DNA of 64,000 bases from Candidatus Magasanikiibacteriota bacterium. GTDB lineage: Bacteria; Patescibacteriota; Patescibacteriia; Magasanikbacterales; UBA922. Positions within the stretch are counted from its first letter, which is position 1. Each line of letters starts with the position of its first letter. The stretch covers positions 156,544 to 220,543 of the forward strand of contig WJJZ01000010.1 in NCBI GenBank assembly GCA_014729395.1, in the 5' to 3' direction. The position numbers and the translations under genes are program-made. Shown in pieces: positions 1 through 64,000 of this stretch. The notes under the pieces were generated by a model that was not told where the DNA came from, made no database searches, and saw only the letters and a list, made by a program, of their open reading frames with translations.

Positions 1-722
1 TTTGTAAAAGTAATCAAATTTGATTTATAAACTATGTCTTTTAAAATAGGTAATCTTAATAAAAGCCAATGTGTTACCGGCCTGGAAAATTTTTGTCTTA
101 CCAGCCACAGCAAAAAAACAGTTACACCTACAATAGAAATAAATAAAATAAGTCCGTGGTCTTGGACAAAATGAGAGAACCAAATTAAACCTCTTGTGGT
201 GGCAGGTAAATCAACATCTAAACCCTCAAAAAGTGGTGTTATCTTCGGTAAAACAAAAAAAGTAACTCCCATACCCAAAACAAAGCTGGCGATCAACACA
301 ATGATCGGATAAAGCATGGCACCTTTTATTTTTGCTATTAATTCTTTTTGAGCCTCCAAGTGCTCAGCTACACTGTTTAAGTTTTGCTCCAAAGTTCCGG
401 AAGCCTCACCGGCCTTAACAGCATTGATAAAGAGACCGGAAAAAACTTTTGGGTAACGAGCCAATGAGTCGGAAAGGGTTCGACCAGATTTTACAGATTC
501 TTGTATCTGACGAACTATTCTCTTTAGTTTACCTTCAGAGGATTCAAGCGCAATACCCAAAGCTTCGGTAATAGTAATTCCGGATTTAAGCATGACGGCT
601 AAATGTTTGGCAAAAACGGCTTTTTGTACCAAAGTGACACCACCAATTGAAATATCAAGAGCCATCAGACTCTCTTTCTTTTTTTTATCTTCTTTCTTTT
701 GAGAAACTTTTTTGACAGGCAT
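1..722 (-). CDS. pilC: Type IV pilus / type II secretion inner-membrane platform protein (GspF/PilC family), C-terminally truncated by the window edge
   Basis: My own translation of the minus strand from ATG (plus 720-722) runs open to base 1: MPVKKVSQKKEDKKKKESLMALDISIGGVTLVQKAVFAKHLAVMLKSGITITEALGIALESSEGKLKRIVRQIQESVKSGRTLSDSLARYPKVFSGLFINAVKAGEASGTLEQNLNSVAEHLEAQKELIAKIKGAML... This is a typical T2SS_F domain, lies directly downstream of pilB, and is missing from the ORF track only because no stop falls inside the window. Confidence 0.8.
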   Translation of the reverse strand, partial: MPVKKVSQKKEDKKKKESLMALDISIGGVTLVQKAVFAKHLAVMLKSGITITEALGIALESSEGKLKRIVRQIQESVKSGRTLSDSLARYPKVFSGLFINAVKAGEASGTLEQNLNSVAEHLEAQKELIAKIKGAMLYPIIVLIASFVLGMGVTFFVLPKITPLFEGLDVDLPATTRGLIWFSHFVQDHGLILFISIVGVTVFLLWLVRQKFSRPVTHWLLLRLPILKDIVYKSNLITFT

Positions 723-749
723 ATTAAAATTTTATGAGTATTTTTTAAA

Positions 750-2444
750 TTAGTCATCACTCGCCATACGCAAAACCTCCTCTATTGTAGTAATACCTTT
801 AAAAACTTTGTCCATACCATCCTCAAGCATGGTGCTCATGCCTTTTTTCTTGGCCAATTCCGTAATTTCATCACTTGAAGCTCTTTTTAAAACCAACTCT
901 CTTATTTCATCATCCATTTCTAAAATTTCAAAAATACCAACTCGTCCGGTATAGCCGGTGCCACTACAAACTGGACAACCAGCTCCGTGATACAAAGTTA
1001 TGTCAGAAACTTTTTTACCTTTCCTGCCCTGCATCATCTTTTTTACAACTTCATGACTTTTTATAAATTTCTTTTGTTCTGCGGATAATTTCACGGAGGC
1101 CCTACACTTGGTACAAATTTTTCTTACCAATCTTTGGGCAATTACAACATTGACAGTAGAGGCAACCAAAAATGGCTCCACTTCCATATCCAATAGACGC
1201 GGTAAGGTGGTGGCGGCATCATTGGTATGGAGTGTGGATAAAACCAAGTGACCCGTCAATGCAGAATTAACAGCAATTCCGGCTGTTTCTTCATCTCTAA
1301 TTTCGCCTACCATGATAATATCAGGGTCTTGTCTCACAATAGAACGCAAACCCTTGGCAAAAGTCAGGTTTGTCTTGGTGTTTACTTGGATTTGACTAAC
1401 ACCCTCTATATCATATTCCACCGGATCTTCAATAGTAGCAATGTTTATCTCACGTTTATTTACTATTTTTAAAACAGCGTATAAAGTCGTGGTCTTACCT
1501 GAACCGGTCGGACCGGTTACCAAAACCATGCCATGTGGATGCTTTATCGCTCGTTTTACTTTTTTCAAATCCCTTTCTTGAAGACCCAAATCAACTAAGC
1601 TAAACTTTCTACTTCTGGCTGAAAGCAGACGCATTACCGTAGTTTCACCTTGGGTGACCGGAACCACAGAAACTCTAACATCTATCTTACCCTCGCTGGT
1701 TTCAAACCTCATTTTACCATCTTGCGCAGCTCTGTGTTCATCAGTTCTCATCTTTGATAGAATCTTTATTCTGGTCAAAATATATTCATACAAATTTTTT
1801 GGCAGCTCCAAAACATCATGCAAAATTCCATCAATTCTATATCGAACAACAGCTTTTTTCACATGAGCGTCAATATGTATATCAGAGGCTTTATTCTGGT
1901 GGGCATAACGTAACAAAAGATCAAGGACAGTAATAATCATACTATCTTTTTCTTCTCGGGATAATTCTTCATTTTTTAGCTTTCTTAAAACCCCTTTGAA
2001 CTCCTCTTTTAAACTGCCTTTGTATATTGTAAAAGCCTCTTCCAGTTGTTCAATCGTGGTAAAATATGGAATTACGTTTTGATGAACACGTTTTTCTATT
2101 AAACCTAAAGTTTCGATGTCTTGAGGATCGTTCATAGCTACTTTTACCCCTTTTTCAGACCTCTCAAAAGCAATCACTTTTTTGGTCTTGGCTACTAACT
2201 CTGGAATCAAAAGCAAAACATCCTCATCTATTTTTTGTTTTTTAAGGTTGACATATTTTACCCCCAAATGTTCGGCAATAGCCTGACCATAAAGATCCTC
2301 GGACAAAAGATTTTCTGAAAACAGATAATCAGAAAAAGAGGTCTTATATTCTTTGGCAAACTCCTCGGCCTTTTTTAAATCCTCTTGAGTAATGTAGTTT
2401 TGCTCCACTAAATTTTTTTTAATTAGATCTTCATTTAATTGCAT
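750..2444 (-). CDS. pilB: Type IV pilus assembly / type II secretion ATPase (GspE/PilB family)
   Basis: N-terminal T2SSE_N-like region, Walker A GPTGSGKTTT, Asp/His boxes, C-terminal tetracysteine CTKC...CPVCSGTGY zinc motif. Confidence 0.9.
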   Translation of the reverse strand: MQLNEDLIKKNLVEQNYITQEDLKKAEEFAKEYKTSFSDYLFSENLLSEDLYGQAIAEHLGVKYVNLKKQKIDEDVLLLIPELVAKTKKVIAFERSEKGVKVAMNDPQDIETLGLIEKRVHQNVIPYFTTIEQLEEAFTIYKGSLKEEFKGVLRKLKNEELSREEKDSMIITVLDLLLRYAHQNKASDIHIDAHVKKAVVRYRIDGILHDVLELPKNLYEYILTRIKILSKMRTDEHRAAQDGKMRFETSEGKIDVRVSVVPVTQGETTVMRLLSARSRKFSLVDLGLQERDLKKVKRAIKHPHGMVLVTGPTGSGKTTTLYAVLKIVNKREINIATIEDPVEYDIEGVSQIQVNTKTNLTFAKGLRSIVRQDPDIIMVGEIRDEETAGIAVNSALTGHLVLSTLHTNDAATTLPRLLDMEVEPFLVASTVNVVIAQRLVRKICTKCRASVKLSAEQKKFIKSHEVVKKMMQGRKGKKVSDITLYHGAGCPVCSGTGYTGRVGIFEILEMDDEIRELVLKRASSDEITELAKKKGMSTMLEDGMDKVFKGITTIEEVLRMASDD

Positions 2445-2466
2445 AGACTAAAGCTATAAACTAAAA

Positions 2467-2835
2467 TTACTTTAATGTTTTTTTAACTATTTCAATTACA
2501 TCGCTAATTGGTACATCTGATTTGACAAGATATTCACTGGCACCAAGCTGTTTGGTCTTTTCTTTGTCACCATCTTGACTAAGATTGGTGGCAACTATAA
2601 CAGGAATTTTAATTCCTTTTTCTTTCATCTCTTCAAGAACGGTAAACCCGTCCTTTTTGGGCATTACCAAATCAAGTAACAAAAGATCATATTTGTTTTT
2701 GGACATTTTTTCCAAGGCATCTGCACCATCATAAGCAACCGAAACGGAAAACCCGGCACTGGTTAATTTCAGTTCCAAAGCTCGGGCCATTGGTTTTTCA
2801 TCCTCCGCTACGAGAATCTTTTTCTCTTTCGGCAT
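2467..2835 (-). CDS. Single-domain response regulator (CheY-like receiver)
   Basis: ILVAEDE...DLLLLDLVMPKKDG...K motif set of REC domains; 122 aa; immediately upstream of pilB. Confidence 0.8.
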   Translation of the reverse strand: MPKEKKILVAEDEKPMARALELKLTSAGFSVSVAYDGADALEKMSKNKYDLLLLDLVMPKKDGFTVLEEMKEKGIKIPVIVATNLSQDGDKEKTKQLGASEYLVKSDVPISDVIEIVKKTLK

Positions 2836-3086
2836 ATTTTCTTTATTCTTTTGATTAAATAACGTAAAATTAGTCCTATTTTAGGACTGACATATTAAAT
2901 AAAAATTCTACTGTAATTTAAGTAAAAATTTATAAATTAATTATTTATTAATTTATATTCAAATTATACCATAAAACAAACAAAAAACACACTGATTTAA
3001 GTGTGTATATCTTTGACACTTAATCACTCCAGCACTAGAGCACTCGATCACTAAAGTACAATAATCCTAAGCAGAGTTAATTTGTA

Positions 3087-3115
3087 TTGACATTTTGTAT
3101 ATTTTGATCTATAAT
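3087..3115 (+). promoter_or_regulatory. Sigma70-type promoter driving the tRNA-Val transcription unit
   Basis: TTGACA (3087-3092), 17-nt spacer, TATAAT (3110-3115). A transcript would start near 3122 and include the partial tRNA repeat plus structured leader. Confidence 0.55.
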
Positions 3116-3203
3116 GTAAGGGATTTTTGTGATAAGCACGCCTAGCTCTCGCCTTCGTCCTCGCTTCGCTCGGACTATGGCGAGGCAGGCAGCTGGTTTT
3201 AAA

Positions 3204-3280
3204 GCACGCCTAGCTCAGCTGGTTAGAGCGCCTCGTTTACACCGAGGAGGTCAGGGGTTCGACTCCCTTGGCGTGCACCA
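3204..3280 (+). tRNA. tRNA-Val (anticodon TAC), CCA encoded
   Basis: Cloverleaf folded by hand: acceptor GCACGCC/GGCGTGC, D arm GCTC-AGCTGGTTA-GAGC, anticodon stem CCTCG/CGAGG with loop TTTACAC, T arm AGGGG-TTCGACT-CCCTT, discriminator A + CCA. Confidence 0.85.
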
Positions 3281-3302
3281 AAAAAAACCACTCAAATAAA
3301 AA

Positions 3303-3340
3303 ACCCCTACAATTCACTTGTTGGGGGTTCGTTTTTTTTT
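3303..3340. terminator. Bidirectional rho-independent terminator (after tRNA-Val, and after the minus-strand lipoprotein gene)
   Basis: A-run, CCCC...GGGGG hairpin, then a T9 run. Confidence 0.5.
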
Positions 3341-3353
3341 GAAAAAATAATCC

Positions 3354-3662
3354 CTATTCAGGACTGTCAGGAAGATCTTCCTGATAACACATCCTTTTCT
3401 TGGGATCACAAATTTGATTTTCCGGGCAATCCTCCACTGACATACAACAAACACTTTCCTCAACAGGTCTACCCTGCACCCAAGTAGCGTCTTTTAACTG
3501 CTCCTCAAATTCTGCGCAGGAAATAGGACCGATTGGTTTTTTGCTTTTGTCAGCATAGACGAAATAGCACTCGTCGGGGTTATTTCTGGTAATTTCCGTA
3601 GAGCAAGAGCCCAAAAGAGCATTCCCGATAAACGCTAAAGCGACAACGATAAAAAACCGCAT
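3354..3662 (-). CDS. Small cysteine-rich secreted lipoprotein, hypothetical
   Basis: Signal peptide with lipobox LLGSC; 8 Cys in 102 aa; no recognisable domain. Confidence 0.5.
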   Translation of the reverse strand: MRFFIVVALAFIGNALLGSCSTEITRNNPDECYFVYADKSKKPIGPISCAEFEEQLKDATWVQGRPVEESVCCMSVEDCPENQICDPKKRMCYQEDLPDSPE

Positions 3663-3739
3663 TACTTCTCCTTTTGTTAAATAACGATACTTTCCAAGCT
3701 AAAAACGACTACTGACAATATATCATCTTCCAAAAATTG

Positions 3740-4744
3740 TCAAGAGCTTTTTAGTTTCATCTTTACATAATCCCAATAAAAATTATTTTCTTGTTTTTCC
3801 TTCATCCAATACCACCATTCAACACCCCATAGGTATGCTCTGGGTACTCCAATTCTTTCTACATATCTAAAATGTTTAATTAATCTCTCTGTATTCATGG
3901 TTTTTTCTTGCTCCTCTATCGGAGTATGAAGGGCTCCTCCATTAGTAAACCATGGTTCGGCTTGGAGTTCGGAGACAATGACATTATCCATATCCTTGTC
4001 GTACAACTGCGCTTTCAAGCGATAAACCGAGGGTGGTAGCCAATTATAAGAAAAAACCACACCTTTGTATGCGCGAACGACACGATATAAAGTGGTACCA
4101 AAAATATCTCCGGCATTAATGGCTTGACGCCATGTACTTAACTCTCCGCTGTCTGTAATCAAAATCTTTTTATTACCATCGAGCAATTTAACCAAATCGA
4201 TTTCATCATAGACCAAATCTTCTCGGTAATTGTCACACTCACCAAATCTAAATTTAATAAAAGGTTCATTCTCCACCTGCCACAGTTCCAAAGCCGGGTG
4301 ATTTTTGTATCTTTCCACTACTTTGGCAATATATGATAACAATCTGGTTCTATACTGTTCTTCATTCAAATTTTCTACCCAGTCCGGAACGTGGCACTCG
4401 GGCCAGCGCGGAGCTTTTTGACCTAGAACCAAAGTTATTTTGGTATCATTTTCAGCCGCTTTGTCCATCATCCAATCAACCTTGCTAAAATCGTAATACC
4501 CTCTTTCCGGTTCAATCTCACTCCACATGGCGGCTATTCGCACATACTCCGGTTCCAAAGATTCCAGCATGTCAATATAAACTTTTTGCCAATCCAATTC
4601 CAATGATTCAGCTTGGTATTGATTGTAACTAATGCCGTATTCGACATTATATTCTTTGCGGCTTATAAGCCATAAGAATAAATAAAACAATACTATTATA
4701 AATAGTATGATTGCAATAATCATAATAATTTTATTTTGCTTCAT
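3740..4744 (-). CDS. Membrane-anchored glycoside hydrolase, clan GH-A TIM-barrel-like (GH5/GH42-like)
   Basis: N-terminal TM helix; ELWQVENEP motif (NEP catalytic-acid signature of clan GH-A) and a second conserved acidic region; family not assignable by eye. Confidence 0.45.
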   Translation of the reverse strand: MKQNKIIMIIAIILFIIVLFYLFLWLISRKEYNVEYGISYNQYQAESLELDWQKVYIDMLESLEPEYVRIAAMWSEIEPERGYYDFSKVDWMMDKAAENDTKITLVLGQKAPRWPECHVPDWVENLNEEQYRTRLLSYIAKVVERYKNHPALELWQVENEPFIKFRFGECDNYREDLVYDEIDLVKLLDGNKKILITDSGELSTWRQAINAGDIFGTTLYRVVRAYKGVVFSYNWLPPSVYRLKAQLYDKDMDNVIVSELQAEPWFTNGGALHTPIEEQEKTMNTERLIKHFRYVERIGVPRAYLWGVEWWYWMKEKQENNFYWDYVKMKLKSS

Positions 4745-4779
4745 AATGACTTTATTTTACCACAAAAAAAAATAATTAA

Positions 4780-5724
4780 CTAATCACCTTGTGTAAAATA
4801 AGCGGTAAAATAACTGGTGGAATTTTTTATATTTTGCTGTAAATATTTACCGGAATTACTATGACGGATAATATTTAAATCACTGGCCCCAAGCATGTCC
4901 ATGGTTTTTAATAAAACAATTAAGGCTGCCGGTGCATCAATATAAGTATTATCAAACATTAAAATTTGGCTGTAAGCGCGATTTTCAATTGCGTCCCAAG
5001 TTATTTTATCCATATCAACTGATTCATCCGGGGTCAAATAATGTGAAAAATCAAAAGATCCAATGACCAAAACTTCATCGTTGCCGGAATATTCAGCCAG
5101 TCTGTCCGCTAATTTCTCCATGTCACTAATTTCTTTATTACTTAATATAACCAACGGAACTATGTCGGCTTTTGGAAAATAATATGAAACGAAAGCCACT
5201 GTGTTTTTAATGGAGTGTTCGGGAATAAAATTTTCATTATCATAAGAAACCAAACCACTAGCGACTAATTCATCGATAATAGTATAATTATTTTCTACCA
5301 CCCCAAACGGAGTCCGCCAATCCACTCGACCGCTAATAACATCATCCACGCCTTGACCGATGTGATTTGGTCCCAAAATAATTATGGTTTTTGGGTTTTC
5401 AGTTTCTTTAAGTCGAGAAAAGAATTCTGCAATATAATCTGAAACCAAATCATGATGAGGAATTATTCCACCATAAACTTTTTTATCTTTTTCTTGATAT
5501 GTTTTTTCACCGTTCTCTATGGCTGAATAAAACAATTCCCAGTTATAATCCAATTCAACTGTCTCCGCATACGGTTCGCTGTTAGAAAACACCGGACTAT
5601 GTTCATCTTTTATCTCAGTCAACATCTGTTGCTTGTAAAATATCAACAAAAAAATCACCACCAGACCGACAAAAGCGATGGCAGTGATTTTTAAGGTTTT
5701 AGATTGTCCGGTCTTATTCAACAT
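4780..5724 (-). CDS. MEMO1-family protein (AmmeMemoRadiSam system protein B-like) with N-terminal membrane anchor
   Basis: Motifs IPHHD, LGPNH, PEHSIKN, SFDFSHY match the MEMO1 family His/Asp metal-site motifs (PHAGY / GPSH / EHS / SDxSH). Confidence 0.55.
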   Translation of the reverse strand: MLNKTGQSKTLKITAIAFVGLVVIFLLIFYKQQMLTEIKDEHSPVFSNSEPYAETVELDYNWELFYSAIENGEKTYQEKDKKVYGGIIPHHDLVSDYIAEFFSRLKETENPKTIIILGPNHIGQGVDDVISGRVDWRTPFGVVENNYTIIDELVASGLVSYDNENFIPEHSIKNTVAFVSYYFPKADIVPLVILSNKEISDMEKLADRLAEYSGNDEVLVIGSFDFSHYLTPDESVDMDKITWDAIENRAYSQILMFDNTYIDAPAALIVLLKTMDMLGASDLNIIRHSNSGKYLQQNIKNSTSYFTAYFTQGD

Positions 5725-8700
5725 TTTCTATAACTATGGTACCCGGCTCGGAATAATTGATAATATCCTCGGTATTAACAGATTGGATTACGGCCGGCTC
5801 AACTGTAAATTCACCAAGCGAATTGACACGGGCATAGTATTTTCTATAACCGCATTTTGATCCCTTATAATAATTCGTTTTAATTATATTGTAACCGCTT
5901 CTATACGGATATATTATACAACTATCATAATCAATATCGCCCCTGGCATACGGTCTTTTGATTATACTTAAGCCGCTTGGTAATATATCGGTTACTGTGT
6001 AGGCGCCGTCAACAGAGTTGGGATTAATAGATGGATAAAGCCTCACCTCAACCACATCATTTTCTTTAAACGTAGTGGTTTCTTGACCATCTACAAAATA
6101 CTTTTTCTCAACTGATACATAAGTGACTCTCCCAGGTTCTTCGGCATACTGATTTGGAGCGGCAAAATATGATACGGTTACACCCACGTCGCCGTCTATC
6201 TCTTCAACTTTGAATGTTTCATATTGCTCCGGAGTAAGAGACAAGGTAAAAGTTCTACCTTTTTCCAATTCTTTTTCAATGCGCTTGCCATCAACGGTCA
6301 CAACAAAACTCACCGGAGTCGGTTTTAGATGTGTTAGCCTTTGCTTGATATACAAGAGCTCTTCCAAATTCACTAAAATTTCTCTAGTGTAATTCTTTTG
6401 AACATAATTCCACAATCTTTCGTGAAAATCATTATCCACACCGGCAGCTAAGTTGGCGGCGAGTGATGTAGCGGCCAAAATTTCGTCCTTATTGTCACTC
6501 GGTTTTATACGAACCATGCTTTCAAACTCTTCACCATAGTCGCTTAAGAGCTGATCTAACATATCGCGAGCTAGTTCGGTATCACCCAATTCTTCAGCCG
6601 CCAAAGCAATATAAAGACGATTTTTCACTGACAAATCCTCTTTTTGGGCCATTTTTTGCACCGGATACAAAACCGGTTCATCCAAAGCGGCCAAACCATA
6701 TAGTGACAGAGCGGCTTCATCTTCAGTCAAACTGGTTTGGTTGTAAAACCCGTAAAAATAATTGGCTAAAGCATTACGATCGAAAAATTGCGGGGCTAAA
6801 GCGGCTATTTTGGCCGACAGTTCAAAATCCGAATCGGCATATGACAACAAAGCAATACCGCCATTAGACATTTGGAATAAATTTTTATCAATTTCTTCAC
6901 CATTTCCTGTCATTTCGTCATCAAAATAAACTTGTTTGAATCTTCCGGCTAAGACGCGAGAAAGTTTTTGATCGATTCTGTCACCCCAAGTCCAAGCCAA
7001 TCTGGTCAAACGGTTGTAGAATTTACCTTGGCTTTCATCAGAAAAAATCATTTTAAATCTATCTTCAGGAATTTGTACCAGTTTTATATCTTGTGTCAGT
7101 TCATAAAAATCAGTAAATTCTTTCTTAAGCCTGGAATCTATAACGGAAATAGGCCTGATAACAGCGTCACTATAGCCGTTTGTCTTTACCGAGTGATATA
7201 GAGGATAAACACCTTTTTTAAGGTTACCCAAATCAAAATATTCCGGAACGAAAGCATACGAGGATCGCTCTTCATCAATACCCAGGTCATCAATTGTCAT
7301 TGAAAAATCAACCTTATCTCCCCGGTTCAATGAACTACCATAGGCTCTCAACTTAACGATAGGTTTATCACTTGCCAAATACTCGTCAGCAAATGTTCCC
7401 AAGACAAAAACCGGTTTACTGACATTTATGTTGCCGGTTGACTGACCGGCCAAAAGTGACTTGGTAACAGCTTTGGCATTAACTCGCCAAGAAGTAATAT
7501 TGTCGGGTAATTTGAAACTTATTTCACCCTTGCCATTACTGGCGGTTTGTCCGGAAAAGAACATAGCAGTATCCTTGAAGTCCACTCGTGCTCCGCCTTT
7601 TTCATTATGTACATAAATGCCATTGGCAATATAAGTATGATAATCAGCCACATGAAAATTAAACACCTCAACTGTCTTTTTCACTTTCTCAATATTTTCA
7701 ATCAAAATATAGTTACCATCCGCGTCCAACATAAAATCACCTACCTTGGCCTCGCCGATCATTTGCCAACCATCGTTGATATAGAATCTATGTTCCGGAG
7801 TTACTTCTATAGAATCATTTATAATAATATAACCCGGAACAACATGTTGAAAGGTTTCCACAACCTTGGCTTTGGTTAATTTTCTTGTTGCCGGTGAATC
7901 ATAAGTCAAAATCTCATCACCCGGGACAATATCCTCAATATTTTTTAAACTACCATCCGCCATAGTAATTTTGGTTCCGGACAAAAAGCAACCGGCCCCA
8001 CCTTCGGCTCCACTTTGATCAAATAAGGGGGTTTCGTGTGAACTATAGCTAAACAATTCACCACTTGGGACACCTGCATACAATTCCGACAATGTATTAC
8101 TGTAATCCTCTCTAATCTTATAAACAGCCTCATCAACCAAATTTATATTAAAACTTGACCTAACTCCACGACCAAATTTATCTTTGACGCTAATATACAA
8201 ATTTACATCTTCTCCGGGCTGATAAGTTTGCTTTTCACTAACCACTTCAATATCCAACTCCCTATCAGACTTGGCGACTCTGATGACAGAACCATTACCT
8301 CCTCCACCAAACCAATAATTGCTATAGGTCTCATGAAAAGTATTCCCATCATACCATACCCCTTTTAAACGTAAATTTGGTATGTCTTCTTCAGTAAATT
8401 TAAATCCGTATTCTGAATTCTGACTGACTTGGTAATCTTGCAAACCGCGCTGCATTTGCAAAAACAGAAAATCATTTTTGTCTGATCCGGACAGTTCTTT
8501 TCCATTATTTTTCATTTCCACTTTAACCGTCTCACCGATCGAGTACTCATTAAGATCCCTGTCTTCTGTCTCCTGTTTATCTTTTATTTCCAATTCATAA
8601 AAATCATAATCATACCTTGATTGAAAATTATAAAAATAAGCGGTTTGATAAAAAGCCCGACCATGATTATCTTTGGCAAAAACTTTAACGCGATAATTTT

Positions 8701-11284
8701 TATCTTTTTCAACATCAAACCGGTATTTATGTTCACCGCTGGCGCCGGTATTACCACTAAACTCGCCTACTTTATTCTCATAATAACTATATGAATATCT
8801 TTTACGTGTCACTTTATTTATAAAATCATAATCAGTACCGATTTCTTGTCTTTTATAACCAACTTCATATATTTCCGCTCTAAAATCAACATTGGCTCTC
8901 ACCGGACCCCGATAATCATAATAAATATTACCATCCCCACTGTTAATCTTATCAAAATCAAAGTAATTAAACTTGGTTGTTACTTCTGCTTTACCATCCT
9001 CCACCTTATTCGCTTTAACACTACCCAAAGTATCAAAATTGGCCACAATCACCATGGTACGACCGCTTATTTCTCCCAGTTCCGAATCTGCAGGATGAGC
9101 TTCTAAAGACTTATAAGACACACTAGCACAAGACCACTTATGTGTGCAGCTATGCTCTGATGTATTTATTACAGTCTTGACCCTGCCTTGAGAATCAGTA
9201 GTAACCTGTTGTCCATCAACCGATAAATCCAAATATGGTACTGGCGTCCCTTCAAAAAAATTAGTCTCAGCATCCAAATTAATATCTTCTCCGGCATAAA
9301 CAGCATACTTTTCCGGTGTAAGCTCTATTTGGTATTCGGGCTTAATATAATCTTGAACATTAATAAAATCCCTGGTCACGAATTCACCATCTACAAATAA
9401 CTCGACATGATAATATCCACTTTTAAGATCTTCCAAATTAAATTCCGCGGAAAAAGCACCGTTTGGATCCAATTCAATACTTACCTCTTCCAAAACAGCT
9501 GTTTCATGGTAATAATTAAAATAATCATTTTTTATAAGCTGAAGTTTTATGTCCTTATTTTTTAAATCATTACCATCACGATCTTGTAAAAACCCCCATA
9601 AATGGACTTTGTCATCCGGTTTGTAAACAGGTCTATCTTTTTCCAAAATTGTCCAATAGTCACCACCAAGGTTTCGATCGTATTTACTCAATTTAAACAA
9701 TGCTTTCTCCGATCCGTCGTCTATTACGATCTCATCGCTATCGGCATTAATCTTTTCAGTATCAAAAACCACCAGGCCATTGCTATTTGATGTGTATTCG
9801 TCTCCACTCCCAACCAGCCTAACTTTGGCAGCATTTATGGATGTATCGCTTTGTGCGTTCTTAAGCCAAACCAAAGACTGGTCTTCCAGTATATTTATAT
9901 AGGCGGCAATATTGGTAACTTGAAAAAAAGTCTGTAAAGTTCTATTGTCCGGTGTTTGCAGTTCCAGAGCATAAAAACCAACATCCAGGCTATCAGGTAA
10001 AACCAGATAATCTCTATTACGTGATTCGGTTGTTTTTAGATCAATATCCATGACTTGAACTGCATTACCAAGGTCAATCTTGGTATATCGATTCTGATAA
10101 CTCGCCCATGAAGGTATGGCACTTTTTTGACTAACCAATCTTTGATAGTTTTCCAAATTACCTAAATTATATACCGATACTTTATACTCAGCTTGGGTAC
10201 CATGCTCATATACCGGGAAAAAAGGAGTTACATCCGGAGAAAACTCACTAAGCTCTTTTCTAAAATAAATTTTTCGATAATTAGAAGCCGAGCCAGCAGC
10301 ATTGGTCTCAAATTGAAATTGAAAATCTTCTTCCAGTGATTCATCGGAATTTTCAAGGGGTAAATTTTTATCTACAGTTATAGTATAAATGGTACCGCTT
10401 TGTAATGTTTCATTTGGTACTAAAACCAAAGTCCGACCATGCTTTTCAAATCTATGGCTGATATTAGGTTCAATTGTGACATATTTATAATAATCATAAT
10501 AATCTTCATGACTAAAATAAATTTCTATACCGGTATTTAGCGGTACTTCGTCAACTTTGTCGCGCGGTAAACTGCCATAAATTTTAAACTGATCTTTGAC
10601 TTGGAAAGCCCAAGAATAGTCGCGCTCAACTGTTAAACCCTCGGAATTAACATATGCTGAATCAATTTTTAAATTATAAACAGTCCTGGTTTGAAGAGGA
10701 CTTTTTGGTGTAACTTTAAATTCTTGATTACTTATTACTTCAAAATTAAAATCAACCTCCGGAGTTAATTTAATATTTTCTTTTAACAAATTACTGTCTT
10801 CTATTTCGTCCTTGCTTTTTATTACAAAAGCGGTGCTGCTATCCACACCCAGACTGTCTGACTCAGTGGCTTCAACCGTAAAATTATCCTGGGCATAGGC
10901 CGGATTTATCAATAATTTTGAAAAGGGATCAAATAAACCGCCCGGCTGGCTTGGTTGCCAAATATAGATACTCGATATTGTGACCAATACCACCAGACCA
11001 ACAATCGCGGCCGGTACCAATCGCTTTGGCCTAAATAGGGTTTTTAGGGAAGCAATATTCAAACTTGGTTTTTTCATAATAATATTTTTTTTGCGCCGTT
11101 TCTCAATGATGTCTCGCTTTAGCGAATTTTTAAACTCTTGAGAAGCAGGCTGTGAATTAAAAATCCCCCGCTTGAGTTTACCCTCTGCTTCCTTTAACGA
11201 CGCAAACTTGGATTCATTACGTTTTTTATTGGATTTTTTATTATCCAAAAAATTCATTTTTTTATTTTTTGCCTTATTTTTCAT
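5714..11284 (-). CDS. Giant (1856 aa) single-pass membrane protein: Lys-rich cytoplasmic N-terminus, TM helix, Ig-like (Big_5/SbsA-type) and macroglobulin-like beta domains, embedded Hint/mini-intein-like domain, alpha-2-macroglobulin (A2M) domain, alpha-helical TED-like region without thioester, C-terminal receptor-binding-like domain
   Basis: A2M hallmark FKLPDNITSWR; TED-like LSLYGLAALDEP region but no CxEQ; C-terminal MG8-like region; start codon overlaps the stop of the upstream ECF sigma gene (ATGAAAAATAA overlap). Confidence 0.8.
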   Translation of the reverse strand: MKNKAKNKKMNFLDNKKSNKKRNESKFASLKEAEGKLKRGIFNSQPASQEFKNSLKRDIIEKRRKKNIIMKKPSLNIASLKTLFRPKRLVPAAIVGLVVLVTISSIYIWQPSQPGGLFDPFSKLLINPAYAQDNFTVEATESDSLGVDSSTAFVIKSKDEIEDSNLLKENIKLTPEVDFNFEVISNQEFKVTPKSPLQTRTVYNLKIDSAYVNSEGLTVERDYSWAFQVKDQFKIYGSLPRDKVDEVPLNTGIEIYFSHEDYYDYYKYVTIEPNISHRFEKHGRTLVLVPNETLQSGTIYTITVDKNLPLENSDESLEEDFQFQFETNAAGSASNYRKIYFRKELSEFSPDVTPFFPVYEHGTQAEYKVSVYNLGNLENYQRLVSQKSAIPSWASYQNRYTKIDLGNAVQVMDIDLKTTESRNRDYLVLPDSLDVGFYALELQTPDNRTLQTFFQVTNIAAYINILEDQSLVWLKNAQSDTSINAAKVRLVGSGDEYTSNSNGLVVFDTEKINADSDEIVIDDGSEKALFKLSKYDRNLGGDYWTILEKDRPVYKPDDKVHLWGFLQDRDGNDLKNKDIKLQLIKNDYFNYYHETAVLEEVSIELDPNGAFSAEFNLEDLKSGYYHVELFVDGEFVTRDFINVQDYIKPEYQIELTPEKYAVYAGEDINLDAETNFFEGTPVPYLDLSVDGQQVTTDSQGRVKTVINTSEHSCTHKWSCASVSYKSLEAHPADSELGEISGRTMVIVANFDTLGSVKANKVEDGKAEVTTKFNYFDFDKINSGDGNIYYDYRGPVRANVDFRAEIYEVGYKRQEIGTDYDFINKVTRKRYSYSYYENKVGEFSGNTGASGEHKYRFDVEKDKNYRVKVFAKDNHGRAFYQTAYFYNFQSRYDYDFYELEIKDKQETEDRDLNEYSIGETVKVEMKNNGKELSGSDKNDFLFLQMQRGLQDYQVSQNSEYGFKFTEEDIPNLRLKGVWYDGNTFHETYSNYWFGGGGNGSVIRVAKSDRELDIEVVSEKQTYQPGEDVNLYISVKDKFGRGVRSSFNINLVDEAVYKIREDYSNTLSELYAGVPSGELFSYSSHETPLFDQSGAEGGAGCFLSGTKITMADGSLKNIEDIVPGDEILTYDSPATRKLTKAKVVETFQHVVPGYIIINDSIEVTPEHRFYINDGWQMIGEAKVGDFMLDADGNYILIENIEKVKKTVEVFNFHVADYHTYIANGIYVHNEKGGARVDFKDTAMFFSGQTASNGKGEISFKLPDNITSWRVNAKAVTKSLLAGQSTGNINVSKPVFVLGTFADEYLASDKPIVKLRAYGSSLNRGDKVDFSMTIDDLGIDEERSSYAFVPEYFDLGNLKKGVYPLYHSVKTNGYSDAVIRPISVIDSRLKKEFTDFYELTQDIKLVQIPEDRFKMIFSDESQGKFYNRLTRLAWTWGDRIDQKLSRVLAGRFKQVYFDDEMTGNGEEIDKNLFQMSNGGIALLSYADSDFELSAKIAALAPQFFDRNALANYFYGFYNQTSLTEDEAALSLYGLAALDEPVLYPVQKMAQKEDLSVKNRLYIALAAEELGDTELARDMLDQLLSDYGEEFESMVRIKPSDNKDEILAATSLAANLAAGVDNDFHERLWNYVQKNYTREILVNLEELLYIKQRLTHLKPTPVSFVVTVDGKRIEKELEKGRTFTLSLTPEQYETFKVEEIDGDVGVTVSYFAAPNQYAEEPGRVTYVSVEKKYFVDGQETTTFKENDVVEVRLYPSINPNSVDGAYTVTDILPSGLSIIKRPYARGDIDYDSCIIYPYRSGYNIIKTNYYKGSKCGYRKYYARVNSLGEFTVEPAVIQSVNTEDIINYSEPGTIVIENVE
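7604..7990 (-). other. Hint / bacterial intein-like (BIL) mini-intein domain embedded in the A2M-like protein (aa 1099-1227)
   Basis: Block A CFLSGTKITMADG, block B TPEHRF (TxxH), block F/G VFNFHVADYHTYIANGIYVHN ending His-Asn; +1 residue is Glu (not Cys/Ser/Thr); no endonuclease domain. Confidence 0.75.
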
Positions 11285-11843
11285 ATTTTTTGTGTATCAA
11301 AGCAAATTTTTTCAAAGCTCTGTGAATTGTTACCCGGCTATTGTTCACCGACATACCCATAACCTCGGCTATTTCTTGGTTAGATAGTTCGGCATAAAAC
11401 TTCAAATGCAATATTCTTTGATATTTTTCTTTTAAATCACCTAAAGCTTTTTGAACTATTGTAGCCTCATATGATGCCTGCATTTCATCTTCGGGTGAAT
11501 CGGATTCAATCGGTTTATTTTCTAATCCTTCCATACCGGATTCTTTTTTCCTTCCTTGTTTACGGTAATAATCAATTAAATTATTATTGGCAATTGTATA
11601 AATCCAAGAAGAAAAACTGCCTTTTTTCGGGCTAAAACCGCTTAAATTACAAAAAACTTTCATAAAAGTACTAGATACCAAATCTTCAGTTGCTTCTTTA
11701 TTGCCGGTACGTTTAAAGATAAAGCCATATATCTTGGGAAAATAATGTTCATACAAAATTTCAAAAGAAGCTTCATCATCTTTTGCTTTTTCCACCAGCT
11801 GATTTTCATTTTTTATTTTTTCATTTTTGACACTCTCTGCCAT
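11274..11843 (-). CDS. ECF-type RNA polymerase sigma-70 factor
   Basis: Sigma70 region 2 (FMKVFCNLSGF...WIYTIANNNLIDYYRK) and region 4 HTH (LSNQEIAEVMGMSVNNSRVTIHRALKK); 189 aa. Confidence 0.85.
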   Translation of the reverse strand: MAESVKNEKIKNENQLVEKAKDDEASFEILYEHYFPKIYGFIFKRTGNKEATEDLVSSTFMKVFCNLSGFSPKKGSFSSWIYTIANNNLIDYYRKQGRKKESGMEGLENKPIESDSPEDEMQASYEATIVQKALGDLKEKYQRILHLKFYAELSNQEIAEVMGMSVNNSRVTIHRALKKFALIHKKYEK

Positions 11844-11881
11844 AAACTACTACGAAATAAATTTAAATCCATTACAGTTTT

Positions 11882-12784
11882 TTAAACTACAAACAAAGCC
11901 AAGCCCACAGCCACCAAAACAATGGCTGAAAGCTGCAGCCAAAATTCTTTTTTGGTAAAATACTCTTTGAATATTTTTGGATAAAAAACACTCATTAAAT
12001 AAATCAAGGCAAACATGGCGACAAATTGAAATCCGGCCAGTGCATTGACGACAGTAACGGAACCGATCGCAATCGCATACTGGATTAATATTACTCCAAT
12101 AAATCCCAATATTTTTGTAACAGCCACAATTGATAAGGCATGTTTGCGGTATTTGCTTTTGACTTTCTTTTTTCTTTTTTTAAAAATTCTTCGAACGGCC
12201 GGTGAAAACAACAAAAAAAGAGCAAAAAAGCCGGTTGTAAATCTGGTCCATATAAATACCGGCAAAAAATCATTTATATCATATAAATATTTTGCGCAAA
12301 TATGAGAAAAAGCAAACAATATTCCGGCTAAAAAAGCATATAAATAACCGACATGGATATGATTGTTATTTTTTGTTTTCTCAAAAGATAATAAAACCGT
12401 AGCAATTACCAACACTAAAAAGCCAATATTATCAAATAAAGACAAACGCTCACCAAGAATAAAAAAAGCTGTTAAATAAGTGGCGATTGCGGTAATTGCT
12501 CCGACGAAAGGATTGATATGACTGGCCTCGCCTTTTTTGGTGGCTACAAACATGGCCCACAAGGCCAAACCAAAAGTAATTCCGGAAACCAACGCCCACA
12601 GCCATTCCGTTCCGGACAATAATTCCGGCGCCAGAGGATACAAAAGCAAAGCACCGAACATGAAAATTGTGGAATAAAAAGTATAAACAATCGGTTTTCC
12701 GACTGATTTTGTTAGAATAAATTTATCCAGAGTAACCGTTAGCGCCAAAGCGCTATATCCCAAAATTGCAAGAAAAAACCACAT
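11882..12784 (-). CDS. EamA/DMT-superfamily membrane transporter
   Basis: 300 aa, about 10 TM helices in two repeated halves, EamA-like. Confidence 0.6.
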   Translation of the reverse strand: MWFFLAILGYSALALTVTLDKFILTKSVGKPIVYTFYSTIFMFGALLLYPLAPELLSGTEWLWALVSGITFGLALWAMFVATKKGEASHINPFVGAITAIATYLTAFFILGERLSLFDNIGFLVLVIATVLLSFEKTKNNNHIHVGYLYAFLAGILFAFSHICAKYLYDINDFLPVFIWTRFTTGFFALFLLFSPAVRRIFKKRKKKVKSKYRKHALSIVAVTKILGFIGVILIQYAIAIGSVTVVNALAGFQFVAMFALIYLMSVFYPKIFKEYFTKKEFWLQLSAIVLVAVGLALFVV

Positions 12785-12791
12785 GTAAAAT

Positions 12792-12853
12792 AAGTCTAAA
12801 GTCTAAAGTCTAAAGTCTAAAGTTGATTTAAGATTTTTGACTTTTAACTTTAG
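12792..12853. repeat. Tandem heptamer (AGTCTAA x4) followed by an 11-bp-stem hairpin (AGTCTAAAGTT ... AACTTTAGACT)
   Basis: Direct reading of the sequence; intergenic between the GT-B-like gene and the EamA gene. Confidence 0.6.
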
Positions 12854-12854
12854 A

Positions 12855-14243
12855 CTACAGTAGATGCATGTCTTCAATTTCACTCCTCTTTCCTTCCAGC
12901 ACGATTTCCTCTGTGTGATAAGCTCCGTTTCTTGGAGCATCCAAAAAACCTTCCATTGCTGCTTGAGCCAGCCAACCCGAACTTAGCCAATCAAACAGCC
13001 ATTCGTGCGTATACCGCGGATCGTCCTGTTCAAAACCGGCTCCGACCGCGTGTAGCCAGTCTTTGTTGTAATCTTCTTGCGACCCGATTGGCGGAGCCAT
13101 AATAATCGGCAGACCCAAACCCGCATAAAAAGACAGTTCACTCGGCTTTGTCCATAAAATATCAGTAGTTAGCAAGATTTGATTAAATTTTTTAAAATAA
13201 TCAATTTTGTTTGTATCGTAAATAATATTCAAGCTGGTTCCAAGACTTTTGTCTATCCCCATCATGCGCGCGTAATTATAATAATACTTATAGACATCAT
13301 TTCTAACCCCGGCTACCAAATTCAAATGGACTTGTTTTTTTCTAATTAGAGAATGCAGGCTTTCCAAAATTGTAGAACCGATTTGCCTTTGGGCACCGGC
13401 ACCACCGACCGCAAAAGTAATAGTCAAGGGGTGGCGAGGTTTTTTGTTGCAATAATCACGTCCCAAATAATATTTTAAAGTCCTTTGGTATTTATCCCGA
13501 TAACGATTTTCCGGATCAAGATTGGCAATTCTATATGCTATACTTTTTTTCAAAATATGCAAATCCTTGCCGCCGATATTTTCCTTTGGCAGAGGAAAAC
13601 CGGTGATATAAATATTTTTTTCTTTTACCCCGTATAACATCAAACGTTCTTTTACTCTACGATTGGGTGCCAAATATTTTATTCTACTTTTTGCCGGTTC
13701 CATTCCCACCCAGGCCCGAGATATATCCGTATCTGTACATATGCAGTAAATATCTTCTTTAAAATTGTGATATTCGGCAAAAAAAGCGGTACTAAAAAAA
13801 GAAGTTATCATCGGCAAAGGTTTTCTGTTTAAAACCTCTATCAAATGCTTGCCCCAGCCTTTTTCGATCATGCGATAAATACTTCTTACTTGAAATGTTG
13901 GTCTGGATAAATCACGTTTGGGATAAAAGGGTTCTATCCTCTGCAGATGATCCATCACACCAAAAAATATTTTTCCAATAAGAGGAATTTTTTTCATTCT
14001 GGAAATCTTTTCATAAATTGACCTTCCACCCTCCCAACGCCGTTTATCATACCCGGGAATTCCGGGATAATTATTGGCTGTAATTATATTGTGAGTATCA
14101 ATACCGCAACCATCCCAACCCTCGGGACAGGCGGCAATATCCTTTAATGGATAAACAGCTCGTTGATGACCATAGCCCATATCAACCGTGACGACATAGG
14201 CTTTTTTATACTGCTTTTGTTTTTTATTTTTTTTCTTTGGCAT
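12855..14243 (-). CDS. Putative GT-B fold glycosyltransferase (MGDG-synthase/MurG-like), hypothetical
   Basis: N-terminal VDMGYGHQRA (G-x-GH motif typical of GT28-like N domains) and C-terminal TFAVGGAGAQ Gly-rich loop; weak. Confidence 0.35.
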   Translation of the reverse strand: MPKKKNKKQKQYKKAYVVTVDMGYGHQRAVYPLKDIAACPEGWDGCGIDTHNIITANNYPGIPGYDKRRWEGGRSIYEKISRMKKIPLIGKIFFGVMDHLQRIEPFYPKRDLSRPTFQVRSIYRMIEKGWGKHLIEVLNRKPLPMITSFFSTAFFAEYHNFKEDIYCICTDTDISRAWVGMEPAKSRIKYLAPNRRVKERLMLYGVKEKNIYITGFPLPKENIGGKDLHILKKSIAYRIANLDPENRYRDKYQRTLKYYLGRDYCNKKPRHPLTITFAVGGAGAQRQIGSTILESLHSLIRKKQVHLNLVAGVRNDVYKYYYNYARMMGIDKSLGTSLNIIYDTNKIDYFKKFNQILLTTDILWTKPSELSFYAGLGLPIIMAPPIGSQEDYNKDWLHAVGAGFEQDDPRYTHEWLFDWLSSGWLAQAAMEGFLDAPRNGAYHTEEIVLEGKRSEIEDMHLL

Positions 14244-14270
14244 AATTTTTAGTTTATTATACCATATTTA

Positions 14271-15845
14271 TTAATTATTTGCTGCACCAAACCATTTATC
14301 GATTACGGCCTCAGCGGTTTTATTTCTTATGGAATTATTAATGCTAATTCTGGGCTTAACCTCAGGATCCATAGCATCATCCCACCAATATCCCAATATT
14401 GTAATTCTTTCAATAAAATCTCTACCTTCCAATGACCGCATAAATGCCTCATATATATCAGCTTGATGCTGCCAATCCGCTTCAACAGATGTTACTTCCG
14501 GTTTATAGAATTCATAAAACTCATGAAAGCCCTCATAATTAACCGAATCTTTAAAACTGGAAAAGCCCAGATTCAATGAAAGCTGTATATCAAGTTCCCT
14601 TGCTCTTGTTTCTATATCGTCTAAATATCTATCAAAAGCTTTTTTCATCTCTTCTATATTAGGGTTTGGTTGTACTTGGTAGGCACCGGGGAGATAAAAT
14701 ATATCCATATAAACCATATCAGCCTGGCGATAGTAATCATATTTATTCCAGTCGTCAGGACCTGACTGCTCACCCATAATGGAATAACGATCAATTATTA
14801 CCCCTATGTTACCTTCAAAATAATTTTGTAAGCTATTTATAGTTTCTTTCCATCTTTTATTTGCCAACTCTTCATAGGGATGGAAGCTGGGGTTGTGCCA
14901 ACCCGGAGTTATTATCATAGTATCAAACCCGGATTTTTTTAGCATTTGCGCTCTATGATTTAACACTCTGGCCCACTGTGCAAAAAAGGCTTCTACCCAT
15001 TCTCGACTTTTGTCCTGTGCCAAACGATCAAAATCGGACCCAACCCCACCGACAATATCTCCACTAGTAATATAGGCACCAATATTATTAAAATGCAGAT
15101 TAGATCGCCAAACGATTTCCATATCTCTATCGTGTGCTTGTTTTACCAGTTTATCCATATCTTCTTGAGTCATAGCTTCATCGCGTTGATCATTCCAAAA
15201 AATTTCCTCTTCAATATAAAAATTACTGTCCTTTACATCAACCCGGTCCTTTGCTTCTCCATCATATTTAACCCAAAAAAAATCTCTTGCTCCAGTTTCT
15301 TGAACACCCAATTCTGATAACCTACCAAAAGAAGATTCAACATTATTTCTGGTATCCTCGAACCACTCAAAATTATAATTACGACCCCAAGTATCGGCCA
15401 TATCCGCACCAAGAACCATATTCAAATCAGGTTCAAAACCCTGGTCACTCCACGAACTTACACCGTCAAAAACTTTTTTCTCTTTTTCATTGACAATCAA
15501 ATTCATATCTTCAGAAACTCCGCTTTCACTTCTATAATTATACTTAATTTTTTCCTGTCCAAAAACATCAATAACTGCTTGATATGTTAAATCTGAAATT
15601 TGTATCATATCCAAAACCTGTCCATCGGAAATATCCAATTTAATGCCTTTGGATATGTCTGTATTGTAAGGTACTGAAACTGTAAAAAAAATTTGTGCGT
15701 CTTCACCTTTTTTTATTTCAGTTTCACACCATGGTGGCATTGGCCATGGACCTTCGGGCGGACAATATCGAAACACAATCGTCATCACCACTATTATGCC
15801 TAAAAATATTAATAAGGACAAAATAATTAAAATTATCTTTTTCAT
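14271..15845 (-). CDS. Hypothetical membrane-anchored extracytoplasmic protein (possibly glycan-active)
   Basis: N-terminal TM; 524 aa; no confident motif. Confidence 0.4.
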   Translation of the reverse strand: MKKIILIILSLLIFLGIIVVMTIVFRYCPPEGPWPMPPWCETEIKKGEDAQIFFTVSVPYNTDISKGIKLDISDGQVLDMIQISDLTYQAVIDVFGQEKIKYNYRSESGVSEDMNLIVNEKEKKVFDGVSSWSDQGFEPDLNMVLGADMADTWGRNYNFEWFEDTRNNVESSFGRLSELGVQETGARDFFWVKYDGEAKDRVDVKDSNFYIEEEIFWNDQRDEAMTQEDMDKLVKQAHDRDMEIVWRSNLHFNNIGAYITSGDIVGGVGSDFDRLAQDKSREWVEAFFAQWARVLNHRAQMLKKSGFDTMIITPGWHNPSFHPYEELANKRWKETINSLQNYFEGNIGVIIDRYSIMGEQSGPDDWNKYDYYRQADMVYMDIFYLPGAYQVQPNPNIEEMKKAFDRYLDDIETRARELDIQLSLNLGFSSFKDSVNYEGFHEFYEFYKPEVTSVEADWQHQADIYEAFMRSLEGRDFIERITILGYWWDDAMDPEVKPRISINNSIRNKTAEAVIDKWFGAANN

Positions 15846-15862
15846 AGTAACTTTAAATTAAA

Positions 15863-16264
15863 TTATTGACCCAAACAAGCTCCGGCTTTTATATAATCAA
15901 AAGTACCGACTTCATCTTCACCACTTACTATCTGATCAACTCTGTCATCACCAAGTTTTTCTCTAAAGCAAGCTTCCATTTCAGGAGTAATTTCAGTAGG
16001 CAAAGCTTCAACATCCACACCGATTTTTTCCAAAGTTTTTTCCTGTTCAGTATCCAGTAGTGGGTGTTTGTCAGTCGACTCGTCAGTCTGGGTCATTTGT
16101 TCGTTACTTTTCGAATCAGACAGGTCGGTTTTCAAAAATTGCTTTAAATCATATGGATCAGCTACCCAAAACCATATGGCAAGAGCTATTACGGCTATAA
16201 TAAATAATGCAATTATAATGACCGCAATTTTAAAAATTGTCGATAAAAAACTTTTTATACTCAT
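15863..16264 (-). CDS. Hypothetical small membrane-anchored protein
   Basis: N-terminal TM helix, acidic C-terminal region. Confidence 0.4.
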   Translation of the reverse strand: MSIKSFLSTIFKIAVIIIALFIIAVIALAIWFWVADPYDLKQFLKTDLSDSKSNEQMTQTDESTDKHPLLDTEQEKTLEKIGVDVEALPTEITPEMEACFREKLGDDRVDQIVSGEDEVGTFDYIKAGACLGQ

Positions 16265-16265
16265 A

Positions 16266-16886
16266 TTATTTAAATTTTACTATTCTTGAATATTTAAAAT
16301 TTTCTTTTTTAATATAAAAATAACCTACGGTAGAAATAATTAATGCTCCGCAAGCATCAACTATGATATCCCACATGGTATCGACCAAACCCGACTTCAT
16401 CATATTTAAACCAAAAACAGAATCCATTAAAAATTCAAATACTTCCCACAACACTCCAATGGTTACAGCGAAACAAAATGAAAAAATAACAGTAAAAACC
16501 GGGCTCATTTCAAGGTGTACGGTTTTTTCGGCATGAAGCAAGCGAACCAATGAAAATCCTATAATACCGATGATAATACCGGACAAAAAATGCAAAAATA
16601 AATCCCACCACCAAAAAATTACATAAAATGATTGGATTTCTCCAAAATAGAGCGAGGCAAATAAAAAAAACAGAATTAAAATTTCAAATTCCGAAGGGTA
16701 ATCTATTTTTATTTCTCGTTCTATTATGCTAGGTAAAAAAGTAAAAAAAAGTGTAATAGAGGCCAAAGCCAAATTTATCCAATCTGCTTTTACTATGGCA
16801 ATTACGATTGCAACCAGCAATAAAATCCGCATCAACCAGGAAAAAACAAATTTGACCTTTTCTATACGCCTCATATTTATTGCCAT
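16266..16886 (-). CDS. Hypothetical polytopic membrane protein
   Basis: 5-6 TM helices; WEVFEF motif; overlaps msrA start by 10 nt. Confidence 0.45.
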   Translation of the reverse strand: MAINMRRIEKVKFVFSWLMRILLLVAIVIAIVKADWINLALASITLFFTFLPSIIEREIKIDYPSEFEILILFFLFASLYFGEIQSFYVIFWWWDLFLHFLSGIIIGIIGFSLVRLLHAEKTVHLEMSPVFTVIFSFCFAVTIGVLWEVFEFLMDSVFGLNMMKSGLVDTMWDIIVDACGALIISTVGYFYIKKENFKYSRIVKFK

Positions 16887-17416
16887 TTATCTTTAAATTT
16901 ATCTTTTATTTTTTTCATCTTTGGGGCGATAATTAGCTTACAATAAGCTGCTTCTTTGTTTTTATTATAATAATCTTTATGATGAGATTCAGCTTTATAA
17001 AATTTTTCAAATTTTTTTATTTCAGTCACAATCGGTCTTTTAAAATCAGATTTTATTGCTTTTATATATTTTTTTATAACATCTTTTTGATTATCATCAT
17101 TAAACAGAATAATGGAACGATATTGCGTACCAACATCTTCACCCTGACGATTTTTTGTAGTAGGGTCATGAGCTGCAAAAAAAACTTCAAGGATTTCTTT
17201 TAGTGAAATTTTTTTATCATCAAATTTTACTTTTATTACCTCCGCATGACCGGTGCTACCCGTTGCAACTAACTTATAATTTGGATTTTTAACCCAACCT
17301 CCGGCATAACCGGGAATGACTTTCTTTACGCCTTTTATTTTTTTAAAAATCGCCTCTGTACACCAAAAACAACCCCCGCCTAAAACAATCTCCGGTTTCA
17401 TATTTTTTTTAAACAT
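16877..17416 (-). CDS. msrA: Peptide methionine sulfoxide reductase MsrA
   Basis: GGGCFWC active-site motif, GHAEVIKVKFD. I place the start at the ATG at 17414-17416 (MFKKNMKPEI...) because a hairpin ATCTGCCGTCCTCACGAGGGCAGAT would lie inside the longer ORF-track start. Confidence 0.85.
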   Translation of the reverse strand: MFKKNMKPEIVLGGGCFWCTEAIFKKIKGVKKVIPGYAGGWVKNPNYKLVATGSTGHAEVIKVKFDDKKISLKEILEVFFAAHDPTTKNRQGEDVGTQYRSIILFNDDNQKDVIKKYIKAIKSDFKRPIVTEIKKFEKFYKAESHHKDYYNKNKEAAYCKLIIAPKMKKIKDKFKDKWQ

Positions 17417-17573
17417 ATTATATATCAATAAATATTTATCTGCCGTCCTCACGAGGGCAGATTCCAATTTTATTATTACCATTTAAATTTCATGGAAATA
17501 ATTCTGATGCGCTCAAAGCAGAGAAGATTACTAAGCTTAGGTGATATTATAGATAGATATTAAACTAAACGGT

Positions 17574-17933
17574 TTACTTTTTCTTAAACTCCAAAGAGAT
17601 GGAATTTACACAGTGACGGGTATTTTTCTCTGTCATACCTTCACCTGTAAAAACGTGTCCCAAATGAGCTCCGCATTGGGCGCATTGTATTTCCGTTCTG
17701 ACGCCGTCGTCATCCGGTATTTTTTTTAAAGCTCCGGGAATTTCATCATCAAAACTCGGCCAACCACAACCGGCTTCAAATTTATCTTTTGACAGAAACA
17801 ACTCGGCTCCGCAGCGCTTGCACGTATACACACCTTTTTCAAAGTGCTGGTCATACTTACCACTAAACGGCCGTTCCGTACCTTTGTTTACTATCACTTC
17901 CTGCTCCTCCGCAGTCAATTTTTTGTTATTCAT
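17574..17933 (-). CDS. msrB: Peptide methionine sulfoxide reductase MsrB (SelR)
   Basis: Two CxxC zinc pairs ([20 protein letters not shown]), RHCVNS active site. Confidence 0.9.
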
Positions 17934-17934
17934 A

Positions 17935-18771
17935 TTAAAATCTCCCTTCTATAACGTGGGTTTCCGGTTCACCATCATCTGTCTTTTCTTTGGTTATTAC
18001 CACATAATTAAACTCATTATATTTTTTTTCGGAAATATACTCCAGTAGCCAGTCACCTTCCGGTAACAATGTCATCTTCCCGGTTGAGAAAAAATCGACA
18101 CTCCCCGACTCGCTTACCAGCCAACCCTCATAAAATTCCCCTGCCTGCAAATCATTCGGTAATTCTGCTTTTACCATATGTTTTAGACCGTCTTCTTCCG
18201 ATCTCAATACATAAGCTACACCCCGACCCTCGCCTCCTCGCGCTGAAGCGGACAAATTGGCAGTATCAACTCCGCTTTCTTTGTAAATAGACTCAATAAT
18301 CGGGTAACCCGCTTCCAACCAAGCACTGTAGTTCCCATCCAATCTGTAAACATTTTTCATTCCGGCATTTACCAATTTTTCCGCACCGGCAACAGATGCA
18401 CTATCAACATGGCAATAGACCAAATACGTTCGATCTTCATCAAACTTTCCTTCGGACAATGCCTGATCCAAAGCTTCGTCTCCAAGATAATAATTTACAG
18501 AATTCAATAAATGTCCATCGTCATAATGTGGGGACACGTCAACAATAAGCAAGTTATCCGTATCTTCAATTATTTCAACGGATTGCTCCGGACTTACATC
18601 GGTGTAACCTTTCTCAGATGGACGCAAATCCCTTATATCCACCGTATCTTCGCCGTCTACTCCACCATTTATTTCTTTCACGGTTTTATTGCTATACCAA
18701 TAATAACCAACAACAGCTAATACTAATGCAACCAAGATAAATATAACCAAAACCAGTTGATCTTTTTTCAT
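17935..18771 (-). CDS. Membrane-anchored rhodanese-domain protein
   Basis: N-terminal TM; rhodanese fold motifs ([11 protein letters not shown] ... [12 protein letters not shown] ... [16 protein letters not shown]); stop/start abuts msrB. Confidence 0.6.
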
Positions 18772-18877
18772 AAAAATATTTTAATCTTAATAATTTTATT
18801 ATACTACAGTTTACCCATATTGACTAACATAATAATTGGGCTTTTGTGTTATACTTAACAATATCTTAAAAAAACAT

Positions 18878-20071
18878 ATGAATAAAAAAATTTTAATAAC
18901 AGCAATAGTTATAATCATTATCACTGCCGTACTGATTGTAATTTTTAATAAGCAAATCAGTAAATTAATTTTTAACCCGACCGAAACCAAGCTTCCAAGC
19001 GGGATAAAATATAGTGATGTTAATGATATAAGATTAAAAGACACTGAGGATGACTCTACCATGTCGGCTATTGAAGTCGTCGCTGAAAATCTGGAAATTC
19101 CTTGGGAAATAATTTTTCTGCCGGACGATACAATGTTGGTGACAGAACGGCCGGGACGACTGTTGCGAATTTACCCCAACAGACGAGAAGGCATAAATAT
19201 TTCCGGAGTGGAGCATCGTGGTGAAGGTGGTTTACTTGGTGCGGCACTACATCCTGATTTTGAAAAAAATAATCTACTCTATCTTTATCTAACAAGCAAA
19301 AACTCAGACGGCTTGATAAATCGTGTGGAAAGATATCACTTTGATGCGGAAAACAATAATTTATCTGACAAAAAAATAATTATAAATAATATACCCGGTG
19401 CCAGTTATCATGATGGTGGGCGCATAGCCTTTGGTAGTGATAACAAATTATATGTCACCACCGGTGACGCCGGTGATTCAAAATTGGCACAAAACATAAA
19501 TAGCTTGGCCGGAAAAATACTCCGTCTTAATGACGACGGCTCTGTACCCGGCGATAATCCTTTTGATAATGAAATCTGGACATATGGGCATCGTAATCCG
19601 CAAGGACTGGCTTGGGACAAAGATAACAATCTTTGGTCGACCGAACACGGCCCTTCCGGAGTCGGGTCGGGTTTTGATGAAATTAATCTGATTCAAAAAG
19701 GTAAAAATTACGGCTGGCCCGTAATTCAGGGAGGCGAAATTCAAGAAAACATGCAAACTCCCATAATTCAATCCGGAGCTGATGACACATGGGCACCGGC
19801 CGGCATGACCATAGTTGACAACAAACTGTTTTTTACCGGTTTGCGCGGCGAAGCACTTTATTCGGCTATTATTACGGATGACAAAAAACTATACACATTG
19901 CAAACCAATTTTAGAGAAGATTTTGGTCGCTTGCGCGTAGTGCGGACCGGTCCTGACGGCTGGCTGTATATAGCCACCAGCAATCGCGACGGTCGTGGCT
20001 CTATTCGACCTCAAGATGATAAAATTATAAAAATAAATCCCAATTTGTTCGGAACACATCAAAATAACTGA
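18878..20071 (+). CDS. PQQ-dependent soluble sugar (aldose/sorbosone) dehydrogenase family protein, YliI-like
   Basis: HDGGRIAFGSDNKLYVTTGDAG, GHRNPQGLAWD, KGKNYGWP motifs of the GSDH beta-propeller family; signal/TM at N-terminus; start placed at MNKKILI. Confidence 0.8.
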   Translation: MNKKILITAIVIIIITAVLIVIFNKQISKLIFNPTETKLPSGIKYSDVNDIRLKDTEDDSTMSAIEVVAENLEIPWEIIFLPDDTMLVTERPGRLLRIYPNRREGINISGVEHRGEGGLLGAALHPDFEKNNLLYLYLTSKNSDGLINRVERYHFDAENNNLSDKKIIINNIPGASYHDGGRIAFGSDNKLYVTTGDAGDSKLAQNINSLAGKILRLNDDGSVPGDNPFDNEIWTYGHRNPQGLAWDKDNNLWSTEHGPSGVGSGFDEINLIQKGKNYGWPVIQGGEIQENMQTPIIQSGADDTWAPAGMTIVDNKLFFTGLRGEALYSAIITDDKKLYTLQTNFREDFGRLRVVRTGPDGWLYIATSNRDGRGSIRPQDDKIIKINPNLFGTHQNN

Positions 20072-20077
20072 ATTTTT

Positions 20078-20239
20078 ATGCCTTTAAAAAAATCAACAAA
20101 AAACGGCAAGCCCTGTTACAAATGGGGTGATTCGGGCAAATGCTATCCCTACACGGCTGGAAATAAATCCAGCCGAGAGAGAGCAAAAAATAAAGCGAAG
20201 CATCAAGGCAGGGCGATTGAGATGAGAAAACATGCTTAG
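20078..20239 (+). CDS. Small basic Cys-containing protein (53 aa), hypothetical
   Basis: ORF MPLKKSTKNGKPCYKWGDSGKCYPYTAGNKSSRERAKNKAKHQGRAIEMRKHA, starting 7 nt after the dehydrogenase stop; below the ORF-track length cut-off. Confidence 0.3.
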   Translation: MPLKKSTKNGKPCYKWGDSGKCYPYTAGNKSSRERAKNKAKHQGRAIEMRKHA

Positions 20240-20397
20240 ATATAAAAAATGCCGGTCCAGACGGTATTTTTTTAATATCACTTTTTTTATTTAAAAAATA
20301 TGGATCAGCGAAAAAACCAATTCTTGACAATTCAATAAAAATAATATAATATTAAACATCAAAAAAAACGTTCATTCAACCACAACTAGGAGGTGCT

Positions 20398-20922
20398 ATG
20401 GAGAGTGGAAAAGATGAATTCACAAAAAAACTTGAACTATTGGAAGATCCGGATGGGGTCTCTATAAAATTTACCCAAATTACCCCACCGTTGACTAAAA
20501 AAGTGGATGTACTTCAATTTTTGGACTATCTGTGCAATGAAGATTTCATAACGAGAGATGAGTTTCTCGCCTATCAAAATCGCATCATGCTGATGGACAA
20601 TCTTAGCGACGAAAGTTTGATTGTTCCGCGGATAGACATTTGCATGTGTCGTGAGCATCTGAACATTGTAACCAGCTACGGTAGTCTGGAAGAAATTTCC
20701 TCATTTACCGAGTTGAAACAAATATTAAAAGAATTACAGGAAATGCATCATATCACGGAGGTGGATGCAAACCGTCTTCTACGACAGGCAAAAAAGGAAG
20801 CTATCCACATGCCGAACACGGAAATAATTCCTGAAGAGGCATTCGACATACAAGGCATACTCAGACTTCTGGAAGCAATCCAGGAAATCGCCGACGGCGA
20901 CGGAAATCAAAAGCCGAACTGA
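20398..20922 (+). CDS. Hypothetical protein
   Basis: Strong SD (AGGAGG) 6 nt upstream of the ATG; 174 aa; no recognisable motif. Confidence 0.5.
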   Translation: MESGKDEFTKKLELLEDPDGVSIKFTQITPPLTKKVDVLQFLDYLCNEDFITRDEFLAYQNRIMLMDNLSDESLIVPRIDICMCREHLNIVTSYGSLEEISSFTELKQILKELQEMHHITEVDANRLLRQAKKEAIHMPNTEIIPEEAFDIQGILRLLEAIQEIADGDGNQKPN

Positions 20923-20936
20923 AATATATAGCAAAA

Positions 20937-20965
20937 AGCACCCGTTGGGCGGAGTGCTTTTTTTA
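20937..20965 (+). terminator. Rho-independent terminator
   Basis: AGCACCCGTTGGGCGGAGTGCT hairpin followed by T7. Confidence 0.55.
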
Positions 20966-20967
20966 TT

Positions 20968-21040
20968 TGCAGGCGCGGTAGGAATCGAACCCACGACAAG
21001 AGTTTTGGAGACTCCTGTGATACCACTTCACCACGCGCCC
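20968..21040 (-). tRNA. tRNA-Trp (anticodon CCA), G73 discriminator, CCA not encoded
   Basis: Hand fold: acceptor GGGCGCG/CGCGCCT, D arm GTGA-AGTGGTA-TCAC, anticodon stem GGAGT/ACTCT with loop CTCCAAA, T arm GTGGG-TTCGATT-CCTAC. Confidence 0.8.
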
Positions 21041-21043
21041 ATG

Positions 21044-21292
21044 TTATTTGTATTTTAATCTTTTCATTAAACCTGTGTAAGCCGAGCCATATTGTTTCAA
21101 TTTCTTTTCACGTTCTTTAGCTAATTCTTCAACAATATATGATTCATAATAAATTAATTCCAACGGCCGTCTATATTTGGTTGACTTAACTTTCCCATCT
21201 ATATGATTTTTTAACCTTAATCTCAGATTGGATGTAAAACCTATATAAAACTTACTATCTTTTTTACTTTTTAAAATATATACATAAAACAT
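21044..21292 (-). CDS. GIY-YIG nuclease family protein (small stand-alone GIY-YIG domain)
   Basis: YVYILKSKKDSKFYIGFTSNLRLRLKNH = canonical GIY-x10-YIG with the R and N; 82 aa. Confidence 0.85.
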   Translation of the reverse strand: MFYVYILKSKKDSKFYIGFTSNLRLRLKNHIDGKVKSTKYRRPLELIYYESYIVEELAKEREKKLKQYGSAYTGLMKRLKYK

Positions 21293-21303
21293 AATTATCT
21301 ATT

Positions 21304-21379
21304 GTGGCGGTAGGAATCGCCCCGCCCTTCGCGAAGGGCGGGGTTGGAGACTCCTGTGATACCACTTCACCACGCGCCC
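21304..21379 (-). pseudogene. tRNA-Trp-derived pseudo-tRNA: exact copy of nt 1-37 of tRNA-Trp, a 24-nt perfect GC palindrome, and a copy of the tRNA 3' part (CGATTCCTACCGC)
   Basis: 36-nt identity to tRNA-Trp up to the anticodon loop, then CCCCGCCCTTCGCGAAGGGCGGGG, then the T-loop/acceptor 3' fragment; the acceptor stem can no longer pair. Confidence 0.7.
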
Positions 21380-21491
21380 ATATAGCTATCAGTTGACAGA
21401 CTTCAGCTAATACTACCAAAATAAAAGCTGAAGTCCGAAGTCTAATAACTGATTGCTAATTTTACACCATTTCTCCCAAAAAATCAACCCA

Positions 21492-22322
21492 TTAAACCAT
21501 TGTTTCCGGTTTATTTTTATTTGTTTTTTTAGGCTTTGTTTTTTTTACAAAAACAGCCGCTAGCATAACGAACAAAAGTAATACGGTGTAAGTGTAAATA
21601 TAATAATAACCGGCAATATCCAACACCAACTTTAAAAGTGTCGGCAGCGTAATACCATACATGCCCAAAGTATATATCTCTTGATATTTATAATTCTTAT
21701 GACCAAACTGAGCAGCAATCCAAACTATTAGAGATATAATTAGCAGATATACCAATTTGCCAATCACCAAGCCTACAAATACAGACAACAAAATAATAAA
21801 AAAAGCAAAATAAGGCAGACCATCGGTAAAACGACCAACCCAATAAACCATATCGTCCTTATCAAATTCAACACCATCTATATCTGAAAAAAATTGCACC
21901 CTGGTCTGACCCTGCTTACTATCATGCATCATAACTTTATTCCGTGTAATCAAAACACCGCTTTCTCTCATCGGATCAATAAAATCCTCTATCACCAGCT
22001 TTTCGTCTGTTTTTGTATCAACCACCAATAAAAAATCCTCATCACCTTCTCGACTCTCCAAAACAAATGGCTGCTCCAACTTGTCTACATTCAACCGGCC
22101 GTCTTCAATTTGTAAACTAAAATCCGGCACCTGATTAATAACTCCTTCATGTAAACCTTTAACCGCCTGAGGTATTTTCCAAGCAAAAAAAACAGAATAA
22201 AGCAAAGATACAAACAGAACAAAAAAAATAAAATAAGCACCGGCTTTGCCCATATCTTTGCGTCTTTCTCTTATCCACGCAAAATTAAATAAACTGTTTA
22301 CGAAAGCTTTTAGGTAATACAT
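21492..22322 (-). CDS. Hypothetical polytopic membrane protein
   Basis: 276 aa, TM helices at N-terminus and C-terminal half. Confidence 0.45.
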   Translation of the reverse strand: MYYLKAFVNSLFNFAWIRERRKDMGKAGAYFIFFVLFVSLLYSVFFAWKIPQAVKGLHEGVINQVPDFSLQIEDGRLNVDKLEQPFVLESREGDEDFLLVVDTKTDEKLVIEDFIDPMRESGVLITRNKVMMHDSKQGQTRVQFFSDIDGVEFDKDDMVYWVGRFTDGLPYFAFFIILLSVFVGLVIGKLVYLLIISLIVWIAAQFGHKNYKYQEIYTLGMYGITLPTLLKLVLDIAGYYYIYTYTVLLLFVMLAAVFVKKTKPKKTNKNKPETMV

Positions 22323-22344
22323 ATTGAAAAATTTTGAATTCTAA

Positions 22345-22366
22345 AACGGTCCTCAGAGGACCGTTC
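22345..22366. terminator. Perfect 10-bp stem hairpin (AACGGTCCTC-A-GAGGACCGTT) flanked by T-rich tracts on both strands
   Basis: Direct reading; intergenic. Confidence 0.35.
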
Positions 22367-22627
22367 TATTTTACCATTATTTGGTTTCTTTATGCAAAGT
22401 ATGTTTCTGGCAGTGCTTGCAAAATTTTTTTATTTCCAAGCGATTTTTCAAAGTCTTTTTATTCTTGCGAGAATAATAATTTATTTGTTTGCATTCAGTA
22501 CATTCCATTTTTATCATGTTATCTTGTGACATATATAAAATCCAAAATCATAAATCATAAATCTAAAATCAACTTAATTTTAGATGGTGAGAATATATTA
22601 CATAATTTAGCTTATTTTGTCAAGAAG

Positions 22628-23398
22628 TTATGGTTGTACAAAAATAATCGACTCTCCTTCCTTAAAATTGTCAGACTCAATCAAATCTAGCATATCTTGT
22701 CCACCCCATAGTCCCATTTGTCTTCCAACTTCAAAGCTGGACAAATTGAAAATATGATGCTTTATCTTATCTCTGTCAAGAGCATAGATTTTACCGGAAC
22801 TTTTAATTTTGATAAGTCTAAAAGGATATGAAATAGTTGAACAAATATTGTATTCCTTGACTACATCACTTAAAAACTCTCTGTATGTTTTATCCACCGA
22901 TCTCAGACCGGGCAATGGATCATAACGACGTCCGGGGTCAAGCAGATAGTGGCCGACTACAGATGTCTTGGGATCCAAACCAAACTTATGACAGGTATAA
23001 GCGATAGTCCACACATAGCGTTTATAAGCTTCTAAATTATTTATTCCTCCACCATAACAGAACTCGATGCCGATAGCCGTATCATTAGCTTCGTCTCCGT
23101 ACATTTTGTTATCCGCTTCCACATTATATCGGACATGCCATGCTTTTTCCGGTTTATCTGTCGTCAAAGCGGGTATACACTCCAGTATTTCCACATCATC
23201 TACAAACAGATGAGCCGAAGCATAGATTGAATTATTGGTATTTTCATAATAATTCACATTTGCTCGCGCGGTTGAACCGGGGTTTCCGGTATCATGAGCG
23301 ACAACAAATTTTACCTGCGGATTAATTTTTAGTCCGGAACGTCTCTTTGTCTTATCAGTCAGGTAAAGTGAAGTTATATTGTATTTTTTTTCAAACAT
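22628..23398 (-). CDS. N-acetylmuramoyl-L-alanine amidase (Amidase_2/PGRP domain) with C-terminal extra domain
   Basis: VVAHDTGNPGSTARANVNYY ... HLFVDD ... GIEFCYGG zinc-amidase signature. Confidence 0.7.
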   Translation of the reverse strand: MFEKKYNITSLYLTDKTKRRSGLKINPQVKFVVAHDTGNPGSTARANVNYYENTNNSIYASAHLFVDDVEILECIPALTTDKPEKAWHVRYNVEADNKMYGDEANDTAIGIEFCYGGGINNLEAYKRYVWTIAYTCHKFGLDPKTSVVGHYLLDPGRRYDPLPGLRSVDKTYREFLSDVVKEYNICSTISYPFRLIKIKSSGKIYALDRDKIKHHIFNLSSFEVGRQMGLWGGQDMLDLIESDNFKEGESIIFVQP

Positions 23399-23449
23399 AA
23401 TAATTACTGCTTTTATGCAATCTAATCATAAATCTAATTTTATGGCAAG

Positions 23450-25435
23450 TTAGTACACTACAATGGCAGTGTTTCCCAAATAAGTCCAAGTAGATAGAAA
23501 ATCTTGTACACTGTATTTTCTAGATCCTCGCCATGGGTCACTCGTCAAAATATAACCGGGATCTTCGACATCTCCGGTAAAACCTCTTACCACTTCAGAA
23601 TGCATACCGCGATATCCGGTTGCACCCGATTCCAGCTCAAACTCACCGGCTTTACTGTAATTATTGTGCCACCAAACTATTACCGGATTACCTTTTTGTA
23701 CTTCTTTTAGTAAATCCTGCAGATTCCAGCCTTTTTTCACAGCTACATTTCTATAGCGACTGATAAATGAAGCTATCGGTCCCCAGTGCACCCCGTAGTT
23801 TGATACCCAATCTTCATTCGGGTCATCACCCTCGCCCACCCCGCCAATAATATCTGATTCGGTTAAGTAAACACCTCTATAAGCAAGGACTATACGTGTA
23901 GCGGCAATATTACAAGTAAAAGTATCTTGCTGATTATACTGGGGTACGGGTAGAGTAAAAATTTTATCTTTGGTAGTAAAATAATATGTATAATCTTCTC
24001 CCAGATCTTTGCCGTATATACTTTTTATTCCGGCTTTTAGGCTTACCGTGTATTGAGTTGAAAAATCCAAATACCGACTAAAAATATATACCATTGAATT
24101 GTCTTTCCATGAAAAAGTCCCGGGCACATACGGATAAATGGAAAAAGCAGCTTCAGCCGACCCGTGATCTACCTCTTGATCAAACTCGATCACTACACGG
24201 GATAATTTTGTATCCACCCCATAACTACCGGAGACTGGATAAAGATCGCTTATTAATACACTTCCAATTGTTCGAAATCGAAGCTCGATATCTTCTGTTG
24301 TTTTTCCTCCATTTTCATTTGCCAATCCGGAAGACAAAGAAACAACATAGTCAGTATCATTGGCCAAATTTTCTGTTGGTCTAAAAACCAAAATGCGTTC
24401 ATCCGGCCATTCAAATTTTCCATCCACAGACGGTTTAATCATAAAACTGTTTTCCACCACTTCTTTACTCATCGCTTCATCAAACTCAATTTTTATAATG
24501 CTATCCAAGTGAACTTTGTATCCACGCGGTTCATAAGTTCTGATGGCCGGAGCCGATACCGTTTTAAATTCGGTATTTGATACTGAATTAAAATCACTTT
24601 TATCAATATCATCAAAATTTTCAGTATTGTATGTCCTTGATTTTTGGTAAATTAATAATCTATAAACAGTATCCTGAAACAAAGGTTTATTGAATAATAA
24701 TTTTTTCCTATTCGGCTTGTCACTAATAACATTAAAATCAACTTCAGGTATAAATTCATACCGCCACTCCACAAATGCACCATCTACAGAGTCTAAATTT
24801 ATGTAAATAGGATCATATATGGAGACATTTTCTGCATTATCTGCCGGTTCTATGCTTTCAATTTTGGTATTTTCGAAGAAAAAAATTCAAGCGACTGTTC
24901 GTGCGGAAATCCACCGGGAAACAATCGCTTCAATCCGACCGTGTAAACAATGATCTTGGTATCGGGATAAAAAGATTCATCAGGAAAAAAAATCGCTGAT
25001 TTTTTATAAGAAGTATTTATACCACTTAGATAATTTTTAAACTCCCAAGAACCGTCAATTTCAGGTGATAAATAAATTTTTAAAATCATTTATATTTACC
25101 GGTACGCTAAAATTAATTTTTATCGGTTGATGCGCTGTGTTCATATGAGATCCTGCATCAATACCAACCAAATTGATATAAGGGCGGATAAAAAAACTGG
25201 TTACAAAAAAACCGATTATAATTATTAATGTTATAAAGTCAAGCGCAAGCAAGGTGTGAAAAAGCCTTGACCTTTTTAAACCACCCAGATCAAACATCTC
25301 ACCTAGTTTTATTTTTTTTCCTTTTCTAATAACAAAAAAATAGAGAACAAAATTTTCAATAACCAGTATCAAAAAAAATACGAGTGATATCCAAATACGC
25401 TGAGTAAAGTTATTAATTCCCAATTCGAACAACAT
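23450..25435 (-). pseudogene. Frameshifted gene for a membrane-anchored protein with Ig-like (Big_5-type) repeats and a C-terminal papain-like Peptidase_C39_2-type domain; split into three ORF pieces (25061..25435, 24850..25089, 23450..24772)
   Basis: All three ORFs carry consistent domain content (TM + PIKINFSVPVNIN / SPEIDGSWEF / IEPADNAENVSIYDPIYINL Ig-like starts; FTCNIAATRIVLAYRG Cys nucleophile ... His). Frame changes fall at homopolymers: A7 at 24879-24885 and the T4A5T3 tract near 25065-25085. Confidence 0.55.
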
Positions 25436-25438
25436 ACA

Positions 25439-27016
25439 TTAATAATTATTCTCCCAAACTTGATAGACTTTCTCCAAATTAGCATAAATTACCGGTCCTT
25501 TATCATCCAAATATGAATAGGAGTCAATATAATTAAACAAATCGTCCACTTTCGGTTTATCCACATAAAACCAGTCCGGATGACTAAGATATACTACTAC
25601 CCTGCGCTCATACAAAGGCTCTCCTATGGCACCCCAATTCAAATTAAACCTTTCCTGCATATCACGAGCACTATACCACCAGGAGTCAGCCCCATTATTT
25701 GGAAACTCCCAAATATTCATATTTGGCGGTGCTGCTGAATTCTGATCATTTATATTTGGTCTATATGGTTGAGAGGTAATCGGCAAATCCCAATGACCCG
25801 GCATTTTTTTCGTGCCTAAATTATATTTGGTTCTGCCGGAGGTATCGACCACAAAGCCGTTATTTTCCAGTACTTGCAAAGCTTGCTCATCCAAAAACCA
25901 ACCACCTGCTCTGAAAGTAATGGGTTTTTTAAAACCGAGTTCAGTAAATTTTGTAATTGACCACTTTAATAATTTATCCAATTCAGATTCGTTTAAATAA
26001 GTTAAAGGTATATCATAGCCATCATCATATGCATAACCCCAATACGGTATATCATAAATTTGTTTCTTCTTTAATTTATTTTTATTGAATTCCTCTGCCA
26101 GGGAACTGGTAACCGTGCTGGTGGAGCTTGGTTCAATATACATATCAATATATGTCTGTAACAACTCTTCTTCATTTTTTTCCGGCAATTTGATTCCCGC
26201 TGCCGCTAAATTCTCATAAAACAAATGAAGGTGTAAACCAATACTGTCCCCGCGTGATGACTCTCTTTCCAAAAGCCAATTTTTCAATTCATCGCGCCTC
26301 TCATTAGTTATTGTCGGTGTTATAAAAAGTCGTGGATTGACCAAATGTGATAAAGGTATATTTTTATGTTTTTCACACAGATCATCCATAAATTTCAAAT
26401 AAGAGTCTTTTACATCATAACCCTCCCAATCAAAAGTCCAAACCACGTAAAAGGGATACGAAACCAACAAATTTTCATATACTTCTTCAGTACTACCGCA
26501 AGCAAATTCCAAAATTATTTTTACTTTGTAGACTCCGGGTGATAATCCCACAATCGCTACATCTTGATTAAATATTAATTCTTTCGAATCCTGCAAAGAA
26601 TCTTCTTCAAACTTTCCTTTAATAATACTATCAGTCAATTCTTCATTTTCTGTATTTATAAATTCATAGTAAATTTCAATTGCTTGACTTTGATCAAAAT
26701 ATTTTCTCGTTTCAGAGCTCAGATCGAGTTTTATATTCACTGTTTTTTCTTTCTCGCTAAACTCGGTACCCACCAAAACCCAACGGCGACTAAGCTCCAA
26801 AGAGTCAACCAAGCGATGTTTATCTTCGGCAAACATTAAGCAATAATCTTCATCGCTAGTAACTTTTTGGTGAACAGTTCTGACTTGACTGAAAAAATAA
26901 TTTTCACTACCTTGCTGCAACCTGATAAAAAATATAAAAAAAAACAAAACTGCCAATAAACATGCCACTACAAAAGTGGAGTAAAAAATTATCCTAAATT
27001 TTTGCTTTTTTCGCAT
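25439..27016 (-). CDS. Hypothetical membrane-anchored protein (possible polysaccharide-deacetylase-like C-terminal domain)
   Basis: N-terminal TM; 525 aa; weak similarity only. Confidence 0.35.
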   Translation of the reverse strand: MRKKQKFRIIFYSTFVVACLLAVLFFFIFFIRLQQGSENYFFSQVRTVHQKVTSDEDYCLMFAEDKHRLVDSLELSRRWVLVGTEFSEKEKTVNIKLDLSSETRKYFDQSQAIEIYYEFINTENEELTDSIIKGKFEEDSLQDSKELIFNQDVAIVGLSPGVYKVKIILEFACGSTEEVYENLLVSYPFYVVWTFDWEGYDVKDSYLKFMDDLCEKHKNIPLSHLVNPRLFITPTITNERRDELKNWLLERESSRGDSIGLHLHLFYENLAAAGIKLPEKNEEELLQTYIDMYIEPSSTSTVTSSLAEEFNKNKLKKKQIYDIPYWGYAYDDGYDIPLTYLNESELDKLLKWSITKFTELGFKKPITFRAGGWFLDEQALQVLENNGFVVDTSGRTKYNLGTKKMPGHWDLPITSQPYRPNINDQNSAAPPNMNIWEFPNNGADSWWYSARDMQERFNLNWGAIGEPLYERRVVVYLSHPDWFYVDKPKVDDLFNYIDSYSYLDDKGPVIYANLEKVYQVWENNY

Positions 27017-28046
27017 ATTTACTTATTTTTCCGACAAAAAAAGTTAAATAACTGATAACGACAAAAACTACAAGTTGCAAAACCCAGACATACAACGTGG
27101 TAAAGCTATACTCAATCAAATAATACTTTAACCCCAGTATAACCACCACATTGGCTAAAAAAATAAATAAAGCATTCTTTCCCAAAAATAAAATATATTT
27201 TTTTATAAATCCAAGTTTCCTTATAATCTTATATAGTAATATTATGGCAAAACAGTATGAAATACCATAGCTGAGAAATAGTACTGACGGAGGAAACCTG
27301 TACCAGCTTGATAAATTGTAGCTAATTAACGCAAAAACCAAAGCAAGCGAAATAATAAGTAAAATAAAATTTATTAATCTTCTTTTTTTCTTTGATTCGG
27401 CAATATAGCCGGATATCATACCAAGGGTGAAAACCGGAAAATAACTAAGGACCCCAAAAGAATGGACATGTTCGTGACCGACAAAAAGAGCTTTTATGTC
27501 ATTTATCGTACCGGTCCCCCCATCAACTTTATATAGATATATGGAAAGACCATAAATTAAAAAAGAAAATATAATAAAAGTTATAGGCTTTTTTAGTAAG
27601 TATTTAAAAAACTTTTGTGCAAAAATTAAAACCAAAACATATATGGCGAAAGTAATAATAAACTCGGTATACGGAGGTAAATATTTAAATTGTAATATAG
27701 ACAATAAGGTATCTCTATCTATACTTCTTTGGAGAAAAAAATGGGCAATTGCAGCCGAAGTCAAATATACTGCAAGAAGAATAAGAAATCTTTTTATTTC
27801 TCTGTATATTTTTAATTTCTTTTGTCTCATTAATTTCAACCCGTATATAAAAGCAAAACAAAATAAAAAAACCGTAAAACAAACGGTTGCACCCCACCAT
27901 GTTAACTTATCCAGCACCAAATCATATTCACTCTGAAAAACTGCATTAACATGCGTTATTATCATAAAAAAAATTGCACTTCCTCTCAAGAAGTCAATTT
28001 CATAAAATCTGGTTTTTTTTGATTTCTTGGCCATATCCAGCATCAA
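26994..28046 (-). CDS. Acyltransferase family 3 (OatA/OpgC-like) membrane protein
   Basis: N-terminal RFYEIDFLRGSAIFFMIITHV motif typical of Acyl_transf_3; about 10 TM helices. Confidence 0.65.
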   Translation of the reverse strand: MMLDMAKKSKKTRFYEIDFLRGSAIFFMIITHVNAVFQSEYDLVLDKLTWWGATVCFTVFLFCFAFIYGLKLMRQKKLKIYREIKRFLILLAVYLTSAAIAHFFLQRSIDRDTLLSILQFKYLPPYTEFIITFAIYVLVLIFAQKFFKYLLKKPITFIIFSFLIYGLSIYLYKVDGGTGTINDIKALFVGHEHVHSFGVLSYFPVFTLGMISGYIAESKKKRRLINFILLIISLALVFALISYNLSSWYRFPPSVLFLSYGISYCFAIILLYKIIRKLGFIKKYILFLGKNALFIFLANVVVILGLKYYLIEYSFTTLYVWVLQLVVFVVISYLTFFVGKISKYAKKAKI

Positions 28047-28080
28047 TTATACTGGAAAATGGGAAAAAAATAAACTTTTT

Positions 28081-28821
28081 TTACTCTATTACACAAAATG
28101 CGGCAATTCTGTCATCCACAGTAATCGCATCCGAAGATATACCTTGTGAAATATATTTTTCATCATCTTTTATTAACCAATCCCTGACAGGAACTTCAAT
28201 TGAAAAATTTACCAACTTGTCTTTTGCCTCGGTAATCGGATATGTCGGATATATCACCTCCAAAATTACTTCAAAATATTCCTTTTTTTCCTCTCCTCCC
28301 GGATTGTTATCAATTATAAAATCACCACCAAGTGCTTTTACCCTACCATCAAAATTTTTGATATATCGATCAAGATGAATTGGTGAGGCTATAATATCGT
28401 CTGTTCCTTTTTTTCTAATATATAATTTATCCACAAACACTTCATCAGCTATAGAAAATTTTATATCCATTGGATATTTTTCAATCCGGCTATCTTTGTT
28501 TGCCTTTGCCCAAAATGTTAACAATTTTATTTGACCCAATGTAACATTAAAACTCTGTCTGGTCCCCAAAAATTCACAACTCGCATTATCCAAACCAAAT
28601 TCAATTACCACCCTTTCTTCGGAATCATCGGTGCCGCTTTCGAAAACCTCTTCTGCCACATTTTTGTCGAATTCTACCACAGTATCTTTACTGCCAAATA
28701 CCCGATCCTTAAATTCTGTTATTTTTTCCGTCACGGATTTTTGGTTGGGTTGATTTATGTTTTCACAACCCGCACCCATAAATACGAGTACTAAAACTAA
28801 TAATATATATTTTTTAAGCAT
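28081..28821 (-). CDS. Hypothetical lipoprotein
   Basis: Signal peptide with lipobox FMGAGC; 246 aa. Confidence 0.45.
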   Translation of the reverse strand: MLKKYILLVLVLVFMGAGCENINQPNQKSVTEKITEFKDRVFGSKDTVVEFDKNVAEEVFESGTDDSEERVVIEFGLDNASCEFLGTRQSFNVTLGQIKLLTFWAKANKDSRIEKYPMDIKFSIADEVFVDKLYIRKKGTDDIIASPIHLDRYIKNFDGRVKALGGDFIIDNNPGGEEKKEYFEVILEVIYPTYPITEAKDKLVNFSIEVPVRDWLIKDDEKYISQGISSDAITVDDRIAAFCVIE

Positions 28822-28908
28822 ATTTTCAAATTCATTTAAATTATATCAAAAAATGATTTTATTACAATAAAAAAACCGCACACAAAGCATTTGCATACGG
28901 CCACCATT

Positions 28909-29997
28909 CTATTCATCAACAAGCCAATTCAATAGAAGTGAATAGGATCCAAAACATGCTTCTATTGATTCTTCCATCCATTCTTGATCCCCTTCGGGAA
29001 AGAATGCCCCCCATAAATCACGCTTTGATTGACGATAAAAATTGTCACTGACTTTATTTCTGTTTTGACGCACCCAATTAGCCCTCACTAACCTTTCAAC
29101 CGAATCTTTAACAGGAAGAACTCCTATTTCGAGGGCGACGGGCAAAAACTCAATGCCCGGTTTCCACCTCATAATTCCCGATAAAATATCGCCGGAAATT
29201 TTGCTGGAAATGGAAGACTCGGTATTGGGAAACTGACAACAGTCACCAAAAGTGGCAACTGTTCTGGCTCTTAGACCTATTTCTTCCGGAAAAGCCGGAG
29301 ACAATATCACTCCTTCGGCCCTTTCTCCCAAACCGGTATGTACATCAAGTACAACCGCCTTCTTGGACTCTCCCAGGTAAAATTCTACAATATTTCGAAG
29401 AGTGGTAATATTCCATGATTCTTCGGTGCCCCCAAAAAACAAACTGTCAGGATATTTATATTGACCCTGAGAGAATATTTGCTTGAACTTCTCTAGACCC
29501 AAATCCCGAACTCTGGCTAACAAATTGGCACCAGCTTGATCAGACCACTCATCAGGAAGCAATACATCAAGAATTAGTTCATGATCTGAACTATCTGTAT
29601 CCAAAGCTTTGGAAAAAGCATTTCTATTTAAGTCTATATTATCTTCATTGGTTCTCTCACCATATTTAAAACCCCAGGGATTTAAAGCAAAAATTAATAA
29701 TATATTAACCCCTTCCGGCATTACATCCGAATAATCAGCAGCTAATTTATTCAACAATCTTAACTGGAACTCAGCGCCAATCGGGCCCTCCAATCCATGT
29801 GTGCCGGATATCACAACGGCGGTTCTGTCAGCTTCGCCTCTGGAAATAAAAATAGAATCAATGGATATGTTATCGGAAGAAATTTCACCACCATTTTTAA
29901 AAAACCGCTGATGCATGCATAGGCATCCCAGCTGAGTGGTGGCTGTAGAGATTCTTCTTCTATACTTATCATACAAGGTCTTCATATCACCTCCCAA
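28909..29997 (-). CDS. M14-family zinc carboxypeptidase-like protein (succinylglutamate desuccinylase/aspartoacylase-like; DUF2817-like)
   Basis: ISGTHGLEGPIG (HxxE zinc site) and NPWGFKYGERTNEDNIDLNRN (M14 NPxG...DLNR signature), late His in VLDVHTGLG. Confidence 0.55.
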   Translation of the reverse strand: MGGDMKTLYDKYRRRISTATTQLGCLCMHQRFFKNGGEISSDNISIDSIFISRGEADRTAVVISGTHGLEGPIGAEFQLRLLNKLAADYSDVMPEGVNILLIFALNPWGFKYGERTNEDNIDLNRNAFSKALDTDSSDHELILDVLLPDEWSDQAGANLLARVRDLGLEKFKQIFSQGQYKYPDSLFFGGTEESWNITTLRNIVEFYLGESKKAVVLDVHTGLGERAEGVILSPAFPEEIGLRARTVATFGDCCQFPNTESSISSKISGDILSGIMRWKPGIEFLPVALEIGVLPVKDSVERLVRANWVRQNRNKVSDNFYRQSKRDLWGAFFPEGDQEWMEESIEACFGSYSLLLNWLVDE

Positions 29998-30032
29998 TGT
30001 TGGAATGAACGTCTTCTAAAAATATATAAGCA

Positions 30033-30060
30033 TAAAAAAAAGCCCGGGTCAAACCGGGTA
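30033..30060 (-). terminator. Rho-independent terminator after tRNA-Thr(GGT)
   Basis: Minus strand CCCGGTTTGACCCGGG hairpin followed by T8. Confidence 0.6.
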
Positions 30061-30069
30061 ATATTTAAT

Positions 30070-30145
30070 TGGAGCCGACATGCGGGATTGAACCGCAGAC
30101 CTCATCCTTACCATGGATGCGCTCTACCAACTGAGCTATGTCGGC
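30070..30145 (-). tRNA. tRNA-Thr (anticodon GGT), CCA encoded
   Basis: Acceptor GCCGACA/TGTCGGC, D arm GCTC-AGTTGGTA-GAGC, anticodon stem CATCC/GGATG with loop ATGGTAA, T arm TGCGG-TTCAATC-CCGCA, discriminator T + CCA. Confidence 0.85.
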
Positions 30146-30283
30146 ATGACTTCGTTAAAACTACGTCATACGCAGCACGACTTCGTTAAAACTACGTCAC
30201 CACTCGTAATTTTCGTCATGCAACTGCTTGCCCGCCGAAGTCCGGAGCTTGTCGAGGAACGAAGGCGGGAGCTATGTCGGCAT
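30146..30283 (-). repeat. Structured tRNA-Thr leader: two tandem copies of a 22-nt upstream motif (GTAGTTTTAACGAAGTC core), a conserved about 48-nt CGCC...GGCG stem element, and a 15-nt repeat of the tRNA 5' end (ATGCCGACATAGCTC)
   Basis: Direct sequence comparison with the tRNA-Val leader (3135-3203) and the tRNA-Thr(TGT) upstream region. Confidence 0.6.
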
Positions 30284-30399
30284 ATAAAAATAATAACTAA
30301 ACTATAATTATACAAATATTTTACAATAATTATTGTTTAATTATGGTCAAATTATGGTCAAATTATAGTACAATTATTATACCTTTCTGTCAATTGAAA

Positions 30400-31488
30400 C
30401 TATTTTTTCATAAAAATCGTCTGAGTCGGATATGCCAAATCAATATTCTCTTTTTCAAATACTTTCAATATTTCCATATTTAATTCATGTTTAACCGCTA
30501 CAAATTTTGCAAAATCTGGTGGTTCAACAACATAGACAACTTCATAATTTACACTCGAATCAGCAAACTCCATCAAATAACATCTTTTAAATTCGGCTCC
30601 TTTAATATTTTTGATTATTTTTTCAATTATTTCAGGAATTTTGATTAATTTTTCCTTTGGAGTTTCATAGGTCACAGACAATACAAACTTATCCTGTCTC
30701 TGTTTCATTTTCTTTAAATTTTGAATTCTTACTGTTGTAAGTTCTTTATTGGAAACGACCAACTCTTCTCCTCTAATAGTTCTTATGCGAGTTGATTTTA
30801 AACCGATTCTTTCAACAGTACCGGAATCAGTCCCCACCACTATCGTATCTCCAACTTTAAAAGGCTTATCCACAAAAATTGAAAAAGAGCTAAACATGTC
30901 ACTTAGAATATTTTGTACAGCCAATGCAATAGCAATACCGCCAATACCAAGACTGGCAACCAACGAAGTGACATTTATACCCAAATTGGATAATATTACC
31001 AAAATCGCTATTAGCCACATTGCGGCTACGGTAAAAGTACGCACTATTCTCATCATTGACTTTGCCTGCTGTTTTTCCACATTGTCTTTTTCTTCGTCTT
31101 CAATATATTTTTTTGTATAAAAATCAATTACCTGTTCAATCGCTCTAATCACTTCAAGCACAACTATTGCCACTAAAATCACAAACAGCAATTTGTTGGC
31201 AAAATCAGAATAATTTAAAAACCGTAATGCTAAAAATAAAGCAAATAGAAAATAAAATGGTGGCCGGACATTAGAAAATATTTCAATCAATAAATCATCC
31301 GCCTCTGTTTCAGTTTTTTCGGCCAATTTTTTTAATTTTCGCAATATCACAACTTGAAAAATTTTCAAAATAATAATCGCTCCAACAAAGACAAGGATTG
31401 TCAACAAATAATCCCAGCCGCTATTGCCTAAAAATTCAAAAGCTTTTAGTTGGTCTATATATTGGCTTAGGTAATTCATATGTTTCAA
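30400..31488 (-). CDS. Small-conductance mechanosensitive channel (MscS family)
   Basis: TM3 pore helix GIGGIAIALAVQNILSDMFSS followed by the beta domain KVGDTIVVGTDSGTVERIGLKSTRIRT. Confidence 0.85.
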   Translation of the reverse strand: MKHMNYLSQYIDQLKAFEFLGNSGWDYLLTILVFVGAIIILKIFQVVILRKLKKLAEKTETEADDLLIEIFSNVRPPFYFLFALFLALRFLNYSDFANKLLFVILVAIVVLEVIRAIEQVIDFYTKKYIEDEEKDNVEKQQAKSMMRIVRTFTVAAMWLIAILVILSNLGINVTSLVASLGIGGIAIALAVQNILSDMFSSFSIFVDKPFKVGDTIVVGTDSGTVERIGLKSTRIRTIRGEELVVSNKELTTVRIQNLKKMKQRQDKFVLSVTYETPKEKLIKIPEIIEKIIKNIKGAEFKRCYLMEFADSSVNYEVVYVVEPPDFAKFVAVKHELNMEILKVFEKENIDLAYPTQTIFMKK

Positions 31489-31635
31489 AAATTGGTATTA
31501 TTATAATAATAAAAAATATTTTTTTTAATTCACGTCCGCCCGCTGGAAAAAAGCTAGTTAAATTCAATAATTTTGTCTCCGGTTTTCGCCAGCAAAGTCA
31601 GTCAGCCATGAATCCTGTATCGTGTTCCATTATAC

Positions 31636-32496
31636 CTACTTTTGGCATTTGGGGCAATACGTGGTCCCCCTACCCGCTAATTTAATTTTTTTTAACTCTG
31701 TCTTGCATTTTTTGCACTTTTTACCCGAACGTCCATAAACCTTCAAGTGTTTTACAAAATTCCCCTGTCTACCGGAGCCGTCAAGATAATTTTTAAAGCT
31801 CGTTCCTCTTTTTTCGATTGCAATTTTTATAATTTTTTCCAAAGATTTAAATAATTCCTTTTTCTCAAGTTTAGATAATTGGTTTATTTTTCTACCCGGC
31901 CTGATTCCGGCATCAAAACAAACTTCATCTGCATAAATATTTCCAATTCCAGAAATAGCTTTCTGATTTAAAAGCAAAGCTTTTATATTGGTTTTTCTGT
32001 TTTTTAAAATTTCTAAAAAATTTTCAAATCTAAAACTCTTTGTTAACGGTTCCATACCAAATCCTTCCTTTATTTTTTTTAACTCTTTTTTGTCTACTAT
32101 TTGTAAATACCCAAAGCGACGCATGTCATTAAAATATAATTTGGATCCATCTGAAAAGATGAATTCTACTCTGGTAAATTTATTTTTTATGGATTTTTCC
32201 GACTCAGGCTCGGGATGACCCCCGGCAACAATCCTGTGGTCTTTTTCATAGATCAATTGACCGGTCATCTTTAAATGAATTAATAAATATTTGTCTTCCG
32301 GCATAACAAATATCAAGAGTTTCCCAATTCTATCTATATTTTTAAAATAATTATTTTTTATAGTATTTCTGAATTTACCCAAACTGCTATTTCTTATTCT
32401 GGCTTTTTGCGTTACTAAAAAAGTTTTGATTTTTTTATTTAAAATCAATTTTTTTAAATCACGCCGAATTGTTTCTACTTCCGGAAGTTCGGGCAT
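31636..32496 (-). CDS. mutM: Formamidopyrimidine-DNA glycosylase (Fpg/MutM; Fpg/Nei family)
   Basis: N-terminal MPELPEVE catalytic Pro2/Glu3, H2TH region, C-terminal CxxC-x16-CxxC zinc finger (CKKC...CPKC). Confidence 0.85.
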   Translation of the reverse strand: MPELPEVETIRRDLKKLILNKKIKTFLVTQKARIRNSSLGKFRNTIKNNYFKNIDRIGKLLIFVMPEDKYLLIHLKMTGQLIYEKDHRIVAGGHPEPESEKSIKNKFTRVEFIFSDGSKLYFNDMRRFGYLQIVDKKELKKIKEGFGMEPLTKSFRFENFLEILKNRKTNIKALLLNQKAISGIGNIYADEVCFDAGIRPGRKINQLSKLEKKELFKSLEKIIKIAIEKRGTSFKNYLDGSGRQGNFVKHLKVYGRSGKKCKKCKTELKKIKLAGRGTTYCPKCQK

Positions 32497-32630
32497 AAGA
32501 AGATGATATAATTGAAAAATTAACAGAAAAACACCCGTTTAGAGAGTGCTTTTTATTGTCTTTCAACTCGCTCCAGTCGCTTAGAAGAAAGTAGAACACC
32601 CTGAGAGGAGTGAAACCTGGAAAGACGAAA

Positions 32631-32714
<84 letters not shown>

Positions 32715-32795
32715 TTATAACAACAATTAACAATTAACTTTTTGAATATAATTTTTTAAAGTCTCTATAATGTTAATTGTTAAAGGTTGACCTAG

Positions 32796-32868
32796 AGCCA
32801 TCTCGGGGGTTCGAACCCCGGACCTACAGTTTACAAAACTGTTGCTCTACCAGCTGAGCTAAGATGGC
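32796..32868 (-). tRNA. tRNA-Thr (anticodon TGT)
   Basis: Acceptor GCCATCT/AGATGGC, D arm GCTC-AGCTGGTA-GAGC, anticodon stem ACAGT/ACTGT with loop TTTGTAA, T arm CGGGG-TTCGAAC-CCCCG. Confidence 0.85.
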
Positions 32869-32920
32869 ACGACTTCGTTAAAACTACCTAGTACAAAGCA
32901 TGACTTCAGCAAAACTATTC
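32869..32920 (-). promoter_or_regulatory. Tandem 22-nt upstream motif (two copies about 30 nt apart) abutting tRNA-Thr(TGT), shared with tRNA-Thr(GGT)
   Basis: Plus strand ggcACGACTTCGTTAAAACTAC...GCATGACTTCAGCAAAACTAT versus 30145-30199 ggcATGACTTCGTTAAAACTAC...GCACGACTTCGTTAAAACTAC; the minus-strand core GTAGTTTTAACGAAGTC ends exactly 2 nt before tRNA +1 in both loci. Confidence 0.5.
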
Positions 32921-33835
32921 CATTTCATCAATTCTTTGCCTAAAAGAAAGTAATTTTTGATTTTCCGGATTTACCATTCTCAGTCTTTTAAAAGCTTCTT
33001 CCGCATTGCTTTTTTGTCCAATAAGTATACTGATTTCAACCAATTTGTCAAGATACTTTGGATTTTGGGGTTCCAACTCAAGTGCCTGTAAAATTGCTTC
33101 ATTAGCCGCTCCATATTCCTCAACAGATTCCAATAATTCAGCAAATTTAGCAAAACGATTGGAAATATTCGGATTTAACAATATGGCTTTTTCATAATAC
33201 CGTATAGCTTCAGCGTAATTACCTTCTTTTTCGAATACATCTCCAAGTTTAATCAAAACATAATCATCGTCTTCATCAAGCTGTAATAAAAACTTATAGG
33301 TTTCTTTGGCCTCAGATAATTGACCTTGCTTTACATAAACATCTCCCAGACCTCTATAGGCGCTAATATTTTTTGCATCCACTCTAATCGCTTCTATATA
33401 TTTTTCTTCAGCTTTTTCATAATCTTCTTGTTCGTATGCTGCATCACCTTCCTTTAATAATTTGTCAACCTCTGACGTAATTTCCGAATCTTTTTGTTTT
33501 TCATTTTTTTCCGTGGCTTGTCTGACAACAGACTGAAGCTCTGTTTTTTCTCCGGCTTCCAGCTTTACCTTACCGACATATTTTCTAAACTTGATTTGAA
33601 TTTTTTTCCAAATCTCAATCAAAGGCTCAATCTTTTTTGTTATTTTTTCTTTATTTTCAATATTTTTTTTATCTACCCTCTTTTTCAAAAAGTCATCTTT
33701 CTTTTTTTCTTCTTTTACCTCCGGTAAATTTTCCACATCCAACAAAGTAAGCTGTGGAAATTTACGTATCAAAACTACTATTATTACCACTAAAGCCAAT
33801 AATACTAATATAAAAGGAATAATACTGTATGACAT
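32915..33835 (-). CDS. Membrane-anchored TPR-repeat protein
   Basis: N-terminal TM; Lys/Glu-rich linker; at least 5 TPR units (AYRGLGDVYVKQGQLSEA, AEAIRYYEKAILLNPN ...). Confidence 0.65.
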   Translation of the reverse strand: MSYSIIPFILVLLALVVIIVVLIRKFPQLTLLDVENLPEVKEEKKKDDFLKKRVDKKNIENKEKITKKIEPLIEIWKKIQIKFRKYVGKVKLEAGEKTELQSVVRQATEKNEKQKDSEITSEVDKLLKEGDAAYEQEDYEKAEEKYIEAIRVDAKNISAYRGLGDVYVKQGQLSEAKETYKFLLQLDEDDDYVLIKLGDVFEKEGNYAEAIRYYEKAILLNPNISNRFAKFAELLESVEEYGAANEAILQALELEPQNPKYLDKLVEISILIGQKSNAEEAFKRLRMVNPENQKLLSFRQRIDEME

Positions 33836-33860
33836 ATCAAATTATCAAGTGAAATTTGAA

Positions 33861-34631
33861 TCAGTTAATGTCTGATAATTCTTTTATTATTTCAGTAAAT
33901 GAGTCAATTTTCGTTGATGCACTACCAACCAAAACTCCGGAACAGTCTTCGAGCGCTACATATGATAACACATTTTTTTCATCTACGCTACCACCATATA
34001 ATATCGGAATTTCATTATCTGTATACTCTAAAATTTCTCTTTTTATCAATCCCATTACATCCTCAGCATCTGCTGGTGTGCATGGTTGCCCTTCTCCACC
34101 ATGAGAAATAGCCCAAACCGGCTCATATGCGATGATAATTTTATTATTTCCAATATCCAGATTATCAAAAACTTTCATTATCTGTTTTTTAATTCTGTAT
34201 TGGGTCTTGGATTCATCTTTGTCTTCTTTTGTTTCTCCAATACAAACAACCGGTGTCAAACCAACATCAAAACAGGATTCTACTTTTTTTCTTACATCTT
34301 CATTATTTTCTCCAAAAATATATCTTCTTTCAGAATGCCCTACTAAGGCATATTTTGCTCCCACTTCTTTGTATAAAAAAGCTGACAAAGCACCCGTATA
34401 AGCTCCTTGCGGAGCCCAGCTTACATTTTGTGCGCCGGTTTCAAAACCCATTGATACAATCTCTTTAAAAGCCAAAGCTGAAGGAAATATTATTAAGTTA
34501 TCCTCGGTATCCAAACTTTTTATTTGTTTTGCCAAATTTACCGACTCTTCATAATTAAGATACATTTTCCAATTGGCGAGAATATATTTCATAGTATAAT
34601 TATTAATAAATAATACTTTCCTTGTCAGCAT
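33861..34631 (-). CDS. tpiA: Triosephosphate isomerase
   Basis: ANWKMY, catalytic His in GHSERR, AYEPVWAI(S)G active-site Glu motif, GGSV phosphate loop. Confidence 0.9.
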   Translation of the reverse strand: MLTRKVLFINNYTMKYILANWKMYLNYEESVNLAKQIKSLDTEDNLIIFPSALAFKEIVSMGFETGAQNVSWAPQGAYTGALSAFLYKEVGAKYALVGHSERRYIFGENNEDVRKKVESCFDVGLTPVVCIGETKEDKDESKTQYRIKKQIMKVFDNLDIGNNKIIIAYEPVWAISHGGEGQPCTPADAEDVMGLIKREILEYTDNEIPILYGGSVDEKNVLSYVALEDCSGVLVGSASTKIDSFTEIIKELSDIN

Positions 34632-35862
34632 CGCCTATTACAGCCACTCTTAATTCAGATGGTCTGAAAACTTTTTTTGCCACCTTTTTGATATCCTCAT
34701 TTGTAACAGCATCAATTTTTTTCAATTTATCTTCCGGTGTACTAATCTTATCTTTAAAAAGCGCTTCACGTGCATACCAGTTCGCTTGCACGCTTGAGTC
34801 TTCCAACGAAAGAGCCAAAGAACCTCTAATATGTGTCTTTGCATCTTTTAATTCTCTTTTACTAACACCTTGACTAACAATTTTTTCTATTTCCGACTGT
34901 ATTACGCTTAGAGCTTTATTAATATTTTTGGTTTCCAATCCCACACGTATATATTCGTACCCGGTATCACGAAATTTTTCATTACCACTTCTTACCATAT
35001 ATGCCAAACCGCGTCTTTCTCTAATTTGAATAAATAAGCGCGAGCTCATAGAAGCACCCAGTACTGTATTTAATACCGATAAAATCGCATTATTATTATC
35101 GCCATATGGAAAGGCCGGATAGCCCATCATCATTTGAGCTTGATCAGTTTTTTTATCCTTCAGTATTAACCTATCCTTCTTAGCGCCAGCACCCAACTCA
35201 TAAGCTTTAAATCGCTTTGAAGAGTCCGTTTTTCTTGTTTTATTATGATCAAAATATTTTTCAATATCTTTTTTAACAGAATCATTAATTTTTCCGGCTG
35301 CAACTATTATTATATTATTACTCTGATAATGTTTAGTCTTGTAGCTCAAAACATCCTTTCGCTTGAAAGAAGCAACATCTTTTTCTTGACCGGCAATATC
35401 TCTACCCAAAGCTCCCTTGTACATTAATTCTTCAAATATATTTCCGATATTTATCAAAGGATTATCATTATACATTCGAATTTCCTCTATAATAACTTGC
35501 TTTTCTTTTTCCATTTCTTTGGAGTCAAATTTTGAATTGAAAAGCATATCAGACAAAATATCTGCAGCTTTGGAAAAATATTTACCATCCGCTTTTATAT
35601 AATAACCGGTGTATTCTTTTCCTGTAAAAGCATTATACTCAGCACCCAACTTGTCAATTTCACGAGTTAAACTAAGAGTGTTTTTTCTTTTATTGGTTCC
35701 TTTGAACATCATGTGTTCAATAAAATGAGATACACCGCTTAATTTCTCAGGCTCATATCTTGACCCAACCGGATACATAACGAGCAAAGTTGTGGATTTG
35801 GCACCCTGCTCCGGAATACAAATTACTTTAGCTTTATTTTGAAGTAAATATTTTTCAAACAT
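34603..35862 (-). CDS. M16-family (pitrilysin/insulinase-like) zinc peptidase
   Basis: Inverted zinc motif HFIEHMMFKGT (HxxEH) near the N-terminus, downstream Glu, two-domain size (419 aa). Confidence 0.8.
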   Translation of the reverse strand: MFEKYLLQNKAKVICIPEQGAKSTTLLVMYPVGSRYEPEKLSGVSHFIEHMMFKGTNKRKNTLSLTREIDKLGAEYNAFTGKEYTGYYIKADGKYFSKAADILSDMLFNSKFDSKEMEKEKQVIIEEIRMYNDNPLINIGNIFEELMYKGALGRDIAGQEKDVASFKRKDVLSYKTKHYQSNNIIIVAAGKINDSVKKDIEKYFDHNKTRKTDSSKRFKAYELGAGAKKDRLILKDKKTDQAQMMMGYPAFPYGDNNNAILSVLNTVLGASMSSRLFIQIRERRGLAYMVRSGNEKFRDTGYEYIRVGLETKNINKALSVIQSEIEKIVSQGVSKRELKDAKTHIRGSLALSLEDSSVQANWYAREALFKDKISTPEDKLKKIDAVTNEDIKKVAKKVFRPSELRVAVIGDADKESIIY

Positions 35863-35864
35863 AA

Positions 35865-37034
35865 CTATTCTTTATTTTGTTTCAATTTAAGTTCATCCTT
35901 TTTTTTAGTCAACATATCTTTGCCTTTAGTTTTAACAAAAAATATAATAGCGCCCACGACAATAACCAACACTATGACAAGAGCAATAATATTATGAAAT
36001 ATCATTGAAATAACAATTGTTACCACCGATAAAACAAAAGCAATGATAAAAGTAAGCAATTTTACCAGACCACGACTAAGCGAACCCATAAAAGGAAGCA
36101 CATCGAGCAAGGTACTAATGGGCTCAAGAACCATCATCAATCCTACCCACATTAAGATCAAACCCAGTATTCGTAAAACCCAAATACTCCAGGTATATTC
36201 ACTGTGCATCTGTACTACAGCTTGCTCCGGTGTACCGGAAAACATTCTATATATTGTTGCTCCTTCTTTTTGGTCGGTATAAGGAACAATTGACGATCCG
36301 CTCAATTTACCAAAAACCGTCACATCTTGATTCGGTCTTAACACTTTATACATTATACGGATATCCCCGACTTCCGGTCCATCAGAATAAGATTTTTCTT
36401 TGTATATATAATTATTCCGGATAGAGGTTAAATATTCATCTCCAAAATCTACCAAATCTTCACTCAACATCAGTTCATCGCCCGACAGCAAACTCATCTT
36501 CTGCGGATCAATTTTATATACTCCCACTTTTGCTTCCTCGACAACAAAAGTCTCCGATTGTATATCCAAAGAAGGATTTTCATGCCCTTCGCTGACCTTA
36601 AAACCGGAAGAATTTTGAGGATTTGAAGTCCATTCCTTTTCATAAGAATAGGTAGTCTCTGTTGTTTCACTACCTCCGTAATTAATCTCTGAACTTGATT
36701 CACTTTTTTCAACCCATGCATACATCTCTACAATTCTTTCAACTTTTACATAGTCACCTTGTTCCAAATACATATCATCCGAGAGTGTTTCTTCCGTAGT
36801 TAGAACTCCTGTTGTAGAAATCAAACTACCTTCCAAAGGATCATCGGTAAATTCCGTAGACGGAATGTTTATCGCTTCACTTGCAATCGTCGACAGGTCC
36901 AATCGCCCTTCATTCCAGTAAAGCAGTACAAATGATGCAATGAATAAAAGGATTCCTATAAAAATCCCTTTGAAAGACCTACCAAGACGTGTCCCCCAAC
37001 CTGTCTTGGTGGTTTCGGTATATTGATCGGGCAT
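35865..37034 (-). CDS. Hypothetical membrane protein (N-terminal TM, large extracytoplasmic domain, C-terminal TM bundle)
   Basis: Topology by hydrophobicity only. Confidence 0.4.
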   Translation of the reverse strand: MPDQYTETTKTGWGTRLGRSFKGIFIGILLFIASFVLLYWNEGRLDLSTIASEAINIPSTEFTDDPLEGSLISTTGVLTTEETLSDDMYLEQGDYVKVERIVEMYAWVEKSESSSEINYGGSETTETTYSYEKEWTSNPQNSSGFKVSEGHENPSLDIQSETFVVEEAKVGVYKIDPQKMSLLSGDELMLSEDLVDFGDEYLTSIRNNYIYKEKSYSDGPEVGDIRIMYKVLRPNQDVTVFGKLSGSSIVPYTDQKEGATIYRMFSGTPEQAVVQMHSEYTWSIWVLRILGLILMWVGLMMVLEPISTLLDVLPFMGSLSRGLVKLLTFIIAFVLSVVTIVISMIFHNIIALVIVLVIVVGAIIFFVKTKGKDMLTKKKDELKLKQNKE

Positions 37035-37054
37035 AAAATTTAATTAATGTCTAA

Positions 37055-38422
37055 TTATAAATTTTTACTAAAATAATTCTCCAACTCCTCAACACGTACT
37101 CTTTCCTGCTCCATTGTATCCCTGTCACGTACAGTCACTTTTTTGTCCTCTAGACTATCAAAATCCACTGTAACACAATACGGCGTACCGATTTCATCTT
37201 GTCTACGATAGCGTTTTCCAATGCTGGCCGTTTCATCATATTGTGTCATCCATTTACCCCATAAATCTTTTTGTATATCCTGAGCCATTTTTTGTAATGG
37301 TTCTTTTTTTGATAAGGGTAGAATGGCTATTTTTATAGGTGCCAAATCCTTGTGCAGTCTTAAAACAACTTCTTTTTCATGTTTGGAATTATCACCACCC
37401 CTTGCGTCCACTTCTTGGTAAGCATCAATCAAAAAAGCCAAAGTTGCTCTATCGGCACCTTCCGAAGTTTCAATAATATTTGGAATAAATTCTTCTTTTG
37501 TTTCATTATCTTTGTAGCTCATATCTTCACCGCTGAATTTTTGATGTCTGGATAAATCCCAGTCACCTCTGTTATGAATACCGGCCAACTCTTTAAAGCC
37601 CATTCCCGGATAATTATATTCAATATCCAAAGCTGACTTGGCATAATGAGCCAACTCATGTTCTTCATGCTCTCTGAATCGTAAATTTTCTTTCTTAATA
37701 CCATATGAATAGTACCAATTCATTCTATCTTCTTTCCATTGCTCAAAATATTTATCAGCTTCTTTTGGATTTACAAAATATTGTTGTTCCATTTGTTCAA
37801 ACTCTCGGGTTCGGAAGGTAAAATGACCCGGTGTAATCTCATTTCTAAAAGCTTTTCCAATTTGGGCTATACCAAAAGGCAATTTATTTCTGCTGGAATT
37901 CAAAACGTTTAAAAAATTTACATAAATACCTTGACAGGTCTCCGGTCTAAGGTATATCTGACTTGCTTCATCTTCCAAAGCCCCCATAAAGGTCTTGAAC
38001 ATAAGATTAAATTTTCTGACATCAGTTAATGTTCCACCGCATTCCGGACAGACTACATCCCCCATTGAATTTTTGCCGGGTCTAAAATCAGGTTTTATGC
38101 CTTTTGCTTCCAATAAATGATCGGCACGCCACCTTTTTTTACAGTCTTTGCAATCAACCAGTGGATCAGTAAAACCATCAACATGACCGCTCGCTTCCCA
38201 TACTTTGGGATGCATTAAAATAGCCGAATCCAACCCGACTACATCCGTTTTCATTTGTACCATTGATTTCCACCAAGCTTGTTTAATATTATTTTTTAAT
38301 TCCACCCCCAAAGGACCGTAATCATAACATGATGAAAGACCGCCATAAATCTCGGAAGATTGGAAAATAAATCCTCGCCTCTTAGCAAAGGACACAATTT
38401 TGTCTAAGGAATCATCTTTCAT
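37055..38422 (-). CDS. glyQS: Glycyl-tRNA synthetase, alpha2 homodimeric (GlyQS, class II)
   Basis: FAKRRGFIFQSSEIYGGLSSCYDYGPLGVELKNN (class II motif 1 region), motifs 2 and 3, C-terminal anticodon-binding domain. I place the start at ATG 38420-38422 (MKDDSL); the ORF track uses an upstream TTG at 38461, which would overlap the leader terminator U-tract. Confidence 0.85.
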   Translation of the reverse strand: MKDDSLDKIVSFAKRRGFIFQSSEIYGGLSSCYDYGPLGVELKNNIKQAWWKSMVQMKTDVVGLDSAILMHPKVWEASGHVDGFTDPLVDCKDCKKRWRADHLLEAKGIKPDFRPGKNSMGDVVCPECGGTLTDVRKFNLMFKTFMGALEDEASQIYLRPETCQGIYVNFLNVLNSSRNKLPFGIAQIGKAFRNEITPGHFTFRTREFEQMEQQYFVNPKEADKYFEQWKEDRMNWYYSYGIKKENLRFREHEEHELAHYAKSALDIEYNYPGMGFKELAGIHNRGDWDLSRHQKFSGEDMSYKDNETKEEFIPNIIETSEGADRATLAFLIDAYQEVDARGGDNSKHEKEVVLRLHKDLAPIKIAILPLSKKEPLQKMAQDIQKDLWGKWMTQYDETASIGKRYRRQDEIGTPYCVTVDFDSLEDKKVTVRDRDTMEQERVRVEELENYFSKNL

Positions 38423-38461
38423 ATTTTTATTGATTATATCTAAAATTTTAATATTTAACAA

Positions 38462-38630
38462 ATAAAAAAAGTCGGCTACATTAGCCGCCCCGGGGTCTCA
38501 ACCGATTAACAGGTTGAGACGGTTCCACCCGCAGGTTTCACTCTTGTTAATTGTCTACTCAACTCCAAGGTTGCCAAGACCTTTTCATCGTTGGGTATAT
38601 TAAATATACCTTATATATATATTTTGTCAA
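38462..38630 (-). promoter_or_regulatory. Probable glycine-specific T-box riboswitch leader with its promoter, upstream of glyQS
   Basis: Minus strand: TTGACA-16nt-TATATT promoter; stem I region with specifier GGC followed by A (cttGGCAacc); T-box-like GGGTGGAACCG (UGGA would pair with NCCA of a U73 tRNA-Gly); terminator CGGCTAATGTAGCCG + U7 just before the start codon. Confidence 0.5.
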
Positions 38631-38727
38631 TCGCAAATTATTAATATTGACAAAAAGGGCTAAAATTGCTAAGAATTAAGACAAGACAAAAGTAAAAAGT
38701 TCTTTGACAATCAACAAGGAGTAAGCC

Positions 38728-39594
38728 ATGAAACCAATGTCACAGCAGTACAAAAGAATCTTTGAAAAAAACCATGTCGCCAACAGATATATAGAAAAAA
38801 TTGACATAAACATTGAAGATGAGAAAAAACAAAAACGAAATTCACTACAAAAAAATGATTCTTATTTCCTTTTTGTTTTTGCTGGCGTTGTTCTCTCATT
38901 CTTCGTATTTTTTTCTTTTGTAATACTCATTGGCGGGAGTACAATAAACTCTAACAATCTACCGTACATTACGGGTATTTACTGTATTATTATTCTTATC
39001 ATAATAATACTCCTCAAAAAGGCAATATCAAACAAAAGGGAGGATGACAATAAATATAAATCAGACAAGCAAAGATGCGCCACAGAAATCAAACGAATTG
39101 AAAGCAAGTGGGAGCAAAGAAAGCTCAATGATTGTCTATATCAAAGGGCTGCGTTGATTTGCTGGGCCATTGATGACTTCAAACGACGGTACCACATATA
39201 CCAGAAGTGGCATGACCGGGTTGACCTTGGGTATCAAGAGGTTGACGAGACGCAGGCAGAGGAAATTCGTGTTCAGTTGGAGCAAATCCATGATGTCCTG
39301 ATAAAAGCCCTTGATAATTTCCAAAGGGCCTGGGAGATCAAAAAAGGTCGTGAAGACCTGACAACCAAATATGCCCGTCTGACCGATGGTGAAGATAGCG
39401 GAGCCTTGTCCGAGCTAATGAGCATATTGGACGAACGAGTTGAATTGGTTGAACCGAATTTGAATGACGACGATCCATCGTCTATCTTGGAGGAATACGC
39501 CATTTTGGATGAACTGTCATCAGATGACCTCGAACGACGATTCAAGGAAATCGAGGAGGAACAACAAGAGGCTACAGAAACAATTCCGGCTTGA
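38728..39594 (+). CDS. Hypothetical membrane protein with acidic C-terminal coiled region
   Basis: SD AAGGAG upstream; 2 TM helices; 288 aa. Confidence 0.45.
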   Translation: MKPMSQQYKRIFEKNHVANRYIEKIDINIEDEKKQKRNSLQKNDSYFLFVFAGVVLSFFVFFSFVILIGGSTINSNNLPYITGIYCIIILIIIILLKKAISNKREDDNKYKSDKQRCATEIKRIESKWEQRKLNDCLYQRAALICWAIDDFKRRYHIYQKWHDRVDLGYQEVDETQAEEIRVQLEQIHDVLIKALDNFQRAWEIKKGREDLTTKYARLTDGEDSGALSELMSILDERVELVEPNLNDDDPSSILEEYAILDELSSDDLERRFKEIEEEQQEATETIPA

Positions 39595-39631
39595 ACCATA
39601 GGCGCCTATCACCAGATGAGCGCTTTTTTTA

Positions 39632-40243
39632 TTAATAATAATTATCCTTTTCCCAATTTTTTGGATTATGCCTGATATACCAACGGATCTTATTTAATTC
39701 CAATTCATTTCTGACAATTCGATCATGGAATCTGGACTGCCAGGCAAAATGATTTTGACCAAATTTTGAATTGATTCGTTTTCTGGCAGCCGATTTAAAC
39801 CCGCGAATGATTGATGCTAAATTGTGGGATTGTGATCCGAATTTGTTTGGGATCCAATTTTGTTTACCTCGTTGTAGAGACGCGCAGCAGCGCGTCTCTA
39901 CGGTGTGCGTATCGTCTTGCGATGTTTGAGCGCAGCAGCGCGTCTCTACGTCATTATCATCATTTTTATTAATAATAACAATTCCGTGAATGTGATTCGG
40001 CATAACAACAAATTCATCCAAAATAACATACGGCCTGATCATGGTCGTATTTTTCCATTCATCATAAACAATTTTTCCAATTTCTGACAATTTAATTCTA
40101 CTATTTTCAATTTCGCCAAAATAACAAAAATTTTTTTTCGTACAAATAGTCACAAAATAGGCCGCGTCTTTGCCATAGTCCCACCCGCGCAGTCTGGTAC
40201 TGGAAATTCTGTATTTATTTCTAAATAATGGTCCGCTTGACAT
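39632..40243 (-). CDS. REP-associated tyrosine transposase-like (RAYT / IS200-IS605 Y1 HUH family) protein, carrying an in-frame GC-rich palindromic insertion
   Basis: HUH motif MPNHIHGIVII; WQSRFHDRIV and catalytic-Tyr region IRWYIRHNPKNW align with E. coli RAYT IWQPRFWEHAIR...DYIYINPVKHG; 203 aa. Confidence 0.7.
   Translation of the reverse strand: MSSGPLFRNKYRISSTRLRGWDYGKDAAYFVTICTKKNFCYFGEIENSRIKLSEIGKIVYDEWKNTTMIRPYVILDEFVVMPNHIHGIVIINKNDDNDVETRCCAQTSQDDTHTVETRCCASLQRGKQNWIPNKFGSQSHNLASIIRGFKSAARKRINSKFGQNHFAWQSRFHDRIVRNELELNKIRWYIRHNPKNWEKDNYY
39874..39949. repeat. GC-rich 28-nt perfect palindrome GTAGAGACGCGCAGCAGCGCGTCTCTAC plus a 20-nt direct repeat of its right half 48 nt downstream, inside the RAYT-like ORF
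   Basis: Direct reading; encodes a duplicated VETRCCA peptide in frame. Confidence 0.8.
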
Positions 40244-40249
40244 AAAAAA

Positions 40250-40702
40250 TCATTCCTTCGAATCAATTATCAAAGTAACCGGTCCATCATTTATTAAACC
40301 AACTTCCATTTCAGCGCCAAAAATACCCGTCTCCGCTTGCACATTTTTTTCTCTTAATTTTTCAACAAAATAATTATACAATTTCTCTGCCTGTTTTGGT
40401 CCGGCTGCTTCAGAAAAACTTGGCCTGGTACCTTTATGGCAATTTCCAAATAATGTAAACTGAGAAACAACCAAAACCGAACCTCTTATATCCTTTATAT
40501 TTCTTTCCAAAAAAGAATCCGATTTTTTAGTATCCGGGAACAGTCTTAATTTTAAGATTTTGTCCACCAACCAATCGGCGTCTTTGTTTTCATCTGAACC
40601 ACCTACAGCTACAAACAATAAGAAACCGCGGGAAATTTCCCCCACGGTTTTATTATCAACTCGTACAGATGCCTGTTTAACCCTCTGAAGTACAATTTTC
40701 AT
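40250..40702 (-). CDS. dtd: D-aminoacyl-tRNA deacylase
   Basis: MKIVLQRV start, SQFTL and NDGPVT signature motifs; 150 aa. Confidence 0.9.
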   Translation of the reverse strand: MKIVLQRVKQASVRVDNKTVGEISRGFLLFVAVGGSDENKDADWLVDKILKLRLFPDTKKSDSFLERNIKDIRGSVLVVSQFTLFGNCHKGTRPSFSEAAGPKQAEKLYNYFVEKLREKNVQAETGIFGAEMEVGLINDGPVTLIIDSKE

Positions 40703-40704
40703 AA

Positions 40705-41256
40705 TTAAACTTTGTTGATTTCATTTTCCTTATCTTCGCCGATTTGTTTGATCATTTCATTATACTCTTTCACCTCTTCTTCCAAATTATCCAATAATTT
40801 AAACTTTTCATCTTCTCCAATCATTTTATTTTTATAATTTTCCTCTATTTCTTCTTTTATATCTTCTCTAATTTTCCTAACCACTATCCTGGCTTGTTCC
40901 AATTTTTGACTTAAAACTTTGATTAACTCTTGACGCCTCTCCTGAGTCAACTCCGGTAGAGGAAGTCTGATTAACTTTCCATCATTTACCGGATTTATAC
41001 CCAGCTGTGAATTCGAAATTGCCGAATCTATCTGCTGCAAAACAGACTTATCCCAAGGATCCACTACTAAAGTTTTCGCATCTGAAACAGATATAGAGGC
41101 CAAGGCTTTCACCGGTTGCTTTGTACCATAAGCTTCAACCGTTATATCTTCAACCAAGGCCGGTGTGGCTCTACCTGTACGTAAACCGGTCACTTCGCTC
41201 TTTAGGTGATCAATGGCTTTTTCAAATTTTTCTTTGTGCTTTTGTATCAAATCCAT
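40705..41256 (-). CDS. frr: Ribosome recycling factor
   Basis: LRTGRATPALVEDITVEAYG ... three-helix bundle sequence; 183 aa. Confidence 0.9.
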   Translation of the reverse strand: MDLIQKHKEKFEKAIDHLKSEVTGLRTGRATPALVEDITVEAYGTKQPVKALASISVSDAKTLVVDPWDKSVLQQIDSAISNSQLGINPVNDGKLIRLPLPELTQERRQELIKVLSQKLEQARIVVRKIREDIKEEIEENYKNKMIGEDEKFKLLDNLEEEVKEYNEMIKQIGEDKENEINKV

Positions 41257-41266
41257 ATTTAATATA

Positions 41267-42352
41267 TTAATTAGAAGGCAAAATAGTAAAACCCAGATAG
41301 ATTATATTATCCTTTTCCGGATGTATTCGCAAGTAAGTTGGAACTTGACCCGAAGGAAGCTTTTTTGTGGTCCAGCTTACTCCCCCGTCATTACTTCTAT
41401 AAAATATTGATTTACCTTTTATCGTCGCGGTATAAAATATTTCATCCTCATTATTGGGGTTTACTGCAAAACCATATATATCGGCACTACCGGGCGGTGT
41501 AATCAATTCAAAAGGCTGCCACGAATTACCGGCATCTTCTGATTTTAATATACCATAAGTGGAGATCCAATAAAGAGTGCTGGTTGAACTGGAGTGCAAC
41601 TCAAATCTTCTAAATTCGAGCGACTCTGCAAAATCATCAAAGGATTCTTCCAGCGACTGCCAGGTATCTCCCGCATCTTCTGTTCTAAACAATCCCTCAT
41701 CTTTTGATGCTACATACAACAAGTCTTTCTCAAGAGGGCTGGCTTTTATTTCAGCAAAATCACCATTTTTTACGCGAGCAACCACAGTCCAACTGTCACC
41801 ACTGTCATTACTTCTAAGTATTTCTCCATTAGCTTTGGTTATAAATACCTGATAAGGAGAAAACTGATTTATAGCTATCGAAGTAACCCGCGCACGCTCT
41901 CTTTCTTCTCTATGTACTTCCACCCATGAACGGTTACAATTTTCAGTTTTGAAAACACGAAAACCATTGGTCGCATAAACATTACACTGATCAGCGGGAT
42001 GAACGGCCACACTATAAATGAAACCTTTATCGAGCGGTGCAACACTATGCTGCCAAGTTTTACCCTCGTCATAAGTATAATACAAGCCGTTTTGTCTCGA
42101 AGCCCAATATATTGTTTTGGAATCTTGGGGATCGTTAAACATCCTATACACACTAACATTACTAAGTTGTTCCACACCTTCTGCTGTTGGCAACAGGGAT
42201 ATCTGCCTCCAACTATCACCCCTATCGGCCGTTACAAAAATACCGGCCGGTCCGCTTCCGCTTTCATTATTCCCTGACAAAGAAACACAACCTTGTCCGG
42301 TCAGGATCAATACGAAAGAAAAAATTCCAAATAAATATAAAATTTTTTTCAT
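41267..42352 (-). CDS. BNR/Asp-box repeat beta-propeller lipoprotein (Ycf48/sortilin-like)
   Basis: Lipobox LTGQGC; multiple S/D-x-D-x-G-x-T/S-W Asp-box repeats (DRGDSW, DEGKTW, DSGDSW, DAGDTW, DAGNSW, DGGVSW). Confidence 0.6.
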   Translation of the reverse strand: MKKILYLFGIFSFVLILTGQGCVSLSGNNESGSGPAGIFVTADRGDSWRQISLLPTAEGVEQLSNVSVYRMFNDPQDSKTIYWASRQNGLYYTYDEGKTWQHSVAPLDKGFIYSVAVHPADQCNVYATNGFRVFKTENCNRSWVEVHREERERARVTSIAINQFSPYQVFITKANGEILRSNDSGDSWTVVARVKNGDFAEIKASPLEKDLLYVASKDEGLFRTEDAGDTWQSLEESFDDFAESLEFRRFELHSSSTSTLYWISTYGILKSEDAGNSWQPFELITPPGSADIYGFAVNPNNEDEIFYTATIKGKSIFYRSNDGGVSWTTKKLPSGQVPTYLRIHPEKDNIIYLGFTILPSN

Positions 42353-42385
42353 ATATAAATTTAGTAATTAATAATAATATTTATA

Positions 42386-43336
42386 TTAAGGTAATCTTGT
42401 TAAAATTTTTTCCACAAGCAAACGTGGATGAATATTCCTGTCCAACATTTTTTTTGTTTCTTCAATAGTATCGATTATTTTTATCTGGTCTTTTTTATTT
42501 TTTACAAACTCTATATCCAGTTGAAAAATACAACTGGAATTACTAAAACTTTTCAATAAATTATCTCTTAATAGAAGCTGCCAAATATTTAATACAGATT
42601 TCAAGTTTTCCCTGGTTACAATATGGTCTTTTTTATCTCCAAATAAATGTTCAACTATCTCTATTTTTTTATAAAACGGTTTTTGAAATAAATAACAAAA
42701 ATTTTTAACTTCCTGTCTATAGTTCTCATAAGCGTCCTCATCATCAATCCACTTAACCGCCAAACCGGGCAAACCCAAACTTAATCGCGACATTTCTTCG
42801 GCTCGTTTTTCATCTATTTTTTTACTTATTAAATATGTATATATTTCCTTTTTGTCAACAGGAGCAAAATATATCGTTTGAGTTCTGGAAATAATAGTCT
42901 CCGGTACCGACTTCTGCTCGTTGATTATTAAAAAAATAACTGTATTAATACCGGGTTCTTCTAAAGTTTTTAACAAAGCATTGGCAGAACTATCATTCAT
43001 AATATCAGCATCATTGATAATTGCCACTTTATAACCTTTGTTAAGGGGTCGGGAAGACATAAACCTGCGCAAACCTCTGATCTGATCAATATCAATATTC
43101 TTTTTTGTTTTTCCGGTTTTTTGATTTAACTCTCTTTCAATTATATAAAAATCCGGATTTGTCTTTAATTTATCCTGTTCAACACTCAGCAAACGAGAAG
43201 CTATTTTTTTAGCAACGGTTTTTTTTCCAACAAATGGAGTACCGACGAAACAATAAGCATGACTTAGATTTTCTCTATCTATAACTTTATCAAAAAAATT
43301 CAAGACTTTTTTATGTCCTATTATATCTAAGTTCAT
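42386..43336 (-). CDS. holB: DNA polymerase III clamp-loader delta-prime subunit-like AAA+ protein
   Basis: Walker A GTPFVGKKT, EPG..TVFILI box, SRTQ (SRC-like) motif; 316 aa. Confidence 0.65.
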   Translation of the reverse strand: MNLDIIGHKKVLNFFDKVIDRENLSHAYCFVGTPFVGKKTVAKKIASRLLSVEQDKLKTNPDFYIIERELNQKTGKTKKNIDIDQIRGLRRFMSSRPLNKGYKVAIINDADIMNDSSANALLKTLEEPGINTVIFLIINEQKSVPETIISRTQTIYFAPVDKKEIYTYLISKKIDEKRAEEMSRLSLGLPGLAVKWIDDEDAYENYRQEVKNFCYLFQKPFYKKIEIVEHLFGDKKDHIVTRENLKSVLNIWQLLLRDNLLKSFSNSSCIFQLDIEFVKNKKDQIKIIDTIEETKKMLDRNIHPRLLVEKILTRLP

Positions 43337-43347
43337 ATATGCTTAGA

Positions 43348-44496
43348 TTAGCATATTTTTTCTTTTTTAACAATCACACCCAAAGTATCTGAGGCACATT
43401 TCTGCCAAGAAAATTTTTTTACTCTTTCCAAACCCAAAACTACCTTTTCCTCTCTTAAATTATTATCATCTAAAAATCTTTGTATGGTGGTGGCAATAGC
43501 GTCGATATTTGATGGATCTACATAAAGAGCCGCCTTTCCGGCCACCTCATTCAAACTAGACTCATCGGCAGTCACCACCGGCGTACCACAGGCCATGGCT
43601 TCCAAAACCGGTAAACCAAAACCTTCATACAAACTTGGAAAAACAAACAACTCGGCCGCATTCATCAAATAAGGCAGATCTTGCTCGCTTACCCAACCCG
43701 GCTGAATAATATCATCTTTATACTGACTGGTCCGGATTACTTGGGCAACTTTTTCGTAGCCAAAACCGGGACTACCCACAAGGAGTAATTGGAGGCTGGT
43801 GGCTGATGACTGAAGATTATTTTTCTGTTTGATAATTTCAAATGCCTTAACTATATTCACAGTATTTTTTTTCTCTTCCAGTCTACCAACTGACATCACA
43901 AATGGCTTTTTTACCTTATATTTTTTTAATATCTCTACAATCTTTTTTTCATCGTCAATTACTTTGTATTTTTTATCATAACCGTGTTTAATAATAAAAA
44001 TTTTATCATCCGGTCTCCGGTCTCCAGTCTCCAGTCTCTCTAATTCTTTTTTCGTAAAACCAGAAGGAGTAATAATTTTCCATAGAGTATTTAAAGCGTG
44101 CTTGGCCGACCAAAGCGAATACCATCTTTCGAACCAATTAAAAGATTTGGGGTATTTTGCCGCTGCTACATCATGTACGGTCATAATCGTTTTTTTGGGG
44201 TGGACAATGGGAAAGACATGAGCGGGAATAAATAAAACATCCGGAGGATTTACAAACATTTCCCAACTCAATCTTATCTGTGTCCACAGCCTTTTAGGGG
44301 GCCAATGTAGAACTTTTTCTTGCCAATTTACCGGCATTTCAGACAGTTGTCCCTGTAAAGGTTTATCAGTGTATAAAACAACCCGAACATTCTCGGGTAT
44401 ATTTTTTTTTAATTCCTGAATAAGCTGAAAAGCATAGCATTCCACACCGGTTTTTTGTAAATTGTTTGCACGAGAGGCATCTATACCTATAATCAT
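43348..44496 (-). CDS. Glycosyltransferase family 4 (GT-B, glycosyl transferases group 1)
   Basis: VGRLEEKKN ... EGFGLPVLEAMACGTPVV E-x7-E motif. Confidence 0.85.
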   Translation of the reverse strand: MIIGIDASRANNLQKTGVECYAFQLIQELKKNIPENVRVVLYTDKPLQGQLSEMPVNWQEKVLHWPPKRLWTQIRLSWEMFVNPPDVLFIPAHVFPIVHPKKTIMTVHDVAAAKYPKSFNWFERWYSLWSAKHALNTLWKIITPSGFTKKELERLETGDRRPDDKIFIIKHGYDKKYKVIDDEKKIVEILKKYKVKKPFVMSVGRLEEKKNTVNIVKAFEIIKQKNNLQSSATSLQLLLVGSPGFGYEKVAQVIRTSQYKDDIIQPGWVSEQDLPYLMNAAELFVFPSLYEGFGLPVLEAMACGTPVVTADESSLNEVAGKAALYVDPSNIDAIATTIQRFLDDNNLREEKVVLGLERVKKFSWQKCASDTLGVIVKKEKIC

Positions 44497-44507
44497 AAAT
44501 AATAATG

Positions 44508-44705
44508 CGAATATACGCCTGCCTGCCGGCAGGCAGGGATAATTCAGATTTACGGATCGTTTAGTCTATAAACCAATAAAATATTTACTATCAACTGTCT
44601 GTATTAATAGAAGTCCTTTATTTGTTAATGATACACTGGACTAACACCAATCTATCCTAAAATCCGCACCTGCCTGCCGGCAGGCAGGTTATCCGTATAT
44701 CCGTA
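44508..44705. repeat. MITE-like element bounded by two identical 20-nt perfect palindromes CCTGCCTGCCGGCAGGCAGG (44518-44537, 44669-44688) with about 10-nt inverted flanks (CGAATATACG / CGTATATCCG)
   Basis: Direct reading; GC-rich palindromes in an AT-rich intergenic region between mreB and the GT4 gene. Confidence 0.6.
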
Positions 44706-44710
44706 TCGTA

Positions 44711-45718
44711 TTATTTTGTAGCCAAAACACTTCTTTTGTAGCTATCCAGGTTTTCCAGAGCCACTCCGGTTCCTTTAGCGACACATAAAAGCGGCTCATC
44801 AGCAACATAACAAGCGACTCCTGTGGCCTGAGCTATAAGTTCATCAAGATTTCTAAGCTGTCCGGATCCGCCGGACATTATAATCCCTTTATTCATCACA
44901 TCTGCCGATAGTTCAGGCGGTGTTTTGTGTAATACGTCTTTTATAGCCTGTACCAATCCTTCCATATCATGTTGTAGCGCCTCTGTGGTATCATCTGAAC
45001 TGACCTTTACAATTCTGGGCAGGCCGGTAATCATGTCCCTGCCTTTGACATCCATTTCCAAGGGCTTATTCATAAACATAGCCGAACCAACAGTTATTTT
45101 TACTTGTTCGGCAGTTCTGTCACCAATTGCCAAATTATATTTTCTGCGAACATACTCGGCTATTGAGGTATCAAACCTGGTTCCACCTATTCTTACCGAC
45201 CCTACGGAAACGATTCCGCCCAAAGATATTACGGCGATTTCAGCGGTACCCCCACCAATATCGATTATCATGTGTCCTGATGCGCTTCCAATCGGAACGT
45301 CTGCTCCTATCGCCGCTACTATTGGTTCTTTTATAATATAGGCTGCACGCGCTCCGGCAGCCATTGCAGCATCAATAACCGCTCTTCTTTCCGTAGAAGT
45401 TATACCCGCGGGTACGGCCACCATAACTTCCGGCCTAAAAAGCCTAACAGCGCCTAATGCACGATTTATAAAATACCGCAGCATTGATTCCGTAGTCTTG
45501 TAATTAGCTATCACTCCGTCTTTAAGGGGACGCTCGGCAATTATCGTATCCGGGGTTCTACCAATCATTTCCTTTGCTTCAGAACCAACTGCCAAAACTT
45601 TTTTATCATCTTTGGATATTGCCACTACGGATGGTTCGTTTACTACAATTCCACGCTTCGGTAAATAAACCAAAACATTTGTTGTTCCCAAATCAATTGC
45701 AACTTTTTTTATTAACAT
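44711..45718 (-). CDS. mreB: Rod-shape-determining actin homologue MreB
   Basis: DLGTTNVLVY ... phosphate 1/2 and adenosine motifs of the actin/Hsp70 fold; 335 aa. Confidence 0.9.
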   Translation of the reverse strand: MLIKKVAIDLGTTNVLVYLPKRGIVVNEPSVVAISKDDKKVLAVGSEAKEMIGRTPDTIIAERPLKDGVIANYKTTESMLRYFINRALGAVRLFRPEVMVAVPAGITSTERRAVIDAAMAAGARAAYIIKEPIVAAIGADVPIGSASGHMIIDIGGGTAEIAVISLGGIVSVGSVRIGGTRFDTSIAEYVRRKYNLAIGDRTAEQVKITVGSAMFMNKPLEMDVKGRDMITGLPRIVKVSSDDTTEALQHDMEGLVQAIKDVLHKTPPELSADVMNKGIIMSGGSGQLRNLDELIAQATGVACYVADEPLLCVAKGTGVALENLDSYKRSVLATK

Positions 45719-45721
45719 AAA

Positions 45722-47191
45722 CTATTCAAATTCCATTCTAAATAATCTATCTAAAATCAAATCACTTTTAATAGTGTAAACTCCGGACTGCATTTTTGCA
45801 AGAGCGACTTCCGGTTCCGCATTTTTTATTGTTTTTTCAAATTTCAAATCTAAAACCAAATCATGTCCAATCGTACCCGATTGTTTTTGAACATAAATTG
45901 TGTACGAACCATTTTTTATTTGACCTTCTATCTTCTCCGGTAATTTGTAAGTAAAACTCAAAGTCTTGGTATCACCCGGCTCTATTGAAATAAAAGTTCC
46001 AAACCATTGCTTGCCCAATTCTTGACCCTGATCCACCTCACCCTCCTCTTCAGTTTTGTCGCCGGCCATTGATCCTTCCACATCCACTAATTCCGATCCC
46101 TGTGGTACAAAAATACGAGCATATGTCCTATATCTTGTAGTCCGCCAATCAAAACTTCCGGTATTTTCATAACGCATAGTCGCGTTAGCTATATATTCGC
46201 CTTCTTCATTTTTTTCAATCTCATACATTAATGTCCTCTCCATTGCATGATCAGTTTTCAATGCGGCCATATTGGCGTCCACCCACATGAGATAATCCCC
46301 GGCAACAGTTTTTTGTTCTCCTGACCAATCATGCTTGTTTATAATATTTTCAATATCTTTGTCAGTTGAATAAACCATAATATGACGCTGATCAGCGAGC
46401 CCACCAAAAGTTTCAATGTATGTTTTGTAATTATAAAAGAGATCTGATTTCATTTTATTCAAAATCGTGAGCATCAATGGTTTCATTATTTTTTTTCTAT
46501 CTTTCGGAGTAATTTCTTTTTCCAAAAAACCATATTCAACTTCGTATTCCAAAGTTTCTGTCACATTTTCCGAAGTAAATTCAATACCTTCCACTTCAAT
46601 TGGTCCGGTAAGGCGCAGCATTTCTTCGAGAACTGTTGGGGTAATTGCCACGACTGCATCTATTTCATTAGCTAGCTCTCCACCTTCTCCTTTATAAAAC
46701 TCCAAGGCTCTCCGCGCATTTACCATATAATCAGGCGACCAATTACTATCTCGAAAATACCATGTGTCCAGGCCCAAATACTTGGATATCGGTTCCGGTG
46801 GTTTTCTGTCCCAGGATTCAGGAGCTCGTCCATCCAAATTTTCCGTTCCTTCTACAACTATTAACTCCACCTCGCCTTTATCAGCCATCAGAACAGCGTA
46901 AGAACCTATAAAACCTCCACCCGGTCTTAATTCCGTGTTATTTTTAAATAAAACCAAGTATGTATATGGCTTACTATACCCTAAAAAGGTAGGCAGTAAA
47001 TTAAATAGTTCCTCTCCATCTTCATTCAAATTATCTCGTACTATTTCGCTCACAAAATTACTGTTAATGATCTCTTCAACTGTTAAATTAGTCAACCAAT
47101 TATATACAAATATACCAACGACTATCATAACAGCCGCAAAAGCAAAAATGGCTAACGGTAAAATACTTGGCTTTTTTATTTGAGAATTCAT
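45722..47191 (-). CDS. Hypothetical membrane-anchored extracytoplasmic protein (DUF4012-like)
   Basis: N-terminal TM; ELRPGGGFIGSY motif; 489 aa. Confidence 0.35.
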   Translation of the reverse strand: MNSQIKKPSILPLAIFAFAAVMIVVGIFVYNWLTNLTVEEIINSNFVSEIVRDNLNEDGEELFNLLPTFLGYSKPYTYLVLFKNNTELRPGGGFIGSYAVLMADKGEVELIVVEGTENLDGRAPESWDRKPPEPISKYLGLDTWYFRDSNWSPDYMVNARRALEFYKGEGGELANEIDAVVAITPTVLEEMLRLTGPIEVEGIEFTSENVTETLEYEVEYGFLEKEITPKDRKKIMKPLMLTILNKMKSDLFYNYKTYIETFGGLADQRHIMVYSTDKDIENIINKHDWSGEQKTVAGDYLMWVDANMAALKTDHAMERTLMYEIEKNEEGEYIANATMRYENTGSFDWRTTRYRTYARIFVPQGSELVDVEGSMAGDKTEEEGEVDQGQELGKQWFGTFISIEPGDTKTLSFTYKLPEKIEGQIKNGSYTIYVQKQSGTIGHDLVLDLKFEKTIKNAEPEVALAKMQSGVYTIKSDLILDRLFRMEFE

Positions 47192-47201
47192 ATATAAAAT
47201 A

Positions 47202-48710
47202 TTATTGACTATCCATTATTAATTCCTTGCGTTTTTTTTGTGATATATTAAAACCGAGATACTTACCAAACATCAAATGAGTGACGGCATCAATGGCCGG
47301 TATTGCGCTTAGAAGTATCAAAGAAATTGGTAATAATACCCATTGCAACAGCATGATTACATACTTGTGGCGCGGATACGATTTGGGTCGTTTTGGTAAG
47401 AGTGGAATACTAAGTAATGCTGACAAAAGCAAACCGGACATGGCCATAATCATCAGTGTCTCCAAAAGATGAGGAGCATTGAAAAAAAGAGCGCTTTGAG
47501 TAACTTGTTCAGGAGCTACCTCTAAAGGCAAACGGCCTACTATGGTAATAAGAAGTGCTACCAAACACCAAGACCATTTACCTTCCCATTCAATAAAAAT
47601 CCATTTTGCTTTTTTCCACCAAGGAATTAATTTACCTTTTTTCTTGAAATTCCAAAATAAATACGGAACATGTTCGACACCCCATGCCCAGCGTCTTTGT
47701 TGTTTATATAAATTCTTCAAACTCTTCCACCAATTATCATCTCTTACGGTATCCATTGAAACAGGTATATACATTGGTGCCACCTTGTAATCTCCATTAT
47801 ACGCCAAAAGGCACTGATAAAAAATACGTGAATCCTCACTTACGATTCTCTTTTCATGAAAACCGGCATCTACCAACGCGCGAAAGCTCATTGAATGAGA
47901 GGAAAAGGTTACCAGGGCATCTTGCCTGGCAAGAGAAGTCATCATCCAAAAGGTGGTACCAAAAGCCATGATACGTAAAACAGCCGGTGAATCCCACATA
48001 TTATTATTATAAAGAGCGATCGGCTGATATGATGTTCTGGTCGCTTTTGGGTTTGTGCAATATAAATATGTAAGATAAGAAAAATACTGTCTATGACATA
48101 CCGTATCAATATCAAAAATGGTGACAATAATATCATCGTAAGACCAATCCATTCGATCAATATATTTTTTTATTTGTTTTTCAGAATAATTCAAATTGGA
48201 GCCTTTCCCCGGGATCTCGTCAGGTAAATTTTGCGGATGTAGAGTAAATTTGATCTTGAAAAAGCAATTGTCAAATTCTTTTTTAACATTTTGAAATATT
48301 TTCCGACAGTGTTCCTCGTTTCTTTCTTCACCGGCTATTACGACAACAAATCTATCTCTTTGATAGGCGGCATCGCATACACTCTGCAGAGCCGCTTTAA
48401 CCACTGACCAATCTTCATTATATACCGTTAAAAAAACAACATGCATTTTCTTGTCCCAGTCGGTTAAATCATGACGCATTTTATCCTCCCAGTCGATCTT
48501 TTTAACATTCCTAAATCTTTTCCATGAGATAATAAGATAAAAAACAAAGTTTACAACCTTTAAAACCCAATATATATCAAACACTATAATAAAATAAATC
48601 ATCCACATCGGTTTTATAAAGGAAATTATTATACTTAAAATCAAAGTTAGCCAAATCGATAAACCCGGTAGTATTTCGTAAATTCTATATTTTTGATAAT
48701 CGGTTAACAT
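47202..48710 (-). CDS. Membrane-embedded family 2 glycosyltransferase (processive, cellulose/chitin-synthase-like)
   Basis: DxD (FDIDTV), Q(Q/R)xRW motif QQRRWAWG, N- and C-terminal TM helices. Confidence 0.8.
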   Translation of the reverse strand: MLTDYQKYRIYEILPGLSIWLTLILSIIISFIKPMWMIYFIIVFDIYWVLKVVNFVFYLIISWKRFRNVKKIDWEDKMRHDLTDWDKKMHVVFLTVYNEDWSVVKAALQSVCDAAYQRDRFVVVIAGEERNEEHCRKIFQNVKKEFDNCFFKIKFTLHPQNLPDEIPGKGSNLNYSEKQIKKYIDRMDWSYDDIIVTIFDIDTVCHRQYFSYLTYLYCTNPKATRTSYQPIALYNNNMWDSPAVLRIMAFGTTFWMMTSLARQDALVTFSSHSMSFRALVDAGFHEKRIVSEDSRIFYQCLLAYNGDYKVAPMYIPVSMDTVRDDNWWKSLKNLYKQQRRWAWGVEHVPYLFWNFKKKGKLIPWWKKAKWIFIEWEGKWSWCLVALLITIVGRLPLEVAPEQVTQSALFFNAPHLLETLMIMAMSGLLLSALLSIPLLPKRPKSYPRHKYVIMLLQWVLLPISLILLSAIPAIDAVTHLMFGKYLGFNISQKKRKELIMDSQ

Positions 48711-48804
48711 TAAAACAATATGTATATAATAATTAGACTATAATTATACTACAATTTAACAATAATTACTGTTTATAATTTACATAATTTCACCTAAATT
48801 ATTG

Positions 48805-49077
48805 TTATAATATTTCAAATCTTTTTTTAGACATGCTCGGTATTTCTTCCCAATGCTCTTCCACTCTTTCAACTTTCGCAAGCCGACTACCCAGCTTACA
48901 CCAATTAACCATTCTTTTCAAGCCTTCTTTTTCACCTTCAGCTTCTATCTCTACAGTCCCGTCAGATAAATTTTTTGCATAGCCGACAATACCTAATTCA
49001 TCCGCCATCTGTTTAGCACTATCCCTAAAAAAAACTCCCTGCACTTTTCCATATATTTTAAGTAAGACTTTAGTCAT
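48805..49077 (-). CDS. acyP: Acylphosphatase
   Basis: GKVQGVFFR phosphate-binding loop and GYAKN motif; 90 aa. Confidence 0.85.
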   Translation of the reverse strand: MTKVLLKIYGKVQGVFFRDSAKQMADELGIVGYAKNLSDGTVEIEAEGEKEGLKRMVNWCKLGSRLAKVERVEEHWEEIPSMSKKRFEIL

Positions 49078-49088
49078 AAAAACAATAA

Positions 49089-49484
49089 TTATCCAATATT
49101 TGGTTTACCACTATAGCTGGCTGATACATAGTTACTCTTTTCCGTATTATCAAATATTGATATCAGTTCAGGATAATTATCGACTATTTCAACATTCACG
49201 CCAATCACCTTTATCCCATGAACATAACAAAATACATTGGCAACCGTAGTAGCTATTCTTGTACTGGTAAAACTACCCTCCCCAACAACAACCGCTATTC
49301 CTTTAATTTGCTTCACCTTTACAAGGTTTTGAATAAAAAAAGTGTCCAATGACACAAGCAGGTCTCTATTTTTAGCATTATAATCTTCAGAAGTTATTTT
49401 TCCTTTTATATCAAAAAGCTTAAGTTTTATCTTATTGTTCTTTGATAAATCAATTAATAAATACATATTAGGCCATAATTTCAT
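49089..49484 (-). CDS. tsaB: TsaB (YeaZ)-like protein, N-terminal domain only
   Basis: GEGSFTSTRIATTVANVFCYVHGIKVIGV matches the TsaB GPGSFTGxRIG...G motif; only 131 aa. Confidence 0.5.
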   Translation of the reverse strand: MKLWPNMYLLIDLSKNNKIKLKLFDIKGKITSEDYNAKNRDLLVSLDTFFIQNLVKVKQIKGIAVVVGEGSFTSTRIATTVANVFCYVHGIKVIGVNVEIVDNYPELISIFDNTEKSNYVSASYSGKPNIG

Positions 49485-50067
49485 CGACCACCATCACATT
49501 TTCCGCTTCAAATAAAGCGTATAAAAATTTATCCATAACGTGACGCCTATCATAAAACTCCTGTTCGGTCATTGTCGTATATTTAATAGTAAAACCAAAA
49601 TCTTTTTCGTATTTGGAAATTACCCTACTGATACTTCTTTCTTTTAATTTACCGACAAGTAGTAAATCGCTAGGTGCCCGACTATCCCCTGAAAACTGCC
49701 CCGTTAGAAGGAAAAGCTTGATTATTCCGGCTTTCTTTCTCATCTCGTTTACAAATTTTTGTTCACCCAAAACTTGTGCCTTTAAAATTAATGATTGTAG
49801 TTCGGGATATAAAATCGCCTCTTTGTTTAATTTAAAATATTTACGAAGACTGGATCCAGCTTTTTCCTCCTTGCGTTTAACTTCGTCACTATCCACCTCC
49901 TTTATAAGTTCTATATTTTCGAGTGTCTCCAACTCGCGACGTACAGCATTTATTTGAAGGTCAAGCATTCTTGTTAACTCCCTCACATAAAAGCTCTTTT
50001 CTGAATCTTTCATAAAAGCTTTTAATACTTTCACCCGAGCTTTTGAACCAAAAAGATGTTCAAGCAT
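49468..50067 (-). CDS. Winged-helix DNA-binding protein, hypothetical regulator
   Basis: N-terminal HTH-like SFYVRELTRMLDLQINAVRRELETLE. Confidence 0.35.
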   Translation of the reverse strand: MLEHLFGSKARVKVLKAFMKDSEKSFYVRELTRMLDLQINAVRRELETLENIELIKEVDSDEVKRKEEKAGSSLRKYFKLNKEAILYPELQSLILKAQVLGEQKFVNEMRKKAGIIKLFLLTGQFSGDSRAPSDLLLVGKLKERSISRVISKYEKDFGFTIKYTTMTEQEFYDRRHVMDKFLYALFEAENVMVVDEIMA

Positions 50068-50226
50068 ATTTAATTATTATTACTAATTTTTATTGTATAT
50101 TTCCTAGACTTTATTTATGTTTAAATAATTTTAATTTTTTTCATTTTTATAGTATAATAATTTTACTTATCAAAGTCAAAATTCTATATTAACAATCTTT
50201 AATAAACCCGGCAGAAAATCAGCCAT

Positions 50227-52485
50227 ATGTACAAACCACCGGAAATACATGAATTTTTTGTTGAAGGAAGTGATTTAAAAAAATCTCATGTACTCCTACA
50301 TATCACAGAGCCGTCAAATGCTGAGGAGTTAAAAAAGGGTTATTTTTTTGCACTCACTGAAATTAATAATGGTTCCATTGAACAAATTGAGCACCTGCAA
50401 CAAATGATCGATGATCTTGAATCAGGCTATTATGAAACGGAATCTGAGGACAAAAAAGGCGCTTTTGAAATTACGCTTGAGTATATCAACAGACGCGGCC
50501 ATCGAATTTTAGAAAATGAAAAATCCACTATTCATTGCATAGTGGGTGTTTTGCATGAAAATAATATATCTTTTGCTTACCATGGAAAACCCAGTGCGGT
50601 TTTATTTTACTATGCACAGGAAAAAATAAAGAATCTGAATGTATTAAGTGATGAAGACGAAGATGATGCAGATAATGAACAACTCTTCTCTTCTGTGATG
50701 GAAGGAAGTCTAAAAACGGGAGATTTTTTTTATGTGGTTACACCACATGTCGATGATTATTTTGCTCATGAAAGAATTGCTAAAATTTTGGATAGCAGAA
50801 GCACCAGACAAAGTACTTCACATATTCAAAAAGTTTTAAAAGATATTAGAAATGACCTTTCATTTGGCGGAGTAGTCATAAAAGCTTCTGAAAAAGAAGA
50901 ACAAAGCAAAATACCAAACACACCGATAGACCGACAAGGCGGTCCAAACGAATCAATTGACCAAATGATTGAAACGAATGAAAAAACTGATGAAATATTA
51001 GGCTCTCCTTTAATATCGAAATTGAAAAAGAAGATAAAAAAAATCAATCAAAATAATAAAAACAAAAATAATAAAGAACAATATAACGATTCAAATAGGA
51101 AAGTATATTTTAGCAACTCAATGGAAACAAATTACAGGCCGCGAGAATTGGAAGTAAACAATAACTCAATCATCAACAGTATCCTGGTTGGATTGGGACG
51201 ATCGGTGGTATTGTTATGCATTGGTTTATACAAATCATTAATTTATGTACTTAAATTCACCGGTAAAACAATTCTGGCAATTATTTTAATAATAACCAAC
51301 AAAGGCAACCGCAGGCGTGAAATTATACTAGAGTTAAAAAAAGATTTTCAAAATAGAAAAAAATTTATCAAGAACTTACCACCCAGCAGTAAAATAATTT
51401 TTGTATTAACCGTCTTTCTAGTATTGTTTTTTGCGGGTAGTATTACATACAGCAGAATCCAAGAACAAGAAAAAATAAGAAATCAAAAATATAATGATCT
51501 TATAAGTCAAATTATTGAAAAAAAGGATTTGGCAGAAGCCAGTATATTATATAACGATAACAATAAGGCTTATTCTCTTTTGCAGGAAGCTAACGACCTG
51601 ATAAACCAACTCCCAATAGAAAACGAAGATGAACAGAAAAAAATCGAAGTAATCGAATTACAAAAACAAATGGAAAATATATCCAAGGAACTAAGAAAAG
51701 TGGAAAAAGTAGCCCCGGAAATTTTGGCTGATTTGAATACATTCTCAGCAAACGCAACAAAAATTGAATTAATAGATGAAAATATAATCGCTTATGGAGA
51801 AGAAGATAATAGCTTTTATAAAATTGACATTGACACAAAAAAAATAGAACAAAAGGATCACTCTACCATAACTAATTTGAAAACAGCCGCCGTTCCCAAA
51901 GAAAATGATAAAATTATTTTCGTCGCAGGAAAAAATGAAATTGCCGAATATAACAAGGAAACGAATACTATCTCAAAAAAAGAAATCAGTTTTATTGATC
52001 AGGATACAAGCATAGCTTCGATCTTTGTTTATAATCGCAGATTATATACACTGGCGCCGGAAAAGAATCAAATTTATAAACACGGACCGACTCTGGGTGG
52101 TTATGACAAAGGAAATAATTGGATTACGGATAGCAATATTAATATTGAAGACGGAATTTCATTTGCAATTGACGGGGATATATATGTTTTAAAAAACGAT
52201 GGAAAAATAACTAAATTATCAGCTGGACAAAAAGATAATTTTGAAATTTCTTACATTGATCCAAAGCTGGAAAATCCGACTAAAATTTGGACATATAACG
52301 GTGTAGAAAATCTATATATACTCGAGCCGAACAAACAAAGAATTGTGGTTTTGGATAAAAAAGGTAATCTGGTAAAACAATACAAATATGATGGTTGGCA
52401 AAATCCCAATGATATGATCATAGACACCATATCCGGCGTCATATATATTATTGATGCAAATAAAATATCGAAATTTAACTTATAA
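50227..52485 (+). CDS. Hypothetical large membrane protein (cytoplasmic N-domain, two TM regions, C-terminal beta-rich domain)
   Basis: 752 aa; no confident motif. Confidence 0.45.
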   Translation: MYKPPEIHEFFVEGSDLKKSHVLLHITEPSNAEELKKGYFFALTEINNGSIEQIEHLQQMIDDLESGYYETESEDKKGAFEITLEYINRRGHRILENEKSTIHCIVGVLHENNISFAYHGKPSAVLFYYAQEKIKNLNVLSDEDEDDADNEQLFSSVMEGSLKTGDFFYVVTPHVDDYFAHERIAKILDSRSTRQSTSHIQKVLKDIRNDLSFGGVVIKASEKEEQSKIPNTPIDRQGGPNESIDQMIETNEKTDEILGSPLISKLKKKIKKINQNNKNKNNKEQYNDSNRKVYFSNSMETNYRPRELEVNNNSIINSILVGLGRSVVLLCIGLYKSLIYVLKFTGKTILAIILIITNKGNRRREIILELKKDFQNRKKFIKNLPPSSKIIFVLTVFLVLFFAGSITYSRIQEQEKIRNQKYNDLISQIIEKKDLAEASILYNDNNKAYSLLQEANDLINQLPIENEDEQKKIEVIELQKQMENISKELRKVEKVAPEILADLNTFSANATKIELIDENIIAYGEEDNSFYKIDIDTKKIEQKDHSTITNLKTAAVPKENDKIIFVAGKNEIAEYNKETNTISKKEISFIDQDTSIASIFVYNRRLYTLAPEKNQIYKHGPTLGGYDKGNNWITDSNINIEDGISFAIDGDIYVLKNDGKITKLSAGQKDNFEISYIDPKLENPTKIWTYNGVENLYILEPNKQRIVVLDKKGNLVKQYKYDGWQNPNDMIIDTISGVIYIIDANKISKFNL

Positions 52486-52490
52486 AAAAT

Positions 52491-52691
52491 ATGCCCAGAA
52501 TTCAACCGGAAATACATAAAAACAACTACATACCCCCCGAAGAGATAGAAAAAATTAAAAAAGAGAAAAAAAAGCAAGATGAAGAAAAGCGAGGAGCCGA
52601 AGTAATAGCAACTTGGCATGATGAGGAGGACGATGAGGATGAAAGTAATGACGGAGTTGTAAAAATTGATATGAATGAAACAAAAAACTGA
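52491..52691 (+). CDS. Small charged hypothetical protein (66 aa)
   Basis: Starts 6 nt after the preceding stop; Lys/Glu/Asp-rich. Confidence 0.25.
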   Translation: MPRIQPEIHKNNYIPPEEIEKIKKEKKKQDEEKRGAEVIATWHDEEDDEDESNDGVVKIDMNETKN

Positions 52692-52716
52692 CCAATAAGG
52701 CCAGTTTTTGTTTAAC

Positions 52717-53262
52717 TTATTTTAATTCAACTTTTCCACCCGCTTCTTCAATCTTCTTTTTCATTTCTTCCGCTTCTTCTTTGGCTACATCTTCTTTTAC
52801 AGCTTTTGGAGCACCATCTACCAATGCTTTTGCGTCAGCCAATCCCAAACCGGTAATTTCTTTAACAGCCTTGATTACAGCTATTTTTGTGTCGCCAGCG
52901 TCTGTTAACTCAACAGTGAATTCAGTTTTTTCCTCTGCAGCGCCTTCACCACCGGCCTCAGCACCACCGGAGGCCATCATCATTGCCGGGGCGGCTGCGC
53001 TTACGCCAAATTTTTCTTCCAAAATTTTGACGAGCTCTGCTAAGTCTAGAACAGACATTTTTTCAATCTCTTCTACAAGAGATTTGAACTTAGCCGGAAC
53101 TTCAACCTCTTTACTCTCTTCTTTTGTTTCTTCAGCTACTTTAGTTTCAGCTTCAGGTTTTTTTTCTTCTTTAGAAGCTTCTTGTTTACCCTTCGCATCA
53201 GTCGAAGGAGTTTTTGTCTCCTTTTCCGCTTTTTCTTCAGCGGCTTTTTTTTCTTCTGCCAT
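52717..53262 (-). CDS. rplL: Ribosomal protein bL12 (L7/L12) with an about 50-aa Lys/Glu-rich N-terminal extension
   Basis: Canonical NTD ([23 protein letters not shown]), Ala/Gly hinge, CTD ([32 protein letters not shown]). Confidence 0.85.
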
Positions 53263-53348
53263 ATATTTTTTTAATATAAATTTATTAATTTAATTTCCCC
53301 ATTCTCCCTCCCCTTCACAAGGGGAGGTGCCCGAAGGGCGGAGGGGTT

Positions 53349-53870
53349 TTAAGCTTTATTTTCTTTTATACCGTTCAAAACATTTACCAAACCTCTCAAA
53401 TTACCGGCCAGTACATTTACAAAACCGGATACCGGTGCATTTATTGAACCAACAACCTTGGCATATAATTCTTCTTTACTAGGAAGTTTGGAAAGCTCCA
53501 GCACTTTAGCCTCATCAATGAAATCATTTTCCAAAATTCCACCAAATATTTTTACCACATCATGATCTTTGGCAAATTTTGCAATAAGCTGGGCAGGAGC
53601 AACCTCATCTTCTTTCCCAAGAAAAACTCCAACCCCACCTTCAAAAGCCTTGGTATCAACCTCCATTCCTACACTGTCCAACGCTCTTTTAAGTAATGTT
53701 TTTTTTGTTGCGGTACAATCCACATTTTGTTCCCGACAAATTCCGCGCAGCTCTTCCATTTCAGACACCTTTAGACCCTGAAAATTGGCAAACACGGTTG
53801 ATTTGGCTTGTTGCATGTCTTGAGTAAGGCTTTTTACAGCCTCTTCTTTTTGTACTCTGGTTTTAGCCAT
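53349..53870 (-). CDS. rplJ: Ribosomal protein uL10
   Basis: Typical L10 sequence and rplJ-rplL order; 173 aa. Confidence 0.85.
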   Translation of the reverse strand: MAKTRVQKEEAVKSLTQDMQQAKSTVFANFQGLKVSEMEELRGICREQNVDCTATKKTLLKRALDSVGMEVDTKAFEGGVGVFLGKEDEVAPAQLIAKFAKDHDVVKIFGGILENDFIDEAKVLELSKLPSKEELYAKVVGSINAPVSGFVNVLAGNLRGLVNVLNGIKENKA

Positions 53871-54228
53871 AATATATAATTTTAGGCTTATTTACAATAA
53901 AAAACTGTGGTTTTCACCACAGACCTTGAAGTTTCGATAAAAATCGACCTAGAAGACAAAAAATCTTCTTTCTACCTCGGTAGCGTATTTAATCCTTTTT
54001 TGGAAGCTACTGTCTGCGGTTTTTAGTGTTTACATAATAACAAAATTAAAAAATCATGTCAATACCTTGACAAATTAGCTAAAATGTGATAAAAATCAAT
54101 ATCTTTCGCCCTTTTCTATTACAAAATAAGGAGGATTGATGATATAAAGATAAAAATAATTTAACCGGCAGAAGGAAAGATCTTTCACCAACGTGACAAC
54201 TCCTTCTGTACAACAGAAGGAGAAAGTC

Positions 54229-54546
54229 ATGAAAGTGAAGGACAAGTGCGAAGAGTGCGGACGCTGGGTACCGGTCGACGAGATGGCCTACTGGGGACGG
54301 CCAACCTGCAAGGACTGCCTGACACTCTCCATGAGTACCACCACAGACATCTGCGGTGGTTGCGGGAAAGAATTCCCGGAGAGGATGCTCGTATGGGCTC
54401 GTTCTGCAGATGAGTTCCACATCTGCGGAGAGCTGTGTCGGATCGACGGCTGCTGCCTGCGTGTCTGTACCGGCTCGGGTCAATGGTTCTGCCCCCGGTG
54501 CCACCAAAAACACCGGGATGAACTCGAGGCTCGCACCCACTACTGA
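54229..54546 (+). CDS. Cysteine-rich (13 Cys, four CxxC pairs) small protein encoded in an about 60% GC island
   Basis: SD AAGGAGA 7 nt upstream of ATG 54229; CEECG, CKDC, CGGCG, CPRC motifs; strong terminator directly downstream; G/C-ending codon usage unlike the rest of the window. Confidence 0.5.
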   Translation: MKVKDKCEECGRWVPVDEMAYWGRPTCKDCLTLSMSTTTDICGGCGKEFPERMLVWARSADEFHICGELCRIDGCCLRVCTGSGQWFCPRCHQKHRDELEARTHY

Positions 54547-54555
54547 CACACTGCC

Positions 54556-54595
54556 CCGATTCCACCACAGGAATCGGGGTTTTTATTTTTTTTTA
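54556..54595 (+). terminator. Rho-independent terminator
   Basis: CCCCGATTCC-ACCACA-GGAATCGGGG hairpin followed by a long T-run. Confidence 0.7.
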
Positions 54596-54643
54596 TCATT
54601 CCAGCTTTTGACATACTGGATTTCCATGCTATACTTATATAGT

Positions 54644-54880
54644 ATGTCAGAAGAAATTTTAGACAAGATACTTACTAAAGTAGTCAACATCGAAGACAAG
54701 ATGGATAATCTTGCAACCAAGGAAGATTTACGAGTAGCCAAAGATGAAATTATAGGTGATGTTGATAGATTTGTAAAACTTCATGAAACCTTAGACCATG
54801 AACTTGTTGCTCTGCGTAATAAATATGACCGTTTGGAAGAACGCATCAAAAAACTGGAAACTGGAATGGTCAGTACTTAA
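54644..54880 (+). CDS. Small coiled-coil protein (78 aa), hypothetical
   Basis: AT-rich ORF MSEEILDKILTKVVNIEDKMDNLATKEDL...; TTGACA 54609-54614 and TATACT 54630-54635 only 8 nt upstream of the ATG (possibly leaderless); the ORF-track 174-aa version is an artefact of read-through of the GC island. Confidence 0.4.
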   Translation: MSEEILDKILTKVVNIEDKMDNLATKEDLRVAKDEIIGDVDRFVKLHETLDHELVALRNKYDRLEERIKKLETGMVST

Positions 54881-55042
54881 TTTATAATTTTAAAATCTGT
54901 AAATTTCTTAAATCAAGCATCAACTTGATTTTTTGAATTAATAAACAAAAGTTCTTGACTAAACAGACATAAATGTGTATAATTTTGAAAGTTCAAAGTC
55001 GTTTGTTAATTGTTAATTGTCAAGTTGTTAATTGTTGTAAAT

Positions 55043-55114
55043 GGCCCGTTCGTCTAGTGGTTAGGACTCCAGGTTTTCATCCTGGCAACAGGGGTTCGAT
55101 TCCCCTACGGGCTG
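55043..55114 (+). tRNA. tRNA-Glu (anticodon TTC)
   Basis: Acceptor GGCCCGT/ACGGGCT, D arm GTCT-AGTGGTTAGGAC, anticodon stem CCAGG/CCTGG with loop TTTTCAT, T arm AGGGG-TTCGATT-CCCCT, discriminator G. Confidence 0.8.
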
Positions 55115-55293
55115 CAAACGCAAAAGTGTCAACTACAGTTGGTACTTTTGTATTTGTGAATACCCTTGAGGGAATCGAACTGGGGATGGTAAGGGGCGTA
55201 GCCCCTTACTTGTGGAGGAAAGCCTACGAAAACCCGAAGGTTTTCGTGGGAGCGACTGAAAGGAGCGAGTGAGATTTCCCCTACGGGCTGCAA
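55115..55293 (+). other. Highly structured about 160-nt insert followed by a 19-nt repeat of the tRNA-Glu 3' end (GATTTCCCCTACGGGCTGCA)
   Basis: Three clean hairpins (CAAAAGT...ACTTTTG; GGGGCGTAGCCCC; CGAAAACCCGAAGGTTTTCG) and a duplicated tRNA 3' terminus. Confidence 0.55.
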
Positions 55294-55294
55294 A

Positions 55295-55320
55295 AAAAAG
55301 AGGTAATCAACCTCTTTTTA
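55295..55320. terminator. Bidirectional rho-independent terminator
   Basis: A8-AAGAGGT-AATCA-ACCTCTT-T5. Confidence 0.6.
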
Positions 55321-55342
55321 TGCTATGTAATAATAATTATAT

Positions 55343-55744
55343 TCAATACAAACCGTGATCATTAAAAAACTTAGTATATTTTTTATCTATTTTTAAAATG
55401 TGGTTGATCCACCAGTCTGCCAAAAAATCGTCAACTTCTTTATAAATACCAGGTTCACCGGCCCTTTCTATAAGATCTCCGATCTTTGCTCTAAAACCAT
55501 TGTGTATTTTAATATGCATTTTCTCCTCCGGATAACCATATTTTTTAAAATCCTCTTCTTCGGCCGCCAAATGATAATCAATATATTTATTTAATTCCGA
55601 TAAAAGTTTATCCAGCATCTTATTTTTTTCCTGACTCCTTAAAAGATCTCCATATTGTCCAATCAAAGCAAAAATTTTCTTATGATGAAAATCAAACTCC
55701 TCTACCCCAACGCTATATTTTTTTAGCCAGACTATATTGGCCAT
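55343..55744 (-). CDS. Hemerythrin-like (bacteriohemerythrin) metal-binding protein
   Basis: W..YSVGVEEFDFHHKKIF start and the H...HxxxE...H...HxxxxD spacing of the HHE cation-binding family. Confidence 0.7.
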   Translation of the reverse strand: MANIVWLKKYSVGVEEFDFHHKKIFALIGQYGDLLRSQEKNKMLDKLLSELNKYIDYHLAAEEEDFKKYGYPEEKMHIKIHNGFRAKIGDLIERAGEPGIYKEVDDFLADWWINHILKIDKKYTKFFNDHGLY

Positions 55745-55746
55745 AC

Positions 55747-57645
55747 TTATACATTTAAAATAGTAAAATAAAAAGTAGTACCCTTACCTTTTTTACTTTC
55801 ATACCAAATTTTTCCACCATGACCTTTAATAATTATTTTACTGATCACCAAACCCAATCCCGTGCCGATATTCTTTTTGGCGTAGGCATTTCTAGCTCGA
55901 TAAAATTTATCAAATATAAAAGGCTTGTCTTTATTAGCTATACCAATCCCCTGATCTGCAATTTCAAATTGAATATAGTTATCCACTTTACCGGCACTAA
56001 TAATAATTTCGCCCCGATCATTGGAATATTCAATCGCATTGTCAATCAAATTATCCAGAATAACTTTAAATCTCCCCAAATCTACATTGATAATTATTTT
56101 GGAAGGAACATCAACCTGCACCTTTAATTTTTTGCTTTTTATCTCATCTTCAAATGATCCGATCATTTCTTCTGTTAATTTTCTGGCATTGACCTTCTCA
56201 AGGTTGGTAGCCAAATAATTATCACTTAACTCAATATATTGTAAAAAGTCATTCATAATAGCAAGTACCTGTTTGTTGCCTCTTGATATTTCTTCAATAT
56301 ATGGCATGAATTTCTTTTTATTTTTGGCTCTTGACATTTCTTCTGTAAGTAAATCCGTATAAGTACGGACCACGGTGGCCGGTGTCCGAAGTTGATGTGA
56401 AGCCGAAGCAATAAACTCATATTTTTCCCGATCGCGCACACGTATATTAGTAATAAGCTCATTCATTTTTTTGGCAAATTCACCGAACTCATCTCTGCTT
56501 GTCACCGGTATGGAAATATCATAACGACCCAAATTTAAATATTCAACGGATTTGGATATTTGCTTGATTGGTCTTAATAAACGAAGACTAAGCAACAAAA
56601 ATATCAAAAACATCATTAACATAAAGACACCGCTTTGCAATAACAAACGATCTCTGGTGTCTAAATATCCGGAAAAATAAGTATTATAATCTTCTTCAAT
56701 TGCCAATACCCAATACCTCTCAGGTTCGGTTATGCTGTAATTAAATCTATAATAAAAACCAACTGGACTTCGTTTATCATATTTACTATCACGCACAAAT
56801 TTGGATGTCTTAAAATAATCATCAAAATAGTCAGGATCGTCTTTAATACCATGCCAGCGAATATCAAGCCCCAGAGACTTTCCCCACTCTTTACTCACGT
56901 CAGTCGGATGAAAAATAAAATAACCGTCTTGGTCCATCAGGTATGTGTGTTCATATGGACTCAATCTAATAAAATCCAAAATTTTATCGGCAAATACATT
57001 AATTACAACAACCCCCTGAATCCGGTCTGCTGAATCAATAATTGGCGTAGCAAATCTTATAACCGGCTTATACGGCATCTCAACCTCAGCTTCTTCAACA
57101 TTAAGATCGAGCTCGGATACATACACCTCACCTTTGTTTAAATTAATGGATTTTTGAAAATAATATCGATCTGACTTGCTCTGCAATTCTTCTTCACCAA
57201 AAATATATGGTCTGGTATCCCTGTCGTCTCTACCGACTCGTACCACCTCATCACCCTGTTTGTCAATTAATCTAGCTTGCATAAAATCTTCCTCATTGTC
57301 CACAAATGCAAAAAAGATCTTTTCGATTTTCTCCAAATCTTCATTTAGTTTCGCTTCCAACTCGGGCTGCAATTCACTATCAATATTTTTCTCCAAATTT
57401 TCTTTAATTTTCGCAAACTCTTTTACTTCATCAAAACTGGTAAGGAGGAGGGCTTCATTCTTATAATTATTCAGTTTATTTTTTATCTCTTGTTCAATCG
57501 TCGTAAAATAATTTATAGCGATCCTTTCATTATATTCATCAAACAAACCTCTTGTGGTAGTAAAGATATAATAATATACGAAAAAAACCACTGTTGCTAC
57601 CACAAAAGCAATTATAAGTAACTTAAATTTTATTCCCATCCTCAT
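55747..57645 (-). CDS. Sensor histidine kinase with periplasmic sensor domain
   Basis: Two TM helices flanking an extracytoplasmic domain; H-box ASASHQLRTPATV; N, G1 (DQGIGI), G2 (GTGLGLVISK) boxes. Confidence 0.85.
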   Translation of the reverse strand: MRMGIKFKLLIIAFVVATVVFFVYYYIFTTTRGLFDEYNERIAINYFTTIEQEIKNKLNNYKNEALLLTSFDEVKEFAKIKENLEKNIDSELQPELEAKLNEDLEKIEKIFFAFVDNEEDFMQARLIDKQGDEVVRVGRDDRDTRPYIFGEEELQSKSDRYYFQKSINLNKGEVYVSELDLNVEEAEVEMPYKPVIRFATPIIDSADRIQGVVVINVFADKILDFIRLSPYEHTYLMDQDGYFIFHPTDVSKEWGKSLGLDIRWHGIKDDPDYFDDYFKTSKFVRDSKYDKRSPVGFYYRFNYSITEPERYWVLAIEEDYNTYFSGYLDTRDRLLLQSGVFMLMMFLIFLLLSLRLLRPIKQISKSVEYLNLGRYDISIPVTSRDEFGEFAKKMNELITNIRVRDREKYEFIASASHQLRTPATVVRTYTDLLTEEMSRAKNKKKFMPYIEEISRGNKQVLAIMNDFLQYIELSDNYLATNLEKVNARKLTEEMIGSFEDEIKSKKLKVQVDVPSKIIINVDLGRFKVILDNLIDNAIEYSNDRGEIIISAGKVDNYIQFEIADQGIGIANKDKPFIFDKFYRARNAYAKKNIGTGLGLVISKIIIKGHGGKIWYESKKGKGTTFYFTILNV

Positions 57646-57752
57646 ATTTTAATATTATAGCATAAAACCCGGCTGGTTTTAATAATCCTCATTTTGATAT
57701 AGATAAAATTTAAAATTGAATAAAAAAAATCATTCTGCTAGAATAAAACAAT

Positions 57753-58781
57753 ATGAAAATTCTAGGAATTGAAACATCTTGCGACGATACAGGAGCCGCT
57801 TTAGTAGAAGCTACTGATGATGGCTTTGTTGTGTTATCGGAAAAAACGGCTAGCCAAATAGAAGTACATAAAAAATACGGTGGTGTTGTACCCGAAATTG
57901 CCGGGAGACAGCACGCGGAAAATATTTTGCCGGTAATTGAAGCGGTTCTTAAAAACCAAGAAAAACCTGACGTTATCGCCGTCACTGCCGGCCCAGGCCT
58001 TATGACAGGACTCCTGATTGGCGTAGAAGCTGCTAAAACCCTCTCCTACTTATGGGAAGTACCCCTTGTTGCAATTAATCATATTGAAGGTCATATTCAC
58101 TCAGTGTTAATTGGAGATCAGAAACCGAAGTTTAGTTTTCCCGCCCTATGCTTGACTGTAAGCGGCGGCCACACTAAATTAATTTTAATAAACGATTTTG
58201 GTGATTATACAAAAATCGGTGAAACACGAGATGATGCCGCCGGAGAATGTTTTGATAAAGTCGGTAAACTTATCGGACTTGATTATCCCGGTGGTCCGAA
58301 AATTTCCAAACTTGCGGAATCGGGCAATCCTGACGCTATTGATTTCCCCCGTCCCATGATTAATGAAGGTAATTTTGATTTTAGTTTCTCCGGCCTCAAA
58401 ACCGCTGCCCTCTACTGGTTACAAGAAAATACGGAAATAAAAACTGCGAAATGTGAACTGTCGGCTGTGAACCGAAAAGATTTCTGCGCCTCCTTTGAGC
58501 AAGCTATAGTCGATGTCCTGGTTACCAAAACCATAAAAGCCGCTAAAAAATATAAACCAAAAACAATCATTCTGGCCGGTGGTGTCAGCGCTAACAAAAA
58601 ATTAAGAGAAACCGTACAGGAAGCAAGCAAGACTGTGAACTGTGAACTATTGCCTGCAAACCCAAAGTACTCAATGGATAACGCCGCCATGATTGCCGCA
58701 GCGGCTTATCACCACGCCTTAAAAAAAGACTTTATTTGCTGGAAAAATATAGAAGCTAATCCGAATTGGAAGTTGACTTAA
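57753..58781 (+). CDS. tsaD: tRNA N6-adenosine threonylcarbamoyltransferase TsaD (Kae1/YgjD)
   Basis: MKILGIETSCDDTGAALVE start; HIEGHI metal-site motif; GGVSAN. Confidence 0.9.
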   Translation: MKILGIETSCDDTGAALVEATDDGFVVLSEKTASQIEVHKKYGGVVPEIAGRQHAENILPVIEAVLKNQEKPDVIAVTAGPGLMTGLLIGVEAAKTLSYLWEVPLVAINHIEGHIHSVLIGDQKPKFSFPALCLTVSGGHTKLILINDFGDYTKIGETRDDAAGECFDKVGKLIGLDYPGGPKISKLAESGNPDAIDFPRPMINEGNFDFSFSGLKTAALYWLQENTEIKTAKCELSAVNRKDFCASFEQAIVDVLVTKTIKAAKKYKPKTIILAGGVSANKKLRETVQEASKTVNCELLPANPKYSMDNAAMIAAAAYHHALKKDFICWKNIEANPNWKLT

Positions 58782-58870
58782 TACAATAAATACTATAGAC
58801 TATTCAAAAAATCGTACATTTACATTAACCCTCAGGTCGAACAGACCTGTTTTTTAAAAAGGAATTTGTC

Positions 58871-59512
58871 ATGAGTAAAATACCTCTAATCATCAGTGCC
58901 GGTGGTACCGCCTCCGGAAAAACCACTCTGGTAGAGGCCGTTGTTAAAATGCTGGGCCCGGAAAAATGTACAGTAATTTGTCAGGATTGGTACTACAGAG
59001 ACCATCCCGAAAAAACCGCTGAAGAATTAAGTCAACTCAATTATGATCATCCCGGCGCATTTGAAGAATCTTTACTGGTAGATCAGATAAAAGCCCTCAT
59101 ACAAAATAAAATCGTTTTTACTCCTCGTTATGACTTCCGTACCCATCGTAGAAAACCACAAAGAGTGGAGACTGCTCCGGCGCAAGTTATTATTCTCGAG
59201 GGTATACTAGCTCTCACAATAAAAGAGTTGGTTGATCTGGCTACCTTTAAAATCTTTGTGGAAACTGATGACAGTATTCGCCTCCTGCGCCGCATGGAGA
59301 GAGACATGGCCGAACGAGGTCGTACATTCGAACAAGTAAAGCAACAATGGGTTGAGACGGTTCAACCAATGTATTTACAATTCTGCTTTCCATCAAGGCG
59401 TTTTGCAGACATTACCGTCCACCACGGGGGTAAGAATCCAATTGTCCTCCAGATGCTTCAAAAATTATTTGGAGAAATGGCGACCAATGGTCTTCGAACC
59501 ATGGTTGCATAA
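58871..59512 (+). CDS. udk: Uridine kinase (PRK/uridine kinase family)
   Basis: P-loop SAGGTASGKTT, DxYY... lid region; 213 aa. Confidence 0.75.
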   Translation: MSKIPLIISAGGTASGKTTLVEAVVKMLGPEKCTVICQDWYYRDHPEKTAEELSQLNYDHPGAFEESLLVDQIKALIQNKIVFTPRYDFRTHRRKPQRVETAPAQVIILEGILALTIKELVDLATFKIFVETDDSIRLLRRMERDMAERGRTFEQVKQQWVETVQPMYLQFCFPSRRFADITVHHGGKNPIVLQMLQKLFGEMATNGLRTMVA

Positions 59513-59626
59513 ATCCTTATAATCCTCGAAAAAAATCGAGGATTTTATTTTTGACTTTAATCAATGATTGATATACAATTCAGACAAGTTTCGTTCATTA
59601 ACAGAACAAAAACTAGGAGGTGCACG

Positions 59627-60589
59627 ATGGACAACGATCTTATCATTTTTTCCGGCAGCTCGCATGAAAAATTTGCGGAAGCTGTCGCCGCAAAACTCTT
59701 CAAAAAACTCGGCGAGAGGACAACAACGAAATTTAGTAATGAAAACATCATGATTCAAGTGCGTGAAAATGTACGTGAAAAAGATGTTTTTGTCATCCAA
59801 ACCAGCTGCCCTCCGGTGCATGAAAATTTCATGGAGCTTCTTATCTTTATTGATGCGCTCAAACATGCCTCTGCCAGCCGCATCACAGCCGTACTGCCAT
59901 ATATGCCTTATGTCCGCTCGGACAAAAAAGATCAACCGAGAATATCAATTACGGCCAGGTTAGTGGCCGACCTGTTGGAGACAGCGGGAGCTGATAGAGT
60001 CCTCACAATGGACCTCCATTCCCACCAGGTTCAGGGATTCTTCCGCATCCCGGTTGACCAACTGCGTGCTGTCAATACGCTTTGTGAAAAATTGAGACAA
60101 CTGGACTTGAATCAGGATAACGCCGTATTAATTGCAGCCGATGCCGGCGAAGCCAAACACATCGGCGCTTTTGCCAACCGTCTCGATCTGCCTTTTGCTA
60201 TCATTGACAAAAGACGTACTGGCAACGACGAAAAGCCGAAAGCGGTTGGCATTGTAGGTGACGTGAAAGATAAAATATGTGCCATTATCGATGACGAGAT
60301 CGCTTCCGGCGGTACTCTCATCCAGGCTACCAACTTTTTACTGAACCAGGGGGCCAATAAAGTTATGGCAGCGGTAACACATGGTGTGTTCAGTGGTTCG
60401 GCGTGTGGCCGAATTAAAGAATCAGCCATCTCAAAGGTCATAGCCACTGATACCATACCCGCCTGTAACCCACTTCCTGACAAAATCGAATACATTACCG
60501 TGACTGATTTATTTGCGGAGGCAATAAAACGTATCCACACCGGTGAATCAATATCCCATATCTTTCAGAGAGGATGGGATACAAGATAA
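59627..60589 (+). CDS. prs: Ribose-phosphate pyrophosphokinase (PRPP synthetase)
   Basis: SD AGGAGG upstream of ATG 59627; N-terminal IIFSGSSHEKFAEAVAAKL; PRPP-binding loop DDEIASGGTL. Confidence 0.9.
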   Translation: MDNDLIIFSGSSHEKFAEAVAAKLFKKLGERTTTKFSNENIMIQVRENVREKDVFVIQTSCPPVHENFMELLIFIDALKHASASRITAVLPYMPYVRSDKKDQPRISITARLVADLLETAGADRVLTMDLHSHQVQGFFRIPVDQLRAVNTLCEKLRQLDLNQDNAVLIAADAGEAKHIGAFANRLDLPFAIIDKRRTGNDEKPKAVGIVGDVKDKICAIIDDEIASGGTLIQATNFLLNQGANKVMAAVTHGVFSGSACGRIKESAISKVIATDTIPACNPLPDKIEYITVTDLFAEAIKRIHTGESISHIFQRGWDTR

Positions 60590-60605
60590 TTAACGGGATA
60601 CAAAC

Positions 60606-60637
60606 CAAAAACCTGCTCGGAAACGGCAGGTTTTTTT
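60606..60637. terminator. Bidirectional rho-independent terminator between prs and dnaE
   Basis: A5-CCTGC-TCGGAAACG-GCAGG-T7. Confidence 0.65.
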
Positions 60638-60651
60638 AATATAATTAACAA

Positions 60652-63600
60652 TTAACTATTTACTTCCACCCTGCCTTTCCCTACCACCTCATCTATTTTT
60701 CCTAAAATTTCATCGTTCCAATCTATCAAAGATTTGGTACGGATTATGTTTCCTTCAACATTTATAAAAACTTGATAATCTCCGGCCGAGCTTTCCATTA
60801 TCCGCTTAAGCTCATCCATATTCTTTTTTAACTCATCTTTGCTTAAATTTATTACCACACTTTTTTCTTTTTTTTGTTCACTCCTACTGCTTTCATGATT
60901 ACCAAGAGAAAGCTGTCGGGCAAGTGTTTCGGCATTGTCTTTTGTGAGGACAAAAGCTTTTTCCACAAAGACTTTATTATCCCCCTGTTCTTTTGGGGTT
61001 TTACCAACCACGCACACAATGTTCTTCTCAACCCAAATATCTTTGGTAGTTTCATATGTTTTTGGGAAAATCAATAACTCAAATGAACCGGTGACATCTT
61101 CCAGAGTCGCAAACATCATTATACTCCCCTTTTTTGTAATTTTTTTGGTCGCTTTGGCAATTACCCCGCCGATTATCACCCATTCATCACGCTTATAATC
61201 TTCCAATTCTCTAAGTTCGGTTAGAGTTCCTCTCATGACTTTTTGGAAATAATCAAATGGATGGGCGGTTACATAAATTCCCAGTAAATCTTTTTCCCAG
61301 TTTATTTTTTGATCCAAGCTGGCCGGGGCGGCTTCTATTAAAGTTACTTGATTGCCAATCTCAATAGCTGTACCGGAAAACAAAGAATCTTGGTTTGAAA
61401 CGGCTCTTTCTTTGATACTCTTGGAATAAAATAAAATATTTTCAATATTTTTAAGCAAAACTCCTCTGTCGTGTCCAAAACAATCCATGGCTCCGGCCTG
61501 GATTAGGCTTTCCAAAGATTTTTTGTTCAAATCTTTGTCTTGAATTCTTTCCAAAAAATTCTCCAAACTTTCATATTGGCCACTGTCTTTTCGCTCGCGA
61601 TAAATCACCTCGCAAATATGAGAACCAACATTTTTTATAGCATTCAAACCAAAGCGAATTCTCCCTTCTTCGCCCTGTTTTGATACCATGGCAAAATTTC
61701 TAAAACTTTCATTAACATCCGGCGGTAAAACTTTTATCCCCATACGCTCGCATTCATGAACAATGGCTGATACTTTATCGGCATCCCCAAACTCGGCTTG
61801 GAGTACGGCTGTCATAAACTGCACCGGAAAATGCGCTTTCATATAAGCTGTCTGATAAGCAACAATGCCGTAGCTGGCCGCATGAGCTTTGTTGAAACCA
61901 TAGGCGGCAAACGGTTCAATCGCACGCCACAATTCATCAATAGTTTGCTTTTTAAGCTTGCCTACTTTTTCGCATCCGTCATAAAATTTTATTTTCTGCT
62001 TTGCCATTTCTTCGGGAATTTTCTTTCCCATCGCTTTTCTAAATTTATCAGCTTCCATCCAGTCGTAACCGGCCAATTCTATGGCGGTCAACATAACATC
62101 ATCTTGGTAAACCAGCAGTCCATAAGAAGCATCCAAAATTTTCTCCAATCTTGGGTCGAGATAACTAATAGTCTCTGGATTGTATTTTCTTTTAATGTAT
62201 TCCGGAATGGATTCCATTGGTCCGGGACGGTACAAAGCTACCATGGCCATAATATCTTCAATCCGGTTTGGTTTTAACTCTTTTACCCAGCGAGTCATGC
62301 CGGATCCGGAAAGCTGAAAAACTCCCATGGTTTCTCCTCGAGCCAACTTTTCAAAAGTTAATTCATCATCAAGAGGTAAATTATAGATATCCACTTTTTT
62401 ATTGGCTGTTTTTTCTACAATCTCAACTGCATTTCCCAAAATAGCCAAATTCCTAATTCCCAAAAAGTCATTTTTCAAAACTCCGGCCGCTTCAACCGAT
62501 TTCATTTCATATTGAGTGGTTATTTTATCTCCCCCGGACTCTCGTTGGACCGGAGTAAAATCAGTTAGTGGGGTTGGCGAAATTACTACACCGGCAGCAT
62601 GAATTGAAGTGTGGCGAGCGCAACCTTCCACTTGCTGAGCCAAATCCAATAGTCGCTTAACTTCTTCGTTTGTGTCATAAAGTTTTTTCAAATCCGGCTC
62701 TTCTCCCAAGGCTCTCTCAATTGTCATCGGAAAACCTTGAGCTCCGGGTGGAATAAGTTTGGCCACCTGATCACAAAAACTATAAGAATAGCCCAAAGTC
62801 CGACCCACGTCCCTCACACTGGCCCGAGCGGCCATAGTTCCAAAGGTAATAATTTGCGCCACTTTGTCTTCTCCGTATTTTTCTGTTACATACTCAATCA
62901 TTTCTTCGCGACGATCGTCAGCAAAGTCCGTATCAATATCAGGCGGACTGGGTCTAAATGGATTTAAAAATCTTTCAAACGGCAACTTGAATCTAATTGG
63001 ATCAACCGTAGTGATTCCCAAAACAAATGAAACAACCGAGCCGGCGGCCGAACCTCTGGTTGATTCCACTATGCCGTTACTTTTGGCAAAACGAACATAG
63101 TCGGCCACACAAATAAAATAAGGCGAATAACCTTTTTTCCTAATAATTCCAAGTTCATACTCAATCCTCTCCTTTATTTCATCAGTTAGTGGATCATAAA
63201 AATTTGGCGCATATTTATATGTTTCATCACGCAAAAATTCATCAGCATTTTTCCCGGGTGGCAGATCAACCGGAGCAAAATGCCACTTGTCTAACTCAAT
63301 TTCAATATTGATTCTATCGGCAATCTTACCGGTATTTTCAATCGCCTCCGGAACATGACGAAACCTGGAAATTATGTCTTCGGCAGTATTCAATGATCTG
63401 TCTACCTGGCGATAATCTTCTCTGTCATGATTATCCACTTTCCAACCCTCGCTAATACAACGCAAGACGTCTTGTGCTTCGGCTTGATTTGTTTCCATAT
63501 AATGCACGTCTCTTGTTACAACCAGTGGTAATCCTGTGTCCTTTGATAATTGAATAAGTTTTGTGTTCACATCCAGTTGGCCGGCAATAGCCGGATGATC

Positions 63601-64000
63601 CTGGAGTTCCAGATAAAAATTATCTTCTCCAAAAATTTCTTTATATTCAAGTGCAGCTTTTTTAGCCTGGTCGTCCTTACCCTCTTTTAATAAAGTCGGC
63701 ACCTCCCCTTTTATACAGCCTGACAAAGCGATTATATTTTTACCATATTCTTTCAATAACTCTTTATCTATTCTGGGCTTATCATTAAAAAAGCCTTCCA
63801 GGTGACCCAAAGAAGACAATTTCATCAAATTTTTATAGCCTTTATAATTTTCTGCCAAGAGTACCAAATGATACAGTTCTTTATCTTTTTCCAAATCTTT
63901 ATCATGACGGCTGCGAGGAGCAACATAAGCCTCAAAGCCTATAATCGGTTTCATTTCTTCGGCCATACATGCCTTGTAGAATTCAATCGCTCCATACATT
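60652..64000 (-). CDS. dnaE: DNA polymerase III alpha subunit (DnaE), N-terminus truncated by the window edge
   Basis: PHP domain, polymerase core (GxGSAAGS, catalytic region), OB fold at the C-terminus; the frame is open to base 64000. Confidence 0.9.
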   Translation of the reverse strand, partial: MYGAIEFYKACMAEEMKPIIGFEAYVAPRSRHDKDLEKDKELYHLVLLAENYKGYKNLMKLSSLGHLEGFFNDKPRIDKELLKEYGKNIIALSGCIKGEVPTLLKEGKDDQAKKAALEYKEIFGEDNFYLELQDHPAIAGQLDVNTKLIQLSKDTGLPLVVTRDVHYMETNQAEAQDVLRCISEGWKVDNHDREDYRQVDRSLNTAEDIISRFRHVPEAIENTGKIADRINIEIELDKWHFAPVDLPPGKNADEFLRDETYKYAPNFYDPLTDEIKERIEYELGIIRKKGYSPYFICVADYVRFAKSNGIVESTRGSAAGSVVSFVLGITTVDPIRFKLPFERFLNPFRPSPPDIDTDFADDRREEMIEYVTEKYGEDKVAQIITFGTMAARASVRDVGRTLGYSYSFCDQVAKLIPPGAQGFPMTIERALGEEPDLKKLYDTNEEVKRLLDLAQQVEGCARHTSIHAAGVVISPTPLTDFTPVQRESGGDKITTQYEMKSVEAAGVLKNDFLGIRNLAILGNAVEIVEKTANKKVDIYNLPLDDELTFEKLARGETMGVFQLSGSGMTRWVKELKPNRIEDIMAMVALYRPGPMESIPEYIKRKYNPETISYLDPRLEKILDASYGLLVYQDDVMLTAIELAGYDWMEADKFRKAMGKKIPEEMAKQKIKFYDGCEKVGKLKKQTIDELWRAIEPFAAYGFNKAHAASYGIVAYQTAYMKAHFPVQFMTAVLQAEFGDADKVSAIVHECERMGIKVLPPDVNESFRNFAMVSKQGEEGRIRFGLNAIKNVGSHICEVIYRERKDSGQYESLENFLERIQDKDLNKKSLESLIQAGAMDCFGHDRGVLLKNIENILFYSKSIKERAVSNQDSLFSGTAIEIGNQVTLIEAAPASLDQKINWEKDLLGIYVTAHPFDYFQKVMRGTLTELRELEDYKRDEWVIIGGVIAKATKKITKKGSIMMFATLEDVTGSFELLIFPKTYETTKDIWVEKNIVCVVGKTPKEQGDNKVFVEKAFVLTKDNAETLARQLSLGNHESSRSEQKKEKSVVINLSKDELKKNMDELKRIMESSAGDYQVFINVEGNIIRTKSLIDWNDEILGKIDEVVGKGRVEVNS

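Follow-up and report, generated by a model that had tools for sequence, protein, structure and literature searches.

A GIY-YIG nuclease gene between a broken and an intact tRNA-Trp copy in a Magasanikiibacteriota genome: a probable mobile mini-cassette of stable-RNA genes

How does a nuclease gene come to lie between two copies of a single tRNA gene, one of them intact and the other broken by a hairpin? A locus on contig WJJZ01000010.1 raises this question, and we analysed it within a stretch of 64,000 nucleotides (64 kb; hereafter the window). The order on the minus strand was a non-functional tRNA-Trp copy, an 82-aa GIY-YIG ORF, an intact tRNA-Trp(CCA), and a terminator. An earlier note on this DNA had described the pseudo-tRNA, GIY-YIG, and tRNA-Trp arrangement, and every element was found where it had been placed. 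The features of the locus, in the direction of the minus strand, are as follows.

21459..21487, minus strand: promoter-like site, TTGATT and TAAAAT separated by a 17-nt spacer (consensus scan only)
21344..21381, minus strand: 5' segment of the broken tRNA-Trp, equal to tRNA nt -2 to 36 (exact 38-nt repeat, 100% identity)
21320..21343, unstranded: solo 24-nt perfect palindrome CCCCGCCCTTCGCGAAGGGCGGGG of the CCCCGYCNYTCGCGARNGRCGGGG family (palindrome and repeat search)
21307..21319, minus strand: 3' segment of the broken tRNA-Trp, equal to tRNA linear nt 54-66 (exact 13-nt repeat)
21044..21292, minus strand: GIY-YIG nuclease ORF, 82 aa, stand-alone, with intact catalytic motif (Pfam PF01541, E 8.8e-16)
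20969..21040, minus strand: intact tRNA-Trp(CCA), the copy able to function (ARAGORN; Rfam tRNA, 61.8 bits, E 2e-12)
20933..20962, minus strand: intrinsic-terminator-like hairpin followed by a T-run, at the end of the pseudo-tRNA/GIY-YIG/tRNA-Trp unit (terminator scan)

Sequence comparison within the locus revealed that the broken copy carries two exact repeats of the intact tRNA. The longer one, a 38-nt direct repeat (21344-21381 = 21005-21042), comprises the 2 nt upstream of tRNA-Trp and linear nt 1-36, and runs through the anticodon and the next A. Its last base is canonical position 37, so that the extent of nt 1-37 given in the earlier note holds in canonical numbering and is one too many in a linear count. 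The shorter one, of 13 nt (CGATTCCTACCGC; 21307-21319 = 20975-20987), covers the T-loop, the 3' strand of the T stem, and the start of the 3' acceptor strand, with divergence beyond, in agreement with the T-loop/acceptor duplicate noted before. Between the two repeats, the 24-nt perfect palindrome, likewise reported before, occupies the place of 17 tRNA nt (AACTCTTGTCGTGGGTT), a stretch that takes in the 3' anticodon strand and everything up to and including the T stem's 5' strand. Insertion into the anticodon loop is an incomplete description, as the end of the duplicate (approximately nt 66) differs from the position of the palindrome. No second match to the palindrome was present in the 64-kb window with up to 3 mismatches allowed, and none occurred in 100 shuffles of the sequence.

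The pseudo-copy was not called as a tRNA by ARAGORN, nor by Rfam at E ≤ 1, and its RNA was predicted to fold into a retained D arm plus one long palindrome-capped arm (z = -3.1). Given these missing calls and the replacement of the anticodon-to-T-stem strands by the palindrome, an alternative or intron-containing tRNA was rejected. The stop codon of the GIY-YIG ORF ends 3 nt ahead of nt 1 of the intact tRNA-Trp. The promoter-like site sits approximately 78 nt upstream of the pseudo-tRNA and is, as a consensus match, a weak candidate for the original promoter of tRNA-Trp, from which all of the unit would now be transcribed; judged from such signals, the pseudo-tRNA, the GIY-YIG gene, and tRNA-Trp appear to form a single transcription unit that starts at this former tRNA promoter and stops at the terminator behind the intact tRNA. 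The cassette measures approximately 340 bp and has no recombinase gene, and in place of inverted arms around the GIY-YIG ORF it shows a complete solo palindrome upstream and the tRNA direct repeats.

The 82-aa protein contains GIY-YIG as its sole Pfam domain above cut-off (PF01541, 58.4 bits against a cut-off of 22.6). Residues Y5, Y16, G18, R26, H30, E50, R61, and E62 were invariant in an alignment of 26 homologues, and these conserved catalytic residues suggest a functional protein. The only PDB sequence match was 1ZG2, a UPF0213 protein (E 2.5e-5), and the alignment held no invariant Asn, the C-terminal Asn of the UvrC/homing-endonuclease lineage. We took the definition of the bacterial stand-alone Slx1-like cluster from PMC1564403 and used as criteria a minimal domain of approximately 80-110 aa, similarity to 1ZG2/1YWL, no accessory domains, and no conserved C-terminal Asn; by its sequence, the ORF is of this Slx1-like/UPF0213 type and consists of the catalytic domain alone. 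The NCBIfam group I intron endonuclease model scored 19.4 bits, under its cut-off of 56. A classical GIY-YIG homing endonuclease (I-TevI/Seg/Mob) was rejected because the C-terminal DNA-binding domain and linker are missing, and the label 'homing-endonuclease-like' used before does not fit in the classical sense.

Two further identities were discarded. A Rfam search of 20000-22500 (E ≤ 1) found the intact tRNA only, and besides the 249-nt ORF there are a few tens of nt between the pseudo-copy and the tRNA, which leaves no room for a ribozyme; this disposes of a group I intron in the tRNA and of the intron-like insertion that had been offered as an alternative. An integrase-mediated tRNA island was set aside because GIY-YIG is the sole ORF between the repeats and it is the tRNA's 5' portion, not its 3' end, that the long repeat copies.

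Comparison with homologous loci in other genomes revealed that the association with tRNA genes recurs. A tRNA lay within 400 nt at 38 of 79 homologous GIY-YIG loci, compared with the 6.4 to be expected given how densely tRNAs occur at these 79 loci; 42 of the 43 tRNAs near these loci were on the same strand and 31 were downstream. The nearest homologues of the protein nearly all adjoin tRNA-Trp, and they often share the 5' tRNA duplicate and a CCCCGYC..TCGCGA..GRCGGGG palindrome. Upstream 5' tRNA duplicates with GC hairpins in the D or anticodon loops were found for Trp, Glu, His, Ser, Gln, Ala, Val, and Arg, and direct duplications flanking ORF-bearing copies ranged from 11 to approximately 70 nt. 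The junction of anticodon + A(A), palindrome, and CGATTC... was also present in L001, L005, L089 (twice), L122, and L211, with a tRNA-Cys version in L160, so that the precise breakpoint, earlier regarded as unusual, is one among several recurring junction types. The broken and intact tRNA-Trp copies were unequal in sequence at L118, L010, L009, L005, and L186, and for these loci in-situ duplication alone is insufficient. Recurrence at many tRNA types and in many genomes supports the earlier proposal of a tRNA-associated GIY-YIG cassette whose footprint leaves an intact tRNA.

The palindrome proved to be a member of a conserved family and not an odd replacement hairpin, since the same family occurs as arms around ORFs and as solo copies. 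Perfect inverted repeats of at least 10 nt hugged the start and stop codons of 39 of 95 GIY-YIG ORFs, compared with 6 in the control, and the solo palindrome has its counterpart in flanking arms such as ACCCCGCCCT. Clusters of the GIY-YIG protein each go with particular arm sequences, palindrome variants, and tRNA types. Palindromes identical to that of the window were found in L001, L002, L089, L120, L122, and L186, and this variant was the commonest among the metagenome matches (27 occurrences). Solo palindromes were present in at least 120 metagenome contigs, and their contexts were of many unrelated kinds, part of them terminator-like; a GIY-YIG gene lay near the palindrome at only 13 of 121 palindrome-seeded metagenome loci, which rules out restriction of the palindrome to GIY-YIG neighbourhoods. 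Direct flank duplications of at least 4 nt were observed at 13-15 of 112 solo palindrome contexts (0.4 expected), while most have none; solo palindromes with such a duplication amount to net 28-nt insertions in tRNA loops. Furthermore, 37 of the 112 lie within longer palindromes (1.8 expected), and at L009 one hairpin is nested in another. Residence of solo palindromes mainly in known structured RNAs was rejected, as a Rfam scan of 20 loci placed them near rRNA operons, in the spacer or after 5S, and none inside annotated RNAs. Viral matches comprised one viral contig for the palindrome and two distant viral hits for the protein family; with matches so scant, phages do not look like the vehicle of the cassette.

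Members of the family also reside inside other stable-RNA genes: GIY-YIG ORFs were located at helix tips within 23S rRNA at L034 and L057, and within the P12 loop of RNase P RNA at L058. The arms of family members are able to base-pair with each other, forming a stem that seals the ORF off. A GIY-YIG ORF inside 16S or 23S rRNA is what characterises the insertions known from CPR rRNA genes; L034 and L057 are of this kind, whereas the window cassette lies at a tRNA and is, by sequence, a relative of those elements in a different host gene.

The distribution of the cassette was patchy. No close homologue of the upstream DUF1189 neighbour was found among 5.8 billion proteins, and the comparison therefore used the rpmG loci of those relatives that are nearest by L33, in place of a direct filled/empty pair at the exact site. 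These relatives contained rpmG-tRNA-Trp sites without the cassette; the earlier note had held that a stable arrangement with no empty sites would count against mobility, which is not what these relatives show. Among five close relatives with the same L33, L222 carries a GIY-YIG cassette and L219, L220, L221, and L223 carry none. Co-conversion at the L222 cassette was considered and dropped: tRNA-Tyr shows 3 T-stem changes there, but the neighbouring spacer diverges similarly. Sequence similarity among many loci was limited to the cassette of approximately 300 bp, and one identical 82-aa protein was seen in several flanking contexts.

Partial duplicates without a cassette were identified at three other tRNAs of the window (Val, Thr, and Glu).

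3135..3203, plus strand: relic without nuclease gene, directly upstream of intact tRNA-Val (3204-3280)
30146..30281, minus strand: relic upstream of intact tRNA-Thr(GGT) (30145..30070)
55273..55291, plus strand: relic, copy of the tRNA-Glu 3' end, approximately 160 nt downstream of intact tRNA-Glu (55043-55115)

The tRNA-Val relic consists of a copy of nt -1 to 13, a GC-rich hairpin element of approximately 38 nt, and nt 14-22. The tRNA-Thr relic contains a copy of tRNA nt 1-13, a hairpin homologous to that at tRNA-Val, and a short tandem repeat; its arrangement is also present in the relatives L219 and L222, which indicates that some such structures are old and stable. Between tRNA-Glu and its 3'-end copy lie an inverted T-arm fragment and GC hairpins.

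Taken together, we consider it probable (approximately 0.6) that a mobile GIY-YIG mini-cassette has colonised the tRNA-Trp gene at this locus and survives in an essential tRNA only through the retained intact copy. The cassette would consist of a stand-alone 80-90-aa Slx1-like GIY-YIG ORF and GC-rich palindromic arms of the CCCCG...TCGCGA...CGGGG type, and would belong to a family common in CPR/Patescibacteria that settles in or beside stable-RNA genes (tRNA loops, 23S rRNA helix tips, and the RNase P P12 loop). Helix tips of rRNA and RNase P RNA would tolerate an insert and a tRNA would not, so that cassettes at tRNAs are seen only with a second tRNA copy, the broken, palindrome-bearing one usually upstream and the intact one right behind the nuclease gene. 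The junction in the window is most likely the scar of a deletion that joined a palindrome in the anticodon loop to another in the T loop. Spread may proceed by a nuclease-stimulated break followed by gene-conversion repair off the cassette-bearing copy, with conserved tRNA sequence serving as homology arms and tying each nuclease lineage to one tRNA type; we infer this homing-like transfer, as well as the substrate of the nuclease and the origin of the duplication, whereas the anatomy and its recurrence, the patchy occurrence, the connection of arms with solo palindromes, and the location in RNA genes were observed. Cassettes would later degenerate and be lost, leaving partial tRNA duplicates with solo hairpins such as those at tRNA-Val, tRNA-Thr, and tRNA-Glu. 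However, several observations count against the mobile-cassette reading: the intact neighbouring tRNA has the same anticodon arm and would be a target too, the start of the duplication near the tRNA 5' end is not accounted for, the 82-aa domain has no obvious way to recognise an asymmetric tRNA gene, the window ORF is not bracketed by inverted arms, the pseudo-tRNA-Thr and its hairpin are conserved in L219/L222, L211, L094, and L160 carry a pseudo-tRNA with palindrome and no GIY-YIG gene, and the gene is near few palindrome-seeded loci.

A reading built on analogy with REP/RAYT or IS/MITE systems is possible though doubtful in our view; in it, the GIY-YIG protein would recognise and cut the palindrome or its cruciform and not the tRNA gene. 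The protein would then probably be a dimer or structure-specific, and a symmetric binder would suit a perfect 24-bp palindrome; reference titles in PMC1564403 point to structure-specific nucleases among eukaryotic Slx1 relatives. Arm-flanked ORFs would be autonomous and the 24-nt solo palindromes non-autonomous units mobilised in trans, as the homology between arms and solo palindromes, the co-variation of nuclease clade and palindrome variant, and the excess of flank duplications and of nesting (as in the hairpin at L009) would favour. The stem-loops of tRNA, rRNA, and RNase P RNA would be both structural targets and tolerated sites, and the tRNA duplicates would be survivors of lethal hits. 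Yet one palindrome in 64 kb of this genome is far below REP-like copy numbers, and a genome-wide REP in this organism was rejected on this single copy in the window; most solo copies have no GIY-YIG gene near them, the window palindrome is intact and uncut although it lies 27 nt from the nuclease gene, and the fidelity of each nuclease clade to one tRNA type and the start of the duplication at the 5' end are left unexplained by the model itself.

It is improbable, to a far greater degree, that the arrangement is stable and non-mobile, with an old tandem duplication of tRNA-Trp, a housekeeping Slx1-like gene in between, a decayed upstream copy, and a palindrome with no connection to the nuclease, being merely some generic terminator or insertion of CPR genomes. 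Stand-alone bacterial Slx1-like proteins are viewed as vertically inherited (PMC1564403), the pseudo-tRNA-Thr with its hairpin is kept in this genome and in L219/L222, and solo palindromes occur in many unrelated, partly terminator-like contexts. These points are opposed by the cassette-free rpmG-tRNA-Trp sites and the difference between L222 and its relatives, by the same architecture at at least 8 tRNA types and within rRNA and RNase P RNA, by the co-variation of arms, palindrome variant, and nuclease, by inter-locus similarity restricted to the cassette, and by the two differing tRNA-Trp sequences at some loci. GIY-YIG enzymes act on DNA in their characterised roles, and this, together with the complete tRNA that follows and makes splicing unneeded at the window locus, makes a role at the RNA level similarly improbable. 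Under such a role, the arms or palindrome and the pseudo-tRNA would be processing signals and the protein would act on RNA, for example as a maturase or IVS-removing nuclease that excises its own hairpin-bounded insert from stable-RNA precursors. The presence of ORFs within stable-RNA genes, arms able to form a closing stem, and the stable extended arm predicted for the pseudo-tRNA would agree with this, as would the fusion of a prokaryotic Slx1-like domain to a TrmH-like tRNA methyltransferase, a hint noted in PMC1564403; IVS removal in other bacteria is, against this, already explained by RNase III (PMC11270868). The source genome is a metagenome-assembled genome, and a false duplication through assembly or binning was considered for that reason; its probability is negligible, because dozens of independent assemblies from different projects show the same architecture and the repeats are short with unique sequence between them.

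The mobile-cassette reading was further compared with known systems. Phages encode free-standing GIY-YIG homing endonucleases of approximately 200-250 aa, such as T4 SegB in a tRNA gene cluster and I-TevI, in which the DNA-binding domain is C-terminal and whose lineage is that of UvrC and the homing endonucleases. The window cassette resembles them in having a GIY-YIG gene next to or within tRNA genes and in the presumed break-induced gene conversion with co-conversion of neighbours, but its protein is an 82-aa Slx1-like catalytic domain alone; tRNA duplication and palindromes are not known from the SegB and I-TevI systems. Like tRNA-targeting islands and prophages, the cassette is inserted at a tRNA gene with a partial-tRNA direct repeat and leaves an intact tRNA; those islands come with an integrase and repeat the 3' portion of the tRNA, whereas in the cassette no recombinase is present and the repeated portion is the 5' one, beginning just ahead of nt 1. 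With REP/RAYT and IS/MITE systems the arm-bearing members of the family (39 of 95) share a single nuclease gene between inverted palindromic units that also occur solo elsewhere, although the enzyme is GIY-YIG and not a Y1/HUH or DDE transposase, the copy number per genome looks low, and the strong link to stable-RNA genes is not a REP trait. In relatives of the window cassette, insertion at a helix tip with complementary ends forming a long stem recalls the 23S rRNA IVSs removed by RNase III (background in PMC11270868), but classical IVSs occur only in rRNA, where fragmentation is tolerated, whereas here the same kind is found at tRNAs with gene duplication.

The closest published relatives are the GIY-YIG-encoding non-intron insertions in CPR rRNA genes (Tsurumaki et al. 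2024, PMC11270868, and Brown et al. 2015, cited there), which lie mostly at the top or base of stem-loops and contain no group I or II intron (PMC11270868). They share with our element the organisms, a similar small GIY-YIG ORF, and a stable-RNA host gene, and L034 and L057 are exactly such insertions. A term search of PMC11270868 returned no mention of tRNA genes, tRNA duplication, palindromic arms, solo palindromes, or RNase P RNA, and literature searches for GIY-YIG with tRNA, palindrome, Patescibacteria, or inverted repeats, for the palindrome sequence, and for UPF0213/YhbQ yielded no description of the architecture. GIY-YIG ORFs in CPR rRNA insertions are thus already published, while the anatomy of tRNA, palindrome, and duplication was not found in the literature searched. 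Many ultra-small CPR bacteria show this layout, and it has the appearance of a so far undescribed selfish element that makes its home in stable-RNA genes. More tentatively, and with less confidence than an even chance, such loci might represent a hitherto unrecognised class of autonomous mini-elements of approximately 0.3 kb in which a bare GIY-YIG protein and its cognate palindromic arms are the whole element. These would mobilise 24-nt solo palindromes in trans, would be specialised on the helix tips of stable RNAs (tRNA, 23S rRNA, and RNase P RNA), and would escape lethality in single-copy tRNA genes through a second tRNA copy that is created or imported.

CPR genomes are tiny and their tRNA and rRNA genes mostly single-copy, and a selfish element therein would show how essential RNA genes are invaded, replaced, and repaired. 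If the reading is true, it would account for the partial tRNA duplicates and GC-rich palindromes at such loci, flag a source of tRNA mis-annotation, and assign the stand-alone Slx1-like/UPF0213 GIY-YIG proteins, a large and uncharacterised family, a function that can be tested. It would also change the published view, in which the GIY-YIG ORFs of CPR rRNA insertions stand outside homing-like spread. Should the 82-aa protein recognise the 24-bp palindrome or a DNA structure, it would be a very small nuclease, specific for sequence or for structure, of possible practical use. The mini-elements, if they form a class, would rank among the smallest self-encoded mobile elements and would be a driver of tRNA gene turnover and replacement in CPR bacteria.

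The window has a G+C content of 36% and contains a single GIY-YIG ORF, at the tRNA-Trp locus. The layout claimed for this locus in the earlier note was confirmed with ARAGORN, Rfam, Pfam, and repeat analysis, and each element was located on the minus strand:

21344-21381, minus strand: 5' duplicate, a 38-nt exact direct repeat (= 21005-21042) of tRNA nt -2 to 36
21320-21343: perfect 24-nt palindrome, CCCCGCCCTTCGCGAAGGGCGGGG
21307-21319, minus strand: 3' duplicate, a 13-nt exact repeat of tRNA nt 54-66
21292..21044, minus strand: GIY-YIG ORF, 82 aa (Pfam GIY-YIG, E 8.8e-16)
21040..20969, minus strand: intact tRNA-Trp(CCA) (ARAGORN; Rfam 61.8 bits)

A gap of 3 nt separates the ORF end from the intact tRNA-Trp. 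The palindrome was absent from shuffles of this AT-rich window, even with 3 mismatches allowed. The pseudo-copy, consisting of the two duplicates and the palindrome between them, was ruled out as a tRNA, with no call by ARAGORN and none by Rfam at E ≤ 1. Because the pseudo-copy has a promoter-like site ~78 nt upstream and the intact tRNA-Trp has a terminator-like hairpin plus T-run after it, the pseudo-copy, ORF, and tRNA look like a single transcription unit.

The encoded protein showed 100% identity to a protein of a Candidatus Magasanikbacteria metagenome-assembled genome, which puts the organism within the CPR/Patescibacteria. Its nearest solved structure by sequence was 1ZG2 (UPF0213 protein). 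Sequence comparison places it in the bacterial stand-alone Slx1-like cluster, which has been called a minimal GIY-YIG domain (PMC1564403). Unlike classical GIY-YIG homing endonucleases, it has no DNA-binding domain, and it scored far below the cut-off of the NCBIfam intron-endonuclease model. The catalytic-motif residues were invariant among the 26 homologues compared, so the nuclease gene is under selection.

A protein scan of one genome per species yielded 79 homologous loci (designated by L numbers, as are the other comparison loci from genomes and metagenome contigs). A tRNA lay within 400 nt in 38 of the 79 loci, where the background tRNA density, taken from the outer portions of these loci, predicts 6.4. 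All but one of the 43 nearby tRNAs (42) were on the same strand as the ORF, and 31 of 43 were immediately downstream of it. Almost all of the closest homologues (L001-L005, L007-L010, L012, L014, L033, and L035) adjoin tRNA-Trp, and rpmG is found in the upstream neighbourhood in the window, L001, L004, L008, L010, and L033. At many loci the adjacent tRNA has its 5' portion duplicated upstream (exactly over 39 nt in L001 and 37 nt in L007), and such duplication was seen also for Glu, His, Ser, Gln, Ala, Val, and Arg tRNAs. The duplicates start anywhere from 13 nt upstream of the tRNA to nt 1 and end at nt 11-13 for Ala, Val, and Arg tRNAs, at nt 32-44 for Trp, Glu, His, and Ser tRNAs, and at about nt 64-68 in the window, L001, and L035; their D loop or anticodon loop is typically interrupted by short GC-rich hairpins. 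That the family, at tRNAs, always comes with an intact tRNA copy is well supported. L089 (~10200-10480) carries two tandem identical pseudo-tRNA-Trp units of ~104 nt each (type A, described below) after the intact tRNA-Trp, which is itself downstream of the GIY-YIG gene.

Among the 79 loci, Rfam also located family members at other stable-RNA genes, and, with the tRNA cases counted in, more than half of its members lie in or beside such genes. L034 and L057 have an arm-bounded ORF, i.e., one bracketed by inverted repeats, within the 23S rRNA gene; in L034 the ORF takes the place of a variable-helix tip, where the orthologous L057 sequence is a short native hairpin; L140 has another expansion at this position. 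The RNase P RNA gene of L058 (248-965) has a ~350-nt insert, an arm-bounded GIY-YIG ORF (ACCCCGCCCTTTTT...AAAAAGGGCGGGGT), in an apical loop that is probably P12, judged from model positions. In L006 the ORF precedes 23S rRNA by 261 nt, and in L059 it follows tmRNA at a distance of 149 nt. GIY-YIG proteins had already been described from non-intron insertion sequences of CPR rRNA genes, in a study that found most insertions at the top or base of a stem-loop and placed GIY-YIG outside homing; tRNAs, palindromes, hairpins, and inverted repeats are not mentioned there (PMC11270868). In one lineage (L213-L215 and L218; e.g., L213 4178-4639), the gene immediately upstream of tRNA-Trp belongs to the 23S_rRNA_IVP family, which is otherwise associated with rRNA intervening sequences.

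The breakpoint and hairpin, described as unusual in the earlier note, proved to be recurrent, and the same palindrome was found at tRNA-adjacent GIY-YIG loci of relatives: the pseudo-tRNA copies of Trp-associated relatives hold it or closely similar variants with the pattern CCCCGYCNYTCGCGARNGRCGGGG, in which changes at variable positions are compensatory. Type A junctions (anticodon plus A(A), palindrome, then CGATTC... of the T loop) occur in the window, L001, L005, L089 (twice), L122, and L211, and at tRNA-Cys in L160. Type B junctions (TCTCCA, palindrome, TCCAAAACC), found in L007, L008, L009, L014, L084, L099, and L118, amount to 28 nt net inserted into the anticodon loop, accompanied by a direct duplication of 4 nt. 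Type A probably derives from an ancestor with identical palindromes in its anticodon loop and its T loop, through a deletion that joined the two. Palindromes were also located in D loops (L004, L009) and a T loop (L082), and L009 also has one palindrome nested within another.

A palindrome-pattern scan of metagenomes matched at least 120 contigs. Among the matches listed, 13 of 121 palindrome-seeded loci had a GIY-YIG ORF, in most cases no more than 300 nt from the palindrome and adjoining tRNA-Trp. Among the 112 unique contexts of solo palindromes in the matches listed, the palindrome ran at least 3 bp past the core in 37 (1.8 expected) and at least 5 bp past it in 27 (0.1 expected), and the flanks carried a direct repeat of 4 nt or more in 13-15 (0.4 expected). 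The 24-nt unit therefore acts partly as a tiny insertion and partly as the conserved tip of longer hairpins.

Several further palindrome arrangements were observed. Solo palindromes lie at the extreme 5' end of tRNA-Tyr in L128 (12818-12924) and of tRNA-Cys in L163 (229-324), with direct repeats CAGG and CGTG, respectively; the terminal G-run supplies the first bases of the tRNA, which is left intact. L094 (3026-3888) has a tRNA-Ile(TAT) with pseudo-copies on both sides, full of several different small hairpins and including a TCGCGA-type palindrome just 5' of the anticodon, with no GIY-YIG gene nearby. A different GC-rich palindrome, CCTGCCTGCCGGCAGGCAGG, occurs twice in an intergenic gap of the window (44518-44537 and 44668-44689), 150 nt apart.

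Of the 95 family ORFs, 39 were closely bracketed by perfect inverted repeats of at least 10 nt, set tight against their start and stop codons, with 6 in a complement-only control, and arms such as ACCCCCACACCAAA...TTTGGTGTGGGGGT, GCCCCTCACCTAAAAAGATT..., and ACCCCGCCCTC...GAGGGCGGGGGT match halves of the solo palindrome. P0007, an identical 82-aa GIY-YIG protein on at least 24 contigs, has no tRNA and is bracketed by ACCCCGCACCTT...AAGGTGCGGGGT. Its contexts L201-L210 share a ~0.6-kb segment at 96-99% identity within several different flanks, with a second, convergent GIY-YIG gene (110 aa) ~170 nt away; some contexts also have an adjoining bAvd/23S_rRNA_IVP gene and 341-aa ORF, possibly a diversity-generating retroelement.

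The DUF1189 neighbour of the window cassette had no close homologue, and rpmG loci, picked by L33 similarity alone, were therefore sampled instead. The proposed comparison of related tRNA-Trp loci revealed sites without the cassette: in L211, L212, and L219-L224, rpmG is followed ~80-100 nt on by tRNA-Trp with no GIY-YIG gene, and L213-L215 and L218, with tRNA-Trp after another gene, likewise have none. Despite this, L211 has a type A fragment with palindrome directly after the intact tRNA-Trp. L222 has a 79-aa GIY-YIG gene and GC hairpins between tRNA-Tyr and rpmG, the only one of five genomes with common L33 and flanks to do so. In an all-against-all comparison, many locus pairs were alike only across the ~260-400 bp cassette. 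The broken and intact tRNA-Trp copies clearly differ in L118, L010, L009, L005, and L186, so in-situ duplication alone is insufficient for these loci. Three more tRNAs in the window have cassette-less relics:

3135-3203, plus strand: tRNA-Val relic without nuclease gene, upstream of tRNA-Val 3204-3280
30146-30281, minus strand: tRNA-Thr(GGT) relic, upstream of tRNA-Thr(GGT) 30145..30070
55116-55291, plus strand: tRNA-Glu relic, downstream of tRNA-Glu 55043-55115

The tRNA-Val partial duplicate (a copy of nt -1 to 13, a GC-rich hairpin element of ~38 nt, TCGCCTTCGTCCTCG...GGCGAGG, then nt 14-22) appears to be a remnant of the process seen at the tRNA-Trp cassette. The tRNA-Thr relic combines a copy of nt 1-13, a hairpin element homologous to that at tRNA-Val, and a short tandem repeat of ~35 nt, an arrangement conserved in relatives (L219 2125-2202, L222 1811-1960). 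The hairpin arms in L222 are tandemly expanded, with TTCCGCCGC present about four times and AAAGCTATGGCGGACAAG three times. At tRNA-Glu, a 16-19-nt copy of the tRNA 3' end lies ~160 nt downstream; the stretch between includes GC hairpins (e.g., 55189-55209) and an inverted fragment resembling a T arm (GGGAATCGAAC). The patchy loci and window relics fit a cycle of invasion, decay, and loss.

It is well supported that the window feature is a member of a recurrent, patchily distributed family that is associated with stable-RNA genes and linked to a palindrome family. The earlier note had proposed a mobile, homing-endonuclease-like cassette or an intron-like insertion later resolved by duplication. 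This interpretation is supported in part: recurrence, patchiness, and the kept intact tRNA agree with a mobile cassette, but the protein is not a classical homing endonuclease in domain content. In a homing-like scheme, the nuclease would make a break and repair would copy the cassette, with the tRNA sequence serving as homology, and a nuclease clade would be tied to a tRNA type for that reason. Protein clusters follow tRNA type, arm sequence, and palindrome variant (GCCC vs GTCG), so the nuclease and palindrome are either inherited as a unit or functionally matched. In the chief alternative, the palindrome or DNA structure would be the target of the nuclease, in a REP/RAYT-like manner, and the tRNA association would reflect structure and survivorship. 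The feature belongs with homing-like cassettes and with the GIY-YIG insertion elements known from stable-RNA genes of CPR bacteria, and it could realistically represent a separate class of mini-elements bounded by palindromes.

Follow-up and report, generated by a model that had tools for sequence, protein, structure and literature searches.

tRNA-Thr(GGT) is encoded on the minus strand at 30145..30070 of the window, the term used here for the whole 64-kb stretch of DNA that was analyzed. ARAGORN and Rfam agree on the gene (65.8 bits), which encodes its CCA end and is directly preceded by AT, and an intrinsic-terminator-like hairpin with a T run is situated 3' of it (30043..30058, minus strand). 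The leader on its 5' side is composed of several distinct parts, all of them on the minus strand. A promoter-like site, TTGACA-17-TACTAT (30365..30393), lies 5' of the entire leader and is followed by an AT-rich stretch, which leads to a 15-nt sequence, ATGCCGACATAGCTC (30269..30283), made up of two leader nucleotides and nt 1-13 of tRNA-Thr. Next comes a GC-rich hairpin, CCGCCTTCGTTCCTCGACAAGCTCCGGACTTCGGCGGGCAAG, termed element E, after which CAGTTG, identical to tRNA-Thr nt 13-18, is found (30221..30268); no promoter-like site was found between element E and the tRNA. A 21-nt spacer, CATGACGAAAATTACGAGTGG (30200..30220), which was read directly, separates this block from two exact 21-nt leader boxes, TGACGTAGTTTTAACGAAGTC, arranged with a period of 31 nt (30148..30199). 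A second copy of the 15-nt sequence (30147..30133) then leads into the intact tRNA, the two together occupying 30070..30147. All features that the sequence-only reading had described ahead of this tRNA are present on this strand at their assigned positions.

The repeat of the tRNA-Thr 5' end noticed in that reading is exact. A search of the window returns ATGCCGACATAGCTC exactly twice, at 30283..30269 and 30147..30133, and the chance expectation for the whole window is 0.06 when up to two mismatches are allowed. The two tandem motifs reported ahead of the tRNA also exist as a pair, although their exact length is 21 rather than 22 nt. They occupy 30199..30179 and 30168..30148, occur exactly twice, and, with the same 31-nt period, can be followed over 25 nt with 96% identity. 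A leader-box copy with three mismatches is found directly 5' of tRNA-Thr(TGT) (32891..32871), and the GAAGTCGTGC junction of the leader box is also present in the tRNA-Thr(TGT) leader. The spacer CATGACGAAAATTACGAGTGG may represent a third, degenerate leader box.

The tRNA-Val(TAC) locus and the nearest relative

The tRNA-Val(TAC) unit, on the plus strand, begins with a perfect TTGACA-17-TATAAT promoter-like site (3087..3115), followed by a 15-nt copy of the tRNA 5' end, AAGCACGCCTAGCTC (-2..13; 3134..3148). Element E (TCGCC...GGCGAGGCAGG), the bases CAGCTGGTT, which equal tRNA-Val nt 13-21, and the trinucleotide TTA occupy 3149..3201, and a second copy of AAGCACGCCTAGCTC leads into the intact tRNA-Val(TAC) at 3204-3280 (3202..3280 in all). 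The layout at 3134-3280 is thus built in the same way as that of tRNA-Thr, as had been proposed before. The 15-nt repeats at the two loci have identical boundaries, -2..13, and each matches its own tRNA; promoter-like sites are found only 5' of the fragments, and the scores of both tRNAs are those of normal tRNAs. The spacer is wholly different, 2-5 nt in Val versus 75 nt in Thr. tRNA-Val represents a minimal version of the Thr structure. The right ends of the two inserts are unrelated, and no terminal inverted repeats were found in either insert.

The sequence-only reading had also recognized one element common to both leaders, and the alignment confirms it: Thr E (30268..30221) and Val E (3149-3196) are identical at 38 of 48 positions, a score reached by none of 300 shuffles. 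The 6-bp stem, CCCGCC/GGCGGG in the Thr leader, reads CUCGCC/GGCGAG in the Val leader; the two differ by one compensatory change of C-G to U-A. The bases after the hairpin resume the D loop of the cognate tRNA, CAGTTG in Thr and CAGCTGGTT in Val. Since the D-loop bases resume, the upstream piece is best seen as a truncated tRNA copy, -2..18 in Thr or -2..21 in Val, and is best described as carrying a hairpin of ~42 nt placed after nt 13. The earlier description of the Thr copy as nt 1-13 with two flanking nucleotides holds for the exact 15-nt match; the copy itself is longer and reads tRNA (-2..13), hairpin, tRNA (13..18 in Thr, 13..21 in Val).

Presence and absence of the inserts were compared with one fairly distant relative, GCA_964433095.1, the nearest one available (its PilB is 70% identical), which is syntenic around both tRNA-Thr(GGT) and tRNA-Val(TAC). 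Its tRNA-Thr(GGT) is the same as that of the window over the stretch read (through GGCTC), and the leader is plain, with ...TTTAGTTATTggatttagtaattattac running directly into GCCGAC and with neither fragment nor hairpin. The leader of its tRNA-Val, a tRNA with a few base differences, is likewise plain, without fragment or hairpin, and no partial self-copies were found near any of the five tRNA genes inspected in this genome. In the window, TTTAGTTATT, the ancestral leader motif, is situated directly 5' of the upstream Thr 15-nt copy. This indicates that the fragment marks the ancestral 5' end of the gene and that all DNA between the 15-nt copies has been inserted, which amounts, counted through to the second 15-mer, to 138 bp in Thr and 68 bp in Val. 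The plain leaders in the syntenic relative place the insertion in a Candidatus Magasanikbacteria lineage. At the level of sequence, the comparison thus identifies the Thr and Val structures as lineage-specific insertions into two tRNA genes, each within the part that encodes the D loop.

RNA properties of the leaders

A functional role of the leader RNA, in which the hairpin and the acceptor/D-arm mimic would form a cis-acting pre-tRNA element for folding, RNase P processing, stability or acceptor competition, was weighed against these observations. Judged by the promoter-like sites, the element is part of the leader that is transcribed, and the compensatory stem change between Thr and Val is of the kind such a role would leave. 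The 70-nt Val leader alone folds better than its shuffles (z = -3.2). The 138-nt Thr leader, however, does not (z = -0.74), and the hairpins taken alone do not surpass their shuffles either (z = +0.25 for Thr, z = -1.29 for Val). In Rfam, neither leader was assigned to a family besides tRNA even at E <= 10, where the other matches are weak and mostly overlap AT-rich flanking sequence or the tRNA; the match over the element, to the nematode snoRNA model ceN105, is on the opposite strand and reaches 16.2 bits, far below the 55-bit threshold.

It had been suggested that the fragment plus the element might fold with the tRNA 3' end into an alternative structure. Nearest-neighbour models predict that the duplicated acceptor strand can take the place of the true one opposite the tRNA 3' end, at an energy within ~2-3 kcal/mol of the native fold. 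This competition is what two identical strands predict; it arises because the strand is duplicated and is not evidence of function, and no alternative structure beyond this trivial one emerged. An extended stem between the 15-nt fragment and the 3' flank of the hairpin was considered and dropped, as shuffled flanks do as well in 243 of 2000 and 430 of 2000 cases. The element is moreover absent from GCA_964433095.1, occurs at only two of the six tRNA loci of the window, and is separated from the tRNA by spacers as different as 2-5 and 75 nt. We therefore regard a functional leader RNA as improbable.

Two other RNA-level candidates were discarded. A tRNA intron is ruled out by the complete, uninterrupted tRNA that follows, and Rfam gave no group I intron match in the leaders. 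As for an intrinsic terminator or attenuator, no terminator is called at element E; the sole site predicted ahead of the tRNA is weak, with three GC pairs, and lies inside the 31-nt repeats.

Disrupted tRNA copies at other loci and in other CPR genomes

A repeat scan and a tRNA-by-tRNA search reveal partial self-duplications with GC hairpins at four of the six tRNA loci of the window, the other two being tRNA-Trp and tRNA-Glu. On the minus strand, an exact 38-nt copy of AT plus tRNA-Trp nt 1-36 (21344..21381) is followed by a perfect GC palindrome, CCCCGCCCTTCG-CGAAGGGCGGGG (21320..21343), which stands in place of tRNA-Trp nt 37-53, and by a 13-nt T-loop remnant of the disrupted copy, CGATTCCTACCGC (21307..21319), which equals nt 54-66. 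The disrupted copy occupies the ancestral position, 3' of a DUF1189 gene and its TTGATT promoter box. Between it and the intact gene, a GIY-YIG nuclease gene of 82 aa is situated (21044..21292, minus strand; PF01541, E = 8.8e-16), the protein being essentially the catalytic domain alone. The intact tRNA-Trp(CCA) and the AT that again precedes it occupy 20969..21042 on the minus strand, and the only bases between the GIY-YIG gene and this tRNA are a C and then the AT. In GCA_964433095.1, a single tRNA-Trp is found at the same place and is followed by HNH genes.

The tRNA-Glu locus (55043..55294, plus strand) presents a mirror image of the Trp case. The last 19 nt of the tRNA (TTCCCCTACGGGCTGCAAA, 55100-55118) are repeated at 55276-55294, a 157-nt structured insert with GC hairpins and an inverted T-arm copy lies between the 19-nt copies, and the terminator is found 3' of the second copy. 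The three 5' duplications of this genome all start at -2; in other genomes the start is at +1, -5 or -12/-16.

Direct repeats of a tRNA around foreign DNA are the classic signature of integrase-mediated insertion, and tRNA-Glu, with its 19-nt repeat, shows the typical 3'-end version. The Thr and Val structures might be read in the same way as decayed integrase islands, with the tRNA as attachment site, the 15-nt repeats as attL/attR cores and most of the island since deleted. In Thr and Val, however, it is the 5' end that is duplicated, and the inserts measure only 53-123 bp; the same 48-nt left end would need two independent deletions. The two leader bases that are not part of the tRNA show a local match at each of the three 5' loci, and this speaks for copying from the target. 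The 64-kb window otherwise encodes housekeeping genes, and a search of it found no gene for a transposase, an integrase, a reverse transcriptase or Cas1. Taken together, an integrase island is very unlikely.

GIY-YIG homologues are widespread in CPR, and the module of tRNA copy, palindrome and GIY-YIG gene was found in three further CPR contigs, at tRNA-Trp twice and at tRNA-Cys once. The order in L259/L260, whose GIY-YIG protein is 72% identical to that of the window, is tRNA-Trp nt 1-36, the same palindrome, a CGATTCC remnant, the GIY-YIG gene and the intact tRNA-Trp; its 5' copy matches the local tRNA-Trp, itself different from that of the window, at 36 of 36 positions. A Doudnabacteria MAG (L268) has the tRNA-Trp layout of the window, with a 48-nt duplicate that includes the leader and with a variant of the palindrome, CCCCGCCTCTCG-CGAGAGGCGGGG. 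In another Magasanikbacteria MAG (L267) the module is located at tRNA-Cys, where two disrupted copies, each of nt 1-26, palindrome and nt 55 onward, flank the GIY-YIG gene and the intact tRNA. We also note that in Falkowbacteria-type contigs (L254-L257) the palindrome abuts the tRNA-Trp 5' end, 3' of the GIY-YIG gene. The 5' copy in each Trp or Cys module has the sequence of the local tRNA or comes very close to it, and the palindrome recurs, unchanged or as a compensated variant, in four other CPR lineages. Across six copies of it, 97% of the cells pair, and two of the 12 pairs have changed on both sides in a compensatory manner. Taken by their sequences, these loci establish a wider family, present in several CPR lineages, of disrupted tRNA, GC hairpin, in some cases a GIY-YIG gene, and intact tRNA. 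The earlier proposal of a common insertion or duplication mechanism acting on different tRNAs gains support from the plain leaders of the relative, from the position of the ancestral motif, and from the same pattern at Trp, at Glu and in other CPR genomes.

Element E itself also occurs outside the window. Significant matches were obtained at three sites of L260, a CPR contig of 33% GC (0 of 500 shuffles for several pairs), and E is on these grounds a dispersed repeat family. At the first site, E forms one arm of a hairpin of ~140 nt with terminal inverted repeats, GTCATTCCC/GGGAATGAC (fold z = -7.5); at the second, an E-like copy abuts the disrupted tRNA-Trp. The third is at the start of the contig, ~60 nt 5' of tRNA-Tyr, and the bases after its hairpin, CAAGCGGT, equal the D loop of tRNA-Tyr. 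The last copy probably represents a third E-type module with a third tRNA identity. The L260 match had at one point suggested that GGTTTT belongs to E and that the Val D-loop match is coincidental; this was dropped, as the post-hairpin bases in L260 match the D loop of their own tRNA-Tyr. Homology of E to the Trp palindrome or to the Glu insert is not significant, and E and the Trp/Cys palindrome have only the start CCCGCC(C)TTCG in common.

A scan of the genome collection with CGCCTTCGTN{0,1}CCTCGN{6,9}CGGACT gave at least 120 matches, a number which is no measure of the real spread of E. Those listed are on contigs of 43-78% GC, all but four of them above 55%; none among the matches listed is tied to a tRNA or a CPR genome, and many are the same protein-coding motif of Streptomyces and relatives. 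The metagenome scan with GCTCNCGCCTTCGTN{0,1}CCTCG, likewise no measure of the spread of E, gave, among the matches listed, only chance matches of high GC. Among viral contigs, neither the junction pattern nor the palindrome had a match, and the E pattern had six, on contigs of 50-68% GC with similar CCGCCTTCG...CTTCGGCGGGCAAG hairpins that are probably convergent; one of these hairpins lies 2 nt 5' of a phage tRNA-Met.

Such convergence of GC-rich hairpins with UUCG-type loops, probable in these six high-GC phage contigs, and the fact that the genome is a MAG, might raise the suspicion that the Thr/Val similarity is due to chance or to misassembly. The shuffle statistics speak against chance, and the same architecture is found at several loci of the contig and in independent assemblies from other samples, which makes an explanation of this kind barely credible.

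A further possibility is a miniature transposon, similar to MITEs or casposons, that inserts into the D-arm motif TAGCTC/AG with a fixed 15-bp target-site duplication and is served by a transposase in trans. Casposons make duplications of 14-15 bp and prefer tRNA genes. The exact 15-bp direct repeats with identical boundaries at two loci agree with this possibility, as does the E-like arm of a hairpin with terminal inverted repeats in another CPR genome; the start of that contig within an E copy is consistent with repeat-induced assembly breaks. The Thr and Val inserts, by contrast, lack terminal inverted repeats and have unrelated right ends, the Trp and Cys modules duplicate 36-48 nt with variable starts, and the window holds neither a transposase nor Cas1. 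The cognate D-loop bases that resume after the hairpin agree better with a duplicated tRNA piece of greater length (-2..21) that carries the insertion than with an element placed cleanly between two duplicates. A miniature transposon is, in our judgment, unlikely. A casposon in the strict sense was rejected, as nothing but the 15-bp duplication agrees with one: the window lacks Cas1, the termini are not inverted, and the tRNA gene is entered in its 5' part instead of at its 3' end.

Proposed origin of the inserts and related systems

We favour, with moderate confidence, the reading that the Thr and Val structures are scars of break-and-repair, or of invasion of tRNA genes by a mobile element, in which an intact gene was regenerated and the hairpin was left as a passive part of the 5' leader. 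This reading is preferred because exact 15-nt repeats with the same boundaries occur at two different tRNAs, and because the Thr and Val copies of E are homologous and absent from the syntenic relative. It is further supported because scars are found at four of the six tRNA loci, the tRNA-Trp module recurs and its palindrome is conserved, and because E belongs to a dispersed family, promoter-like sites are found only 5' of the fragments, and both tRNAs are normal. The Thr and Val leaders are best explained as the ORF-less end of a series, the full form of which, with a GIY-YIG gene, is seen at Trp here and at Trp and Cys elsewhere in CPR. The Thr insert in turn is best explained as a composite of the ~42-nt hairpin E with the resumed D-loop bases, leader boxes of the tRNA-Thr(TGT) type, and a fresh tRNA 5' end from -2.

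According to this scheme, a break would arise in the loop-coding part of a tRNA gene, probably made by a putative homing-type nuclease of the GIY-YIG kind. In the course of repair, the hairpin repeat would be copied in from elsewhere, and the tRNA would be re-synthesized or duplicated. The product would be a patchwork of the hairpin repeat, parts of another tRNA leader (the Thr(TGT) box, including the GAAGTCGTGC junction) and a new tRNA 5' end. If the tRNA is single-copy, only products that keep one intact tRNA would survive, and the direct repeats would permit precise loss of the insertion. The insertion would be transcribed from the upstream promoter within the 5' leader and removed by the RNase P cut at +1, so that it may be a tolerated scar or a selfish passenger rather than a regulator.

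Several observations weigh against this reading. No GIY-YIG gene or recognizable remnant was found in the Thr or Val leaders, and there are no others in the window beyond the one at tRNA-Trp. The homology of E to the palindrome is not significant, and E in these inserts has no terminal inverted repeats. The start of all three 5' duplications at -2 is accounted for by no proposed mechanism, and the window is without transposase, integrase, reverse transcriptase and Cas1.

A more far-reaching idea, which we advance only tentatively, is that of an undescribed family of selfish elements in CPR, in which a minimal 82-aa GIY-YIG nuclease and a GC palindrome invade loop-coding positions of tRNA genes and survive through tRNA duplicates made by repair; the Thr and Val copies of E would then be ORF-less miniatures mobilized in trans. 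Invasion would take place downstream of nt 13, 26 or 36 and upstream of nt 54-56, and would leave a hairpin-interrupted pseudo-tRNA beside the intact gene.

Allomyces atp6 is the classic case of a homing-endonuclease ORF that comes with a duplicated host-gene fragment. The modules described here resemble fungal mitochondrial GIY-YIG/LAGLIDADG ORFs in that a small endonuclease ORF is situated by a conserved gene, with a partial duplicate on one side and the intact copy on the other. For fungal mitogenomes, passages of PMC7315562, among others, link the duplication of host-gene fragments to homing-endonuclease elements. Viewed as homing-endonuclease cassettes, the loci have inserts at conserved targets that are empty in the relative, a presence/absence polymorphism also known from free-standing homing-endonuclease genes; the Thr and Val inserts contain no ORF, and the analogous tRNA-Trp module contains the GIY-YIG ORF. 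In contrast to the fungal case, the hosts here are bacterial tRNA genes, the 5' part is duplicated, a conserved GC palindrome lies in the disrupted copy, no ORF is found at Thr and Val, and the nuclease is putative.

Passages of PMC13096335 describe SegB of phage T4 as a GIY-YIG homing endonuclease that acts in a tRNA gene cluster. As portrayed there, a GIY-YIG enzyme is tied to tRNA genes in this case as well, and the arrangement resembles the tandem tRNA copies of L267 and of tRNA-Trp. SegB, a phage protein, is larger and includes a DNA-binding domain, whereas the protein considered here is of 82 aa and is encoded in the chromosome of CPR bacteria. Integrative elements that target tRNA genes likewise place foreign DNA between tRNA direct repeats and keep an intact tRNA; they usually duplicate the 3' end, span kilobases and encode an integrase, in contrast to the 5' end, the 53-300 bp and the lack of an integrase in the window. 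We know of no hairpin-disrupted tRNA copies associated with SegB.

Dispersed GC-rich hairpins in an AT-rich genome are also reminiscent of REP/BIME, Rickettsia palindromic elements, yeast mitochondrial GC clusters and MITEs. As with such short palindromic repeat elements, the family is present in more than one genome and is tolerated within transcribed regions of RNA genes. To our knowledge, none of these comes with a piece of a tRNA gene duplicated on both sides of the hairpin. The rRNA genes of CPR contain non-intron insertions, some with GIY-YIG proteins and many of them short (<200 bp), ORF-less and uncharacterized (PMC11270868). These insertions belong to the same clade and likewise affect structural RNA genes; they are located inside the rRNA genes, and the text of that report does not mention tRNA, whereas the tRNA remains intact here through partial gene duplication. 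Our literature search on small GIY-YIG genes or hairpin-disrupted tRNA copies beside bacterial tRNA genes found nothing directly relevant.

CPR genomes are tiny, and from their size most tRNA genes are expected to be single-copy. An insertion into a single-copy tRNA gene should be lethal, and the loci described here show how such events are survived again and again, with the gene rebuilt beside the damaged copy. For annotation, leaders composed of a tRNA fragment and a hairpin should be taken as scars and not as regulatory RNAs. The finding further suggests a concrete role for the small GIY-YIG genes that are very abundant and unexplained in CPR. If the link holds, the GIY-YIG protein, the tRNA-Trp gene and the palindrome would constitute a testable pair of nuclease and target, and the assembly breaks and odd tRNA "leaders" encountered in CPR MAGs would find their explanation.

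A module shared by tRNA-Trp and tRNA-Cys genes

A conserved module is found at tRNA-Trp in several lineages of the ultra-small CPR bacteria (Patescibacteria), and at tRNA-Cys in a Magasanikbacteria contig (L267, 1660-2165). The module is composed of a copy of the 5' part of the tRNA, a 24-nt GC palindrome, a T-loop remnant, an 82-aa GIY-YIG gene and the intact tRNA. It is situated at 20969-21381 on the minus strand of the window, at 8594-9000 of L259/L260 (a 33%-GC CPR contig), at 4916-5339 of a Doudnabacteria contig (L268) and at 2501-2928 of a Falkowbacteria-type contig (L254). The palindrome is CCCCGCCCTTCGCGAAGGGCGGGG or compensated variants thereof. In each genome, the copied 5' part matches the tRNA of that locus exactly or almost exactly.

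Repeats in tRNA leaders and at the tRNA-Glu 3' end

tRNA-Thr(TGT) and tRNA-Thr(GGT) share a leader box, GTAGTTTTAACGAAGTC, with the disrupted, hairpin-interrupted copy of tRNA-Trp (32871-32918, 30148-30199 and 21400-21417 of the window, all on the minus strand); variants of the box include GGTAGTATTAGCTGAAGTC. Weaker copies of this box are not significant alone, as about 24 matches per shuffle are obtained at 4 errors. In the tRNA-Thr(GGT) unit, an 11-nt tandem repeat, AATTATGGTCA, present in 4.5 copies (30328-30377), overlaps the promoter-like region. In the window, tRNA-Tyr and tRNA-Glu each have a TTAATTGTTAATTG-type motif directly 5' (32730-32750 and 55005-55040), as has tRNA-Tyr in the unrelated CPR contig L260 (50-85).

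At the tRNA-Glu locus (55043-55294), the last 19 nt of the tRNA are present again beyond a 157-nt insert. This insert has three hairpins, and the T arm of tRNA-Glu recurs in it in inverted orientation. A terminator is located 3' of the second 19-nt copy.

Other hairpins and palindromes

A long hairpin of ~140 nt in L260 (7339-7478; z = -7.5) is bounded by terminal inverted repeats GTCATTCCC/GGGAATGAC and carries in its arms TTCGGCGGGCAAG, a motif of the family of element E, the GC-rich hairpin repeat in the tRNA-Thr(GGT) and tRNA-Val(TAC) leaders. The hairpin looks like a MITE.

The mreB and glycosyltransferase genes of the window are separated by a gap that contains two copies of a perfect palindrome, CCTGCCTGCC|GGCAGGCAGG (44515-44539 and 44663-44688), with ~125 nt of AT-rich sequence between the copies. 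The GGCAGGCAG motif is common to these palindromes and the tRNA-Val element. In a high-GC phage contig (L264, 2207-2312), a hairpin, CCGCCTTCGCCGAAGGCTTCGGCGGGCAAG, is situated 2 nt 5' of a phage tRNA-Met, and may be convergent with or related to element E.

Nuclease genes and the surroundings of tRNA-Trp

Another GIY-YIG subfamily, P0247, is seen on dozens of short contigs. In L244-L253 (e.g., 2455-2760 of L251), its gene has no adjoining tRNA and lies within an inverted repeat, CCCCGCACCTTTT/AAAAGGTGCGGGG; at most loci shown, it has another GIY-YIG gene as partner. A 1856-aa protein of the window (5714-11284, minus strand) contains a putative intein/Hint-domain-like stretch, CFLSGTKITMADGS ... 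VHN.

The tRNA-Trp leader of the window contains a ~75-nt inverted repeat, CAGTTATTAGACTTCGGACTTCAGC ... GCTGAAGTCTGTCAACTG (21383-21458), which is an insertion relative to the related genome (GCA_964433095.1). In this relative, two HNH endonuclease genes follow tRNA-Trp (L243, 1266-2394) at the place of the GIY-YIG module of the window. Different nuclease genes thus adjoin the same tRNA in the two genomes.

Follow-up and report, generated by a model that had tools for sequence, protein, structure and literature searches.

The gene under study lies on the reverse strand at positions 39632-40243 of the window, that is, of the whole 64-kb stretch of DNA that was analysed, and it is an intact open reading frame (ORF) of 203 residues with the features of a RAYT gene resembling TnpA-REP subclass 2.4. 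A hypothetical protein from a Candidatus Magasanikbacteria MAG has the same sequence as its product (100% identity), and 6207 homologues of the product were found in the database (E ≤ 0.001). The HUH motif, N83-H-I-H86, is encoded at 39986-39997 (codons AAT CAC ATT CAC), the pair W168-Q169 at 39737-39742 (TGG CAG), and the catalytic tyrosine motif, Y189-I-R-H-N-P194, at 39662-39679 (TAT ATC AGG CAT AAT CCA), all of them on the reverse strand; the protein ends 9 residues past the last motif. These residues were examined in an alignment of 33 sequences, the window protein included (alignment A1). Thirty columns were invariant and they carry the HUH, WQ and tyrosine residues, among them H84, H86, W168, Q169, Y189, I190 and N193. 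The RAYT gene comes after frr and dtd, which have the same orientation, the gaps being of 2 and 6 nt, and glyS is found nearby, which makes for a housekeeping-like context. The gene is a domesticated HUH/tyrosine transposase, present as a single copy in the window, where a second copy was absent by tblastn.

When a profile of 33 family members was compared with the PDB, the sole sequence match was E. coli TnpA-REP (4ER8), and the similarity was a distant one (E 1.6e-07). The H-motif of 4ER8 (PEHMH), W94-Q95, R104 and Y115 aligned without gaps with H84/H86, W168-Q169, R178 and Y189, respectively. W168-Q169 is in this way the counterpart of W94-Q95, which in the E. coli enzyme belongs to the region that recognizes GTAG (PMC6006769). 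The first-pass annotation of this DNA had described a RAYT-like HUH transposase with HUH and tyrosine motifs, and had foreseen that these residues might prove to be misaligned; the ORF, the NHIH, WQ and YIRHNP motifs and the predicted fold confirmed the description, and the residues are in register with those of 4ER8 and invariant in A1.

Between the HUH and the tyrosine motifs, at 39874-39901, there is a complete "double foot" REP. It is formed by a perfect stem of 12 bp, GTAGAGACGCGC / GCGCGTCTCTAC, and a non-palindromic centre of 4 nt, AGCA, so that the whole can be laid out as GTAG-AGACGCGC / AGCA / GCGCGTCT-CTAC; the specific centre of this copy is GCAGCAGC. The REP is located in an uninterrupted ORF and is translated in frame as VETRCCASLQ. 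None of 100 dinucleotide shuffles of the window contained such a hairpin, which upholds the GC-rich inverted repeat reported earlier between the two motifs; the same report had taken it for a perfect palindrome of 28 nt, and this has to be corrected to a 12-bp stem with the AGCA centre. The 48-nt in-frame duplication that had also been reported turned out to be a partial second REP at 39930-39950, an exact direct repeat of 21 nt (of 39882-39902), 48 nt being the spacing between the two. Read in the coding sense, the partial REP consists of a left arm and the loop, followed by only 4 nt of the right arm. The first VETRCCA of the loop peptide is read from this DNA, the whole REP-derived peptide being VETRCCA...VETRCCASLQ, and at the protein level only VETRCCA recurs. 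The GC content, previously given as about 70%, was 61% over 39874-39950, compared with 33.5% in the rest of the gene and 36.4% in the window. The partial copy most likely originated when DNA at the hairpin was duplicated locally, through slippage or through an aberrant event of cleavage and rejoining.

Considered as single-stranded DNA, the REP region folded with -26.1 kcal/mol (z = -4.4). It was also possible to see, in the minimum-free-energy fold of 39874-39949, that the orphan arm at 39938-39949 pairs with the distal arm of the REP at 39874-39885; this alternative pairing gives a 12-bp stem around approximately 50 nt in place of the local hairpin. Rfam and ARAGORN gave no match at the hairpin or at the other palindrome sites of the window, which are described below.

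The core of the AlphaFold model of the protein had a pLDDT above 90, and the top 30 PDB matches obtained with Foldseek were, without exception (30/30), Y1 transposases, either IS200/IS605 TnpA or TnpA-REP. On the basis of this model, the protein is predicted to have the Y1 HUH fold. The family profiles gave lower scores. NCBIfam NF047646 (REP_Tyr_transpos) matched in two stretches with 53.8 bits and E 1.8e-14, below the curated cut-off of 80 bits of this equivalog model, a result that shows relatedness and not equivalog-level membership. Pfam PF01797 (Y1_Tnp) reached 19.5 bits against a gathering cut-off of 23 and covered the C-terminal half only; precomputed matches to PF01797 are present on many close homologues. 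Both scores are low because a variable loop splits the domain into two stretches.

Taking these scores together with a REP population that is not visible in the window, it could be proposed that the gene is an inactive relic, the hairpin and its partial duplication being signs of decay. We consider this very improbable, since the frame of 203 aa is intact, the HUH, WQ and tyrosine residues stand in the 30 invariant columns of A1, the core is modelled with confidence, and the low scores are attributable to the splitting of the domain by the loop.

The identity of the gene as an insertion sequence of the IS200/IS605 type was also considered. IS200/IS605 elements have a YxxxQ signature, occur as multiple near-identical copies, carry subterminal hairpins at both ends and often include tnpB. 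The window protein shares with IS200/IS605 TnpA the fold and the catalytic chemistry, but its signature is YxxxNP; the gene is a single copy in the window with no tnpB-like neighbour and no subterminal hairpins as element ends, and it is placed among frr, dtd and glyS, with housekeeping genes abutting it. We rejected this candidate. Also related are E. coli TnpA-REP (4ER8; subclass 2.2, RAYT group 2) and the group 3 enzymes (PMC8266576), with which the Y1 HUH fold is common, as would be the use of a GTAG-footed hairpin as substrate, a putative one in the case of the window protein. The E. coli REP, however, has a bulged stem and a single foot, whereas the REP of the window has a perfect stem and a double foot, and the E. 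coli gene has REPs on its flanks and none inside, with a short link from the HUH motif to the next helix.

The palindrome is not particular to this gene. Almost all the homologues in A1, which come from Patescibacteria, Bacteroidota, Nitrospirae and KSB1, have VETxxxASLQ or RDTxxCVST at the same place, and both peptides correspond to one DNA template, GTAGAGACGC-N8-GCGTCTCTAC, read in two phases. The palindrome is encoded by 100 (87%) of the 115 closest homologues that have an HUH motif, as VETxxxASL in 88 and as RDAxxxVST in 12 (with up to 1 mismatch), and extra partial copies like that of the window gene were found in 33. Eighty metagenome loci were then chosen by protein patterns located outside the loop, and an in-gene REP was called when there were up to 3 mismatches in the 20 fixed bases. 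By this measure 43 of the 80 loci (54%) contain an in-gene REP, in one to three copies each; the other 37 include members without any palindrome. The 48 in-gene copies of these loci were distributed among the reading phases as 36 : 12 : 0, and in the phase that is never used GTAG would introduce a TAG stop.

The REP-derived DNA is contained in a variable loop (39860-39958 of the reverse strand, approximately residues 96-128) that connects the HUH strand with the NKFGSQ helix. Residues 93-141 were modelled with low confidence, and residues 101-125, which are encoded by the palindrome, had a pLDDT below 50 (approximately 45-50), so this REP-encoded loop is predicted by the model to be disordered. 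The distance from the HUH motif to the N.FG.Q motif was 20-65 aa in those of the 120 top homologues (the window protein is counted in the 120) that had the two flanking motifs, 100 in all. Six of the metagenome members (L134, L148, L158, L159, L175 and L183) have approximately 10 residues from the HUH strand to the NKFGPQ helix and no palindrome, and these insert-free members retain all the conserved motifs.

Two other members, L135 and L168, have REP-coded peptides (SETRSIASLR and PETQSIASLR) in a different loop, in the N-terminal third of the ORF after a conserved FGEIE, so that the family has a second site where insertions are tolerated. Considering the insert-free members and the inserts at the second site, the REP segment is an insertion relative to a minimal architecture and was acquired more than once. 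A recent, lineage-specific insertion was rejected, because most homologues have the same palindrome at the same loop. An ancestral segment that was never inserted was likewise rejected, given that insert-free members exist and that two members use the second site. The first-pass annotation had expected an alignment with homologues to place the insertion in a loop and had considered that all of them might share the segment; the comparison bears out the former, with short-loop members that lack the insert and a loop that is predicted to be disordered, and for the same reason the segment is not common to all homologues.

We then looked at the distribution of the template outside the family. In a scan with one genome per species, exact matches to it were found in at least 120 genome stretches. 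Among the matches listed, the phyla were Bacteroidota, Cyanobacteria, Chloroflexi, Acidobacteria, Planctomycetes, Proteobacteria, Spirochaetes, Zixibacteria, Cloacimonadota, Gracilibacteria, Moranbacteria, Parcubacteria and others. Also among the matches listed, 115 of the 132 exact palindromes were in loci (mostly of 8 kb) without a RAYT-like gene, while 7 were inside a RAYT gene and 9 adjoined one. Where a RAYT gene is present, copies are often found just upstream and just downstream of it, in the REPtron arrangement, and the in-gene copy and the flanking copy had the same 8-nt centre in 15 of 22 loci, shared defects included. An array was seen in a Paludibacteraceae locus (L038), where seven near-perfect REPs are placed in tandem at 5197-5575, with a spacing of approximately 57 nt, downstream of the RAYT gene; an additional single copy is located upstream of the same gene.

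The centre of the hairpin was compared among 64 distinct copies. Positions 11-18 and 12-17 form Watson-Crick pairs in 91% and 95% of them, respectively, with three to four types of pair, and in shuffled controls the values were at most 62% and 53%. In the arms, the double changes were compensatory in 11 cases of 11. The hairpin is constrained, with an 8-nt centre that varies and yet remains self-complementary, and the palindrome is a true dispersed REP.

It could be thought that the element conserved here is the peptide, VETxxxASLQ being maintained for the function of the protein and the DNA palindrome being a by-product. The peptide does recur in most homologues and at the same place. Nevertheless, 12 of the 48 in-gene copies are read in a second frame as RDAxxxVST, most occurrences of the identical DNA are outside RAYT genes, and the model predicts disorder for the encoded segment; the palindrome has a centre that varies and stays self-complementary, and its V, E, T, A, S and L are not freely encoded by synonymous codons, the arms being fixed as DNA. 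We rejected conservation at the protein level on the two reading frames and the extragenic copies, and we give this explanation almost no credence.

Many REPs are species-specific (PMC3733652), and the presence of an identical 10-nt foot, GTAGAGACGC, in many phyla is unusually broad conservation for a REP. No discussion of this identity across phyla was found in the RAYT and REP papers examined. The identity suggests a conserved recognition code for the group 4 enzymes, to which, as is discussed below, the window protein very probably belongs.

No other hairpin with a GT[AG]G foot was detected in the 64 kb of the window, nor any flanking or dispersed copy of the in-gene REP, the 1 kb on either side of it included. 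The near-matches to the REP arms were 27, compared with 27.8 in shuffles, which is the chance rate. Signs of an active REP population are missing from the window. In the RAYT/REPtron system, whose description is attributed to Nunvar in 2010 and to Bertels and Rainey in 2011, cognate REP or REPIN copies are reportedly dispersed in the genome; no extragenic copies of this type were found in the 64 kb, and elsewhere, in the genomes of other organisms, the palindrome does occur dispersed at sites outside RAYT genes. Approximately half of the long related contigs are also without flanking copies, while many related loci have them. In L121, L128, L131 and others, the in-gene copy is the only one within the contig (10-64 kb for the window and these contigs).

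TnpA-REP subclass 2.4 of the TnpA-Y1 family was described by Quentin, Siguier, Chandler and Fichant in 2018 (PMC6006769) and corresponds to RAYT group 4 of Bertels et al. 2017 (PMC5581495). Its motifs are NH[IFV]H, WQ and YIxNNP, the last being a MEME consensus and not a strict rule, its median length is 194 aa, and there is an insertion of variable length and sequence between β3 and αC (PMC6006769). The REPs of this subclass are "long" or "double foot", of the form 5′ GT[AG]G ... C[TC]AC 3′, they are found inserted in frame between HuH and Y, and the large majority of the genes have REPs within approximately 1 kb on either side (PMC6006769). The window gene shares with the subclass the NHIH motif, which fits NH[IFV]H, the WQ pair and the YxxxNP signature, a length of 203 aa (about 200) with no C-terminal tail domain, a low copy number, the variable β3-αC insertion, the double-foot GTAG...CTAC REP and its position in frame from HuH to Y.

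Taking all of this into account, we are confident that the window gene is an ordinary member of TnpA-REP subclass 2.4 (RAYT group 4). Against this assignment it can be said that no other REP was found in the window, that the curated cut-offs were missed, and that the tyrosine motif is YIRHNP, which agrees with YIxNNP in five of six positions and has H in place of the first N. The absence of flanking REPs within 1 kb, and of any in the 64 kb, likewise sets the gene apart from most of the subclass, as does the host, a MAG of Patescibacteria (Magasanikbacteria), a phylum that is not named in the 2018 text (PMC6006769).

The earlier proposal of a REP-like hairpin carried in frame and tolerated by a RAYT gene agrees with the published description of subclass 2.4 (PMC6006769). 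The case had been presented as unusual, and in this respect the proposal has to be revised, given that an in-gene REP is the norm for the subclass: the trait was published in 2018 as one of its hallmarks, and the locus is a new example of it from Patescibacteria, which by itself has little weight beyond adding this host to the subclass. No relevant paper was found in a search of the literature for RAYT together with Patescibacteria, a search for the palindrome sequence itself gave unrelated primer matches or nothing, and no biochemical work was found on any group 4 enzyme. GTAG REPs and intragenic REPs were catalogued by Di Nocera et al. 2013, who cite the intragenic repeats RPE-1, RPE-4 and RPE-6 of R. 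conorii (PMC3733652). With intragenic REPs in general the locus has in common a palindromic repeat that is in frame and is translated as extra residues of a loop; it differs from them in that the host gene is that of the cognate enzyme and in that the same loop is hit across the subclass.

By analogy with the enzymes of groups 2 and 3, the RAYT protein would bind the folded single-stranded REP through the GTAG foot and the hairpin. It would then cleave at a nearby dinucleotide (CT or CA) with a 5′-phosphotyrosine intermediate and could transfer the strand, giving rise to new REP copies, as in the cleavage and transfer mechanism of the group 2 and group 3 enzymes (PMC8266576). Copies that arrive in or near their own RAYT gene would survive only if the frame is kept and the loop is dispensable. 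With a small genome and the only visible substrate inside the gene, the locus may be a simple test case for domesticated group 4 enzymes.

A prevalence of 87% at a single loop exceeds what simple neutral tolerance predicts. Given this prevalence and the identity of the foot across phyla, there is a modest chance of functional selection on the in-gene copy. In that case the in-gene palindrome would be a cis element, not merely tolerated, which could act as a "master copy" or as an autoregulatory hairpin; in the autoregulatory version, the hairpin in the single-stranded DNA or in the mRNA of the gene would be bound by the RAYT protein itself. Several observations agree with such selection: the palindrome is kept in 100 of the 115 close homologues, proteins that are approximately 50% identical and whose loops are otherwise unalignable, the 10-nt foot is the same across many phyla, the changes are compensatory, and in the window and in L121, L128, L131 and others the in-gene copy is the sole one within 10-64 kb. 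Other observations do not. The insert-free members keep all the conserved motifs, L135 and L168 have their inserts at the second site, and only 54% of the loci selected by protein carry an in-gene REP. Moreover, an in-gene copy is usually like the copies that flank it in its own genome, idiosyncratic defects included, which fits turnover within a REP population. On balance we consider selection of the in-gene copy unlikely. It is similarly doubtful that the gene carries a master copy in the proper sense, in which a substrate hairpin placed in a dispensable loop would make the REP and its RAYT one heritable unit. If it were so, this unit could persist and, once transferred horizontally, could re-seed a REP population, even in a Patescibacteria genome that is streamlined and shows no extragenic copy in 64 kb, and the retention at the same loop in approximately 87% of the close homologues, with an identical foot and with changes in the hairpin that are only compensatory, would be explained. 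The ordinary membership in subclass 2.4, with the REP as an in-frame insertion in a variable loop, is the reading that we prefer.

The first-pass annotation had also noted GC-rich palindromes at 21320, 44518 and 44669, and had taken them as an indication of an active or recently active REP/RAYT system. The palindromes do exist, and it is their relation to the in-gene hairpin that does not stand, because they have no sequence in common with it and no GTAG foot. We rejected their inclusion in the same REP system, and they give no support to an active one, the first being inside a broken tRNA gene and the other two belonging to a different family.

Upstream of glyS, where the intergenic region separates divergent genes, there is a hairpin at 38495-38520, GTCTCAACCGATTAACAGGTTGAGAC. 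The arms of this hairpin are similar to those of the REP swapped in order, with one change in each, and its 10-mer GTTGAGACGG recurs at 59351. This hairpin was considered as a degenerate REP junction, a candidate that was set aside, near-matches to the REP arms being at the chance rate in the window.

The palindromes at 44518-44537 and 44669-44688 are two copies of a perfect 20-nt palindrome, CCTGCCTGCCGGCAGGCAGG, 151 nt apart from start to start. They are placed between an ORF of 382 aa (43348-44496) and one of 335 aa (44711-45718), which by eye we take to be glycosyltransferase-like and MreB-like, respectively. An identical 20-mer was found in the metagenome contig L121, at 4397-4416, inside the 5′ end of a HicB-like ORF and approximately 600 nt upstream of the RAYT gene of this contig, whose RAYT-like protein has a match with the annotation Patescibacteria group bacterium. 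CCTGCCTGCCGGCAGGCAGG, which lacks a GTAG foot, may represent another family of conserved palindromes.

The remaining palindrome, at 21320-21343, is perfect, GC-rich and 24 nt long (CCCCGCCCTTCGCGAAGGGCGGGG), and it is located inside a broken copy of tRNA-Trp(CCA) on the reverse strand (21307-21381). The first 36 nt of the broken copy are identical to those of the intact tRNA-Trp gene, which is on the same strand at 20969-21040. The palindrome stands where the 3′ anticodon stem, variable loop and 5′ T stem would be, and it is followed by the T-loop and acceptor 3′ sequence. Between the two tRNA-Trp copies, also on the reverse strand, there is a GIY-YIG ORF of 82 aa (21044-21292; Pfam E 8.8e-16), and the arrangement has the appearance of a small cassette with a nuclease gene, by which a part of the target tRNA was duplicated.

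Follow-up and report, generated by a model that had tools for sequence, protein, structure and literature searches.

A GC-rich orphan gene for a cysteine-rich protein in a plastic slot beside rplJ in a Candidatus Magasanikbacteria genome

Introduction

How does a small gene of nearly 60% GC come to lie in the AT-rich chromosome of a CPR bacterium? In the 64-kb stretch of DNA that we analyzed (hereafter the window), a short GC-rich tract upstream of rplJ holds an open reading frame for a protein of 105 amino acids, 13 of them cysteines. The host is a member of Candidatus Magasanikbacteria (CPR/Patescibacteria), as judged by the relatives of its rplJ. A preliminary description of the locus named recent horizontal acquisition, a mobile cargo and an assembly chimera as candidate explanations. 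Horizontal gene transfer and genomic islands are reported to be frequent in Patescibacteria, mostly within the phylum (PMC12455944).

Here, we weigh these explanations and two others, namely that the ORF is a by-product of GC-rich DNA and that the tract is a gene for a structured RNA. The reading that we hold to be moderately probable is that of a genuine, lineage-restricted gene for a small protein. It would lie in a plastic slot of the Magasanikbacteria chromosome, and its translation start would be locked in a hairpin.

Results

The GC-rich tract coincides with one gene in core chromosomal DNA

The window has a GC content of 0.364, rather than the approximately 34% given in the preliminary description, and 318-nt segments slid across it average 0.364 with a standard deviation of 0.051. 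Its GC maximum, 0.607 or 4.7 standard deviations above the mean, is the 318-nt stretch that starts at position 54240. Only two other places in the 64 kb exceed 0.50 (0.503 and 0.522). The ORF itself (Table 1) has a GC content of 0.591, with 0.55, 0.52 and 0.71 at the first, second and third codon positions (GC1, GC2 and GC3). Segment by segment, GC rises from 0.21 in the promoter region and 0.23 in the first 60 nt of the 5'UTR to 0.47 in the hairpin part of the UTR and 0.59 in the coding sequence (CDS), stays at 0.60 between the stop codon and the terminator, and drops to 0.26 in the following 62 nt. The AT-to-GC switch therefore coincides with the CDS. Both these segment values and the position of the window's maximum bear out the abrupt change originally described between the ATG and the terminator. 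That description also held that many similar genes would make the tract unremarkable. None occurs elsewhere in the window, but such genes recur across the clade, as detailed below.

Table 1. Features of the locus (positions in the window) and genes found in GC-rich islands at the same place in related loci (L numbers)
Feature	Position	Strand	Basis or remark
rplL	52717-53262	-	ORF list
rplJ	53349-53870	-	ORF list
Ribosomal protein L10 leader	53889-54037	-	RF00557 (Rfam), 60.4 bits; gathering score 44
Promoter-like site of the GC-rich gene	54067-54096	+	Consensus scan, 10/12 matches; match to consensus only
Predicted 5'UTR	54105-54228	+	Transcription start inferred from the promoter-like site
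CAGAAGGA, upstream copy of the 8-mer containing the Shine-Dalgarno (SD) sequence	54169-54176	+	Sequence
Predicted three-tier hairpin, 24 bp	54181-54242	+	Fold; buries the SD, the AUG (54229-54231) and codons 3-5
CDS of the GC-rich orphan	54229-54546	+	ATG 54229, stop 54544-54546, 105 aa
Intrinsic terminator	54553-54595	+	Stem-loop 54553-54580, T-run to about 54595; 11 pairs, 7 of them G-C
78-aa coiled-coil gene, native composition	54644-54880	+	Own promoter 54608-54635; nearly leaderless
tRNA-Glu(UUC)	55043-55115	+	ARAGORN and Rfam; other border of the variable slot
L012 island gene			96-aa membrane protein, GC3 0.82
L030 island gene			133-aa protein, GC3 0.93
L063 island gene			GC3 0.83
L079 island gene			Cold-shock-domain-like protein, by sequence inspection only
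L075 island gene	7123-7524 (of L075)		Two-zinc-ribbon protein
L021 and L075 island genes			Cys-rich protein

The surroundings are core chromosomal. Besides the genes in Table 1, the neighborhood encodes a hemerythrin, a histidine kinase, TsaD, a uridine kinase, PRPP synthetase and DnaE, and no integrase or transposase was found among the neighboring genes. The search for direct repeats flanking the island returned AT-rich, chance-level matches only. The tRNA-Glu gene has an att-like duplication of its 3' end, and searches of viral contigs did not recover the tRNA-linked element. An apparent third copy of the tRNA end, in the related locus L030, proved to be a scaffold-gap duplication, and a likeness of the terminator to a tRNA T-arm (12/15) was judged to be chance. 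In an integron cassette, the ORF is followed by an attC site of the form R''/L''...L'/R', whose core is GTTRRRY. By inspection, no GTTRRRY core lies 3' of the ORF, where there is a plain GC stem followed by a T-run. Together, these negative results leave the idea of a mobile cargo unsupported.

The gene that follows, which encodes a 78-aa coiled-coil protein, belongs to a family that is native to this clade, with 40 homologs in Patescibacteria/Magasanikbacteria. It was considered as a possible partner and set aside, as its homologs in the three contexts examined have unrelated surroundings that include no Cys-rich neighbor.

The slot between rplJ and tRNA-Glu is variable across relatives

The best rplJ matches are 73% identical in GTDB genomes and 71% identical in JGI metagenomes, and thus no close relative of the host has been sampled. 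Of 123 related loci, 49 have a tRNA-Glu gene, in one orientation or the other, at most 2.5 kb upstream of rplJ. Only 170-340 bp separate the two genes in several of the nearest relatives (L001, L004, L082, L029 and L003). The distance in the window is 1173 bp; the 78-aa gene and the GC-rich gene account for the additional ~890 bp.

We scored as an island any stretch of at least 200 nt with a GC content at least 0.15 above that of its locus, within 1.2 kb upstream of rplJ. By this definition, 25 of 107 loci with distinct rplJ (duplicates removed) have a GC-rich island in the slot. Island density per 600-bp bin is 0.11-0.13 in the slot, 0.03-0.10 further upstream and 0-0.05 downstream, so that the enrichment over other upstream variable DNA is modest, about two-fold. 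Sequence comparison revealed that the slot islands are mostly unrelated to one another, and the window's island has no sequence similarity to any of the others. Their genes occur in either orientation and encode proteins of diverse kinds (Table 1); no long ORF is convincing in the islands of L002, L015, L020 and L108. In about one quarter of the related genomes, this structurally plastic slot, bounded by the rplJ leader and tRNA-Glu, holds small, fast-evolving GC-rich genes that are unrelated to one another.

A family of slot genes has kept its GC-richness through deep divergence

One set of slot genes forms a family that is analogous to the window's gene in position and composition. It comprises six clusters only, among 5.8 billion: those of L055, L058, L059 and L063, P0045 in L164, and P0046 in L165. 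Five members (all but P0046) occupy the same slot in the same orientation, divergent from rplJ; P0046 is on a 1.7-kb contig without rplJ. The proteins are 32-59% identical, versus 84-95% for rplJ, and identity within the family largely tracks that of rplJ. GC3 is 0.69-0.83 in these genes, as opposed to 0.26-0.50 in neighboring genes. Fourfold sites are saturated yet remain G or C; of those in conserved residues, about one in two differs between members. Taken together, the sequences indicate a vertically inherited, fast-evolving gene whose GC-richness has been maintained. Because GC3 was kept through deep divergence in this family, GC-richness is no proof of recent transfer.

The window's gene has no detectable homolog

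No relative of the 105-aa protein was found among the 5.8 billion clusters, nor by an exhaustive phmmer search of 1.84 billion representatives; the protein collection searched did not include the window's own genome. A single phmmer match, to a 2977-aa repeat protein (E 4e-4), was judged spurious because of low complexity. Viral contigs and JGI metagenome contigs likewise held no relative of the protein. Searches of phage and plasmid records (tblastn or blastn) and of the 160 related loci (tblastn and blastn) detected no relative of the gene.

By analogy with the family described above, the orphan could have resided in the slot for a long time while diverging rapidly. A homolog that evolved as fast as that family, in genomes with at most 73% rplJ identity, would escape detection. 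The simplest explanation for the missing homologs is rapid divergence combined with the lack of a close sampled relative.

Was the gene acquired recently?

A possible explanation, which we consider doubtful, is that a complete small gene came recently from a high-GC donor, be it a bacterium, a phage or a plasmid, and has yet to ameliorate. The shift in GC1, GC2 and GC3 alike fits such an origin, as do the absence of the gene from several of the nearest sampled relatives and the adjoining tRNA gene with its att-like duplication. Potential donors exist among GC-richer members of the same clade (L038, 0.56; L068, 0.54; L072, 0.56), and frequent horizontal transfer and genomic islands have been reported for Patescibacteria (PMC12455944). 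In terms of what is usually asked of a genomic island, the composition and codon usage are atypical. The gene is absent from all 160 related loci, although even the closest relative shares only 73% rplJ identity. We found neither a mobility gene nor direct repeats, and none of the collections searched contains a donor or homolog. The GC-rich tract is moreover confined to the CDS and terminator, whereas the promoter and UTR are AT-rich and of native type, and the analogous slot family has stayed GC-rich over long divergence. With nearest relatives at 73% rplJ identity or less, "recent" is not inferable. Of the originally proposed recent acquisition, the foreign-looking composition stands, and several of the nearest sampled relatives do lack this DNA, but its recency is not supported. 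On the reading that we prefer, that of a lineage-restricted gene of the slot, the GC-rich gene would have arrived by insertion or replacement.

The gene has its own expression signals and a predicted start-locking hairpin

The promoter-like site is of the sigma-70 type (TTGACA, a spacer of ~17-18 nt, then TG-n-TAAAAA/AAAAAT) and adjoins, back-to-back, the promoter of rplJ on the minus strand (54062..54034). The SD (GGAG, 54219-54222) lies 6 nt upstream of the ATG, and the terminator reads GCCCCGATTCC-ACCACA-GGAATCGGGGT followed by a T-run. The gene is equipped with a correctly spaced SD, a promoter-like site and an intrinsic terminator; the preliminary description had already called the ribosome-binding site and terminator native-looking. 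A transcript would be made from the gene's own promoter to its own terminator. The AT-rich first 60 nt of the predicted 5'UTR also contain a two-codon mini-ORF with a strong SD (AAGGAGG-attg-ATG ATA TAA, 54139-54147). On the opposite strand, there is a consensus promoter-like site only (54777..54749).

The ribosome-binding site is predicted to be sequestered in a hairpin whose arms straddle the AT-to-GC junction. Its inner stem (CUCCUUCUGU/ACAGAAGGAG) covers the SD, its middle stem (CGUGAC/GUCAUG) covers the AUG, and in its outer stem the UTR pairs with codons 3-5. The predicted fold of 54160-54235 has a free energy of -27.3 kcal/mol (z -6.5). To open the SD and AUG would take 16.1 kcal/mol at 37°C, more than in any of 16 other genes of the window (1.0-11.6 kcal/mol), and the predicted probability that the SD is unpaired is approximately zero. 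A hairpin that locks the SD was not found in the other GC-rich genes that occupy the slot in relatives.

From the predicted fold, we infer a regulatory role for the hairpin. With the ribosome-binding site and start codon locked in 24 bp, translation would be off by default and would require an opening event. This could be brought about by an RNase that cleaves the RNA, by an RNA-binding factor or helicase, or by the upstream copy CAGAAGGA, used during transcription. In the fold computation, this copy can pair with the anti-SD UCCUUCUG (54201-54208), a pairing that appears once the SD and AUG are forced open. The copy is thus a candidate anti-anti-SD, and its modeled pairing suggests a kinetic or factor-dependent switch.

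The ORF is most probably protein-coding

GC-rich DNA contains few stop codons. Two antisense frames over the island are open as well (156 and 113 aa), and ORF length alone is therefore weak evidence in DNA of 59% GC. These antisense ORFs had been described as long and spurious, and they look so: they have no GC3 periodicity (0.55 and 0.51) and no SD, and neither they nor the alternative frames match Pfam.

The proposed frame differs from the others in several respects. It has 13 TGY (Cys) codons, versus 1-5 in the other five frames, and the three-base periodicity of GC peaks at its third codon position (shuffle p=0.004). The encoded protein has more CxxC pairs than expected from permutation (p=0.04) and two copies of the knuckle motif CxxCG[RK]x[VF]P. 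The preference for codons ending in G or C that was seen at the outset is evident from a GC3 of 0.71, versus 0.27-0.47 in 11 neighboring genes. GC2 is also high (0.52 versus 0.26-0.42 in the same genes), and codon and amino-acid usage are far from theirs. As all three codon positions are shifted, the amino-acid composition is itself of the GC type. We conclude that the ORF is most probably protein-coding.

This bears on the possibility that the ORF, non-functional or only transcribed, is a by-product of GC-richness in an island of foreign or decayed DNA, which we regard as improbable. Stop-poor DNA with open antisense frames would be expected in that case; the islands of relatives that have no convincing long ORF and the predicted burial of the translation start are also compatible with it. 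A by-product would not, however, account for a 3- to 13-fold enrichment of Cys codons in a single frame, for GC3 periodicity in the same frame, or for CxxC knuckles paired at zinc-ribbon spacing, with the knuckle motif repeated. It also would not explain an ORF that spans exactly from a correctly spaced SD to the terminator.

GC-rich islands in AT-rich genomes are usually RNAs. A structured non-coding RNA gene appears less probable still, although the region has a predicted promoter and terminator, some slot islands in relatives lack ORFs, and the sense strand of the CDS is somewhat more stable than shuffles (z -2.6 and -2.9). These values are modest and on a par with those of GC-rich island genes that are clearly protein-coding in relatives, and across the CDS and 13 other islands such scores do not discriminate. 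A z-score of -7.3 for the whole region was discarded as an artifact, as AT-rich flanks were shuffled together with the GC-rich core. In Rfam 15, positions 54165-54546 gave nothing at the gathering threshold and nothing beyond chance level at E <=10; the terminator reached 22.8 bits with the NsiR1 model, for which the threshold is 39. The coding signatures, in contrast, are frame-specific, and in sequence the island resembles none of the other islands.

Finally, an assembly chimera, with reads of a GC-rich organism spliced into the contig, is very unlikely. The composition switches abruptly and the source is probably a metagenome assembly, but a chimera would need two precise joints at a distance of 400 bp, the second leading back into the genome that was left at the first. 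The predicted 24-bp hairpin spans the 5' joint with an arm on either side, the register of SD, start, stop and terminator is intact, and GC-rich islands occur in the same slot in 25 of 107 related loci with distinct rplJ, from many projects.

The product is a cysteine-rich protein with zinc-ribbon-like motifs

The 13 cysteines (positions 7, 10, 27, 30, 42, 45, 66, 70, 75, 76, 80, 88 and 91) include the CEEC, CKDC, CGGC and CPRC motifs that first drew attention to the ORF. The N-terminal four (C7-x2-C10-x16-C27-x2-C30, or CxxC-x16-CxxC, in residues 7-30) form two CxxC pairs with a spacing of 16 residues, within the ~10-25 residues that separate the two CxxC/CxxH knuckles of zinc ribbons. Residues 42-91 contain nine more, in the arrangement C42-x2-C45-x20-C66-x3-C70-x4-C75C76-x3-C80-x7-C88-x2-C91, which is followed by a histidine.

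The protein matched no family at cut-off in Pfam, PHROGs, NCBIfam, PADLOC or PDB sequences. The best Pfam score, 19.1 bits, was with zf_UBZ (cut-off 25.6). The zinc-ribbon, rubredoxin-like and metallothionein-like families suggested at the outset fared no better in profile searches. Zn_ribbon_8, Zn_ribbon_9, zf-dskA_traR and Zn_ribbon_NOB1 (Pfam) scored 8.7-10.8 bits, below their cut-offs of 24.9-34.4. Rubredoxins have a CxxCG...CPxCG pattern with ~29 residues between the two pairs, and bacterial metallothioneins a Cys/His cluster of the SmtA type; neither family was listed at E <=10 in Pfam or at E <=1 in NCBIfam. Among PDB sequences, the best phmmer match was the PHD finger of ING4/ING5 (E 0.26), which covers the last knuckle only (G-x-WFCPRC). 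In zinc ribbons, a three-stranded antiparallel sheet carries the Zn ion; the single-sequence AlphaFold2 model of the orphan protein, made with no alignment, is of unusably low confidence (pLDDT 47.6).

Based on its sequence, the protein is probably soluble and zinc-binding. The four cysteines of residues 7-30 most likely form a zinc ribbon, and the nine C-terminal cysteines, together with the histidine, most likely provide sites for two further metal ions, so that three metal sites are a reasonable inference. With this predicted layout, its role would be to bind a nucleic acid or a partner protein, not to catalyze a reaction.

Discussion

The 13-Cys gene is a compositionally atypical ORFan with zinc-ribbon-like motifs. 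On its own, it would be one more small CPR ORFan, of little consequence. The more interesting lead is the clade-wide pattern, in which one intergenic slot beside a core ribosomal operon is repeatedly occupied by small, rapidly diverging GC-rich genes, in genomes that are otherwise streamlined and AT-rich. At least one family has inherited its foreign-looking composition and maintained it, which calls into question the routine reading of GC deviation as a sign of recent horizontal transfer in such genomes.

The slot pattern points to selection at the level of codons or mRNA, or to a local recombination bias. We tentatively raise a further idea, which we do not think likely: the slot may be a dedicated cradle for small, very fast-evolving genes, with GC-richness actively maintained against AT bias. 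Selection on codons or mRNA could maintain it, for example by favoring transcripts or codon sets that still work while AU-rich RNAs or certain tRNAs are under attack. So could GC-biased gene conversion, if the conserved flanks anchor a hot spot of recombination. The 13-Cys gene, with its predicted locked start, would then be one resident of the slot rather than a random import. The locked ribosome-binding site, for its part, is a concrete candidate for a regulatory element that can be tested.

Several known systems invite comparison. Like zinc-ribbon and double-zinc-ribbon proteins (Zn_ribbon_8, zf-dskA_traR and DZR-type), the orphan product is small and soluble, has no enzymatic motif, and carries an N-terminal pair of CxxC knuckles at 16-residue spacing and the CxxCG[RK]x[VF]P motif twice. 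It differs from them in having 13 cysteines instead of 4 or 8, in profile scores below cut-off and in its C-terminal nine-Cys layout, which fits no described family.

A second comparison is with the PHD/RING cross-brace fingers. The segment CC-x3-C-x7(GQWF)-CPRC-H aligns with the last PHD knuckle, and at least eight ligands in ~50 residues could form a cross-brace. The PHD C4HC3 consensus is C-x2-C-x(9-21)-C-x(2-4)-C-x(4-5)-H-x2-C-x(12-46)-C-x2-C. In the orphan protein, however, the fifth ligand is not a histidine and two spacings are out of range, and the RING consensus is not matched in spacing either; the match is not significant and neither a PHD nor a RING domain of Pfam scored. We therefore rejected the assignment as a PHD finger.

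At the level of the locus, the gene resembles tRNA-adjacent islets and ORFans acquired by horizontal transfer in its atypical composition, its tRNA neighbor, its orphan status and its absence from several of the nearest sampled relatives. Unlike such islets, it is a single gene, the GC-rich tract is limited to its CDS, and no integrase, repeats or donor was found. It also departs from simple islets of recent transfer in that the same slot holds, clade-wide, GC-rich genes of long-maintained composition.

The control region has its closest parallels in mRNAs with sequestered starts, such as those of the type I toxins hok and tisB, the fold-back inhibition of IS10 and phage mRNAs activated by RNase III. 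Type I toxin-antitoxin systems combine a small hydrophobic membrane toxin, an antisense RNA in cis or trans and a sequestered SD. Such a system was considered here and rejected: the SD is predicted to be sequestered, but the product is hydrophilic and Cys-rich rather than a small membrane toxin, and PADLOC gave no match. The likeness is therefore an analogy of mechanism only. It lies in the predicted placement of both SD and AUG in a long, stable 5' hairpin and in an upstream sequence that is able, here too, to compete for the anti-SD.

Variable DNA upstream of rplJ

In related loci L001-L160, the variable DNA upstream of the ribosomal protein L10 gene (rplJ) contains GC-rich islands at about one per 10 kb, and the orientation of tRNA-Glu relative to rplJ flips (about 21 "+" and about 28 "-" among 49 loci). 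These flips and the recurrence of the islands suggest that the neighborhood is prone to recombination.

Three of the islands (0.60-0.67 GC) occupy the same slot between rplJ and tRNA-Glu as the GC-rich gene of the window. No long ORF in them is convincing, and none matches an Rfam family. The L002 island folds more stably than its shuffles (z of -4.1 and -3.1). All three may be gene remnants or RNAs of an unknown kind.

A small orphan family of 145-187 aa proteins is encoded in six related loci, and a cluster search found only six clusters of it in 5.8 billion. Its genes are divergent from rplJ in every locus whose sequence includes that flank. The proteins evolve quickly, with 32-59% identity versus 84-95% for rplJ, and share the motif HR(A/N/R)G-K-x4-6-W-x-RP-x-TR. 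The GC3 of their genes is maintained at 0.69-0.83, next to 0.26-0.50 for adjoining genes in the same genomes.

Coordinates of features in the window and in related loci
Feature	Sequence	Position	Strand	Remark
L7/L12 protein gene	window	52717-53262	-	
78-aa coiled-coil gene with promoter	window	54608-54880	+	
tRNA-Glu-linked element	window	55116-55296	+	immediately 3' of tRNA-Glu (55043-55115)
tRNA-Glu-linked element	L012	4978-5157		
tRNA-Glu-linked element	L030	5358-5530	-	
tRNA-Glu-linked element	L127	4900-5124	-	
Orphan family member	L055	5181-5687	-	
Orphan family member	L063	5273-5761	-	
Orphan family member	L059	4786-5340	-	
Orphan family member	L058	3160-3687	-	
Orphan family member	L164	3001-3534	+	
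Orphan family member	L165	122-559	+	
GC-rich island, rplJ-tRNA-Glu slot	L002	5390-5740		
GC-rich island, rplJ-tRNA-Glu slot	L015	5180-5597		
GC-rich island, rplJ-tRNA-Glu slot	L020	5525-5815		

Flanking genes

The 78-aa coiled-coil gene is preceded by a near-consensus, extended -10 promoter (TTGACA-16-TG-TATACT, 54608-54635, by consensus match). The predicted promoter ends only 8 nt before the ATG (54644), so a leaderless mRNA is likely. A 92% complementary inverted repeat (54605-54617 and 54641-54653) would, judging from the sequence, mask the start codon in transcripts reading through from the GC-rich gene.

The L7/L12 protein of the window is 181 aa long (134 aa in the L164 relative) because about 55 residues rich in Lys and Glu extend its N-terminus.

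A structured element linked to tRNA-Glu

tRNA-Glu is followed by an element of about 130 nt that is conserved and structured. It starts at its 5' side with the T-arm's reverse complement, GGGGAATCGAAC, and ends in a 19-nt stretch that directly repeats the 3' end of the tRNA (TTCCCCTACGGGCTGCAAA, at 55100 and 55276 in the window); this distal copy is the same as the genome's own tRNA in three of four loci. GAGGAAAG, GAAAACCCGAAGGTTT, and CGAGTGAGAT are invariant within the element. The RNAalifold consensus of four sequences has 34 pairs, eight of them with compensatory changes.

A covariance model run over 165 loci recovered the element, patchily distributed, in only four distinct loci and in L099, a copy of L012 that was left out of that count. 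Rfam holds no matching family, and no copy of the element was found in the viral contigs searched. Candidate identities for it are a small mobile element that targets tRNA, an att scar, and a new RNA linked to the tRNA.
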